This document shows positions 1-64,000 of a DNA stretch of 64,000 nucleotides, piece after piece; the first letter of the stretch is position 1, and each line of letters begins with the position of its first letter. The notes beneath the pieces are model-generated. The model had not been told where the DNA came from. It searched no databases and saw only the letters and a program-made list of their open reading frames with translations. The stretch comes from Ginglymostoma cirratum. Its lineage: Eukaryota. The stretch covers positions 35,565,232 through 35,629,231 of the forward strand of contig JAHRHZ010000062.1 of assembly GCA_024137785.1 (NCBI GenBank), written 5' to 3'. The position numbers were made by a program, and so were the translations under genes.

Positions 1-902
1 GGCTCATAACCTCTATCCAAATCGTTACAATAATCAACCAGTTGGAAGAGTGCTCACCACTTCCTGAACGAATCCTAAATTTTAGTCTCTAATTCTTGAC
101 CAGTACAAAGAGTGCTAGTGGCTTCCCTATTACGATTTAACTTTAGCTTGCACGCTTTACATATCATACTTCTTCTCAGGCCATTCTCCTAGCCAATCAG
201 TATCCCAGTTTTGGCTTCACTTTGCTGGAGCTTAAATGCAAAATGTATTCCAGGTACAACGTCAGTTTATACTAGTGTTCTTCCTCTCCTTAAAGCTGCA
301 TGATGCTATTTAACAATTAAAGAAATCCTAAAATGCTAATAATACAAACAAATTAAGGCTTTCTACCTCAATGCTTAAGCCTTGTACAATTTGATCACTT
401 AAGCCTTATTAAGTACGCAGATGAGGTGGAGTCTAACACAATTTTTTTTTTTAGTTTAATAAGATGTTATGATGTTAGAGGTAATCAGTACATGTAGTGT
501 AAATCCTTTAGTTTGGTAACCAAAGCGATTTGAGGCCAGAGATTTTGCATATACCAGCTGATTGATCACCTGCTTTACAATGCAGGGTTCTGCCACATGG
601 AGAGTTGGGAATGGTAAATCACTACAACACAATATTCTGTTTCGGAAATTCCTAATAAGAATGGCTTTATCGTAAAACTATTAACATATGAATTAGAAAT
701 CTGGAGTTACCCCTACTGTACTTCAATGTGAAAATTCAATTTATAAAGTAAAAAGCTGGCAGCTCTGTTAATCTGGTCCAATGACTCATAATTCCAATCA
801 GTTGATCAGTTTCAGATGTGTTAGCATCTCTTGTTGTCATTTCAAAATACTATACACTAATGGAAAAGCTATATGGACATACAAGAGAATGACATTATTT
901 AA

Positions 903-1082
<180 letters not shown>

Positions 1083-2399
1083 TAAACGTACAACTGGATT
1101 TTTTTAGGAAAAAAATTCACCTTTTTGCTGTCTGTAATTGAAGTGGGATTCTGCCTTGGCAATTTTGATAAAATTAAGTTTAATAATTTTAGAATGTTTA
1201 ATTTTCTAAGTAATACAGTTTGATTGAAATCTGGAAAAAGATATCTACACAAAAAATGTTCAACTATTTAGAATGCAAGAAGTGGAAAATTAATTAATTA
1301 GTTTCGATCATAAATTTTACATTCAGCCTGATTGTATGCAAAGTGTAACTCTTAAAACAGCACTTTCATCTAAAAAGGAATATTTATTGAGCAACTGTTT
1401 ACTGCTTGACCACTATTTGACAGAATTATGGGCATATATCTTCCCAAAGAGAAGGAAAGCTCAAAGAATAAGGGTAGTAGCTCCAAAAATCATCTTCCAA
1501 GAATTGAGTCAGGCACATTTTTTAACACCTTCAAATCTGGGAACACCTAACAATCACTGGAAGATAATAACATAGTGAAAAGTTAGAGCAGAACAGTTTT
1601 TTTTTCTGGTTATGTTAAGAAAGTTTACTACATTGTCTACCATTAAAACTAAACTACAAATGACAAATATTTTTTGAAATGCATATCTCAGCTACTCAGT
1701 ATTTGTGTTGTTGATAAAACTGTTTGCATTGGCTGTTTTGAATAATATCAGTGTGGTGCGCAGATCCATGCCACTGTGGTTGGGCTTAGATTCTAACCCT
1801 CCCCATCCCTTATGAGAGGTTAGCCATTTGAGCAGTTAGAAGTAGGGAAATTCACTTCCACCAAGCCTCACCCGACTCATTGCAGTTTTATCTCTTGGCT
1901 CTCAATTGGTGCTGCACAAATATATTCAAATCAAGGTCTAAAGTTGTAGTTAAGAGCCCGACAGAATTTTAAGTCTGTGAGATAGAAGTCTGCCAGTGAC
2001 CAACAATTCAGAAATACTCTAGGGATTAGCCTTAGAAACTGACGCAACTTGTAGGAACATTTAAAAGGTCCCATGCATCCAATAAGTTAATGATCAGAAT
2101 CTCTGTGGTTTTTCTTTCCTTAATGTAGTTTCAAAGCATGTCTTCACGCGGAGATTGCTTCATTTTCATTTGTTTGACTTACTCATTCTTGAGTAAGCAA
2201 TTTAAAGCTTCTCTTGGGTGCCATTTTTGCTACCCACAGCAAAGAAAGCAGATAATATGTCTGAGTTGCTAGGGAAATTAATAATAAATCAAGGACTAGA
2301 ACTCATTAAAGCTAATGTAAACAAGAAAACAGTATTAGAAAACATAATACCACTAATGACTGAGAAATCATAGGAACATAAATGAGCCATTTTGTTCAA

Positions 2400-3440
2400 T
2401 GAACCTGTCACCAGCCCAGGGTTTTAAAGGATGTAAGTGATGAAATTCAAGGTGTGCGAACTATAAACTTTCAAAGTGCTCTTGATTGAGAAATTGTCTC
2501 TTTAGATCAGAAAACTGCAAATGTAATTTTTACTTGAGAAAGTTGTGAGAGAAAATCAAGGAGATTATACATTTGCTAGTGTAACATCTGTTGTGGGGAT
2601 ATAATCAGAATCTGTAATACAGAAGAGAGTAATGGAAACATTTAAAGTAAATTTAAGTTGATTAGTCAATGTGAATTTGTGAAGGCAAATGCCTATCTAA
2701 TGAACATAACTGAATTTTTTGAGTTAAATTATTAAAATTGTAGACAGGGACTGCCCATGGATATAGTTTAAATGTACTTTCAGAAGACATTCATTAAGGT
2801 TCCACCTAAGAGTCTTAGCAAAAATTAAAGATCATAAGTTTTTCGAAAATTATCAAGAGATTGATTAGATGGTAGTTGACGAGACATGGTATAATGGATA
2901 TGCAATTAAACTGGAAGAGAGCAACTAGCAGTACTCCAGAAGTTTTTGTGCTGAGGCCTTATCTGTTCACTGCGTATGCTGCATATATGATGCAGTTGAG
3001 AGCCATGTATCTACACTGACCTATGGCACAAGTATTCCCGATGTTAAGGAGTGGATGGGATCATTTAGATTTAGAGGCCGGATTTTTTTAAATATTGAAC
3101 ATACTTCTTTGAAATTTGAGGGCTAAAATATAACATAGAGAAAGTTTTGCTACAATAATCAAAACCCAGGATGATCCACAGTTGTAGTACAGTGTATAGT
3201 TCTGAACATCACACTTGAGCACTTAGTAGCCTTTGAAGGTGTGTAACTCAAATTTAGGCAGAAATTAGGCGGACTCTGAGGGTTAGATTATGGCAAGAGA
3301 TTTCATAAACTATGCTTGTATTCCATGAAAGGTAGATGATTTGATTGAAGATTTTGAACACTTTGAAAAGACTTGATGGGAAGCCTTGCTGCTCATGTGG
3401 GAGACTAGAACAAGGGACTATAAAACCAGAACTAGGCAGT
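2400..3440 (+). mobile_element. Highly decayed CR1-type LINE RT region
   Basis: Remnants of the ANV.., YRP/TSVVG, xHGF..CLxNLxEFF and DxVxxxFQKAFxKVP motifs, with many stops. Boundaries approximate. Confidence 0.7.
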
Positions 3441-3447
3441 CCAGGAG

Positions 3448-4250
3448 AAAAGTAATACAGAAAATGCATGAAGTATTCAGCTGGTGTGGCCGCATCTGTG
3501 GAGAGAGGAACAGAATTTATATTTCAAGTCTGAACCTTTCAACAAAACTGAATAAAATTAAAAATGTAATTGGCATTGAGCAAGTGAGAGTGGGATGAGG
3601 GAGGATGGGAAGTAGAATAAAAAGGGAAGAATTTGATAAGGTGGAGGGTTAGACAGATTCAATGACAAATAATTTCATGGTGCAAAGAACTGAAGGAAGA
3701 CATAATGGAAGTGCTACAATGGAAGGCTTCATCATTAAAACAGATGTAAAGAAGACATAAAATCTTGGAAAACGGAATAGACTCTTTAAGCGAAGTGTGG
3801 TGTAACAACAGCAGCTGTGCGAATCAATAAGCTTAAATTGACTATTGATTGATACTTCTGTCTAGAAACGAAGAGAGAGAAGTCAGCTAGGAAGGGAAAA
3901 GTTTGGAGATTGACCATATGAAAGTGAAAGAACAGTGGTAATTGAGAGTGAAATCAATGGTATTTTCCAATTCAGGACAAGAGAAAGGAAAAGCACCAAT
4001 ACAGTCATCAAAGAATCAGAAAAAAAAAAGTGTGAGGGAGAGAGCTTGTTTAAGAATGGAACAGGGAATAAAACAAAAAAAGGAAATATTCAGCAGACTA
4101 GGCAGTATCTGTGGAGTGAAACAAAGTTAATATTATACTGTGTCAAAACCCAGGCAGCATATGTGTTTCCAGAGGGCTTACTCCTGCTCTTTTCTCACCC
4201 GACTAACATGCAACTTGAGAACTGTCTTTCACAGTTTTTTTTTTAAACTC
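3448..4250 (-). mobile_element. Decayed Penelope-like element 3' region, with a second short terminus at about 4060-4130
   Basis: 'gcatctgtggagagaggaacagaa..tttcaagtc' terminus shared with the short repeats elsewhere in the window. The purine-rich 3' region mirrors the element at 10335-12250. Confidence 0.55.
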
Positions 4251-4315
4251 ACTTTGAATTCCATGTTTTCCATTCGGCAAAGATTCTTTGTTAAATGAAA
4301 ACTTGAATTGAGACT

Positions 4316-4694
4316 TGACTCAGCAACTGCACTAATAAGCTTTCTGGTCACCCATTAATTCAAGCTTTCCTTTAGATAGACCATGTTATCTGACTTCTCT
4401 CTCTGAAAGACTCTAACCTTGCCTTTTTCCTCCCCTGATATCTTTTCATTTTCATTCGCCTGGAAAGAATACTGGGAAAGAAACTGAAAAGAATACAACA
4501 AATGGAACTTATAAAATTTGAATTAGAGGCTCAAACAGCAAAGGTATCAAGGGAGGGAAAAGGCAAGGTTAGAGTCTTCCAGAGAGAGAAGTCAGATAAC
4601 ATGGTCTATATAAAGGAAAGCTTGAATTAAAGGGCAACCAGAAAGCTTATTAGTACAGTTGCCGAGTTGCTTGTCTATCTTCTCTTTTTCTCTT
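4316..4694. repeat. Palindromic insertion: about 128-bp inverted arms (4318-4445 / 4540-4667) with a 13-bp flanking direct repeat
   Basis: The arms read as reverse complements with scattered mismatches. Flanks are ttgaattgagact (4303-4315) and ttgaattgaaact (4695-4707). Confidence 0.85.
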
Positions 4695-5039
4695 TTGAAT
4701 TGAAACTGTATTTTTTTAAAAGTGAAATGTTCCCTTTCATTAAAATCTGGTTAGTTCTATTTGATCATCAGGGGTCTTTCCCCCTTAAGCTTCAGATGAT
4801 GAGCCAACATTACCTGTTAACCATCATCTCCTCCTTCACCGTTTACTCTTCCATAGTCTTCAAATGACCTTTTGTCTCAAAGCACCAAAAAGCAAGACCA
4901 CGCTCCAAAATGGCCTGCGCCCTATAGGTACTGATATTTATTTGCTACAAATAAAGAAGAAATGTTTAAATTCTGGAAGATTCCAGTGAATCTGTTTTAC
5001 ATGGCAAAGTTTGGTTCTGATCCTAAATGAATCCTAACT

Positions 5040-5492
5040 TTGTTATTTATTTTATTCAGTCATGGGACATGGCGTCACTGGCTAACCAGTATTTCTTGCC
5101 CGTCCCTAGTTACCCTTAAGAAGTGGTGGTTAACTGCCTTCTTGAATTGTTGCAGTCCACATGCTGTAGGTGAGTGATTGATATAACTGAGTGGCTTTCT
5201 AGGCCATTTCAGAGGGCAGTTGAGAGTCAACCACATTGCTGTGGGTCTGGTGTCACACGTAGGTCAGACCAGGTGAGGATGGCAGATTTCCTTCCCTGAA
5301 GGGCATTAGTGAACCATATGGGTTTTTCCAGCAATCAACAATGGTTTTATGGTTATCACTAGATTCTTAATTCCAGATTTTCTTATTGAATTATAATCTG
5401 CCATAGCAGGATTCAAGCCTGGGTCCCTAGAACATTAGTTGAATTTCTAGGCTAATCGTCTAGTAAGTGATAATATCACTAGGCCATCGCTG
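5040..5492 (-). mobile_element. tRNA-derived SINE with a LINE-derived 3' tail
   Basis: The minus-strand head has A-box-like 'tggcctagtga' and B-box-like 'gcttgaatcc'. The tail (5040-5170) resembles the LINE 3' end at 41329-41455. Confidence 0.8.
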
Positions 5493-5759
5493 CTGCATTG
5501 TTATGATTCCCCATGCAGACCAGTCACCTGAAACAATTGAACTTTGCCAAGATCCCAATGGAAAAACTGACAAACAAGGTTTTTCTTTTATAATCTTTAC
5601 TTTGTCAAGCCAAAGTCGTTTAACAGGCACACCGTTGTCACCATGAACTATAAATTGCACTTTATATAGCCAAGACAACGAATATATATCTCGCTGATAT
5701 ACTGGCAATCTCTTTAGCTCATATGGAGAAAGAACGTTCAGCCATGATGTCCTTTTACT

Positions 5760-5928
5760 AAATAAAAACCAAAAGAACCGTGAATGCTGTAAATCAGAAA
5801 CAAAAACAGAAAAAAATTGTTGACTGGCAGCATTTGAGGAAGGGTCACTCAACCCGAAATGTTTACTCTGATTTCTCTCCATAGATGTTGCAGGCATGCT
5901 GAGCTTTTTCAGCATTTTCTGTTTTTGT
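5760..5928. mobile_element. Short Penelope-terminus insertion (family A) with inverted ends and a decayed hammerhead on + at about 5834-5868
   Basis: TSD tccttttact (5750-5759 / 5929-5938); motif tTGAGGAAGGGTCactcAACCCGAAATGTT. Confidence 0.8.
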
Positions 5929-6790
5929 TCCTTTTACTGCTTTGTTTTCTTCAGATGCAATTTAGCAGTTTTCCTTCACACAGAATTTGGCCATCTAGTT
6001 GCCTCTGGGAGCATTTGTTTTCAACCCTGTCCTTGGAACTCAGATTATCACCGGAAGGCCATACTCCTCAGCTCAGCTGTTTGCATTCATGATGGCATGG
6101 TTTTCCCAAAACCACTGAAGTAGCGATCGTAACCTTATTTCACTATTCCTGATACTAAATTCAATATCCATGGCTCATTATTTCCAGATATCCCACACAC
6201 ACACACAACCCTCTACAGTCTGCCTCTTGACGTCTTGCTGAAATCTGATCTCTGAGAATTCTTTACTTGTATCCAAAAAGAAAACACATTCTCTGTTTCT
6301 TCAGCATTATGAGGTGCCAAAGTCAATTTCCCCGAAGTCTGCTGCCATAGCCACGGACCTACATTTATTACCTTCTTTTTCCCAGAAACTGACTTCCAGT
6401 TTTACCTTGTCAGGGACTGTCTCTCAAAATGCAATCTTTGAAACCAAAGTTAGTCCACGCAACTGCCCATTTAATTTTCCACAGAGCAGATTTCATCTCA
6501 TTACTCAGCACCACTGGAAAAACCTACATTACACAGATTACGATGGTTGAAGAAGATGGCTAGCTCATCACCTATCCTGTCAAGCAGCTAAGGCAGGGCA
6601 GGAGATGCCTATATCCCTTGACCAAATATAAAAATGAGAGAACGCAGAAAGGATACAGTATCCCTTTAAGATCTGCATCTCCACTTTACAAAGGCCTCTT
6701 CCCAGTTTATTAGGAAACATAATGCCTCCTTCAATGAAGGCAGTGTCCAGGTTTAAGTCAAACACGAGGAACTGGATAGAAGATGAATAG

Positions 6791-6891
6791 AAACCAAAAT
6801 AACGTTTCTGGACCCGATGTGTTAACTCTGACTTTTCTCCACAGATGCTGCCAGACCTGCTGAGCTTTTCCAGCATTTTCTGCTTTTGTTG
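6791..6891 (+). mobile_element. Short Penelope-terminus insertion (family A), broken within hammerhead stem II
   Basis: 14-bp TSD tagaagatgaatag (6777-6790 / 6892-6905); body 'gttaactctg..cacagatgctgccagacctgctgagcttttccagc'. Confidence 0.85.
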
Positions 6892-9346
6892 TAGAAGATG
6901 AATAGGTTCATTTCGTGCGAGATCCTTTCAGCAAGCAGAACGTCGTCCCATCAGCCTAGACTGACTCCCACTTCACCAGGCGATAGAACACACTCTCTAA
7001 CTTATAACGTCACACTGTCCTTCTTGTGACTTAGTATTAATCTCTTTCACTGCTTGGAACAATGGCAGGGATGTAATCACAATGTGACGAGTTGTCACTC
7101 AGAAGTGTGATACTTCATTTCATCTGATTGAAATTACTGGAGGAGCTGTTGTAATAGCTGCACCCTACAGCTGTTAAAGCTTTGCTGAAATTTTTTAAAA
7201 ATTATATATTTTTCTACAAAAAAAACTGTAGCTCATATTTTCCGTGCCTGAAGTGCAAGTAAAACACTGCTGAAAAATGTACACTATCACTATCTTAAAA
7301 TAAAAATAAGTAAGTTAATGTGTTGATTGGAGCACGGCATTAGCATTTAGTCAGCTTGAATCCAGTGTGTTTTTCATGTCTTTCTTGTTGACCAAGTTTT
7401 TCTGTGTTTCAATCGTTTCCTGTTATTGTTTTAAACCTGAAGGTGGTTGCACTGGTAAAGTTCAATGTGCGTTCCTGATGATCCTCCTTCATGGGCAGCA
7501 AATGTCATCATAACTTCAGATTGAAATCACAGACCGGAATATTAACCTTCCAATAAAGCATCAAACTGGGAAGACTGATGTAAATTCACATGACAGCTGG
7601 CTTAAATTTATCATCTAGATTCTGTTAATGTTACACCTCAGGGTATTTCCCCTTTTACAAGTTTGATCAAAATGGACAGACAAATAAATGAGCCGCATAA
7701 TTCAACTGAGGATTCTAATATCATCAGCAATATTTAATGTCTCAGTACGAAGGTAACCTGTTTCCAATGATTATATATCCATCAGCCAAATTATAAATTA
7801 GCAAGATAGACTATTTGAGTCCTCACAGTGATGGTGTAGTGTGCTCTGAGTGTCATCACTGCAGGAAGGGACTGCAATCGCCGTTAGCTCCATCCCTCCA
7901 CTCATGTGAGTTTTTCCACTTTGGACATCGCAGAGAAGAGAGCCATCTGTTGTCTTCAAGAAGAAGTGTTTCTCTGAACTACTCCATATCTCCTTATAGC
8001 TCAGTTCACTCCACTTTTCCTAGACATTCATAAGAAGTTCATCAAAACTTTTGCAAGGGTGAACAGTGGGGTAGAGACGCTTACAACAGAGAAATAAAGA
8101 AAAATGCAGAAGAAACTTTTTCACTGTAAACATCTACAAAAAGAAAACCTTAATTTAACTGAACGATGATGTTCAGAAATAACTGACACTGAGGCTCAGT
8201 TTGATTATTTCAGCTTGGGAAATGCCGCATGGTACTTAAGAAAATGAAACTTCTGTTAAGTAGTTTGTTGCATATTTCTCCAGCCTAAAAATGTGCTTCA
8301 TAACTGCAGTTAGGTCATCAGGAAAAAAATCATGGAGTGGAATTTGGAGCCTTCTCCCCAGTGAAAATGTGATCCAAGTGTTCCAAAAATGTTGGGAATG
8401 ACGAGCTGCTCTGTACTTGCTGTTCTTATGGCCGCAGTAGTCTCTTTGCTCCATACAATCAGACACCATGAAAACAAAATCTACCCTTCTGCCTTTACTG
8501 TCACAAATTTGAGAGATCTTTTTCAAGTTCATTTCAGGTTACCAAAAATTAATGCCTTGCTGCCAGTCATTGATTGAATTCCAAATTACAAGCTTGACTT
8601 GGAGTTTTCCTTCTGTTTGAAAGCAAGCACTTTGAAGATTTTCAAATACAAAAGATTGCATGCTTTTAAAATGAGCTGTCATTTCACAGGTTAAATCCTG
8701 CGATCTATCTTTTTCTGAGGACTGAAACAGCAAGCATACATCAATATCAGACATAACCCATTCTACTTGCAGTCCACTGCAGTCAACAATATATAATGTT
8801 CCAGTTAGCTCCAATCATTGTTCTTGACAAAGCAGAGAGCAATGAAGGAGTGTGAACTGAAAACTGGCCTGATAGAAAGAGATATTTGAATGAATTATGG
8901 CAGCTGGTGACTCTGGACATTGCTATATTTTCAAAGAAAAAATGCTAAAACTAATCATTCATTATGCAGTTGACCTCATGTAAACAATAATCTGAGTAAA
9001 AAATGAAAACCCCAAGTCATTTCACAGTCTGTACTTAACATCTCCTGTCTTCTGCTAATTTGCTGATGCAATTTGCACAGATGAACATGGGTTAAAAAGT
9101 ATGCCTGTGGTATATTCAGCTGCATTATATCAACATTGTTTTCATTTTCTGCTGTTTGTGAGCAGCAACATGCAGTGTATTTACCTGCTTCTGGGCAGGA
9201 GTATTTTCAGTCATATAAACAGACCCTTCAGTCTTACTAGTCCGTGCCAATCCTGTTCCCAAGCTAAACAAGTCCCACCCTCCTGCACTTGGCCCAACTT
9301 CCTCCAAATCTTTCCTATTCATGAACCAAACAAATGTCTTTTAAAT

Positions 9347-9482
9347 AAAAACCGAAAGAACTGCAGACGCTGTTAATCAGGAACAAAAACAAAGTTGCTG
9401 GAAAAGCTCAGCAAGTCTGGCAACATTTGTGATGGGAAAAACAGAGTTAACGTTTCAGGTCCGGTGACCCTTCCTCAGAACA
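9347..9482 (-). mobile_element. 136-bp hammerhead-bearing Penelope-terminus element (family A)
   Basis: Perfect 15-bp TSD aaatgtcttttaaat (9332-9346 / 9483-9497). Confidence 0.9.
9446..9481 (-). ncRNA. Minimal type I hammerhead ribozyme motif, core intact
   Basis: Minus strand reads GUU CUGAGGA A GGGUC accg GACCU GAAAC GUU AAC: stem I GUU/AAC, 5-bp stem II, and palindromic AACGUU in place of stem III. Confidence 0.8.
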
Positions 9483-10334
9483 AAATGTCTTTTAAATGTT
9501 GTAACTGTACGTGCTTCCAGCTCTGCTATGGTTGCAGAGGAGGGCTTTTTAAAATATGAAAGCTTAGAAGATCAGACAATTGATTGTTCTGGTTCTGAGG
9601 TGATTTCTAAAAAATAGTTTTTTTCACAAATCTTCATCCTGTTGCACAGAGGATGCCGGTCAAGCTTATGAAGAGCAGGCATTAGAGAGATGGCAATCAC
9701 CACATGCGCTCCAGGCAGCCTGTGTGATGCAAACCAGGAAGTCCTGCCATGAGAACAGTGTAAATGACACCTTCATCCATAGCAGTGGCCTGGTTTTATA
9801 ATGCAGAGGATCTGTCTATCTGAAGATGAACCCCGGTTTTCTAAATCAAAAATCCAAGATGTAACGGATAAACTAGTCTAGGACAGCCGTGCAAAATGGG
9901 CAATAGGGTGTAGGCATTCTATGCGCACATTCTTTTAACTGGAAAAATACATTCGACATGGTCACAAGTGGCTGCCAATTTGCTCATGCTTGTTTTTCTG
10001 TACTGCCAGAAATTAATTTCATCCCTGTTGTGTTATAACTAGAACTTTAGCAACAGCGAGCAAACAAGGAGAAATGTTTTCTCCTTTTTACATCCAAAAA
10101 ATTAAGAATTTTAGTGGTTAATCCAATTGAGAATGGAATCAGGCAATAATCTGTTCAGGATGTGTCCAACCTCCAATATAAGAAGCATTAGGGCAAAGTT
10201 AAAAAGAATAGAGTCTTTCCTTAAATATGCTCATATCTAATTCAGGGAAAATTTTCAATTCCATTGTTTCAGATGAAGTTATTGAACACTTATGACTGAA
10301 CTAGTTGTAGCAAGGCCCGGTATGTTTAAATGGT

Positions 10335-12250
10335 CAATAAGAACAGAAAATGCTGATTACCTTCAACATGGCAGACTTTATCTATGGACAGAGAAACAGA
10401 GCTAACATTTTAGTTCATTGTTTTTTCATCCAGAGGTTATCCCTCTAGGACTTCCAACCTCATCATTTCTATACCTTGAACTTCCCACTTTTACCACCTT
10501 CCCAAAATCCATAAATAAATCTTAGAGTTGAGCCCTTATTTCCACCTGTTCCTACCCTACTGAACCCATTTCCACTGATTTCAATTCTACTCTTTGTCCA
10601 CTTCCCTTGTTCCTTCCAAATATACCTATGACTCTTCCAGTAGCCTTAGTGACTTTAACAGTTTACAATTTCCTAGTCCTAAATTTCTCTCATTGTGGAC
10701 TGTCTGAAGGCTTCCTACTTTTTCATTGGATATCCTCCCAACCTGCAACCTTCTCCATCTGGTTGAATTTGTTGTTATGTTGAAGAATTTCTTTAACTCC
10801 ACCCATTTCCTCTTAATAAAATGTGTTGCATTGAGTACAAACGTGAATCTTAGAAGAGCTTGCCTTTTGCAAGAAATGTAAGTGATTCTGTGTTCCAGTT
10901 CTATTCAGGTTGTGACCTCATCTCTTTTGCCATTACATTGATGGATGTTTTAGTCTATTTCCTGCTCTTTCACTGAGCTGGGCAGGTTTATCAGTTTGAC
11001 TTAAATTTCCATTCTCCTCTCAACTTCACATGGTCCATCTCTGACTCTTCACTTACCTTATTTTCCATGACATTTCTGTCTACATTTCTGGAGATAGGTT
11101 ATCAAGCAATATTCAATGTAAACCCACTGACTTTCATAGCTACCTTTTTACATCCTGCTTCCTTCAAGAACTCTTCAATTCTCCCAGTTTCTTTATCCCT
11201 GTCCCCCTGATATGGCCCTGTTTTCCTTCGTTGGGGATTCCATACATTGTATATAATAGGGCCCTGAACCATGTGCATCTCATTCCCTCACATCAGTTCT
11301 GATCCCTACCCCTCCCTCCCAGAACCACGGTGAGTTTTCCCTTGTTCTGATCTTTCAATCCAACAGCCCCTATAAGTATTGGATCCTCCTCTGACATTTC
11401 TACTACCTCCAGAGCGATGCCACCATCGAACACATTTTCCATACCCCTCCCCTTTTAGGAATCTAAAGGCTTGATTTCTTAGCAATATGTTGGTCCACTC
11501 CTCAGTCACTCCCTATATTCTTCCCCTTCCCATGCCACTTCTCCATGCAAACCCAGGAGATGAAACAACTGTTATTTTCCATCCGAGAACCCAAATATTC
11601 TTTCCAAGTGAAATAGCGATTGATTCCTCCTTTCAGATAAGTGTGCTGCATTTACTGTTCGTGATATGTCTTCCTGTACATTGGGTAGATAAAGCTTTTT
11701 GACCACTTTTTGGAATACTCCCGTTAGCTCTGCAAGCATGACCCTGAGCTTCCAGTCACTTGTCACTTTAATTCTCTACCTGTTTCTACACTGATCTTGC
11801 TGTCCTTGGCTTCTTGCAGTGTTCTAATGAAACTCAATATGAACACAAGGAATAGCGCCTCATCTTTGAACTCAGTTCTTCACAGCCTACTGAGTGCAGC
11901 ATTGGTTTCAGTCATTTTAGACAATAACATCTGCTTCCATTTGCTTTGTTCCTTTTCCTGGATTTGGATTTTCTCTTATTTCTTTCTTCTACCTTCAGAC
12001 AGCAACTGTTTATCATCCAGCCATTCACACCTCCTCTAGACACATCTTTCCTTACTTGTCCTCTTGCCTATCCCTTTGGCCCTGCACAATGAAAATTTTA
12101 ATCTGTTAAGATAAATGTACCGCATAAATGGTCATTGATCCAAAGTATTAATTCTGTTTCTCGCTACTTAAAAGCCACCAGTGCAGTACTTCCGGCATTT
12201 TCAGTTTTCTGCTTCAGATTTCCGGCATCTGCAGTATTTTGATTTGTTTA
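10335..12250 (+). mobile_element. Old, decayed Penelope-like retrotransposon (RT plus GIY-YIG) with an inverted terminus at its left end
   Basis: Collinear with 58907-60822: 'tttaactccacccatttcct' (FNSxHFL), 'tacattgat' (YID), 'aaacccactgac' (KPTD), 'ctgtacattggg' (LYIG). Terminus at 12130-12250 and inverted terminus at 10335-10430. Confidence 0.8.
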
Positions 12251-13015
12251 CATGACCAATTACATTTAACAAATCTAGTTTGTTTTGAAGAAAAATGCCT
12301 GGATTCTTGAGTAGCATGCATTAGTTGTGCATATAATTTTCAAAAGGCTTGGTAAAAGAGATAGCCTGAGATAAAAGAGTAGCAGCCTGACTCTCAAGCT
12401 GGTTAGCAGACTCGCTAACAGATATTTGAGTTAAAATGTATTATTAAAAACGTTGTTCAGATCGCAATGTATAGAGTTTTCAAGCACACCTTATACTCTG
12501 TTCATTTAAGCCGTAGAATATGTATACATGTGTTTTTGCTAGGATGGTGATAGAGGGACCAGGATTTGGGGAGTTTGTGTCAAGGAGTCATAACTTGACA
12601 ATAATCAAAGACAATAAGGAGAATGATTGTGTGAACTTAATTTACAGCGATTTCAGGAATGTAATACTTTTCCACAGGGTACAGTTAAGGCACAGGTAAA
12701 TGCACCTTCTAATGGAGACTCAGATAGAATTTTGAATGATGTAGGCTATGGAAAAGGAGTAGGGTAGTGGGATTGGTTTTGTACTGCTGTATCAAAGAGC
12801 TAGCATGAGCATAATGAGGAGGAAAGTTTCATTATCTGTAAACTTTAGTTCTGTAAAAATAGCAGGCAAGCTGTTGCTACAATAAAAGGATCAGTTTATT
12901 TAAATATTTTAAAAAGGAAGACGACTGGGTCATTGTCTGAAATATCATCTAAACCTTCATTGCATGCACATATGTTAATTAAAGAAATGTAACCTAATTT
13001 CCCCATAATTAATGA

Positions 13016-13336
<321 letters not shown>

Positions 13337-14321
13337 TAATGTTTCATTTCTGTTTAATATTGTATTCTGTATCTCTTTAGGTGATCAGTGATTTATTATG
13401 TTATTAGTCATGGAAGTAGATGGGATATACATATTCAATCCAAGCGAGCTCTGAACGAACACTTGGGTAGTAGGCAACAGTGTAAAAAGAATTTCATATT
13501 TTAAACATTAGAGCGGAATTTTAATGCATGTTAAAAATTAAAGTTTTATTCTTCACTTGAAGCAGAATTTCCTAATCACTTCATGCAACTGAATTAAAAG
13601 CAGGGAGGTATGGATGCATTAAGTGTGCTGTCTCAATATCACAGGACAGCCATTTGCGGCTTTTATGTGTGTTAGATGAATGTATTCTGCCCTGTCTCTT
13701 GTATTGCTCATTATTTAGTACCTTAAGACAAGCTGAATCAAGTTCAACTTAGTTTGAAATGCTTATTTATTTTACTTTACTACCTTAGTAGCTGGAGAAA
13801 GGAAATAGTTATTTCTAACAAATTGAGAGAAAATGCTTCTTCTTAGTTGACTGCAATTAAGACAATTTTACCTTTGACCAATTGTGAACAGTTGAACTAT
13901 TTAGGAACAGTTTGGATCAATGTTTTGCTGATAAAGTATACAACTGTCACTGGCAGGTTAACCTTTCTCGACCATGGAAATTATTTTTATGTTGTTTCTC
14001 TAGAACTGGTTTCCATTTCAGAAAACGTATGGAAGTGTTACTCAAAAGTTTTTTTTTTTGTTGAGAGGTTCCTTTGTTAAGTTTGCTATTGTGTGGAGAC
14101 ATTAATGTTGTATATGTAAATACTTTAGCTTTGAGATTAGCGTATCCTGTGGAGCTTGATCCAAGCCAGCCAGTGAGACAGAAACTAAGACTACTTTCAT
14201 TGCAGATGGAGTTTATTAAGTAGTCCATATTACTTTTTCTTTAAAATCAATTAGGAGAGATGTTATTACACAGTTCTGGAGCAAATGGTACTTGAACCCA
14301 GGCCTCTCTGACTGCTCTGAA

Positions 14322-14427
14322 CTGTTCTGAATAAGAGTCACTGGACCCAAAACATTCAACTGTGCTTTCTCTCCACAGATGCTGCCAGTCCTGCTGAGTT
14401 TTTCCAACAATTTCTGATTTTGTTCCC
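14322..14427 (+). mobile_element. Short Penelope-terminus copy (family A-like) starting at a decayed hammerhead
   Basis: gttctgaataagagtcactggacccaaaacattcaac...cacagatgctgccagtcctgctgag. Confidence 0.75.
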
Positions 14428-17398
14428 ATACTTTGTTTTCTCACAAGATCTTACCCTTCTATTATCAAGATTCCTTTTAAAAAGTTACAGTATTTTTCTA
14501 GGTTTACTTCCAGATCCACTTTCAGAACTTGTAATACATTTCTGACCTTTTACATGTTTGCCTCATTTTTCCATTCTCTCTCTTGTCCCTCCTTTTGCAT
14601 ATTTAGTCAATGTTTGTATTTTTTAGTTACTTCCTTCCATTCATTGGCCACCTCTGACAAATGTGTCAACTTTGATACCAACCTTTTGTTGTTGTCCTCT
14701 TGGGCAAATATTCTTGACTACATTCCTGTACCAATTGCCTATATACAGTCATTTTCCGCATTATTGTCCAATAAATGTGTGAAGTGCACTGTGCCTCATC
14801 ATTTTCTATGATGTGTTCGGATGTTGCAATGTTGTAATCAGTGCCAAATAACTATAAGAAATGCACCCTAAAAATGTTACTGTAAAATTACAGTTCCTCT
14901 GTCACTACTTATAACCTTATCTAACCAGTCCTTCTAACTTTGTTTTGTAATGAACTATGTCCCCTGGATTAAAATTGATTACTGATGAGCTTGTAGAATG
15001 CCACAAAGTTTGCCAAAATTTCTCTGCAACCTCAGCCTTAATCATGTCCTGCTCCCTGCATACAGGGTGTGAAATTGCTCAGAAAAAAAGGTTGATCTAA
15101 TTGTGTTCCCTTCCCAAGCCAGGGGATGATCACTCATTATCAAAGAAATGTTTGGATTTCTCCCAAAAACCTATTGAGATGGACTTCATGCTCCCAACCA
15201 ATTACAGTGAGTTATTTGCATGGACTGCCAACGCAGTGACAGGTGGTAATTTACAACTGAGCCCGTGAGCTCAGATAGTATGAAGCATCCAATCTATTAT
15301 CACGTGATTTATTTCACACACTTCATTTCTAAAAGGGACTTTTCACTGCTGTGTTCATTATCACGATATTCACATTTTTCTCATCTATCTCTCAATTCGC
15401 AAAATTGCCAGGTAGGAATTCACCTGAGGTGCCCTGGCCTATACCTGTGTATTTTTCCATTACCTTGTCCACAATTACCTTTTTCTCTTTATTATGTTTT
15501 ATTGTAGTTTAGCTAAATCTAGTTGCCACATCTAGCAACTACAGGGTAAAATTGTTTTGTTACTTATTCCATTGCTATGACTTCATTAAGGTCTCTTGCT
15601 AATTGGAGACTCAGTATTGACCATGATGCATCACATTTATTGCTGATCTCTTCCCTAAAATTAGTGTACTCATCATCTTTATTCCTGCATTCTGTAATAG
15701 AATTTTTAACCTGTGATAAAGATGAATGAGAAAATTACTAGTGTAGTTTTATCCTTTAAATTCCTATCTCCAGACTCCTACAATGCTTGTAATAATGCTA
15801 ATATTTTGATTAGAGAAAGGAATGTGGTTAATATCAAAATTGGGTGAGCTGTAGATCCACTGACTTCCAGAAACAGTTGTTTTATTGTGTTCCCTATTTT
15901 CTATCTGTTTCATAGATGGCCTCCTGTACAGTAAGAATGCCATTTGACACTATATCTATGCTGGTAAATGTGGCGTACCCTAACTATTGTATAGGGATTC
16001 ACCACTCTTTTTAATGATTTCAGCATGTTGTCATCTGCTTACCTGAAGCTGGTAGGACTTGAAACATCCTTAGCCTTACTTCAGTCTTGATTATTTAAAA
16101 AACCTCTGTAACAATTTAACCAATGTGCTCCACACATTCTGGATGTGCATCTACTGTCCAACACAGTGCAGTTAAAGAGTCTGTGACTGGAACACTCATT
16201 ACTGGCCTGATCCTCCTTTTATCTAGTACATTTCATCCTGCCTGATCAAAAGCACTATTCTCTTCTTCCAAACCCTCCATGCTTTGGGTAATTTTGAAAA
16301 CCTTGTTACTCAATTCAGAACTATGCTTTGCATAATGGTATTTTGAATTGTATCTAAAACACCTGTGACCATATCTTGGGCGCCCTGGCTACATTGTTCT
16401 GTTACAGTTCCCTCGTTCCTCCTATTTATTATAATTACTAAAGGTATCTCTATACTTATCCCTTTTACTTATGACTCTCCTCAAGTGTTGATGCATTTGG
16501 CCTTGAACTACATGATCTCACATGGCTGCTACCACTGAATGTTGCATTCTTTGTGTGACTGCCGAATGTCCCACTTGGGAATGAAGGTTTTCTCAAATCT
16601 TTTCAGGCTTGTGATGTCTATTCATCAAATATGTTTCTTTCTGGAAATTTAACTGGGTGACGTGTCTGTCCATGATCAATATCTTAATACAGGCCAACAC
16701 TTTAAAGGCAAGCACTAAATTTGGAATCTCCAATGAAATTTTCTTCAGTCTTGAAAAGATTGGTTATTTAAATATATCCTACTTCTAAATGTTTCAACAT
16801 CTATCCCTGCCTTGTATTCATTTAAAAAAATCGCCTTTCCTATAAATTTGCCCATAAATGTTAATAGATTATACAAACATTCCTCAATGCCCAATTCTTG
16901 AGCTACCAGCTCTGAGAATATTTCACATATGATCTTGCTTCAAGTAGGAAGCAGAAATGCCAGGACTATACCTGATCTTTTTTGTTGTTTGGTAAGAACA
17001 TAATCTACGTGCATATGTCAACTTTGTTTCACTAATTGTGACAACATTAAGCCTCACTGCATTATTAGGAAACCATTCCAATTGATTTCAGTCATTCCTC
17101 ACAAACTCAAATTGTAACCTTCTGTCTGAAAAGAACTCAGAGTTCAATCTTCAGCATTAAGCAGCCATTCTTTTCTGCCAAAGGCACATTAAATTCAAGC
17201 TAGTTGGGAGACAGAAACTCAGGTACGTTTCTTTGTCAGCAGAGTTTGTTAACTACTCAGGCTTACAGCTCGTTCCACACACTGCTGTTGCCCCCTTAAC
17301 ATGTACCCAGTTAATCAATTCATACCAACCTTCTACTTAACTACTTTCTGCATTAATAGAGCTGACTGTCTGAAGATGTGCAAATTCTCTAATGAGGT

Positions 17399-17609
17399 AA
17401 GCATAGCGAATGCTTGACAGGTCTGGTAGCTTCTGTGGAGGGAGAACAGCTAATATTTCAACTCTGATAAGATTCTTTCAGAAGCATCATACTGGACTGG
17501 AAACATTAGCTATGTTTCTGTCTCCACAGATGCTGCAGACCTGCTTAATTTCTCCAGCATTCTACGTGTTTGTTTCAGATTTCCAGCATCGGCAGTATTT
17601 TGCTTTTAC
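17399..17609. mobile_element. Older short Penelope-terminus insertion with inverted halves
   Basis: 13-bp TSD tctctaatgaggt (17386-17398 / 17610-17622). Confidence 0.8.
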
Positions 17610-18256
17610 TCTCTAATGAGGTGCTTCTTGTCTGAGAGTAACAAAATGTCACCTGCCAAAATTTATTATATTCACAAGTAATGAGCACACAAAAGAAACT
17701 TAACTAAATCAACGCATACATTAACCTCAAAGTCACTACAGAACATGAAAAAAATGCAGAGAGGCAACAGATATGAACCTGTTGGGAGCAAAAGATAATC
17801 GATCATAAAACTAACAGGTAACCTCAGTAAATGAAAGCAGAACGTGCCACGTAGCTTTTATCATTTTAGGTGAGTATCAACTAGTCAGACATACTGTGCT
17901 GCCAGTAAGGAAAACATATGTTCTATTCAAATTGACTCTTTCCACGAATAGGAAGTGAAGGCAATTATAGGTACATTGTGATCTTTATATAATTTGAGAG
18001 TAGTTAATAGCTATTCCATTTCTACTAATGAAAGGTGAGTCTAGAGAATTAATAATGGACTATTGACAGCAGTATCCTGTCGAAAGTCAGTAAATAGGAA
18101 GAGTTTCTCCAAAGCTAAAGTTTGCCAACAGAAGGCGATCAAATGCAAGTTTTAAGTGAATCACTTGTGAAAATGCTCCACAAAATAAACCTTAATGCAT
18201 AGGAATTAATGAACATTGATGTGGGTCAGGAAAAGCAATTCAAAAACAAAATAGCC

Positions 18257-18359
18257 CTGAGGAAGGGTAATACCCGAAACATTGACTGCTCCTTTCCTCC
18301 AGATGCTGCCTGGCTTGCTGTGTTCTTCCAGCCTCCTGTTTGTCTACCTTGGATTCCAG
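18257..18359 (+). mobile_element. Short Penelope-terminus element beginning exactly at the hammerhead core
   Basis: Starts CTGAGGAAGGGTaatACCCGAAACATTGAC; imperfect flanking repeat caaaaacaaaatagcc / caaaaatcaaaacagcc. Confidence 0.8.
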
Positions 18360-18812
18360 CAAAAATCAAAACAGCCAAAATCCAACAGCTTTTGTTGGGC
18401 TTTGGAAACAGACTGAATGAGTTTGGTCACAGAGTGAATGATTTTAACATCACAATTAGTCTCAAGTCTGTTACAGACTTGTTTAAAATAAGTACTTGTC
18501 CCTATTTGGATTTAATTTAAAGACACATTGCAATTTATGTTGAAAAGACAGACAATTTATGTGCAAGTTGGGACCAATTTCAGTGAGTGTTAAATAGCAG
18601 CAATGCAGGTACTGTGCTGTTTTTCAATTGGTGTTTTAACCAACTGTTCAGTTGGGGCATATAATCTAGAACCATTCAAAATCATCCATATTGTGAAAAG
18701 CAAAGGTGCATATTTGATGCCTGTGCATTGCTCTCACTTTGGATTTAGGAACCTCTGGCATGTCTGCCACAATTTGCCAACATCTGTTCAATAAAGGATA
18801 GCCTCTATTTAA

Positions 18813-19009
18813 GAGATAATAAGAACTGCCGATGCTGGAGTCAGAGATAACACAGTGTGGAGCTGGAGGAACACAGCAGGCCAGGCAGCATCAGAGGGGC
18901 AGGAAAGCTGACATTTCGGGTTGAGACCCTTCCAACCCAAAATGTCAGCTTTCCAGCTCCTGTGATGCTGCCTGGCCTGCTGTGTTCCTCCAGCTCCACA
19001 CTGTGTAGT
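18813..19009. mobile_element. Fold-back Penelope-terminus element (family B) with 74-bp inverted arms
   Basis: Arms 18850-18923 / 18933-19006 with a 9-nt spacer; 10-bp TSD ctctatttaa (18803-18812 / 19010-19019). Confidence 0.9.
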
Positions 19010-20077
19010 CTCTATTTAATTTGTTATTGCATCACTTTCAAATCTCCCTTCAACATGTATGGAGTCAGTCTGAAGATTCTAGTACAAAAGTCTTTTTGAA
19101 AAAACATGTACATTTGAAGAACTATTTCCAACAGCAATCTAACTTGACTGTATTCATTGAGATATTGTTTTAGTCATACCCCGTAATAGCTTGATTTGAT
19201 TGATGAAGGCAGGGTAGTGAATTGTGAAATCAAATTTGCTTCACAATGGAGAAGTCTAGAGATTACAATTACTAGGATCTGACAGCCTTTTATTAAGGAA
19301 GCACCAGCTTCACTCTTGAGGAGACAGCAACCATGTCTCTCAGTATCAACAACATATGCAAATGGGAGTTTTGGTGCTAAATGACTCATCATGCAATTTG
19401 TGTTATCATATCATACTTTTAGCTTAATGTCGAGAAAAATTCCTAAATACTTCATAATTACTTAATTAAGTAGTACGCCAGGTTTGTAACGCACTGTGTA
19501 CTTATAACCTGGGCTAGTAAAAGTGATGAGACATCTGAAGTTTTGTCGTACCTTGCGTCCTGTTGTCACTCCGAAGTGTAATTTCTGCAGCAAAGTAAAT
19601 GTCTGAAATAGGTAAACTCCGAAGTTTCTTGCACATATTACTGATTCAACACCACTTCATAATATAAAATGGTGGCAATTCACGTAGGCCAGAGATTTCC
19701 CACTGGGGGCAGGTAAATATGCAGAATCTACAGCTGTGCTCTTTCAAAGAGGTTCCCACAATTGGTTAATAACCTTTGTAGGACCCTTCTCGATTCCTGA
19801 TCCTCATTTGGTTGGCTAGACAGAAAATGCATTTCCCTTTTCCACACAGCTACCTCCTTCATGGGGCAGGGTAAAATATCAGAAGGTCAGTCCTCGTCTT
19901 TGTCTCCCTTCAACTCCCCCCCCCAACACCCACTAAATTCTGAACAATAGCTCAAGGGCAGTAAAGGAACCAGGGTGATTTTAAATGCTCATCTGTTTGG
20001 TTTCTACTGGGATCTAAGGATTAAAATCACACTGTTCTATTTCACGATGTTTCTGTAGCAACTATTAACAGATTCAA

Positions 20078-20209
20078 ACCAAAAGAACTGCGGGTGCTGT
20101 GAATCAGGAACAACAACAGAAGTAGCTGGAAAAGCTCAGCAGGTCTGGCAGCATCTGTGAAGGAAAAGTCAGAGTTAACGTTTTGGGTCTGGTGACCCTT
20201 CCTCAGAAC
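20078..20209 (-). mobile_element. 132-bp hammerhead-bearing Penelope-terminus element (family A)
   Basis: 12-bp TSD taacagattcaa (20066-20077 / 20210-20221). Minus strand reads AGUU CUGAGGA A GGGUC acca GACCC aAAAC GUU AACU; the G of GAAA is lost at a CpG. Confidence 0.9.
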
Positions 20210-20926
20210 TAACAGATTCAATGCAGCAGATGACAGGAACTCTGCCATTGCACGAATTGATGTGTGGCATATTCAGGGGATAAACAGCAGTGGAGGTCTT
20301 GTGTTAAATCCATAAAATAAGGAAGAATTTACTTCACTCAAATGCAGTTATATTTATCTCAAAGGAATTAAGTTTACAATTATTCATTGTAGCTGTTTCG
20401 AACTCAGGTTACAAATATGTTTTTGTTTTCATTATTTTCAATCATCATTGCTGCATCTAAGTCCATAATTCCCTTGAAGGGTAAGACACAGTGTACCAAT
20501 AACCTTTCCATAGCTATGAATCTATGCCATTATGATTTGCCAAAAAATATACACAGAACTGCCTCTGGTACTCTCTCACTCTGAGATCAGTTACTGTGAA
20601 ATGTTGTGACCTACAGGGCCAGTGTGAGAGCTGCAAGATGTGCCAACTAAATTAGATTAGGTTGCAGCTGGCATGATTTGTTTTAAGCATTTCAGCTACT
20701 GAGATCCTTTTTTTTTAGAAGTTGTGGGGAAACCTCAAAAGAGTAATCAAACCGATCACTAACGGTTTACTAAACTACTATTGATATACGTATTAGTTTT
20801 AGGAAAATTGTATTTCTAATTATTGATTTCCATTGTACAGCATTACAGCTGCAATGAATGGCCTCTACATTCCTATAGAGGCACAATGAAGAGTTGCCCA
20901 GGGAGGCTCTGATCTGCTGTCTTCTA

Positions 20927-20954
20927 CTGTGTGTGTCTGTGTGTGTGTGTGTGT
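20927..20954. repeat. (TG)n microsatellite, interrupted
   Basis: ctgtgtgtgtctgtgtgtgtgtgtgtgt. Confidence 0.9.
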
Positions 20955-21466
20955 CTTGACTTCGATGTCTTCCATACCCAAATAATCTGTTGACACACAC
21001 TCTGTAGATGCGCAGATGAGGAATGGCAACTTGGGTAAGGTGCTGCAGGTGATTTGGACTCTGTTGAGCGGAAAAAAAGTCTCAGCAGGATTTAAAGTCA
21101 TTGGGAGTGGAGGAGTGTGCAAAATAATCTGAAACAAAAATGTTAATTGGTTCATTATCTATTTTGTTGGAAAAGTAAACAAACTTCTCTGGAGAGATTG
21201 AGAAGATGCACCAATGATTATGTCTAATCAGATACTCATTTTCAACACGAGGTCAGAGAAACCTTAACAAAATATAAATGAAATTAATGCAGCCAATAAT
21301 TATGGTAAGTGTGTGAAATTTAGAAAGCGGCCAGGCTGAAAGGAAAAAACACATAAACAATGCCCTATTCATGACCCTCTGCATCTGTGTGGTTGTGCAT
21401 GCTGTGCTAATAATCAAAATACAGAGTTCGTTGCTTTTACCTTTAATTCTCTGCTTTAAATAATAG

Positions 21467-21556
21467 GTCCAAGCCGTCGGTTCAAAAGAGTGGTTGAAAC
21501 AATTCAGGTCCAGTTGTTAAGCACACATGACCAGCCTTCCGTGCAACAGTTGTCTG
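21467..21556 (+). CDS. BRSK2: BRSK2 internal exon, end of KA1 domain: (G)[29 protein letters not shown]
   Basis: Pyrimidine tract plus taatAG acceptor and G/GTaaat donor; 90 nt, phase 1 to 1. Matches the [18 protein letters not shown] motif. Confidence 0.97.
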
Positions 21557-23497
21557 GTAAATATTATGTTTTCTCTCAAAATGAATAATATGCAAAATAG
21601 GTGCTGTCTTATATGTTTACAATAAGAATCCAAAGTGATTTTAATACATATCTAATGGCATGCCTTATGTAAAACCTTTCCATGACATCTAAAAATCTCC
21701 TGGCTTTAGTGTTTAGTTTGCTACTTTGTTAAATCAGCACATAATCACCTCGTAATTTTTATGCCATTTTCAGAACTTGTCATGATTAGATTGTCTTATT
21801 ATGTCAATTAATTCCCCATAACTGAGTTTGATTACATTGCTATTGCACTTCAGACAGTTCGCTCATCGCTCCATTTAAATAATGTGGGTTTCAAAGTTGC
21901 ACCCAGTGGGAGAGAAAGGCCTTTCTATGGAGTTGGGCCCCATGTATAGACAGACAAGTTTTGTAAACTTCATATAAATCAAAAGCAAATAAAATTGGTT
22001 TTGCTCCTGGATTTTTCTTTTGTATTTAATGTATTATGAGGCAAATTTTCTTCAAGTTTAAGAGATTGTAGACTGGCATTTCCAAACCATAAATTATTAA
22101 AAAAAAAAATTGATGGGGAAAGTGAAAGTGGGTATAATCCATTGAATGACGAGGAATTTCAGCAACAGGAATTTTCAGCAATTTCCAAACTTGTGACTGT
22201 CTGGTTTATTTTAACCATGTATGCCAAAGCTTTTTTTATTATGTGGTCATTTCCATCATTCAGTAGAAATGGTTGGTTATCATGTTGACACGCTGAAACA
22301 ACACATTTTATATCCAAATGGACTGGTGCTTTAAAATGCTTTCGATGAAGTTTCGAAGTGACCACTTAAAGGGTCAACTTGGCATGAAAAACAACTAAGA
22401 TCTTTTGCAAGCACTGTGTACACAATTATATCCTTCTAAAATTCTCCTTTTTTGGAGAACAAATTTCAAACATTAAGTTCTGCAGATGAAACAGGATTAC
22501 GGTCTTAGTACAACATTTAGTGGAAATCATTGCTATTGTTTCTGGTTGCTCTGCAAGGTTAAACCCATGCATAAAGCTCTCCAAACAACAAATCTGAAAA
22601 TTCTCATTAATCCTGGAGCAAATCCTATTATCCTTTGCTGGAAATCTGGTGCTTGCACTTGCAAACCAAGGACACACTACCAGCTTTATATGCACCTTGA
22701 TGGCCAGAGCAATTTTTCAATTTAAGTGATTAGGAAACAAAATGCTCCCACTGTATTTGCAGATGTTTTTACAGCACTTTCTGTTTTCGTTTTGTGCAAA
22801 TATGTAAAGATGTATTTCCTAATAGTAAATTCTGCTCTTGAGAGCAAAAGTGACAAAAAAATGAATTAATGACAAAGTAGTATTGCTTTTTACCATCTAT
22901 TTTTGTAAAACATATTTGAGATTTACAAAATTTTTATTTCTGTTTGGAACATGTGAGAGAATAGTGTTGAACACTGCTTCTAAATGGAAACTATAGTCAA
23001 ACCTTAGCTCACTTGAATGTATCTGCCTCATGCTATTTGAGCGCGATTTTCCTCTGAAGTCCTGGGTAACATTAACAGTGTTTAATCAGAATAATCTAAA
23101 GCTTCCAGTGCTGTTTTTTTCTATCCTTGTGTAACGGCGACCCTATAGCCTCACGATATTTGTGCATAGTCAACCTATTCCACATTTTTCAGCTTTTCTC
23201 ATAATTCATTTTCACGTCGTCTTGTTCTCTCAATTTTGAGTACTCACTGGATTGTGTAATCTCATCATTCCTGCAACTACCATCCTTAGGAAGAATGAAT
23301 TATTTCAATTTAAGAAGATCTGCCATTCAACAGATACAGCTCAAATGGGGCCATGCCCACAAAGAAATATCTTAGGGCATTATTTTTTTAAAAATCTTAG
23401 TTGTGACCTAGTATGACTTATCTGTCTACATCTTCATGTCTTAGATTATTGGTTTATGCAGTAAAGAAACATCTACCTTTCTCCTCCTGTAATCCAG

Positions 23498-23545
23498 CAC
23501 CTTCTCACTGTATGCAGCTGCTGACTGGCAGACTTTCAAAATGTG
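23498..23545 (+). CDS. BRSK2: BRSK2 48-nt symmetric (likely cassette) exon: (A)PSHCMQLLTGRLSKC
   Basis: aatccAG acceptor and G/GTaag donor; phase 1 to 1. Resembles the BRSK2-specific DTTNCMEMMTGRLSKC segment. Confidence 0.9.
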
Positions 23546-24615
23546 GTAAGAACCCCACCCCCTCCACACACACACCCCTCGCCGATCACTCTTACCCCAT
23601 GGAGAGCACTGTGCTATGACCTTTTAAGTTTTGGATTGCCTTTCAATTCACTTTGAGCCCACGCTTCTGACCACATTTTAGTTCCTTCTGTTGCTGGTGC
23701 TGCATGTTGCAATAATTAGCCCAACCTTATACAGCAGTCGCTAGGTGACTTTGCCTGCCAGATAGGCTTGTGGTGCGTTGAGATGCCTTACTGCTTTTTT
23801 TTGGCAGTGAATGGTAATATTGCAGCTTTAAGTCTTTTGAAGTTGAGCCTTGATTACTTGATTATTACTGCCTTTCTTATCAACCAACTGCTCACTGAGC
23901 TAATGTTCAGCAATTGCTGTTGCTTTGCTTATATTCCAATGCACATAATGCTAAATGGACAGGAAAATACATCTAACATCCCCCACTGAATTGTGCATGA
24001 TGACACAAAGACAAAAGTGCATTTTATTTGTACACTTTCTGCTAGAGTATATCCTACCAAATCCCCTCTCATTGTATTTTATGTGTATATATATTTTTTT
24101 CTAAGATCATCGCTTTTATAAATTACTTATGGAAATGTTGCTGTTTTATATTGTTTTCATAAATCTGGTCTCCTTGTACAAATGCCTTTGAAATTATTGG
24201 AGTAGTTTAACTTTGAAGGCTGGAGTAGTGTTATATTCAGTGCAGTGAACCATTGGAGTTGTCTCCTGTCTTGTGCATGAATTGTAATCAATTTTTCATG
24301 GTGTCTGTACTTGAGCTTCCCTAATGGTACAGTTCTGAAATGCACTGTTCAGTCTTGAACTCAGCCATGCAAATCAAGAAGGACTAGGCTCAATTACATT
24401 GGTGCTGAAATTGCAGTTCTCGGAAGGAATGGTAACGCAATCCTAAAATCTCTCTCAATGTCACCAAACTGAGGAAAAAATAACCAAAGTAACCTTTCCT
24501 AATTTGTGTCCAGTGATGCCAGCTGTAAATTGTTTTGAATGTGGGCAAGAGTTGAGAGCAGAAGCTGCTTTGACATTCTCCCATGTTGAATTGCTTGCCA
24601 ACACTTATTCTTTAG

Positions 24616-24749
24616 GTCCACATTGCAAAGGATGGAAACTTGAGCAAGATTCCAGAGGACTACCAGTGCAACCATATTTCAGCAGAAAGTCAGTGCGTGC
24701 AGGAGAACAATGGGAATGGGGGTCCCTCCATTGTAAATATAAAATATAA
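24616..24749 (+). CDS. Candidate alternative terminal exon of BRSK2: (G)PHCKGWKLEQDSRGLPVQPYFSRKSVRAGEQWEWGSLHCKYKI*
   Basis: cttattctttAG/GT acceptor; open in phase 1 up to TAA. Followed by non-repetitive, TGTA-rich sequence with ATTAAA at 25475-25480. No homology recognised. Confidence 0.3.
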
Positions 24750-26469
24750 CAACCTAAGATGGGAAAATACATTCGGAACTGTCTCAGACTTTTTTGGTCA
24801 TATTTTTAATTTTGGGAAAATTACCTCTGAATGGAAGAAAACCTGATAGCTCAGTTCAGTTAAAAAGTTGCTCGTAGAATTAGGTTCTTGCTGAGGCGTG
24901 ACTAACAAGTGGCAAAGTGGGAGAGATGTCTTGTAGTTGTATATCTTGTATCTGCACAGTGGCAAGGTATGGTAACCATCTCCCAGAGGGGAGGTATCCA
25001 GAAAGCTCAAGCGACATAATTATGGTCAATTTGCAAGTAACCCCTCAAGAGTGGATTTCTACAAATCTCACTGCCATTTATGATTTCACTATTGCAAAAC
25101 AGGTCATTTGGTGTGACAGCATGTGTTTATGTTCTAAATCAACCAGCTCCCAACCCATCCCCTTCATCTCACCCAGTCAATATATTTGTAATGATCAACT
25201 AGACTTGCATTAAAGTTTGCAATGACATTGAAAAATTAATATTTTTGTAACAAATTGTAATGTAACTTCAAGCCAAACGTGCATGTTCCTAAAACATCGA
25301 ATAGTGTGGCACAGCCTTTACATGCAGATAGATTGGACGATCCCTATTATATTTGTTAATAGATTTACAAAGTGGCATTGCAGAAAAATGTTTTTTGTCC
25401 TCAAAATATTTAAGTTTGTCAGAGATGACGTATGTTAGAATACAAATTGTACAATTTCACAATACTTTAATGAGATTAAAAACCGACGGTAGTTCAGAAC
25501 AGAATAGCCTCAGCTAGGCAAGATTTTAAGAAAAGATCTCTGACGCTGTACCTTCCTATATTTGGAGTTCAAGGTTTTTAAATTCTACTTCCTTGTGCAA
25601 GTAGAATTCCATTCACATGACACCTTTATCAAAATGACCATTAAAGTTCCCATAATTATTTTTTTAAAAAATTAACAGAAATCAACAGAAATCTAGTAAA
25701 CCAAAGGACAATATATATTCTCACCTGACAGCAATCATAACTTTGTAGTTTCCAGTAAAGATTTAGTATTAAAACTGCATATGTACCCCGCTACCTCCAC
25801 AAATTAAACAGTTGCACCTTAATCTTCAAGTTAGAAAAATTGGTCCACCAATAAATTAATCAGATTTCCTACTATAGCCAAGCATAAAACAAATACAGAT
25901 AAATCAGTCAGGGCCTGGGGAAAGTGTGAATACACATCATATATTCCTTCATTAAGCATGAAAATTAACGTTTCAAACCACCTAACTATCACTCATGCAC
26001 ATTAGGCACAGCGGGTTTTAAGAGCCTGAATTATGAAAACTTTTCAATTTTTCATATGTCTTACACTGATGCCATTAAAATGCATTAAAAGAAAATGTAG
26101 AGCTGGCCTCAGTGAGGATAAGTAAATCGAAATTACAATGAAGCACCAAGCAAAATCACATTGTTTCATACTGCACTTAAAATTTTGGACAGGATCTTAT
26201 CCCATTGTGATCCAGCATAATTGCAGGAAATGCCAAAACACATTTACTGCTCCTGAGGACATACGCATTACAAAGGGCTAAGATCCATTCAAGGGTAGGA
26301 AACAATAGACAGGCCTAAAATAATAAGCATTTGTACATGAGTTTTCAGTCTTTTAGACGAGATATTTTCTTCACATCCAATGTACTATGCTTCTGAGTGA
26401 AAATACACGGGAGATTCCACCCTTTGTTTTTAAAGTCCTGAAGCAGAATACTGTTGTTTGAGTTTGCAG

Positions 26470-27460
26470 TCCTGCTTTTCTTCTGCAGTCCCTTTGGATC
26501 GAGGATGACATGCTTCCTGTCTGGTTCAATGTGTTCTAACATGATTGGTTATTCCAATGCATGATCTGCCATGTCAGGTAGCTAGTGCTTGAAGGATTGG
26601 GTTGGTAGGGTTTTTGGAGGTTTATGTGTCCGTCTGATACCTCAATTTCACGTCTGTACGTTCTCAACAAAGTCTCTTGGCGTAAGCACCTTCCTGAAAT
26701 GAGCCCCTCCTTTATTGGTCAGTTCTCAAGATAGAACCTCCTATCACTAGGCAGGTATGTTTGACCTCTTCAGAAAAACTTTGATGGCATCCAGAAGCTT
26801 TTCCATTGCCCTCCTGGAAGTCTATAGCCATGACTAAATTTCAGTTCGGGCAATTGTGTCAGCAGTCTGTTGCCAGGCATATGAACAGAAATGTCCCACA
26901 TATTGGTGTCCCTAGCACCTTGATACTGGGTAAGATGACTGTTGTTGGACTACCTTTCTTCCCATTAGATTTCCAAAATCTTGTGAACACTGTGGGTTGT
27001 TGCCTTGAGGTACCTGCTGTAGATTTTCCAAGTCAGTAGTAGCACAAAGGTTACATATAACCAGTAAAAAAAAAAATTACTTTAGTCTCGGGTTTCAGAT
27101 CTTTATCGCAGATACACTTGTCTCAGTTGCCTGAAGGCTAAGCTGATGCATGGGAGGCATTAATTAATTTTGGATTCCATAAATAGGGGGCTCTCAAGAT
27201 GCAGAAGATACTCCATGTTTTTCAGGATTCAGTCATTGAGCATAACTGATGGAGGCAAGTGTTTTGCTGCAGGAATTTTGCTAGTGAATCATTACCAAAT
27301 GGAGATGTTGATCTTCTGCTGGAAGCCCCACTCCCCCATGTCTCAGTTGGGACTGCGGCATTGATGTCGAACTACATTGGCAGTACAGGGCTCAGAATAC
27401 GTCACTACCGTTGTTCATAATGGTCCTGACATCCTAGTCCCAGACTTCATTTGGACAAGT
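26470..27460 (-). mobile_element. Probable decayed LINE (RTE- or L2-like) fragment
   Basis: Begins with 'ttcttctgcagtccctttggatcgaggatgacatgcttcc', which resembles a LINE 3' end in reverse. Composition is coding-like but no intact motif was read. Confidence 0.4.
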
Positions 27461-28980
27461 GGAAGATGTCTGTGTGAGATTTTTTTAACATGTGATTGCA
27501 CGCTGACTACTACATGATCTCTGCAAAACAGAGCCTTGGTCCAGTGGCAATGGCATTCCAAAATGTTCCATTGTATTCACTTCATCCCAATGGGATTTTG
27601 ACATGTCAGTACAGAAGATCATTACATAGCTGTACAAATATGAAGACCTCAATTCACACATTCCGTTTGTGGCTCGGGATAATATTGACAATTAAGTGTG
27701 AACACACTACCAATCTCGACCCTTCCAGTTATCAGCTCATCATTTCAACAGTACAGAAAAGGAATGGTCGACTTATTTTCATGACTGCAAATTTTTCAAT
27801 CAAGTATTTGTTTGATGTTTGAATCAAGGGGCAGAGTGAAGTAAACAAAGAATATTCTTGTAGCAAGTTTGCCATTTTTAACCAGATGCTGAGAAAATAA
27901 ACTTGGACTTTTTCTATGTAATGAATTCTCAGTTTTAGCTGAGCTGTGCATTAGCAGGAGAGGCTAGAAAGAAGATGTAAGATATATTTTTGCATAGGGA
28001 TGTTACGTGAATGTTGCCTTTTCTGTCGTAGGATTTGCATCCTGAGTTTGACCGTCAAATTAGTCTGACTTAGCTCTGACTTAGTGTGAGAATTCTTATG
28101 CAGAGCAATGAAACTGTGTCCTGATTTACCTGCTCTCCCTCGACACTGCAGTGGTATAAAGTACACCAGCAGAATAGAAACAATGGCTCTCATGACATTG
28201 CAGTAGCATAAATTTGAGTCTCCATTAACAGGCCAATTAATTCACCTTTGTGGTGGGTTTGTGCACCTGCACTCAAGCAAAACAGGCTACACAAGTGATA
28301 TTCCAGAGGACTCCCCAGTTTGGATAGCTTTACACAAATACAGTCACAATCATTCAAAAACATGGCATATGGGGAAAAAGAATCTCCTCTGAAAACTAGT
28401 CCCATACACTTATGTAAAAGTATAAAATTCAAGCTAACGTCAAGTTTAAGTCCTCATTGAAAGGGCTCCAATTGGCTAAGCAGTAATTGTTCACTGAATG
28501 TCACACTGCATTAAAATCATAACGATTCTACCTTTTAATCGTTCCTTCTGTGCCAAGCTGGTCGATCTCTGCTTGTACCGCGACTGGCATTAGAATTGCC
28601 GTCAGGGTATATTTTCCTAACAGGTGGTCAGTTACTTCTTTTGGGAAATATATGATTGTAGGTACCAAGTGAGTATATGATTGGGCTCCACTGTGATATT
28701 TCTAATGATCAAATAGGCTGTTGACACTCAACGTCTATCGTCAAACATGCAGCATGGGTTTATAAGCAGTGGGTAGCTTGCTAATCTCTTCAGGAGAAGA
28801 AATGTGATGGAGAAAGTTAGGGACAAATTAAAAGCAAAGTGAAAGCATCTGGGCTACATCAAACTGTAGCATATTTTACAATATTACTTCTGGGAATGTA
28901 TCATTCAGCATATCACATAACAAGACCAGAACCTGCACCTGAAAATTCCCCCTGACAACAACACCATCTTAATAACTGGT

Positions 28981-29170
28981 AAAAGAAAACTTTAGAAACA
29001 AAACTGCTAACAGATCAACAGTAAAACGACAGTCTAATGTTATGGGAATCAACCCTTCATCAGAATACTTCCTCCACCACTATTCACTGTTCTGTAGTCT
29101 TTTAGGATTTTGTAGGATTTTTCTATTTTTATTTAATTTTCAGCATTTGCAGTCTCTTTTATTTCTTACT
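28981..29170. mobile_element. Decayed Penelope-terminus pair with a hammerhead relic on the minus strand
   Basis: Minus strand CTGATGAAGGGTTgattCCCaTAACATT at about 29035-29065; 'cagcatttgcagt' tail on +. Confidence 0.55.
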
Positions 29171-32100
29171 TTGAAACTTAACTGCTGTAAAGATAGGCTT
29201 AAATGTGTGCCTTCGTAGGGTGCAAAATGCATCACATTTGATCGAGTCAGTTATACCAGTTCTATTTTTAATATACTTTTATTTTTACAGTTTATATTTT
29301 TGTGTACATTTTATATGTAGAGGCTTGCATTTATAACATTCATTTAATTTATCCCTTCGCTTATGAGGTCTGATTGTAAAACTATTTCTACAGTGAAAAT
29401 TTCTACTGACTAATGTGGCATAAGATTTGGGTCATCTCAAGTCAATTCTTATTAGAAGATTTCATAGAATTGTCCCCAATTTTCTGGAAATGCATGGATG
29501 GCCAGAACACAAAATGAAAAATAATCACACTGGATTAAGGTTAAGATTCAGATATAAAGTAACGAGGCAGTAGAAGGGATTTTACTGTATGCTTCTGCTG
29601 TAGCACATTTGCTTACTGTGTCTGCCCAAATTGAAAAAAAGTTATCTTAAATTATCCAGCATCAAAACATTTTGTCTTGAACAGCAAAAAATTATGAAAA
29701 AAAGACGAAAACTAAAGAATATGATTTAATTAATACTCTACAGTCCCTTGTAAAAGTAAAACTTTAAAATTAACAAATGGATTATGCTACCCTTATGTAA
29801 AAGTGGTATATTTCCCCTGCCCAAAACTTGAGTGGCCTGAGAATGTCTTCTGAACACATTATGCAAGTGCATGACAATGGGTCTCACGACTGAGCCCAAT
29901 TGCCTTATGAGACTGACAGTTGATAGCAAATATGAATGTGCAAGGAAAAGACATGGAGATTGCTGTCTGAAGGCTGGAATGAAAATAAATGTCAAGTAAA
30001 AGTGTTCCTACACACCATCCTTATCTTTAGGGTTTAAGGTTTAGAAGCATTGAAAACCGGCCTGTTATTGCATCTGGTTCCTCTTGTCAGTAGCATGAGC
30101 CAGTTAGTGTCGTGTCTTGTAAATTATTTATGCGCAGGATTAAAGTTTTCCATAAATAGAGCCTGCTATATTTATAAAATTTGAAGGCAGTTTGTATCAC
30201 AAAATAAAAGAAATGTTTTGTCGTTAAGTACTTCAGTCAATCTTAATTATATTACAAGGTTTAAATTTCCTGTAACTTCATGTTAAATACCGATAAAGAC
30301 TGCAATGAAGACCATTGTATCTGCTGCTTAACAGGAGATAACAATAAATTGGAAGGTTTCCTACTTGGTTCATTATCCATAATTTATGTGTTCACACACA
30401 GCTCCACATTTTATCTCTTCGCTGCAGCAGTTAGTATTACCTGTTTGCTTAAGGTTTACAGGGCCTACCCACCAGTTGTGCAGATTCCATGAAATTGGAG
30501 AAGGTCCATGAAATTATCTCCGAAAATCACTGTAAAATTAAAGGAAGTGTGCTACTAAAATGACTGACTTTATTGTTGAGTCTTCATTTAATGCACATTT
30601 GTGACAACATATTTACCCAGGTCTGTCACAAATGCACTCTGCATGTGGCCATGCTGACTAAATGTCACTGGGATTTCCTTTTTGATTCTAGACAACTAAA
30701 TTTAATAAGTCAGCTACAGAGTCCAAGGACACTCCTGTTCACATACAAATGCTTCTAATACATTCTCCAGCAGGACCAGAAAATAATCAAAACTTTGCAC
30801 GTGAATCAAAACTCTTGTTTCAAGAAGAAAATCTGACCTCTGCTTACAGCCTTTGTTTAACTAAGCCAGAATATACATGTGATCACTTTATGCAAGTTAC
30901 GAAAAGGGTTGATTTGCACAGAGCCCTCACATTTTTCTTTTTGCACTTTATAAGTGCCATGGAATTTGACCAAAAGACCTTGCAAAAAATATTAAAATAA
31001 TAAAACACATTATACAGACCAACAAAGTGTTACAGCTTAACTAATATCAGCAAGAAGTTTATTATAATTCTTGGCCTGTTTTTTTGTTTAAAATGAAAGC
31101 AGTAGTCATTTAACAAATGGCTGTTTTTCTCCACTCAACGTGCATGTATTTACTCACACCTGCCTAGTCATTAAAGATAAGTGTATCACAATAATAATCA
31201 TAATTGCTGTGAAGTTAGTAGCAGGTCTGGAATATGATGCACATTATATTCCCTCCCCAAAATGTAGCTAAACATTAATGAGCCTCAATCGACATACAGG
31301 ATTGTTAGAATACATTTGGTTTTTCATCCACGGGCAATCTATCTTATTACTTGAAGGGTGAGATCAGTATTTGGGCATTATGCAGAGAAAGCTCTGGAGC
31401 AATATTAATTTTCAGTTATTAAAGGAAAATTAGTTTAGTGTTTCATGATTTACGATTCTATATTTTTTCTGTATCATATTGGAATTAATTTAGTTAACCC
31501 ATTTGGCTATTTATTCATGAAACATTGTAATTGTGACTAATTTTCTGTTCAGAGATGCTGCTTCCAGATTATAAAATGCTTCAGGCAAATGGGACAGTGT
31601 GTGGATTTAATGACAAGTGAAGGAGGTTGTTTGGGAGCTTCATTTACCCTCAACCTTTGACAAGCTGCTCACTTTTGCCTTCATTATTAATGTATTATCC
31701 AAGGCAGTAACAGAAAATTGTAATTCTCACTAAGGTTCAGACCAGCAAAACAGATTTATGGGCTAGTGTGGGTTTTCTATGGAGTGGAAAGAGACTGCCT
31801 GAGTAGTTCAGCTAAAGAAACAATGATTGAGTGACTGGGAAATCCAGCAGTGCCTGCAGTTTAAAATCCCTCCTGTTCCAGCATAAGCTGATTGATAATA
31901 AGGTCGCTGAAGGGACTGTATCATTGGCAATAATGGTTAATATGTAGGAAATTCATCTTCTCCATATGAGCTGCAGCATAGAACAAGTCCATCTTGGAGA
32001 ATATTATATTTTCTGACCAAATAATTTTAACATTTTATCAGTAATTGATTATCCACATTCTCAGCTTCCAATCTTTGACAGCAGCATATAGTTGGCAATA

Positions 32101-32899
32101 AAATATAATGGCTCTCAATTCTCGTCTCTTAAACATCCCCAATTCTCATGACTTTAGTACTGGTGGCCGTGCCTTTAACTACCTTGGTTCTAAGCTCTGG
32201 AATTCCCTCCTTAAAACCCTCTGCCTCTCTATCTTGCTCTTCCCTTTTAAGAAATTCCTTAAAACCTACGTCTTTTGAGTCATCCATCTCAAAAGCCACA
32301 AGCATGACTTTGTGCAAGATTTTATTTAATGAAGCATCTTGTGACAATTGTATACAAATACAGCAACCTGATCAGAAGTTTGGGCAATGAAGCTTTACAT
32401 TGGATTTGTGCCCATTTTTGCACCTGTTCTATTTTTTTTGTCATATATCCAACCGCCACATCTGTTTTTGAGTGATTCTTTGCAAATGGTGCCCATTATG
32501 CACATATTTGTTTTTGCAAATTCCATCTCATCAGTTCTGTTTCATTTTTCATCTGTTTAAAGCGAGTACTCAGGGTTGGTGGGCACCCTAGGCAATTGAA
32601 AACAGTACTTAAGAGCCCAGCATCAAATCGAAAGACACCAGTATCTCAGATATCTTTTTGTTTTGCTGCCCCTGTCTAATTTGCTATCTTTCTTCCTGTC
32701 ATTGTCTGTCAGACTGCGCCTTTTTCTCCATATTGTTTCAGTCCATGGAGTTGGGATTTTCCACTCTTTCCCACACACGAGCAGATTTGGAGGTGGAGGC
32801 GGCCTTGGACCTACTGAAGCACTTAAATAGCCATTTAAGCTAAAGCCCAGGTTGGAAGTTGGAGAAGCTTCTTTTTGGGTCCCTTATGCCCATCAGAGG

Positions 32900-33160
32900 C
32901 GACTGCTGATCTCCTCTTTCCCTCAACCCCACTTGCCTACCTATTTCCTGTAACACTTTAACCCATAGCTAATTACAGATCTGACTATGTCCTCATTAAA
33001 TAATTGTCTGTTCCAGCATCCACTACACTCTGGGCTAGTGAATTCCATGACACTCAACTTTTGAAAGAAATAATTCCCCCTCTTTTTTGTTTTAAATTTT
33101 CCACCTCTCAGTCTAAAACTATGACCACTCGCTTTTGTGCACAGAGAGGTATTTCTAGCA
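32900..33160 (-). mobile_element. CR1 3' fragment
   Basis: 'ctgatctcctct...cagcatccactacactctgggctagtgaattcca' is a typical reverse-strand CR1 tail. Confidence 0.55.
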
Positions 33161-34659
33161 GACTTTTAACAATGAGCAGTTCTTTGGACAAAGAGAAACA
33201 GAAGTTCATCATAAACCCACAGCTGAAATATGCTTTTTTAACCACGCCATTTTGTCAATTCTATGTTGCTGCCCTTTCTACTATTTGAAGCGTTTCTTCC
33301 TCATTAAGGATACAAGATTAGGGGTTTGATAAAATACCGCTTGTCACAGCTCGCTCTCTCTCTCTCTCTCAAATGTTATGGATTGGTGTGTCCTTGAAGA
33401 AGAATACAAGAAGTGTAGAGTGCTTTTTGCTGCCGTGACACGAAGTAAAATCCTGAATTCAGCGTACATCTGCTAGTGGGTATGATGACAAATGTATTCA
33501 TTAAGCAGTTATATTCCATGCAAAGTGAATTCATGAGAGGATTATAAAAATTAAGGTTAAAATACTCAAAAAAAAAAATGAACAATGGTACAAAGTTTAG
33601 TTGGAATGTGAAAAAAATTAAGAGGGCTAAAAAAGGAGTGTAAAAATATAGTAGGTAGCATAAAGGGTGATCTGAAAAGAGGAATATTTAAGAAAGGGAG
33701 AGGACCACACAGATACAAAGGTAGAAATTCAAGTGTAAAGAATGAAGGCTATGGTGGAGAAATCAAGTAAATATTCTGAGGTTTTACAAACATTGATGAA
33801 AATGAGAACAGGTGCACGAGAAGACTGCTAAACAGTTGTTAGAAGTAACTAGAAAACTTATTAATTCTGGAAAAAGAGCAATATTCAAGGTTTCTAAGTC
33901 ACTGGGCACTGATGACGTGCATACAAACAGATATGTAAATTGTGTTTGATCTTTTCTGAAGTAACCACTCTATCAAAATGGAATGGAAGAGTATAGCATC
34001 TACTGATGTTATGTTTTTATTCAATATAAGGTCTCATAATAGACGTATGAAAACTCAAATATATGGCATAAAAGGAGATATTAAGCCATAAAAGGGGATA
34101 TTAAGCCATCGATTGAACTTTAGTTACAGATAAGAAACTGAATTGTATTTTCACCATTGAGGTGGATATATTGAGCTGGAAAATTTCCAGTCTTGCCACC
34201 GTCACTTCAGGATATAGTACACAGAAATTCAGCGGTTGTGGTTTAGGGATGGAGTTGAGCCTGATTGCAGATTGGAGGTCCACAAAGAGGCTGCGAAATG
34301 GCAAGTGCTCGGTTTTAAAGGCGTACTGTGTTTCTCTGTGACTTCATCCCGGTTGTTTTGTTAAATATGAGGCCCTCACTCACTCACTCACCCTTCCCAA
34401 CCTCTCCCCAAACCCAATCCATGCTAACTTATGTCAACCTATGGTCCAACTGTAATGACTCCTCGTTGCTCCGTGTTAACTAATACGCCCCCTGATATGT
34501 CCTCTGATAGCCTTTATGCTAACTAGTATACCAACCATCCAATGGTCTGTTATAGTCTGTATGCTAGTATGACTCCCTGTTCATCTCCATGACCCCTTAT
34601 AGCCTAAATAACAGCCTGTTCCAAACCATGATTCCCCCCCTCAACAGATGTGCGTGCAG

Positions 34660-34696
34660 TCTCGCGCTCTCTCGCTCTCTCTCTCTCTCTCTCTCG
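34660..34696. repeat. (CT)n microsatellite; another at about 33349-33370
   Basis: Read directly. Confidence 0.9.
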
Positions 34697-36305
34697 CACT
34701 CACATTTGTTAATACGATGTCCATGTCACCTCCATTGGCATACCTCAGAAGCCTTGCTGAGAAGTAATGCAATAAAATTCTAAATATGTACTACAGAGTT
34801 CACTATAATCAAAATGACCCATTCATGAAGACCCTTTCAGTGCATTTGCAAGCCCTAAAATCTTTAGTATGTTACAAAAACAAATATTTTTATTCAAAAC
34901 CCCACATTAAATGCAGCTAAATCCTGTAATAACCTCACTGACTTGCCAATCAAATGGTGAACCTATAGCCCTTACCTGCTTCAACTGAGATAATGAAAGA
35001 TTATGGAAAGCAGTCAAGAGGTAACAATACTATCTGAAAGCACCTAGGGCCATGTCAATGGGCATCAAGTGAAAAAAAAAACTAGAAGATGCTTTTCCTT
35101 TTACTTTCACAGAAATAGGCAGTCGGTATTTTTAAGGGATATTGAAAGGCAGGGGATTTAAATTACTTGGCAGCTTGTCAATTTGATAAAACTGATCCAT
35201 CCTTCATGATCAGTTACATCTCCTCCATTGGGGAGTGGGGGTTGAATCCATTCCAATGGTCAAATGTGTTTCTTTTGAACACCAGGTATAAGTGGCACAC
35301 TTGAATGTTTCTCATACCATCCCCTTTCCCCTACCAGCAAAAATGTGATTTGTCAGAAATGTAAGTGGGATTTCTGGATCCAGGTCTCATCTACCATTTT
35401 TAAAAAACCTACAGAGTTTCCACAAAAATACAGCCAAGGGTAAAATGTTGACTCCAACTGTATGGTTTAGTCTAATGTCTGCCCCTCTTTAACTCCTCTT
35501 CCCTATATAACAATGCCTGAAACATGATTAGAAATGTCTTGCACCCATTTTCCTGAAAAATCTGGCACTTGCATAGTGTCATATAAGAGCAGAGCCTCCA
35601 GTTGTTAGTATGACTGCTTTAATTCACTTAGCTTTCCACCAAGTTTCCACACTGCTTACCTGACTTCTGCAGTTTTTTTCCAGCTAAATAACGATGAACG
35701 TGGGTGATCATTTTCAACCACTGCCACAACCACAAAAATCATGCCACCATTTCTGTCCCCTGAGAAGGCCACTATCTCAAGATTGTCCAGGAATATTGAT
35801 GCTGTGTTCAACACAGCCGAGTTTCTGATGCCATTGCTAACTCCTTACTAGGGTCAACTTCCACCTGCAAAACATTATCCTCCTCAGCCCATCAGCTGCT
35901 TTTTCTTACCTCCAGATGTGGTTGTTCCAACAATTTACTGGCTACTCTTCCATCCTCTGCCCTTGATAAAAAAAAATCAGATCATCAAAGTTTTCGCTGC
36001 CTGATTCCATCCTGTTCACTTTCTACGCTACATTAGCTCCTGGTCCCACAATACATCCAAGTTGAACTTCTCACTCAAATTTAAATCAAGAGAGTTTGGA
36101 CTTCACCCTACTGTAATCTCTTCCAACTCCACAATCCCTTATTTCTATCCTGTCACTCCTCTGTCCTTTCCCTCCCCTCCCTTCACACCTTCTCCATCTC
36201 TTGCTGTCATGTCTCTACTTTCTCTCATCCCTTTGTCCCTCACTACAATGCCTCTGTCCATATGACCCTCAATTTAACCTCTTCCTCCAGCCCACAGTTC
36301 TACAT

Positions 36306-36393
36306 AAAGAGCCAAAGAACTGCAGATGCTGGAAGTCAAACAAAAACAGCAATTGCTGGACCTGCTGAGTTTTTCCAGCAGTTTCTATTTTTA
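36306..36393. mobile_element. Very short inverted-end Penelope-terminus insertion lacking the hammerhead
   Basis: Imperfect 14-bp TSD ccacagttctacat / ccacaattctatat (36292-36305 / 36394-36407). Confidence 0.75.
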
Positions 36394-36662
36394 CCACAAT
36401 TCTATATCTGTACCAATACCTTTAGACCACTTGCCCCTCTGCTACTAACTCCTTCCCCAAACATTGCTCCTCTCCCCAATATCATTCCTTCCCAAAATCC
36501 CCACCTTCTTCCCCAACCCCATTTTTACCTGTTCTCATATTTCCCAATTCTCTGTCCCTCGGTGTCTCCTATGTTCTTTTGCTGCACTATTAGGGGCGTT
36601 GCCTTCAACCTGTTTTCACGTGCTAGAATTTACTCCTTTGTCTGCAAGTTCTGTTCCTCTTT

Positions 36663-36830
36663 GAAAGAAAGACTTTAATTTACAGAATGCCTTTCATGAC
36701 CTCAAGACATCCCAAAGCACTTTGCAGCCAGTAAAGTGTTTCTTTAAAGTATAGGCACTGTTGTGATGTAGGAAGCAGACAGTCATTTTGTATATGGGTA
36801 GGTTCTACAAAATATAAATGAGAGAATTCC
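36663..36830 (-). mobile_element. Deu-domain SINE 3' part
   Basis: 'aaagaaagact...gcctttcatgacctcaagacatcccaaagcactttgcagccagt' is the reverse complement of the tail of the SINEs at 47xxx and 53xxx. Confidence 0.7.
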
Positions 36831-38990
36831 TCCAAGTACCAGCTTCTTTAGCATAGTATTCATGATTTTCTTATATCTCTGTGAAGCACCTCAGAGTGTC
36901 TTATTCCCTACATTTATATAAATGTTGTTGTTTCGCTGTCTATTGTTCATTCAAGGTATATCCCCAAAGCACTTCATTTTTTTGTCTATCATAACTGCAA
37001 AGCTCAGGTTAGTCCTGATTGCACATAATCATATTGAGAATGTGATCCCAAGACCTAAATTCCTAATATTGTTCAGAGATTGCAGTCGTTCAAAGGATAA
37101 AGGTGAGATTATTTATCATTAACTGCCAAAGTCATAGTTCACACCCTTGAGACTGATTTATATTGACTCATCACTCCAAAACTATTGGTATTCTCATCTG
37201 TATGTCGATTTCTCTTCCTACGTCACCTTTCTGGATCAGTTAGCGACTAAAATAAATAAAATTTGGTATTGATTCCAATGCACATTTCTTTCCAATAACC
37301 CAACTACAATCCTACCTTTTAGTATTTTGCACAAACCTTCACTTTCTCAAACACTCCTGATGAGAGTCTCCAGCCAACTGAGCTGCATCAAACTCAAAAG
37401 GCAACATACCAAGCACTATCTGTAAACCGTTCGAGATTAAGTGAAGTTAATTTGGTAATTTGAACTCAGGCATCATACAAGCATCTTAAAAATGGTCTAA
37501 TTTAGTACTAATTAACAGCCATGCAAAGCTTTCACCCACTGAATCCTATGATGGATGATGTGCAAAAGGCAGACTAATGACTGATATGTTTATTGGAGTA
37601 GTTCAGGACATTAATAGCCCAAGATTACAATCTTCTTTACCTTGCTTGCTGCTAGTTTTCACTTACTATTTAGAATTTAGTAAATAAATTAAGAAAAATT
37701 GGGAAGAATCTCTACAAAGTAAAGTTATAAGTTTCATCTATTATCTACCTTCCATGGCTTGGAATTGCTAAATTTATTTATTAGCTAATATACAGCAAGA
37801 CAAGGCCTGACTGATAATTAAGTTATATTTCAATCAGTATACTATTTCCAGGACAAAATGATGATGCTTGAAAATGTTCAGTGTATTTTAACAATCACTT
37901 CAGATTAAAAGCCATTTGTTATCAATTTACATTTGGTAATTGCACCTTTAATTAAATATTTCACTTTAAACACCCTCCGTTTTTAAAAATTATAATTGCA
38001 GCTGATTTTATTAGCTCTAATGGGAGCTTAAGTTTTCTCTCTGATCATCAAGTGCTTTGTAAAAGAAAGTCATCTGTTTTTCTGTTCTTCTGAGGGCGTT
38101 CATTGTTATATTGGTGCACAGACACTGGTTTGCTGCTACTACAGATGGCCATTATTAATGTGTAACACTTAGCAGCAGATTATTTACCCAAAAAGATTTC
38201 AAACTTGGCCTGGTCATATCGTCACTCATTGCACAGTTCTAACAGCTATCAATTCATTCCATTCAGGTACATGAATTCTGGTTGACTTCCACATCCTTCC
38301 CAGCAAAGTTTCCAAAGTCAGAAGTATTAACCATACTACTGATCGCCTAACTGATCATATACCACTCGTCAAGTTTTCCTTGAGACACTCTAAAGTCTAA
38401 ATAATATTGCTACTCAAGTCACATCAAATACTGTGTTTAGTTTCAAGAGTAGCTGTATCTAAATGGGACCAAACTACAACAACATTAAGCAAATTTAATA
38501 TAATTCTACAACTAGACATTTTAGTTGCAGTAGTGTCGTACAAATTACACGAAGCACTTTCCTCACAGTTTATCCCACTTTGGATGTCAAGTTCATTCTA
38601 AGTTTTTTAAGTAACCTTAAATAGTGCAAATGCAATTTTTTAACTTTCAAACAAAACATGTCTAGCTAACGTGAACTTAAACATCTAAACTATGTTCCAT
38701 TTGATTACTGCAAATACCATCACCTAACCATGTGGATTTGACGGTAACCACTGACTATTGATAGACAGAAGTCTGCAGTTCAAGCAATGTTCACGTGGGT
38801 GAATGTCAACTAAAGGCAAACAAACAAAAATCAAAAGAAATGTGAGAATATATTCAGCAATCTCTATTACATGTCAGAACTGGTTTTGCATCAAGATATG
38901 TAGAATAAAAAAACTTGAAACTGAACTAGAGATAACAAGCATGGGGCTGGATGAACACAGCAGGTCAAGCAGCATCATAGGAGCAGGAAA

Positions 38991-39026
38991 ACTTGACGTT
39001 TCGGGCCTAAACCCTTCATCAGAAAT
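38991..39026 (-). ncRNA. Minimal hammerhead ribozyme motif, core intact (duplicate at 39257-39292)
   Basis: Minus strand reads AUUU CUGAUGA A GGGU uuag GCCC GAAAC GUC AAGU, with a GUC cleavage triplet. Confidence 0.8.
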
Positions 39027-39131
39027 GGGGGAGGGGAAGAGGGTTCTGAAATAAATAGGGAGAGAGGGGGAGGCGGATAGAGGATGGATAGAGGAGAGGA
39101 TAGGTGGAGAGGAGGCAGACAAGTCGAAGAG

Positions 39132-39231
39132 NNNNNNNNNNNNNNNNNNNNNNNNNNNNNNNNNNNNNNNNNNNNNNNNNNNNNNNNNNNNNNNNNNNNN
39201 NNNNNNNNNNNNNNNNNNNNNNNNNNNNNNN
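39132..39231. other. Assembly gap (100 N)
   Basis: Run of exactly 100 n. Confidence 1.
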
Positions 39232-41328
39232 CTAGCAGCATCATAGGAGCAGGAAAACTTGACGTTTCGGGCCTAAACCCTTCATCAGAAATGGGGGAGG
39301 GGAAGAGGGTTCTGAAATAAATAGGGAGAGAGGGGGAGGCGGATAGAGGATGGATAGAGGAGAGGATAGGTGGAGAGGAGGCAGACAAGTCGAAGAGGCA
39401 GGGATGGAGCCAGTAAAGGTGAGTGTAGGTAGGGGGGAACTAATTCAGTTTCTTTATTTAATCATAGTCATTGTATTTTTGGAATTGTATTACGAGAAGG
39501 TTATACGTGCAGTGAAAATATGATTAGATTTTTTAGAAAGAGCTAAGATCGTTACGAAGTGATGGAAAAGATGTATTAAAGCATTCTATTGAGGTAATTA
39601 TTGATAGATTAGTTTCACCAGTCAGCAAGCTTGCACAAGAATGTAAGATAATTGGAATGAGAATTAAAGAGGAGGAAACATTTTTTTAAGCAGAGTTGTT
39701 AAAATTCTCTTCTGTCACAAACCATTGCTGAAGTAAATTCTATAAATTCTATGAAATGAGTATTTGATAGTTACTTTTACGAAATAAGCATTTGATAGTT
39801 ACTTGAAAAACAGGCATGTTAATGGATCTGCGAGCAGATGAAGGGAGGAGATATTTGCAAGATTGAATGCTTGTTTGAAGAATTAAGTATTCAGCAATTT
39901 TCAGCAAGAGGAGCAAGAGATAGGAAGATTAAAGGCAGGAGTGCAAGACTTAAGGGTCATAGCTCAGAGTTCAAAAGATAATGTGGTAGGAGCCTGACAC
40001 TGGTCAGGCCGTCAGTCAGAAATACAAAGACTAAGTGTTAGCAGCATCAGGATCGCCTGGCTGGAAGCCTGAGTGGCACAACAGGAGTCAATAACACAGC
40101 ATATCATCACCCAGTTACAAAAAAGGTATGAGGATGAAATACATCTTGGGAGGTCGAGCAAAATAGAAGGAACAAATTGGCAATCCGTTTTACGCTGTAC
40201 CCAATTTTCTGCTTCATTGATTGTGATAGTGTGGAGCGTGTAAAACGGGTTATCTGTTTTATACCGCCTGTTTTGCGTTACCACTCAAGACAGATTTGAC
40301 TCTTGAATTTTCTATGAACTGGATTATTATTTATGCTGTTTTTGAAAGTACTACTTCATTGTTAATAACTTTAAAGATTATACCGTATTATATTCTGACA
40401 ACTCGATAATTAAAATAAAAATTCAAATTGGGGCTGTTGTAACAAGATGATTTAAATTTAAAACAGGCAGTCACAAATGGTTGCACAAAATGGTAACAGT
40501 GAGCCTTTTCTATGAAAGCCATTTGCGTTGAGGTGAACACCAAGAGTATGGAAGAAGAGGAAATGATCAAATTTAAATGTACAGGTTTTATTCCAAATTG
40601 TCAGAAACCCTTTCAGTCAAACCTAGCAGTAAATGACACTTAAGAGCAAATTTTGCAAGACTCCATGGAGGCACAGAGCCGTGTTCAATGAGAATTGAGA
40701 TTAGAGATTTGGCATAATATTAGCTCACCTGAGCACAACAGCCCCAATTTTCTGGTGATTAATTTGATTGAATTATTTCGAGTAATTAATCAGTAAAGGT
40801 TGTCACCATGAAGTAGTATTTTTCTCTCTCCATGAGATCTGATGCTCCATCTGGCAGTCCGGTGAAGAGCTGACATAATTGTGCAGATAGAAGACAGTGA
40901 GAGTCACTGCCTTATTGCTGAAACTACAGAGCTAGAATCTCCTTTACACTGTTGAATATAATGAAACCACCATTCCCAACTAGAATGGAGATGTTTGGTT
41001 CATTTTCCCTCTCAAGAATTCTGAGACCACACTGCTGTAGGTGACTGAGATTGACTTTTTTTATGCATAGTTTGTATTATCCTCCATTTACATCAGTTTG
41101 CTGGGGAATTACCTGTTTGTTAAAGGAAGTTGCTGCAGTTTCAGTTACGAATTGTGTGCTGTGTTTTATAGAAATTCTTTCTAAGTAGACCCTGTGGACA
41201 GTTTGCTGTTGTTCACCCGAAACAATAGACTACCAAATAAATAGATTTAATTTGAGGCCTGCTGTTTTCCTACCCTGTGTTCAATCCTTTGGCTGGCTGC
41301 GATTCAGTAGATGCATTACTCTTGCATT

Positions 41329-42178
41329 TTTTTTTAATTTGTTCATGGGACATGGGCAGCACTCGGGTCTGCCATTTATTGCCTGTCCCTAGTTGCCCTT
41401 GGGAAGGTGGTGGCATACTGCCTTCTTGAACTGCTGCAGTCCATATTCTGTTGGTAGACCAACAATGCTATTGGTGAGGGAATTCCAGGATTTTGAATCA
41501 ACAACAGTGAAGAAACGGCGATATACTTCTACATCAAGGTGGTGGTGGCTTTGGGAGGAATCTACGGGTGATGGTGTTCCCATGTATTTGCTGCCCTTGT
41601 CCCTCTAGATGGAAGTGGTTATGTGTTTGGAAGGTGCTGTCTGAGGAGCTTTGGTGAATTCCTGCAGTGCATCTTGTAGATAGTACACACTGCTGCTACT
41701 GAGCGTCGGTGGTGAGGGGAGTGGATATTTGTAGATATGGCCCCTTTCGAGCGGGCTGGTTTGTCCTGGATAGTGTCAAGCTTCTTGAGTTTTATTAGAG
41801 TTCACTCGTACAGGCAAGTGGGGAATATTCCGTCACAATCCTGACTTATACCTTGTTGATGATAGACAGACTTTGAAGGGTCAGGAGCCCTATTCAGTGA
41901 TTGCAACACCAGTGAATCTCAAGGGGTGATGGTTGGATTGTCTGTTATTGGAGATAGTCATTGCCTGGTACTTGTGTTACGAATGTTACTTGCCACTTAT
42001 CAGCCTAAGTCTGGATATTGTCCAGATTTTGCTGTATTTGGACATGGACTGCTTCAGTATCTAAGGAGTCATGAATGGTGCTGAACATTGTACAGTCGTC
42101 ACAAACATCCCCACTTCTGCCCTTTTGATGGAGGGCAGGTCTTTGATGAAGGAGCTGAAGATGTTGGGCCTAGGACAC
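41329..42178 (-). mobile_element. 5'-truncated CR1/L2-superfamily LINE (RT C-terminal part plus 3' UTR)
   Basis: Minus ORF fragment 'PNIFSSFIKDLPSIKRAEVGMF' corresponds to the LGPxxFxxFINDL..FADD region; A-rich tail at 41329. Confidence 0.85.
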
Positions 42179-42180
42179 TC

Positions 42181-42365
42181 GGTAAAGATAAAGTAACTAA
42201 GGCTAATGGGCTGCACTCTCGCTGGAGACAGGTGCGACTGGTGGTGGTTTAACCTGCGGATCACCATGCCTCAGGCAAGGGGAGAGGTTGAGAAGGAGAA
42301 TCCTTCATGGTATGTTAACTGGTTGGGAATTGAACCAAGGCTGCTGGCATCACAACTAACTCAGC
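42181..42365 (-). mobile_element. Second tRNA-derived SINE family copy
   Basis: Minus-strand B-box-like 'ggttcaattccc' near 42325-42338; abuts the LINE truncation point. Confidence 0.6.
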
Positions 42366-42840
42366 AGTATATTTCATGTAACTTCCAATGTATTACCAAA
42401 TGTTTTCATTATTCATTTCGTCGACTTAGACAACCTCCAATCTAGCAACATTTCAATTTTAAGCATACAGCTTTGCAATCCAGTTACAACTCAATATTTA
42501 AACTGTGTTCATCTTAGATAAAGCCTATAAATAAACAAAACCTTTAGACAAGCAATTCCAGCCAACTTCAGTATCTTAGAATAATCAAAATAACCGAAGT
42601 AACAGAGTCAGATTTGTTATTCAGTAATAAGTCTGATTTAACATTAATATTGGATGGTATTTTGACAGACCCCTCTCGGATTTGAAGTATATTACATAGA
42701 ATTTAAAGCGCAAAAATATGATGTTCAGCCCAACGGGTGTGATTAGTGACATTTGGTAATGCATAACATGGACCACATACATAACGAATGATTCACTATC
42801 AATGCTGGCAGGCCTATATTCAGCAAAATGGGAGTGTTAG

Positions 42841-43246
42841 CAAATACAAATAGAAAATGCTGGAAATACTGTGTCAGTTTGTCTGCATCTGTGGAGTGGA
42901 AAATGGTCAACGTTTCAGGTCACCCATCCTTCACCAGAATTGTAGGGTTACACCAAACTGTTCCACATAGTGACATCACTGCCCAGCTGGAATGGAGCTG
43001 ATCATGCCTTGAGAGTACAATATTAAAAGTGTTCGCAACTGATCTCATACACACAATTTATATGTCCATATTCTCATTCGTTGAAGTTTGCTGGGAAATA
43101 GCTTGTTCAGATGAAAAATTGTTGTCCTGAAATGTTAATTTTTTTTTTTACTCCACTGATACTGTTTGTCCTGCTGAGTTTCCTCCAGCACTTCCTGTGT
43201 TTTTTTTTAAATTTTAGATTTGCAGCAACCACGGTGCTTTGTTTCT
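42841..43246. mobile_element. Older outward-facing pair of Penelope termini around a spacer of about 160 bp
   Basis: Minus hammerhead relic CTGGTGAAGG..CCTGAAACGTTGAC at about 42905-42940; plus relic at about 43106-43140; 7-bp direct repeat gtgttag on both flanks. Confidence 0.6.
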
Positions 43247-44099
43247 GTGTTAGGGTGCAAATAAATATGTACAGATATGTTATGATTATTAGTAAGTCAT
43301 GTCAATAATTGTAATTCCCCTACTGTAAATATGAGAAAGTCAAAGTGAATCAGGTGTAATTCTGAGATGTGACGCAGGATTACATGCAATGCTCTATAAT
43401 TAAATTTGACGTTGATATAATAAATACTCGTTATACTTTATTTCAAAATGGCACAATACAATTGATTTATTCATTTACATTACCATTTTGCATAGCTTTG
43501 CATAAAATGTTCCTTTCCTCTGTGTGATGTGTACGGATGGACAAGAGAGAAATATTATCACCATCAAAACAGTTAAACTTGTCTGTTTGCATTTGCATTG
43601 TCTTTGCATCTATTTGAGCAAATGTCATCTCATATTAACATGAATTGGGTTCTGTTTCATAGGCCTAGATGGCAGCAAAGTGTAATGAATTAAATTAGTG
43701 TTTTATCTGAAAGGGAGAGTTGTCCAGCAACTACAGTTGTTTCACATTAATTCCTGCCTGAACATCAGGACTGCCTGAGGGAAATTTCTGTTAAATGTAC
43801 GTTTTTAACCAGTCCAGTCACATTGAATTTTGTTATTAATAATGACTGTCATGCAGTGATCACAGTGAACGGCAGGATACAAAATAACTTTGTTGATGTA
43901 CGCAGGAAGGAAAACAGTAAAACTTGGAACTGCCTCAAGCTGGTCCAGTCTATTTTGTAGGTCTGAAAATATCACTCGAATACGAACATATGGTCGAATT
44001 GGGGGATTCTAAAACATATCTGGATTCGCTAGCGTAAGCCGCTCTGTGAGATGTTCAAGGCTCTTCCAAGCAAAAGAAAACTTAAATTAATACCAGCTT

Positions 44100-45540
44100 C
44101 CACCCTCCCTTCTTAAACAGGGGTGTTACATTAGCCATATTCTAGTCCTCTGGAACTGTCCATGACTGCATTGATTCCTGAAAGATCACCACCAATGTCT
44201 CCACAATCTCCTCAGCTATCTCCTTCAGAACTCTGGGGTGTAGTCCATCTGGTCCAGGTGATTTATCTGCCTTCAGACCTTTCAGCTTTCCCAGTAACTT
44301 TCCTTAGTGATGGTGACTACACTCACCTCTTCCCCAACTCTCTCGAAGCTCTGATATGCTACTGGTGTCTTCCACTGTGAAAGCTCAAGCAAAGAACCTA
44401 TTCAGTGACTTCTTTGTTTCCCATTACAACTTCTGCAGCCTCATTTTCCAGCAGTCCAATGTCCAAACATGCCTCTATCTTTATATATCTAAGAAAGACT
44501 CTTGCAGTCTTCTTTTATATTACTAGCTAGCTTACTCTCATATTTCATCTTCTCCCTCCCGATTGCTTTTTTTAGTTCTCCTTTGCTGGTTTTTAAAGGC
44601 TTCACAATTTTCTGGCTTCCTACTAATCTTCACCTCTTTGTATGCTTTTTTTTTCTGCTTCTGTGATGCCCCTGACTTCCCCTGTCAGCCACGGTTGTCT
44701 CATCCTCCCCTTAGTATGTTTCTTCTTCCTTGGGATGAATTTCTGCTGTGCTTCCTGAATTATTCCCAGAAACACCTGCCATTGCTGCTCCACTCTTCCC
44801 TGCTAGGCTCCCCTTTGAATCAATTCTAGCCAGCTCCTCCCTCATGTCTTTATAGTTACCTTTTACTCAATTGTAATACTGTTCTATCTGATTCCAGCTT
44901 CTCCCTGCTCAAACAGCAGGGTGAATTTTATCATATTATGGTCACTTCCCCTTAGGGATTCCTTCACTGAAACTCCCTAACCAAGTCTCCCTCATGATAC
45001 ATCACCAAATCCAGAATTGATTTTTCCCCAGGTGAGTCTACCACAAAAACTCACACACGTTCCACGAATTCCTTTCCTTGAGATCTGCTGTCAGTCTGAT
45101 TTTCCCAATCCACTTGCAAATTGAAGATCCCCCATGATTATTGTAACAGTGCCTTTTTTACACACCCCTTCTACCTCTTGATTTATTTTCTGCCCCACAT
45201 CCTGATTATTGCTGGGAGTCCTGTGGATAAATTCCATCAGCAACCTCAACTCTACTCTCACAGATTCTATGCCTTTTGTCTCGATAGCTCTTCTATTGCT
45301 TTAATTTCTTTTCATTCTAAGAAGGCAACACTGCCCCCCTGACCATTTGCATGTCCTTTCAATAGGACATGCATCTTTGGATATTTAATTCCCAGGCCTG
45401 ATCCTCATGCAGCTACAACTCTGTGATACCCACAACGTCTTACCTGCCAGTTTCAATCTGCACTACAAGCTCGTTCACCTTGTTTCATATACTGTATGCA
45501 TTTAAGTACAGCACCCTCAGTCCTGCATTGACTGCCTGTT
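44100..45540 (-). mobile_element. CR1 LINE ORF2 fragment (endonuclease and tether region)
   Basis: Minus strand at about 44220-44268 reads DKSPGPDGLHPRVLKE; 'atgggggatcttcaat' resembles the APE GDFN motif. Confidence 0.85.
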
Positions 45541-46914
45541 TTCTCCTATCATTCTGATAATGATAGTTTGGGAAATCAGTCATGCAGCACATGTCCTATA
45601 ATGGTTTATAGGTGAACCAGGTAGTTTGAAATAGCTAGCACTGATGTATTTTTACTCCATATTTTATTCTATGTGCAGTTTCTTGGCAGATTTATAAGTA
45701 ACAATTACGTCATGCACTTCTCAGGCACAAACCTACATTTTCAGAATCTCAGAGGGAACCTTATTTCCACCAAAGATCTTACAAAACCGGATCTTTAGGG
45801 GAACTTGACTCTCCAAATGGGGAGACATAGAAAATATTTTGCTAATCTTCACCCATTACACCCCTTCACTCCTCCTCATCTTTCTTAGCCCTGACAACAC
45901 TAAACCATGCAATACCCTATACCCATTCCCATGGCTACTCAGACCCAATGTCAGATTATTGCTGACATCTACCCACCAACCTTTCTCCCTTCGCCTACCA
46001 TGACAATTCATTATGTATCCATAGGTATGCAGGTACATAGGTGAAAAGGTATAGTTCTGTTACTTAAAGCTCTGTGTTGCAAACTACTGTTGATAAAAAC
46101 ACTGTCATTCATATGTGCACACATCACACATTTTGTTGACACTCCTTGATAGATCATGACAGGTTTGACAGTTCAGAGCGGTTTATATACTCTTTATATT
46201 CACAATAAACAGCATCAAACAGCACTTGCACGTACAGCCCTCAGCCCAGCATTCCTAACAAACGCCCCCAAGCAGTAGCTTGCCACCACCCTCCAAGGGG
46301 TCCATGACCTTCATGCTAAGGTGCCCCAGGACCCTACACACTGCAGTATGGGAGCTCTCCAAAGGTATGCCCTGGCAATCCACAAGAAATGCAATGAGAA
46401 CACAACTGCTCTGACTTTGTCTGATCTCTCTGGTTGTTTAAATGTCCCCTCTCAGAAATGGGAGTGCAATGCTCAGGGGCTGTCTTGTGATTTCGGGTCA
46501 CTTTCATCATTTTTGCCCCGTCACCATAGATAGCAGAAATTGGGGCTTACATGTTTGATGATGATGCACATAGAGACTGCTTATTTCAACAACCGATCAC
46601 AAAACTTAGGATGCCACTGAAATGCTGCAGATTGCATCCTTTACGTTTGTGAATGCAGGACAACACCCATCTGTTGTTGAACTTGTTGAATTTTTCCCAA
46701 CACCCCCGGCCCCCTCCACAAAATCAGGATTCCAAATGTAATTGAGTCATTTATTTTGAAAGACAAAGTATTATGAGTAGTTAGCATCCCAGAAAGCCTG
46801 CTTTGCTGTTTCATTTTGCTGTTTCATCCATCAAGGAACACTAACAAAAGCTAAAGTTTGACTGTCTCATTCATTATGGTCCTAAAGTAAATTCAGCTCA
46901 TTCCTGAATATTAG

Positions 46915-47355
46915 GCATGGCTGTGTGTCTGGCAGCCTACCCTCTGAATGTTGTGAGTTCAAATCTCTCCTCAAATACTTGAACATACAATCTGAGCAGA
47001 TCCTTCAGTGCAGGACAAATGAAAGTTGCACAGAGAGTGGAGTTGTGTATCAGATGGGTCATTTAACTGAGACTCCATCTACCCCCTGAAGTGGACATAA
47101 AAGATCTTACTGTACTATTTCAGGAGGAGCAGTGAAGTTTTGTCTGGTCTCCTGGCCAATATTTATCTATTAATACATAAAAACAGATTATATGTTGATT
47201 ATCAAGTTGCTATTTATGGGTTCTGGCTGTGTTAATAGCTAGCCTTGTTTCCAACTTTAAGGCACGAAGTACACTGTCAATATGCTTTGTTCATGATAAA
47301 GGTTTTGGGACTGATTCATATTATGAAATGCACCCTGTAAATGCAAGTCTTCCTT
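46915..47355 (+). mobile_element. Deu-domain SINE (SacSINE1/AmnSINE-like)
   Basis: B-box 'gagttcaaatc'; Deu-like core 'ggacataaaagatc..ctatttcaggaggagcag..cctggccaatatttatc'; tail 'aaatgcaagtctt'. Confidence 0.8.
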
Positions 47356-48764
47356 TACATTTTCCTCTCTGCTTTCCTCCAGAGTTTAAATTTGAACCAT
47401 CCTGCATAAACAAACATTACTGCACAAATCAATATTGATTTGAGAGCACTGACACCAATTATTTTGAGCCCCACTCCTTCCAATTTAACTTCCAAGTCTC
47501 TGCTTTTGCAATAGATTTGATGACAGAATAATTCAACTAGAAAGCATGGAAGTATTACAGCAATAGAAGCAGTTCAATTGAGGAAAAATATTGCAGAGGG
47601 AGGAACTGATTAAGTGGTTTGGATTGGTGCAGAACTAACAGAATGTCAGAATTCATGGCACTCTGATTTTAAGAGTAAATGCCAAAGGAAATATCCAATA
47701 ACTGTTTAAAAAAAAAGTCAGATTTGCACTACCATGGGCGCTGTCTTCACTGCAGGTTAGCAACAAATTGATCTGCTTCGGTAACATCACTTTGGAGACC
47801 AACTAGGCTTTGCTACAGAATCTCACAGTTGCCCAGTTTTTTATCAGTAATATGATGTTTCAACTAGTAGCACTGATGAGCACTTGTGTAACACAGGGCA
47901 CGTTTAAGTCAGTGGTTTTCAAAGTAGGCTTTTGATTACAACTTTACGTTTCCAACTAATATAATGTCAAATCACTTCTGGAATCTGTGATATTGCACAC
48001 TTTTTACAAGGCTGATTTGTAAGTATGCAAGCATGTCTATATAGTGCTGCTATGTGCAGAGATAACCGCTGATATAACTCTCTGCACCACTGACAGCAAG
48101 ATAGCATGCTGAAGGATTGGAGCAAGCACATTAGCACCAGCAAAGGAAGCTTTCACATAAATGTTCATCTCATTTGTAACTCCGTACTGTGTGGATGGTC
48201 CAAATTTGATGCTAAAATAGAGGAATTGGAATTTGTTAAAGGAACAGTAATGCTTCGTAATAAGCAGCGTAATTATTTGATTAAAAAAATGTACGTGCTC
48301 CATATCACTGCACTTTCTCTTCAAATCACGAGGTTTTTTTTGTAAATTTGATGAAAGAAGTGTGTCTCTGATGGTCTTAAGGCTGAGAAATTTTTGTCAA
48401 GGGATTTGTAACAAAATCGGAAAGTTGAGTTCAGATGCTGATCAACCAGGATCAAACTGAATGGCAGAGTGGGCCCAAGGGGCTGAAAGACCTACTTCCA
48501 TTCCATATATTCATCCTAACGTCTCAAGATGCTTTGATTGTTAAAAGTGTTTATTATCACTGTGGATGCATTAGGGGAACTAGAGACTCAGTGGTAGTGA
48601 CCTTATCTATGTACAAGAACGTGCAGGTTGAAATCTCACCTGCCTTGGAGGTGTATAATGTATCCACACTTGTTGCTAGTACTAAGTTTTTTTTTAAATC
48701 ACTGGGTTCGCTCACTACAAATTCAGTGTCACCATGAAGCAAAAAGTTCCAGTTTAGTTTTATA

Positions 48765-48861
48765 GAGTTAAGAAGGTGTAGAGCTGGATGAACACAGCAG
48801 GCCAAGCAGCATCAGAGGAGCAGGAAGGCTGACATTTCGGGCCTAGACCCTTCTTCAGAAA
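48765..48861 (-). mobile_element. 97-bp hammerhead-bearing Penelope-terminus element (family B)
   Basis: 14-bp TSD agtttagttttata (48751-48764 / 48862-48875). Minus strand reads UUU CUGAAGA A GGGUC ua GGCCC GAAAUGUC. Confidence 0.9.
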
Positions 48862-49122
48862 AGTTTAGTTTTATAATCAGCTTTGAACCTACTCTGTGCT
48901 TTTAGAATATAAGATCCTATTTAGTGGCTTGTTGGATAATTTATAGGTTAGACATCACAATAACTTCAGTGTAGAGTCAAACCAAGCTTAAACATGCTAA
49001 GAGGGAACCTGCTGCTGGTCCTCAACACTCTTTGAATCGATTGAGTTAATCTAAATACTTGTGTTGTGATTTTCAGAACGTTAACATGTGAGGCAGAAAG
49101 GGAACTCTACAGCTATCTATAT

Positions 49123-49420
49123 AAAAGAGAATGGTTTGTATTTATGTCACACCACTCATGACCACCAGATGTCCCAAAGTACTTTCCATCCAGTGAATTA
49201 CTTTTAAAAGTGTAGTCACTGTTGATTTGTGAAACAAGACAGCAGCTTGCTCCTGCAGACTTTCATAAACAGCAATGTGATAATGACCAGGTAATCTGGT
49301 TTATCATTTTGACTCATATAAATATTGGCCGAGACCCAAATAGAATTCCCTTGCTATTTTTCAAACTTGTGCCATGGAATCCTTTGTGTCCTTCTTAGAG
49401 GGCAGACCATGCCTATTTGA
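49123..49420 (-). mobile_element. Deu-domain SINE
   Basis: 'gatgtcccaaagtactt...tgtagtcactgtt...aacagcaatgtgataatgaccag...aaatattggcc' is the reverse complement of the Deu SINE. Confidence 0.75.
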
Positions 49421-50114
49421 CATGTTATAGGTTAGAGAAGCCTTTATTTGTTTAGTTCCATCGTTTCAAGAAAATGTATCGCCTAGTGCTTCTATTTCTT
49501 CTTTCCTTTCGAATTCTTGAAGCCATGTTGTAACTATTTGCATCTGGCCATTAATATGTTCCCAGGATAGTACCCTAATTAAAATGAAGACCAACATCAG
49601 TATAATTTCAAGATCTGCAGTTTCTGATATATTGATATCAGTAAAAGTTTATTGTGCGAAAGAAACATTTTCCTCCTCTTTATCGTCTCCTTTAGTGGGA
49701 TTGCACAAGTGCCATTCTCATAACTCGGCTTTTTTAGTTTAAAAGAATTTTGTAAGGATATGTGTCATTAGATTATAGTTTTTTCCTGGTTTTAATTAGC
49801 AAGTGTTACCCCATCAGTATCGTCTTTGTTTTCAGCAACGAAATACTGAGATTGATTGCCTACCCACAGTTATTGATTCTGTGGGCTTTACAGGTTCTGG
49901 TACTTCAAAGAAAGTGCCATCTTTCAAAAGAAAGGCTTGGACATCAGCTCACATAAACAAAACAAATCAAATGTTGGAAACACAGTGTCACATTATCTGT
50001 GGTGAGAGGAAAAACATTAACATTTCGCAGGTAAAACTGAAATAGAATTGAGAATTTTTACAGATAAATAGGTTATTTGGAAAAACAAAAGTGAGGAAAA
50101 AATGTGCTTGGCAA

Positions 50115-50610
50115 ATATAGCAAGAGTAGGCCATTCAGCCCCTCTAGCTGTAAAAATTATTCGATGAGATTATAGCTGTTCTGTGCCTTAACTCCATATA
50201 CCTACCTTTGGCCCACATATCTTAGTGGTTTAACAAAAATTTATCTATCTCTCATATAAATTAACAACCTATCCAACATCCACTGCTGATTTGTGGAAGA
50301 GTATTCCAAACATCTACCACCTGTGTGTTGAAGTGCTTCCGAACATCTCTCCTGAATGGTCTGGCCCTGTGCTCTGACTAAATCCCTTCAGTCAAGAATC
50401 CTCAACCGATGGAAATAGTTTAGTTTTACCCACGCTGTTTTGTGCTGTTACTATCTTGAAAGCTTCAATCAGAATATCCCATAACCTTCTAAATTCTATA
50501 AAACTCAGACCTAATTTGTCTTATCTCTTCGTAACAATCCCCAAAGTCCAGGGATTGTTCTTGTAAACCTACATTGTACTCCCTCCAAGGCCAATGTATG
50601 CTTTACATAT
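50115..50610 (-). mobile_element. CR1 LINE 3' fragment
   Basis: 'gagtaggccattcagcccctc...tgtggaagagtattcca...ccttctaaattc' is a typical CR1 tail in reverse. Confidence 0.8.
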
Positions 50611-50639
50611 CACATGGACAAATTCATAATCTGAGCAAT

Positions 50640-51240
50640 AGGGTGAGGAGCCGAGTGTCAGGCAATCCAGGCTGTTTTCCTCCTGGATTGAGGAAGAGGC
50701 AGGTATTAAGGGAGTTGAAAGCACAGTCATTCTTTTTGGTGAAGTTGGGGAGGTGTCCCGAGTGAGTGAGTAGGAAGCACAGAGCGTATGCGGTGTTGGA
50801 GCTGTTGGGGGTCAAGGTAGGTGAGAGTGAGTGAGGGAAGATGATAGAGCATGAGTTTTGGTGAGAGGTGGTTAATTGGAAAGATCAAGTGAATATGAGG
50901 TGTCGGTGAGCAGATGGTGGCATATACACTATTGGAGTGGAGAAGGCCATTGACATTTTTCCTACACTTCTCGTATTTGCGCAGAGGCTGAGACTGCATG
51001 GATCCGGGTAGCAATCCCAGACAAGACTGGCATGGTCTAATGTCATGACCTCCTCTGCAGGTCCAGCGGGAAAAAATCATCCCACACCACCACCACATCC
51101 ATCAGGACCTCAGTGTTCCTGCCTGCAAAGTAAGGTGCCAGTTATCCCTTGTCTGCCATGTCTGAGGAAAATTTCAGGAGCTTTGTAGGGCAGCTTCAGA
51201 GTAACAGAGCTTGCCTAAGGATGGCCAAGGATACTGGTCA
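50640..51240 (-). mobile_element. Possible decayed PIF/Harbinger-type transposon (Myb/SANT-like ORF relic)
   Basis: Minus ORF 50727..51098 contains 'EKCRKNVNGLLHS', resembling the QCRKKxNDL helix of Myb/SANT-like Harbinger proteins; local GC content rises. Confidence 0.4.
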
Positions 51241-53269
51241 ATTCTGGGATAGTGTGACAGTGGTAAGATGGAGAGAGATGGAGTCTATAGATAAGAAGGC
51301 AATGTTGGCATGTTACAGATAGAAGACTAGCTGGGCCTCTCAGGATGAATCACTCCATGAAACTCAACAAAACCGACACTTAGCCAAAGAAATGTATGAT
51401 TCAGTCTTGTATCTTTGGTTCAACACTCAATCTGACTTTGGAGACAAGCAGTGAGAAAGAGCTGCAGCATAACTCAATCAGGATAACAAGCCAGGTTTAC
51501 AAAATACAGCAGGCATTCTAAATGCATAAACTGCATGTAACAAACTTCGAACAAAACTCTTGACACTTTTTCAATGCATATCGAAGTATTATGGCATGTT
51601 TCAGAACTTGACAATCTATACCTGAGCCATGGCACATAAACAAGGTCTTCCTGCGCTGTTAATAACTTTTGTGATTCTTGATTGCGTTGACATGAAAGAA
51701 TTTTTTTTCCTCTAAAATATAATGCAAGTACAAATAATTTGGCTCAAACGTTTGAAAAATACTGAAACAGTCCCAGTGTGTTTGTTAAGCTTATTTTTTT
51801 TTTATATCATTGTGTCAGAGAATCACAGAACCATTGTACTTGCCCATAGAATTGTCCAATTAATCACACTGTCCTGCTTTCTCCCTACATCCCCACAGTT
51901 TCTTTCTGAAAGTGACTAAATGTGCTGTACCACCTTTCAAATGCTATATTCCAGATCACAGTTAATCTTTGTGTTTAAAAACAAATCACCTCACCACTAC
52001 ACTAACAGCATTTAAGCATCCAGAAAGGAAAGCAATTACCACTGGATGGATCACAAGTTCCGTCAGACCCTACAGGAATCCAGGGTTACTTTACTAAATC
52101 TGCATAATGTTGTAGGAGACAATCTGATTAGAGAGGGAAGTAGGACACAAAGACCTCAAAGTAAAAGCTGAAAATAGAGCTGTGATTAGTTTCTCCAGGT
52201 ACCATGGTGATCTCAACTGTTGAACAGTTCCCACAGATTTATTGGGATTATAAATATTGTATTTAACCACAAAGTCAATGTTGGTTTGAAAGCACAGATG
52301 CCTAATGGTAGTTTGTTTTAAGCTCCACTCATTACAATTTAACTCTAAAATCTCTGCTATTGTAACAGATTAATTAACTTTGAAGAAATGGAAGCAATAA
52401 AAGTTGTTATAAAATATCTTCAATACTGAACCTAAGGAGGCAAAAAGCAGTGCTTCAAAATTATAGCTCACACAGTGAAGATTGATACTGCCTCGAATAC
52501 CGAGAGAAGCCATCAGTCAGTGCACTGCTGAGACATGGGATTTCCATGGCAACCTTTCAGCTTTCCACTCCATCAGTAAATACTGCGATATAGCAATCCT
52601 TGAACAACATTTAAAACCAGGCTATTCTATAGTTATTGCTTTTCAATATTCAAAAGGACATTTATCATGGATTTCATTCCACTAATAAACCAAAATTTTT
52701 ACTAGGATTCAAGTATAAGTGAATGGTAAAGATCCATATGAAACATGTCAGAGGAACATTGGCTTTTCAACCTTCAAATTCTTGATTCATTTCAACAATG
52801 TTATCTTCTGTACACATTTCCAAACAAATTTCTTAATGAACAAAACTCCAAAATTTTGATTACTCCTGATTTACCTCAAGTTTATTCTGGTATCCCCAAC
52901 CCAGAATACTTCAACATTTCTTGAACCACTGATAGCTGATAATCCTTTGTGGCATTTGCCATTTTCTTACAGATTACTATTTGTGACGGGCGTCATATTG
53001 CATGTTCGTTTTGGAAGTTTAATTGAAATTTCATCAAATCCATCTTTATTTAATACCCTAAAGGTGAAACATAAAGCTGGATCTTTGTGTTTTGTATCCA
53101 GTTAAATGTCACATGCCATGTATAAAAATAATTAACCTGACCTTAGACCTGTTTTTATTTTTTGATGAATTGTTTTTTATGACATCACTGGCACACTTCT
53201 CTACACTTAATTTCCATAATAATTTTTCACTTTTTTTATGTCCAAGTCCTGATTTCTGCACAAGGGATT

Positions 53270-53645
53270 CAGCCTGGGCTTGATGATAGCACTTTCACCT
53301 CTGTGTCTGAGTTTCGAACACATAATCTAAGCTGTCAGTTCATTGTGGGAGTGCTGTCTTTCAAATGAGATATTTAATCAAGGCTCCCACTGCCACCTCA
53401 AGTCAGCATAAAAGAGCTCATGGTGTTGTTGAAAGATGTCATGGGATGTTTTCTCTGGTATCCACACCAATATTTATCCTTCAACCAATGTCACTAAAAT
53501 AGATAATTTGGTTATTTGACTCCCTGCTGTGGGATTTTATAGTTTCCAACTTGGCTACCTTTAAAGACTGTGCTTTAAGAGTGCCTCATTGGCTGTGAAG
53601 CTTTGGGATGTGAACGGTGCAATACAAATTGTCAATTCTTTCTTG
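53270..53645 (+). mobile_element. Deu-domain SINE
   Basis: 'ccaatatttatccttcaaccaatgtcactaaaatagataatttggttat...cattggctgtgaagctttgggatg'. Confidence 0.8.
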
Positions 53646-55946
53646 AACATCAGTTGAGGTTTGTAATTTGTGTTCTCAGTGAACACGTTGCCATCTTATT
53701 GTGAGTAGTGAAACAATACCGCTTTGGGGAAGGAACAAGCATTCCTACTTCTAAGATACCTTTCCCTGTTCAAAATGAGAGCAACATTAAAGTTGTCTGT
53801 ATCTGAGAACATGATCCTTATCCAAAAGGACATGCAAAAGCAATTAATTGTGAAGGTGATACTAAATATAAAAAAGAAAGATATATCATTGATTTGAAAA
53901 GGTTGCCACAGACGTAGCTATGGCAGAAATAAGAAATGAAGAATGTAGCTGCAGTGAAAATTGGGTTCCCATGAGGACTTTTGTTTCTTTTGAAACAGTC
54001 AGAGAGGCAAAGAAAGCAGTTTACCCCAAAAGATTCAAAAGGTAATTGAATATGTATTCACGCTATGACTACCATTTGCTTCCTCCTGCCCTCCCGTTCC
54101 CCATTCCTTCCACGGACTTTGTGATGATCCCTCACTCAATTAACCCCTCCTCCATTTATAATTCCGGGATTTCCTTTGCTTTTTGCTTCAATTCTTTTGA
54201 ATTATTCAGTAGGTGAATATACAAAGTGTTGAAAGGCATTTAAATTTAGACACATTTTGGTGCTTGGGTTCAATTGATGCAGCCACCGATTAGCAGCAAG
54301 AGTTTTGTTTGAAAATTAATGTGTTTTCTTCAGGAAATGGAAGGGTAAACAAACTGGTTGAATGGCAGTGAGTTATTTTTTCTCCCAACATGATTGGAAC
54401 TTAAAAAATATTCCTTGCAGGGGCAAATATAACGTTACAAAGAAGTCCTTTCATTGTGTTTGTTTTTAAATCCATTAACTTGTCTGTAACAATTTTAATG
54501 AGGCAACTGTTTGGAGCATAGAGCATTCCTCTGGCAGATAGCTGAGGCCAGATGCTGCGCTCCTTTGATGTTTTCTGTCAGTGTTAGAGCAGATGATCAG
54601 GTCCTCTGGGTTTCACTGAAATACAAGTTTTCTGTCAGACCACATCTGTTTCATGGCTTCAAATACAGATGTAAATGTATCTCTGCATTAAACACCTCCA
54701 AACGAAAAGTACTAATCAATGTAATCCCTTCAGAAAGGGTAATAACGATAACTATGAAGTAGAATTGCATCTACTTGATGGAACGGTTAACAAACAATTA
54801 TTGTTAAGTAATTTGAATTGTCACTACTTATCTGAAAGACAATGCTAAATAACTTACTTCAAGGAGCAGCTGAGTTTGAAGACAAATGTCAGGGCTTTTA
54901 GCTAAAGCTGGTAACTGTAAAGAGTGTACACTGCATATCTTGCACCTTGTTTTATAACAATATAATTCAAATTGGAACTTAGCTACAACGTAGTAGAACA
55001 TTGGCTCATCATTACTGTTTGTTAGAAAGGGTTTGGAGGCATGTGCACCTAATATTTTCTCAAGATTAAGAAATAGTAATGCACTGTTTTCCATCACAAA
55101 CCTGCCTGCAAAGATTTGCCCTTTCCTTCTTTCTCAACAAGTAAATGCCTTTATATTGATGGTTGATAATGTGAGGGAGAGTTACTGAATCCTAGTGATA
55201 AAGTTCCCACAGCAGATGCCATTTTTGTAAACGCACTCAATTCTTTGCAGGATAAAATTGCCATAGTAATATGTATATTTCAATACTAAGCAGATGAATA
55301 GGCCTGTAGTCTTAATAGTGCTTGTACTTGTGATTAGCATCTTCCCTAAGATGGTATGACCCATTTAAATTATTTGAGACAGAGATTGCTGAGGTAGCCT
55401 GCCACTGATGACAGTTCTCCACACCAGCCCAATGAAAAATTAGTGGAAGTTATGAGCAGGTTAGAATGTCAACTTCTGCATTTCATATTGTAATGAGTTT
55501 AGCCCTGGACCAGTACCTGATTGTTTATAAAGCAGGCCATCACCTCTGTATTTCTTCTTGATTTTTTGAGAGCTGTATCTTTATATAAACATGAGCAATA
55601 TTTTATTCCCACAGTAACTGTCCTTACAATATTTAAAACACATACCACCGAGAAGAAGCATAACTAGTTTTTCAACCCACAGGCAGATATGCTAGAAATC
55701 ACTCATGGTATTTTTTTTAAACAGATTAAATGAAATGAAATGAAGGTATCCAAAAAAATTGCTTTTTTTTTCTGAATAACAGTACTAGGTTTTCTTAAAT
55801 TATAAATTTGATTTTGTAGATTATACTGCACTCATTGTTTTTAATTGAAAAAACATACGATGCTGATTGGTGGAAAAAGATCATTTATTTTTCCTGTACA
55901 CTGTGTTTTTTTTTTAAATGGTATTTTAGGGTAGAGTTAATTCACT

Positions 55947-56297
55947 TAAAAGCAAAATAACGTAGATGCTGGAACACAGAGTGCTGGAGAAACTCAGCAG
56001 ATCTGGCAGCAGCTGTGGTGAGAGAAACAGAGTATATATTCTGAATCCAGTATGACTTCTTCTGAATAAAAACCAAAAGAACTGCGGGATGCTGTAAATC
56101 GGGAACAAAAACGGAAGTTGCTAGATAAGCTCAGCAGGTCTGGCAGCACCTGTGAAGAAAAAAAATCAGAGTTAACGTTTCTGGTTCGGTGACCCTTCCC
56201 TTCTGTTTTTGTTCATGATTTCTTCTGAACTGGACAATTCCACAGATGCTGCCAGACCTGCTGACCTTCTCCAGCATTTTCTGTGTTTATTTTGGAA
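55947..56297. mobile_element. Nested short Penelope-terminus elements; inner family A copy at 56067-56214
   Basis: Outer TSD ttaattcact (55937-55946 / 56298-56307); inner TSD atga(c/t)ttcttctgaa (56052-56066 / 56215-56229). Confidence 0.85.
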
Positions 56298-56783
56298 TTA
56301 ATTCACTATTGTCTTGGCGATTATTTAAAGTAGGTGCCAATATTATGGTGGCCTTAAACAGTGCACGTTGCTGTTATTAATGATCCCATCTATCCTTGAA
56401 TGTATGACCACTGTGCCTATTTCCTATGCATGGTTCATTTGTATTATTATCTAGCATTTGATTCTCATCCCTAATGTGGAACTTCATCCACACCAATTGG
56501 CTCTGCTCCCAGTTGCTGTCATCTTGCCTGGAATATAAATACAAGAATGCCCTCAGGAAGTGTACCTGGATGGCAAAGTACTAAACCTGTACAACAGTTG
56601 TAATCAAGTTGTTCGTAGATCTCATTAATAAATAGACTGGGGCAATATGAGGAGGATAAAGGCAATATGTCCATCATTTTTCCAACATTCAAAACCCATA
56701 AGTCTCCAATTTTCTCTGATGGTGAACAAGTGATCAGGAAAACAGAATTTCCATTCACTAAGTGTTCTCGATTGCTTGTGATG

Positions 56784-56986
56784 TGGAGGTGCTGGTGTTG
56801 GACTGGGGTGGGCAACGTCAGCAGTCACACGACACCAGGTTATAGTCCAACACGTATATTTGAAATGACAAGCTATCAGGACACTGCTCCTTCGTCAGGT
56901 GAAGTGCTTCACCTGATGAAGGAGCAGCACTCTGAAAGCTTGTCATTTCAAATAAATCTGTTCTACTATAACCTGGTATCGTGTCA
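56784..56986. mobile_element. Fold-back Penelope-type terminus (family C) with two head-to-head hammerhead motifs
   Basis: 13-bp TSD attgcttgtgatg (56771-56783 / 56987-56999); arms 56827-56904 / 56907-56984. Confidence 0.88.
56910..56944 (+). ncRNA. Minimal hammerhead ribozyme motif (family C)
   Basis: CAC CUGAUGA A GGAG cagca CUCU GAAA GC UU GUC, with palindromic AAGCUU in place of stem III. The mirror copy on the minus strand has GAUA instead of GAAA. Confidence 0.7.
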
Positions 56987-57439
56987 ATTGCTTGTGATGG
57001 AGGGGAAGGTCACAGATACTACCTACAGTCAGCTACAGTCCAAAGCAAACTTGTTGCAAATAGAGAATTGAGAAACATTATCTATATAGATACTCCGATC
57101 ATGCTGACCCAGCGAAATCAGATTTCATTATTGGCAGGGGAGGACAAGACACAAGTCAGCAAACGTTGAAGAAGATAAATTGACAGTTTAGTATCGGAAC
57201 CATGCTTAGGGCAGATGATTAAGATTTTGGATTCTAAACAGGAATTGATCCCTGAGTAACTCAGTGGAAGAGGCATTGAATGGATTCAGGCTGAATCAAT
57301 GCATCAGCTGACTTCTCCCAGTGCCGTAGTATCAGTGTTTGGTGAGAGCAGACTCAGCATCAGTCTACATTTATGGGTACAGAAAGTCAGTTGGAACATC
57401 GGAAGAGAAAAGCAAAAATTGAAAAAGGAACATCTGATT

Positions 57440-57740
57440 CAAGAAAGACTTCCAATTGTGCAGCATCTTTCATGATCTCAGGACATCTCAAAGTAGAAAA
57501 CACATCTGTCACTTTGAACACAGCAAATTTACATGACCAGAAATGTGGTAGTAATAAGATCATCTGTTTTGGGCCGGTTTGTTGAAGGTTAAATATTGAT
57601 CAGTCACTGACGATAGCTCTGTTGTCCTTTTTGGTAGAGGGCAAACAAAGACTAAGGTTAATAGTTCATCCAAATGATAGCCATCTCTGAAATCACTGCA
57701 ATGCGTAGGTGTGTGAGCATGGATTATGACCTGTGCAGAC
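57440..57740 (-). mobile_element. Deu-domain SINE, internally deleted
   Basis: 'aagaaagact...tttcatgatctcaggacatctcaaag...gttgaaggttaaatattg...atccaaatgatagccatctctga'. Confidence 0.65.
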
Positions 57741-57745
57741 TGAGT

Positions 57746-58906
57746 AGAGATGGTCAACGTTGCTTTGTGCATGGGAAATTGTGTCTCACAAACTTGATTA
57801 ATTTTTTGGAAGAAGTGACAAAAGATTGATGAGGGCAGAATGGTAGACGTTGTCTGTATGGACTTCAGCAAAGCGTTCGACGAGTTTTCGCACGGTTGAC
57901 TAGTTATTAAGGTTAGAACACATGGGACCCAGAGGGAGGTAGCCAATTAGATGGAAAATTGGCTTGAAGGTAGGAGACAGAAGTTGGTGGTAGAGGGTTG
58001 CTTTTCAAACTGCAGGTCTGTGATCAGCGGTATACCACAAGGATCAGTGCTGGATCCACTGTTTTTTGTCATTTTATACAAGTGATTTGGATATGAATAG
58101 AGGAGATATGGTCAGTAAGTTTGCAGATGACACCAAAATAGGTGGTGTAGTGCACAGTGAAGAAGATTATCTTAGAGTACGATGGGCCAGTGGGCCGAGG
58201 ATTGGCAGATGGAGTTTAATTTAGACAAATGTAAAGTATTGCAATTTGGTAAGGCAAACCAGGGGTACAGGCGCATAGTTCCTTGAAAGTGGAATCGTAT
58301 GTAGACAGGGTAGTAAAGAAGGTGTTTGGCGCACTCGCCTTGATTGGCCAGAAAATTGAGTATGGGAGTGGGAATGTCATGGTGCAGCTTTACAAGACAT
58401 TGGTGAGGCCACTTAGAGAACTGCATACAATTCTGGTTGCCCTTCTATAGAAAGGATGTTTTTAAACTTGACAGGGTGCTGAAAAGATTTACAAGGATGT
58501 TGTTTGACTTGTATGGAGAGGCTGAATAGGCTGGGGCTTTACTCCTTGGAGGGTCAGAGGCTGAGGGCTGATCTCATCAAGGTTTGTAAAATCATGAGGA
58601 GCATGGATAGTGTAAATAGCTGAGGTCTTTTCCTCAGGTGGGGGAGTCCAAAACTGGGGGGTATAGTTTAGGTGATAGGGGAAACATTTAAAAAGGACCT
58701 GAGGGGTAGCCTTAACATGCAGAGGGTGGTGCAGAAAGGAAACGAGGTGTTAGAGAAAGTGGTGGAGGCGTGTACAAATACAAGATTTAAAAGGCATTTT
58801 AATGGGTACATGATTAGAAAGGGTTGAGGGGGATATGGGCCATATGTTGGCAAATGGGACTATGTCAGATTGGGATGTCTGGTCAATGCAGATGAGTTGG
58901 ACTGAA
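57746..58906 (+). mobile_element. 5'-truncated CR1 LINE (RT domain to 3' UTR); its tail resumes at 60833-60865
   Basis: Motifs CLTNLI.F, VDVV.MDFSKAFD, PQGSVL.P and KFADDTK, with frameshifts; terminal 'gggtctgtttcc..tgactgtatgagt' follows the Penelope insertion. Confidence 0.92.
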
Positions 58907-60822
58907 CTCCACTGAACTTATTTCCACCTATCTGGACTCCACCTTTTCCCCCTTGGTCCAGGAACTCCCTATCAATGTCAGTGACACCACCCATGCTCTT
59001 CACCTCCTCCAGAACTTCCAATTCCCCGGCCCCCAACATCTCATTTTTACCATGGACGTCCAGTCCCTATATACCTGCATTCCCCATGCTGATGGCCTAA
59101 AGGCCCTCCGCTTCTTCCTGTCCCGCAGGCCCGACCAGTCCCCCTCCACTGACACCCTCGTCCGCTTAGCTGAACTCATCCTCACACTCAACAACTTCTC
59201 TTTCAATTCCTCCCACTTCCTACAGACAAAGGGGGTGGCCGTGGGTACCCGCATGGGCCCAAGCTATGCCTGGTTCTTTGTAGGATATGTGGAACAATCC
59301 CTCTTCCAAAACTACACCGGTACTATCCCCATCTCTTCCTCCGTTACATTGATGACTGTTTCGGCGCTGCCTCGAGCTCCCACGAGGAGCTCGAACAGTT
59401 CATCCACTTCACCAACATCTTCCACCCCAAGCTTAAGTTTACCTGGACCATCTCTAATACTTCTCTCTCCTTCCTGGACCTCTCTGTCTCCATCTCTGGC
59501 CTCCACCTGGAAACCGATATCCATTTTAAGCCTACCGACTCCCACAACTACCTAGAATACACCTCCCCCCACCCACCTTCCTGTAAAAATGCCGTCCCCT
59601 ATTCCCAATTCCTTCGCCTCCGCCGCATCTGCTCCCGAGATGAGGCATTCCACTCCCGAACATCCCAGATGTCCTCATTTTTCAAGGACTGCAACTTACC
59701 CTCCACAGTGATCGAAAATGCCCTCGACCGTGTCTCCCGCATTTCCCGTAACTCATTCCCCACACCCCCTACCCGCTATAATAACCAAAACAGAATCCCT
59801 CTCGTCCTCGCATACCACCCCACCAACCTCCGAATCCAACACATTATTCTCCGACATTTCCGCCATCTGCAATCTGACCCCACTACTAAAGATATTTTTC
59901 CCTCCCTACCCTTATCTGCTTTCCAGAGGGACCACTCTCTCCGTGACTCCCTGGTCCGCTCCACACTCCCCTCCAGCCCTACCACCCCTGGCACTTTTCC
60001 CTGCAACCAAAGCAAATGCTACACCTGCCCCCACACCTCCCTCCTCACCCCCATCCCAGGCCCCAAGAAGACCTTCCACATCAAACAGATGTTCACCTGC
60101 ACATCTGCTAATATGGTATACTGCATCCACTGTACCCGTTGTGGCCTCCTCTACATCGGGGAAACCAAGCGGAGGCTTGGGGACCGCTTTGCGGAACACC
60201 TACGCTCAGTTCGCAACAAACAACTACACGTCCCAGTCGCGAACCATTTCAACTCGGCCACCGCACCCCACCCCACCCCACCGCTCCTCGGACGACATGT
60301 CCATCCTGGGCCTCCTGCATTGCCACAGTGATGCCACCCGAAAGCTTCAGGAACAGCATCTCATATTTCGCTTGGGAACCCTGCAACCCAAGGGTATCAA
60401 TGTGGACTTCACAAGCTTCAAAATCTCCCCTCCCGCGACGACACCCCAAAACCAGCCCAGCTCGTCCCTATCTCCCTAACCATTCCTCCCACCTCAAGCC
60501 CCACCCGCATCTCCTACACACTAACCTCATCCCGCCCCCTTGACCTGTCCATCCTCCCTGGACTGACCTATCCCCCACCTAAATACCGACCTACATTCAC
60601 CTTCACTGGCTCTAACCCCGCCTCTTTGACCTGTCTGTCTCCTCTCAACCTATCTTCTCCTTTCTCCATCTTCTATCCACCTCCCCCTCTCTCCCTATTT
60701 ATTTCAGAATCCCTTTCCCCTCCCCCATTTCTGAAGAAGGGTCTCTACCTGAAACGTCAACTTTCCTGCTCCTCTGATGCTGCTTGGCCTGCTGTGTTCA
60801 TTTAGTTCCACAACGTTTTATC
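58907..60822 (+). mobile_element. 5'-truncated Penelope-like retrotransposon: RT, GIY-YIG endonuclease and 3' terminus, with two frameshifts
   Basis: FTMDVQSLYTCIPH, QTKGVAVGTRMGPSYA, RYIDD (YIDD at 59345-59356), FLD, KPTD, VYCIHCTRCGLLYIGETKRRLGDRFAEH, LGTLQPKGIN. 10-bp TSD ttggactgaa (58897-58906 / 60823-60832). Confidence 0.96.
60727..60762 (+). ncRNA. Minimal hammerhead ribozyme motif in the Penelope 3' terminus
   Basis: AUUU CUGAAGA A GGGU cucu ACCU GAAAC GUC AACU, about 60 nt upstream of the element's 3' end. Confidence 0.8.
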
Positions 60823-63800
60823 TTGGACTGAAGGGTCTGTTTCCGTAGTGTGTGACTGTATGAGTGGGACTCAGAACCATAATTATCCTAGTCAAAGTCA
60901 GGAGTACTCCTCACTGAACAAAGGCTGTAATTAAGAAAGGCCCATTTTGGTTCTTAATGCTTTTGTTTCTAACGTTACTGTTTTGGATTAGGAAACATTA
61001 TTTAATTTCCAGTATTTCAAAATGACTGTGTACGTGTGTGCTATGTACATGTCTCAGATTCTACAATCAGTATTAATGAACACAAACTCATAGTCATTGA
61101 ACTGTTTTCTGTTCAGTGGTGAACAAAAGCCTCCAGCTATTCATAGCTTCCCACAAGTCCGTTTTTGGCTTGCATTGGAACATCTTATGATTTTGAAGCT
61201 CTTTTGATCGAAGAAGCTGTTAAGAAAATTATTGGACAACGGAATTAAGAGAGAGAAAAATGAATATAAATACTCTTGTTTAAATCTGAAGCAGTAATTA
61301 AAATCTAAAGGAATGAGACTACACACTTGTTAATTTTCAGTGCCAGAAATATCATTCGGCAGAACTTGTAGTTTACTGGGGACCAGAGCAACTAGAACCC
61401 TGATTTATTGTTAACAACATATTACACTTAATAAAAGTGAGTGCTTATAGCATTGCTTGTTGTTAAATGATAAAGCCCAAGCCACTGTATAATAAAATTA
61501 AGACTGTCTTGAGTAGTTTGTTAATAAGTGTGATTGTCAATGGGGCAGTGATCTTGAAAGGACCTGAAAGGAGATCTTTTGCCTGTGATATCTATGTATT
61601 TGATTGACTGTTTTCATGTGGCGCTAGCACTGGGTTTCAATGATACTACACTTCCCAACCATAACTAATAATATTCCTGTTGTTTTGAATGAGATTTGCA
61701 TATGACCTTTGGCTCATTTTCTTGGTAAATGATTAATTGAGACATTAAATGAGGAGATTCTAAGATTCTGAAAAACCCTACTTAGGTTCTGTGATCAGTC
61801 TACAGATAGCTACTGACAGGCTTGCAACATATTCATTTACATAGTAAATAACATTGAGATGTACTGAGGAATTAGCATAAAATTATTTCTCACAAATATA
61901 TCCATGAATTGGCTTAAGGATCCCAGCTGTGGAATCAAGAACTTGAGTCTGATCAGACAATGGTAGAGAGACTGTCTTCTGATTATTAAATAGTGTCATA
62001 ACTGGCAAACAGTTTAGATTTAAGCGCTTAACAAAGGCTTCCCACGGAGATGGAACAGAAATGCACATAAACAAGCATGGACACTTTAAACAAAATGACT
62101 GAGGGAAATCAGAATCAAGTGTTCTCATTTTGGCACTATAGTGTGGGATTTATTTTGCTCTAGAACTGGACCACCATTTATCCTTTCTGTTCATTTCTTT
62201 ATTCCTCTGATTTATGGCTTTTCGGTTATATATGGAGAAAAATTTTATACTAATGAACGAGTCAGCTGAAAGCATATGTATTAAGTATGATCTGTTCACA
62301 CAATAATCCGAAACACATCCTGAAGTTGTTCGGAACGAGACTATCCACTGGTACAGAATAGCATTATTTTAATGAGAAATTGGCATAAAGCTTTGAAGAA
62401 AAAGTAAACATTTTACTGTGTCTAGGACACACAGATGTTTTGGTTGCAAAATTTAAGATGGGAATTATCATCAGAGATATTGTTTTTCATTCCTTAGCAA
62501 ACTCATATCAAGTTCCCCTCTCCACTAATTTGACAGAGGCTTAGCCCACTTATTCCAAATAGATTAGCGCCTTTGTTGAAACCGTGGAGAGAAGATTTTG
62601 ATGGAGCTTTTTAATCATTTGTTCTGTAACATCACTGAGTCATTCACAGTCACTGTTTTCTTTATGATAAGATTTGAAGCAGACAAATTATTGTATTACG
62701 TTACATAATGTGTTAACAAGCCAATTTTCATTGTAAACTTTGAAGAACAAGGATTGTTTAATTACTAATCATTCCAATAAGTTAATCATTTATATCTTTT
62801 AGTGCACTTGTCCCGTCAAGACTTGTTAAGCATGTTGCTGTTGATGGATTTAGAATTTCAAAATATCTGTTAGTTGGTTTTATTTTGTTCTAATGTTCTA
62901 TTGCCCTGGATGTTTATTCCATTTGAGGCTAATGTACTTTGCTTGATTCTGAAAGATGAGATAGTCAAGCTTTTGAACTGGTCTATGTTGTTCTTTATCA
63001 GGCTACATGAACTGTAATTGAAGCTTTTAATGGCATTTACTTGTTAGCTTTTGTATTGTCTTGTAGGGCTTTCTCTCTCGGTCTCCTGTACTAGCAGGCT
63101 AAGAACTGGTAGACATTGAGTGAGAAATGTTACTTGTTAAAGTGGCAAATAGCTCTTTGGCCTTGAAATTGCTGGGACATGAGTGAGTGGTGGATTGTTA
63201 ACTACTTTGCAGTAATTTAGGGAACATCATCTCAGCTGGATATGATAACTTTCAATAAGTCTTTTGAACTAAATGCCACGTGTGACATGAATTATACTAT
63301 TTATTTGAAATTAGCATCTCTCAGATAAATATAGAACTGAAAAACCTTACTTTTTAAACTGAAGTTTAAACATTCAAGGAGTACAGTTTGTACTGAGGTT
63401 AGTTTTCCTAGTTTTCCCCTGGCCTCATCTCCTGGGCACATGATTTAGTTTTACATGTAGCAGCTAGCCTCTGGTATTTTGCCCAAGTGTTATCCTTGAT
63501 CTGAGAGTCTGGGCAGTGAGTGTTGGCTGACTGTTTTGATCACAGGGAGAAGGTGAGGATGAGGGAGTGGGGTTAACACAATAGAATTTAGTCCAACCTC
63601 TCTCAACATCAACGCGCACAATTTCTAGCAGCGAATCAGGAGGAAAACCCTTGGTGTCCTTTTTTCCAAATATAATGTGGGCCCAGCATATTTTACTTAA
63701 CTTAAAATCAACCCTAAGACTTGTGACTCAGTTTCGCATCAATACTTAGCAAATGAACCAGTAAGGAGCAGACTTAAATTAGGTGAAAGATGGTGGCAGC

Positions 63801-63952
63801 TTTGAAAAATACTCTGGGCCTGCAGATTAAATTTATGAAATGCTTTCAGTTTTATTAAGTCTTCATCCAGCTTGAAAGGTACCTGCTGTAAAAGCTGTTA
63901 CAAACATTTTTTATGCAGTTTAACCTTGATTATGCAGAAGCTAAATTAGAAT

Positions 63953-64000
63953 GAGTTCTGAGGAAGGGTCACCGGACCCGAAACATTAACTCTGTTTTCT
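63953..64000 (+). ncRNA. Hammerhead motif at the start of a family A element, cut by the window edge
   Basis: GAGUU CUGAGGA A GGGUC accg GACCC GAAAC AUU AACUC: perfect 5-bp stems I and II; CG to CA change in the palindrome. Confidence 0.8.

Follow-up and report, generated by a model that had tools for sequence, protein, structure and literature searches.

Minimal hammerhead motifs in pseudo-LTRs of Penelope-like elements of Ginglymostoma cirratum, and where their short copies begin

The region analysed here, 64,000 nt of the Ginglymostoma cirratum genome (the window), contains eight hammerhead motifs that an initial annotation had named and sorted into three families, A, B and C. The motifs are real: 8/8 were found as CUGANGA-A-stem II-GAAA-4-mer, those at 9446, 20170, 38991, 39257 and 48830 on the minus strand and those at 56910, 60727 and 63953 on the plus strand. 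A scan that required the core and a 4-bp stem II, and demanded neither the extra A nor G10.1, returned 7 exact matches in the window and 2 in total in 12 simulated sequences of the same dinucleotide make-up; the motif at 63958 lies too close to the window end to enter this count. The extra A after A9, one of the annotated traits, is present together with G10.1 in 7/7 of these matches. Across the 4.36-Gb genome, exact patterns occur 77,278 times for B, 5,728 times for A and 1,179 times for C, and the reversed control patterns 0 times for each. A comparison with Rfam hammerhead models, which the annotation had suggested as a check, gave no hammerhead match in the window at E<=1, only miRNA-like matches on inverted pairs. 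An exon encoding the BRSK1/2 KA1 domain lies at 13037-13234 on the plus strand (Pfam E 1.7e-27), and the window repeats probably lie in or near a BRSK gene. Elsewhere, 135-nt arms at 4318-4452 and 4533-4667, 90% complementary and 80 nt apart, form an inverted repeat that could be a MITE-like element.

The intact family B motif at 38991-39026 (minus strand) has the stem I AUUU/AAGU, the stem II GGGU/GCCC, the extra A, the palindrome ACGU and a predicted cut after GUC. Beyond a gap of 100 N (39132-39231), a second family B hammerhead lies at 39257-39292 on the same strand, and the two copies are identical across 164 nt on either side of the gap. Both belong to a recent minus-strand insertion at 38929-39436, composed of a pseudo-LTR (pLTR) piece with hammerhead and tail, the gap, and another pLTR piece with hammerhead. 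A 6-bp target duplication, GAACTA (38923-38928 and 39437-39442), borders the insertion. Its empty site is seen in a contig of sequencing run X12 that joins 38913 to 39437, which is an allele or relative without the recent insertion. The sequence of the empty target site (38917-38928 plus 39437-39452) pairs into a 9-bp hairpin, GAAACTGAA ... TTCAGTTTC, whose loop contains the insertion point. Because the motifs at 38991 and 39257 are identical and lie inside one insertion, they are not independent. The insertion is either a partial tandem with a hidden middle, perhaps an ORF, or a single copy doubled by assembly, and no contig of the sequencing runs searched spans the gap.

Upstream of the 38991 copy, a TATA-like box (TATTTA, 39052-39057, minus strand) lies 35 nt above C3, the same position as in 41/46 full B pLTRs, and may serve as a promoter element. 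The predicted start site of this copy, in the initiator-like context CCATTTC, is the A at 39026, which is the first base of stem I. The B motif at 60727-60762 (plus strand) has one stem I mismatch and sits in the 3' pLTR of an element at 58896-60830. The B site at 48830, already annotated as decayed, is part of a short copy consisting of hammerhead and tail (48765-48861, minus strand), which starts 3 nt above C3 and whose palindrome has decayed to AUGU.

Each of the three named family A motifs belongs to a short copy. The first (9344-9481, minus strand) starts 3 nt above C3 and has an intact core and palindrome, the second (20076-20210, minus strand) starts 4 nt above C3 and carries G12A through CpG decay, and the third (63954-64000, plus strand) starts 4 nt above C3, has the palindrome ACAU and continues past the window end. 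Fully intact copies number 0/3, since 9446 keeps 3 stem I pairs. The stem I of family A, given as 5 bp, is the 4-bp AGUU/AACU. Position -5 is C in 6/6 full-length A copies, and the G with which 'GAGUU' begins at 63953 therefore belongs to the junction.

The family C motif at 56910 lies in a short copy at 56908-56984 (plus strand), with the palindrome AGCU and a predicted cut after CUU. Its stem I does pair, but CAC/GUC provides only 2 pairs; the family majority has GUG. An inverted partner lies head-to-head at 56777-56906 (minus strand), and its core has decayed (GAUA). The division of the window motifs into A, B and C stands, but it missed a fourth family and several decayed copies. This fourth family, F, is represented by a hammerhead at 18253-18349 (plus strand) with the stem II GGGU/ACCC, starting 4 nt above C3. 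Family B pieces form a head-to-head pair at 18813-19012 and are truncated within the motif. Decayed short copies lie on the plus strand at 5835-5933 (A-type) and at 14324-14426 (A-like, starting 3 nt above C3), and a family A copy truncated within the core lies at 56065-56199 on the minus strand.

Family B has a weak, subfamily-dependent stem I of 2-4 pairs. The palindrome ACGT or its CpG decay products occur in 74/95 core matches that were not selected for the palindrome, and AGCT occurs in 17/17 clustered C copies, most of them fetched with AGCT in the search pattern. Stem II is closed by G10.1-C11.1 in A, B, C and E, with G-U through CpG decay in some copies. The unpaired base between 9 and 10.1 is A in the same four families and U in the majority of family D. 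By family majority, the predicted cuts fall after GUU in A, GUC in B and CUU in C, in agreement with the annotated predictions. Family D hammerheads have a 6-bp stem II, U or C as extra base, and TGCA/TGCA as stem I; copies were found at L233:744-785, L151:7959-8000, L245, L225 and L058:4426. In the last of these loci, two intact family B motifs also stand in direct tandem at a distance of 94 nt (L058:230 and 324, minus strand), which is a ready-made natural dimer substrate for cleavage assays.

On sequence grounds, the motifs are minimal type I hammerheads of the pLTRs of Penelope-like elements (PLEs), and the Penelope association made in the initial annotation is upheld. The B motif at 60727 sits at the 3' end of a 5'-truncated, frameshifted PLE (58896 to 60823-60830, plus strand) comprising RT, a CX4CXXC linker, a C-terminal GIY-YIG domain, pLTR and tail. 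Its domain matches are weak, with GIY-YIG at E 0.0015, under the curated cut-off. The RT-EN linker in its frame reads CNQSKCYTC, a motif type common to Neptune and Nematis in the available text of PMC8557442. A search of longer proteins returned 49 homologs, with RVT_1 in 47/49 and GIY-YIG in several. In fetched loci, motifs of families A and E lie about 390-590 nt below PLE endonuclease matches. In L098, the family C motif is preceded by a degenerate PLE-like frame (tblastn E 2e-5), and the link of C to PLEs appears weaker than those of A, B and E.

A near full-length B element (L305, 345-592) leads from the tail through a 38-nt leader into an open frame that has reached 902 codons where the locus ends and that matches RVT_1 (E 5.7e-8); its 5' pLTR is without the TATA-hammerhead segment. 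None of 10 long copies has an intact pLTR-ORF-pLTR arrangement. The element layout comprises a pLTR with a TATA-like box, the hammerhead and a tail of about 100 nt, a short leader, an ORF that encodes RT and GIY-YIG in no fewer than 890 aa, and a pLTR. The long frame has its first ATG about 165 nt below C3. Copies end at two peaks, near +92 and +126 from C3 (about 33 nt apart), which resemble the 30-40-bp PLE tail, and pairs in the genome sample described below are oriented head-to-head in 22 cases and tail-to-tail in 5. Two 3' ends and head-to-head inverted copies are known PLE traits, as far as the available texts of PMC8557442 and PMC11167929 go.

Stems that vary in sequence and keep pairing were among the annotated observations. 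Covariation was assessed on majority motifs from 39 A, 123 B, 63 C, 11 D and 5 E copies, with stem I and the palindrome absent from the search terms. Stem I pairs at 20/20 positions over the five families, a score reached by 1/120 permutations of the 3' strands; stem II also pairs at 20/20 (2/120 permutations), a circular result because stem II formed part of the search, and neither fraction is a formal probability because the five families are related. The variation with retained pairing is upheld for stem I.

Decay was analysed in copies found by the tail alone, comparing non-CpG sites of core and tail. Differences amount to 16/757 in the core and 107/4250 in the tail of B (p=0.61), and to 13/246 and 59/1391 in A (p=0.50). 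G12, a CpG site, is lost in 15/95 B and 10/31 A copies. Subfamily-type variants of B affect 0/8 non-CpG core sites versus 4/5 free sites (N7 and loop II), and the sole variable non-CpG site in stem II exchanges U-G for U-A. Since inserted copies decay neutrally and subfamily changes avoid the core, constraint acted on the master elements. Hence, the hammerheads were likely kept functional through selection on active parents, as had been proposed from the window.

Structure prediction adds a different aspect. In A, B and C, the minimum-energy prediction yields a fold other than the active one, and stem I is unformed in the predicted monomer folds of all three. It is possible to draw an active dimer, but its predicted energy lies far above that of the best cofold. 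The motif is predicted to cut only weakly and as dimers. By analogy, the weak predicted fold fits the low or protein-assisted activity that the available texts of PMC4209133 and PMC11167929 give for other PLE hammerheads. Among Xenopus retrozyme dimers, 1/9 cleaved, according to the accessible part of bioRxiv 10.64898/2026.07.22.740005.

The 5' ends of copies were read in a sample of 160 stretches of 10 kb, of which 31 are wholly N, with 1,233,186 non-N bases usable. Duplicates were removed before tallying, and copies whose 5' end reads N (14 in B, 1 in A) were dropped. Runs of N next to motifs in fetched loci were not taken for assembly gaps. Counted from C3, 39 of 141 tail-anchored B copies reach at least 60 nt upstream, 6 begin at -59 to -8, 50 at -7 to -1, 33 within the motif, 2 within 3 nt of the cut and 11 beyond that. 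The corresponding numbers for 58 A copies are 4, 1, 26, 18, 3 and 6. When starts were mapped independently against a long reference, their density was 6.5 per nt at -8 to -1 and 0.29 per nt at the cut, and it did not exceed 0.1 per nt anywhere farther upstream. Short copies become similar to the full pLTR from about -3/-4 in B and A and from about -7 in C2, where the family C edge derives from 29 short, older copies.

This edge coincides with a promoter-like layout, read with the consensus positions of TATA box and initiator. In full pLTRs, the TATA-like box stands at -35 in B, at -33 in A (5/6), and at -37 to -41 overall in C (-39 in 5/9 C1, -37 to -40 in 3/3 C2). In all three families the edge follows the box by about 30 nt, at CA in an initiator-like context, and the boundary shifts with the box. 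The genome contains 39,928 exact matches to the B promoter stretch. In family D, the first 45 nt upstream of the core are free of a TATA box, and by eye the upstream sequence is common to 10/11 copies. Copying in D thus passes through the ribozyme, so that folding by itself is no barrier to it. A G derived from the cap would precede the predicted +1; G stands at this position (-5) in 1,933/8,820 short B copies (22%), which does not confirm the start site, and a by-eye tally of the first 100 short B copies listed gave C 40, A 31, G 19 and T 10. Sequencing depth in run X8 is higher on the tail side, a comparison confounded by the organism and the likeness threshold.

Three other sequence features were considered and set aside. 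A 3' splice site, as in D. virilis, does not serve as a general cause of the edge, as the AG is found in A and E, not in B or C. An upstream anti-ribozyme hairpin is present in A and B and absent in C, D and E. An AATAAA-type signal about 9 nt below the predicted cut occurs in 43/62 C copies, and in 0/36 A, 0/124 B and 0/5 E, so a poly(A) signal after the cut is specific to family C.

The start positions bear directly on the cleave-and-circularise scheme (Cervera and De la Peña 2014), in which dimer cleavage at both pLTRs yields a circular monomer that is reverse-transcribed, and short copies would reflect RT stalling near the ribozyme or the upstream hairpin. We regard this account as unlikely here. 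The covariation does imply that the cutting structure mattered, and 12 same-strand, same-family pairs lie within 4 kb in the sample. Moreover, upstream sequence can pair with the 5' edge of the motif in A (8 bp, 4/1000 shuffles) and in B (6-7 bp; 57/1000 and 15/1000 shuffles). However, starts at the cut are confined to the 2 B and 3 A copies tallied above, the edge of B lies beyond the 3' arm of the hairpin, and C has an edge although it lacks the hairpin, as do E and D. Read-through of the ribozyme in D likewise speaks against stalling.

Short copies outnumber long ones, strongly in A, which could point to separate non-autonomous masters, SINE-like or retrozyme, that begin at the hammerhead instead of run-off from pLTR transcripts; PLE-derived non-autonomous elements are indeed proposed in the accessible text of bioRxiv 10.64898/2026.07.22.740005. 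Such masters are quite improbable in our judgement. By eye, short and long copies agree in subfamily variants and in both tail ends, tandem arrays of the motif are absent from the window, and short copies could not transcribe themselves because the predicted promoter lies outside them.

Very improbable, we believe, is an edge set at the DNA level, through endonuclease nicking at ATT or a fold-back that makes the inverted partner, with a non-catalytic hammerhead look-alike in a binding or promoter role. A cleavage preference for ATT appears in the available text of PMC11167929, family B has ATT at -4, and inverted partners are common (23/60 short B copies, 12/32 A). Nevertheless, ATT is absent at the A and C edges, short copies without an inverted partner have the same edge, and the stem I covariation fits an RNA fold.

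We consider it probable, taking these strands jointly, that the motifs are PLE pLTR hammerheads that were selected in the parents, are predicted to cut only weakly and as dimers, and decay neutrally once inserted, and that the short copies derive from uncut RNA. Polymerase II would start about 30 nt below the TATA box, so placed that the 5' strand of stem I would be the first 4 nt of the RNA in A, B and E and would fall within the first 7-8 nt in C. The element protein may then begin reverse transcription at one of two tail sites, as suggested by the two 3' ends and by the available text of PMC11167929. On the pLTR copy at the RNA 5' end, reverse transcription would run off after about 95-130 nt and give the abundant hammerhead-plus-tail copies, which frequently have an inverted partner. 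From the 3' pLTR, reverse transcription would proceed into the ORF and give long or 5'-truncated copies. The scarcity of copy starts at C17 argues that the template would be uncut in most cases, whereas the 33/141 B and 18/58 A copies that start within the motif are a counterpoint to uncut run-off. Both routes would use uncut RNA, so that cleavage probably occurs occasionally or in regulation and is less likely to be the step that produced these copies. It would require pairing between the ACGU or AGCU palindromes of two motifs, perhaps assisted by a protein, and would remove the cap end or the tail.

We are evenly divided over a further proposal, namely that the hammerhead is the first structure of the mRNA, that the short copies are run-off cDNAs to the cap, and that the ribozyme does not process RNA for transposition but serves as a cap-proximal off-switch or timer. 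If true, tens of thousands of short copies would be a fossil record of the uncut ribozyme in retrotransposing RNAs. The predicted start site and the predicted cut site, for both of which the 5'-end pattern names exact positions, lie 32 nt apart.

Comparison with known systems places most of the anatomy on familiar ground. Every feature in the initial annotation is already described in the available text of a 2014 account (PMC4209133). As in the min-HHR of metazoan PLE pLTRs treated there (fish Xena, Poseidon and Neptune), the motifs combine a type I core, an absent helix III with palindromic 15.2-16.2, an extra base between 9 and 10.1, G10.1-C11.1 and a stem I of 4-5 bp. Another shared trait is that one genome has several covarying families, mainly as single dispersed copies and opposite-strand pairs. 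Unlike that account, copy numbers here are about 10 times those quoted (4,000-9,000), and its available text neither names sharks nor ties the 5' edge of short copies to a TATA box or initiator. In our literature search, neither shark PLE hammerheads nor short copies that start at a hammerhead turned up as the subject of a paper, a weak negative, as the supplements of PMC4209133 may list shark motifs. The short palindromic stem III and the dimer model also recall the dimer-cleaving small PLE hammerheads of Lünse et al., as summarized in the available part of PMC6765202. Non-LTR retrozymes, in the accessible text of bioRxiv 10.64898/2026.07.22.740005, likewise consist of pLTR-derived type I hammerhead repeats, and one chondrichthyan genome was surveyed there; those elements are defined as tandem arrays, whereas the copies here are dispersed or form inverted pairs.

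The promoter layout has a precedent in the Penelope pLTRs of Adineta vaga (PMC3846280), which have a putative TATA box, an initiator-like sequence, head-to-head inverted 5' copies and a 31-bp tail; the available text of that account does not tie the TATA box and initiator to a hammerhead or to the 5' ends of short copies. The layout is not general, because the D. virilis Penelope has a TATA-less internal promoter (PMC2377424). A further parallel is PAc, a Poseidon element of Anolis (available text of PMC11167929), which has a pLTR hammerhead, two internal RT start sites that make the tail, and uncut RNA for insertion. The PAc ORF starts inside the hammerhead, unlike the frame here with its distant first ATG, and the RT-EN linker of the shark elements is instead of the Neptune/Nematis type. 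The function of PLE hammerheads is called unclear in the available text of PMC8557442. For PAc in vitro, hammerhead mutants left insertion unaffected and uncut RNA was the main substrate (PMC11167929, same text). The 5'-end pattern described here provides a genome-scale in vivo argument on PLE hammerhead function, and it agrees with that in vitro result.
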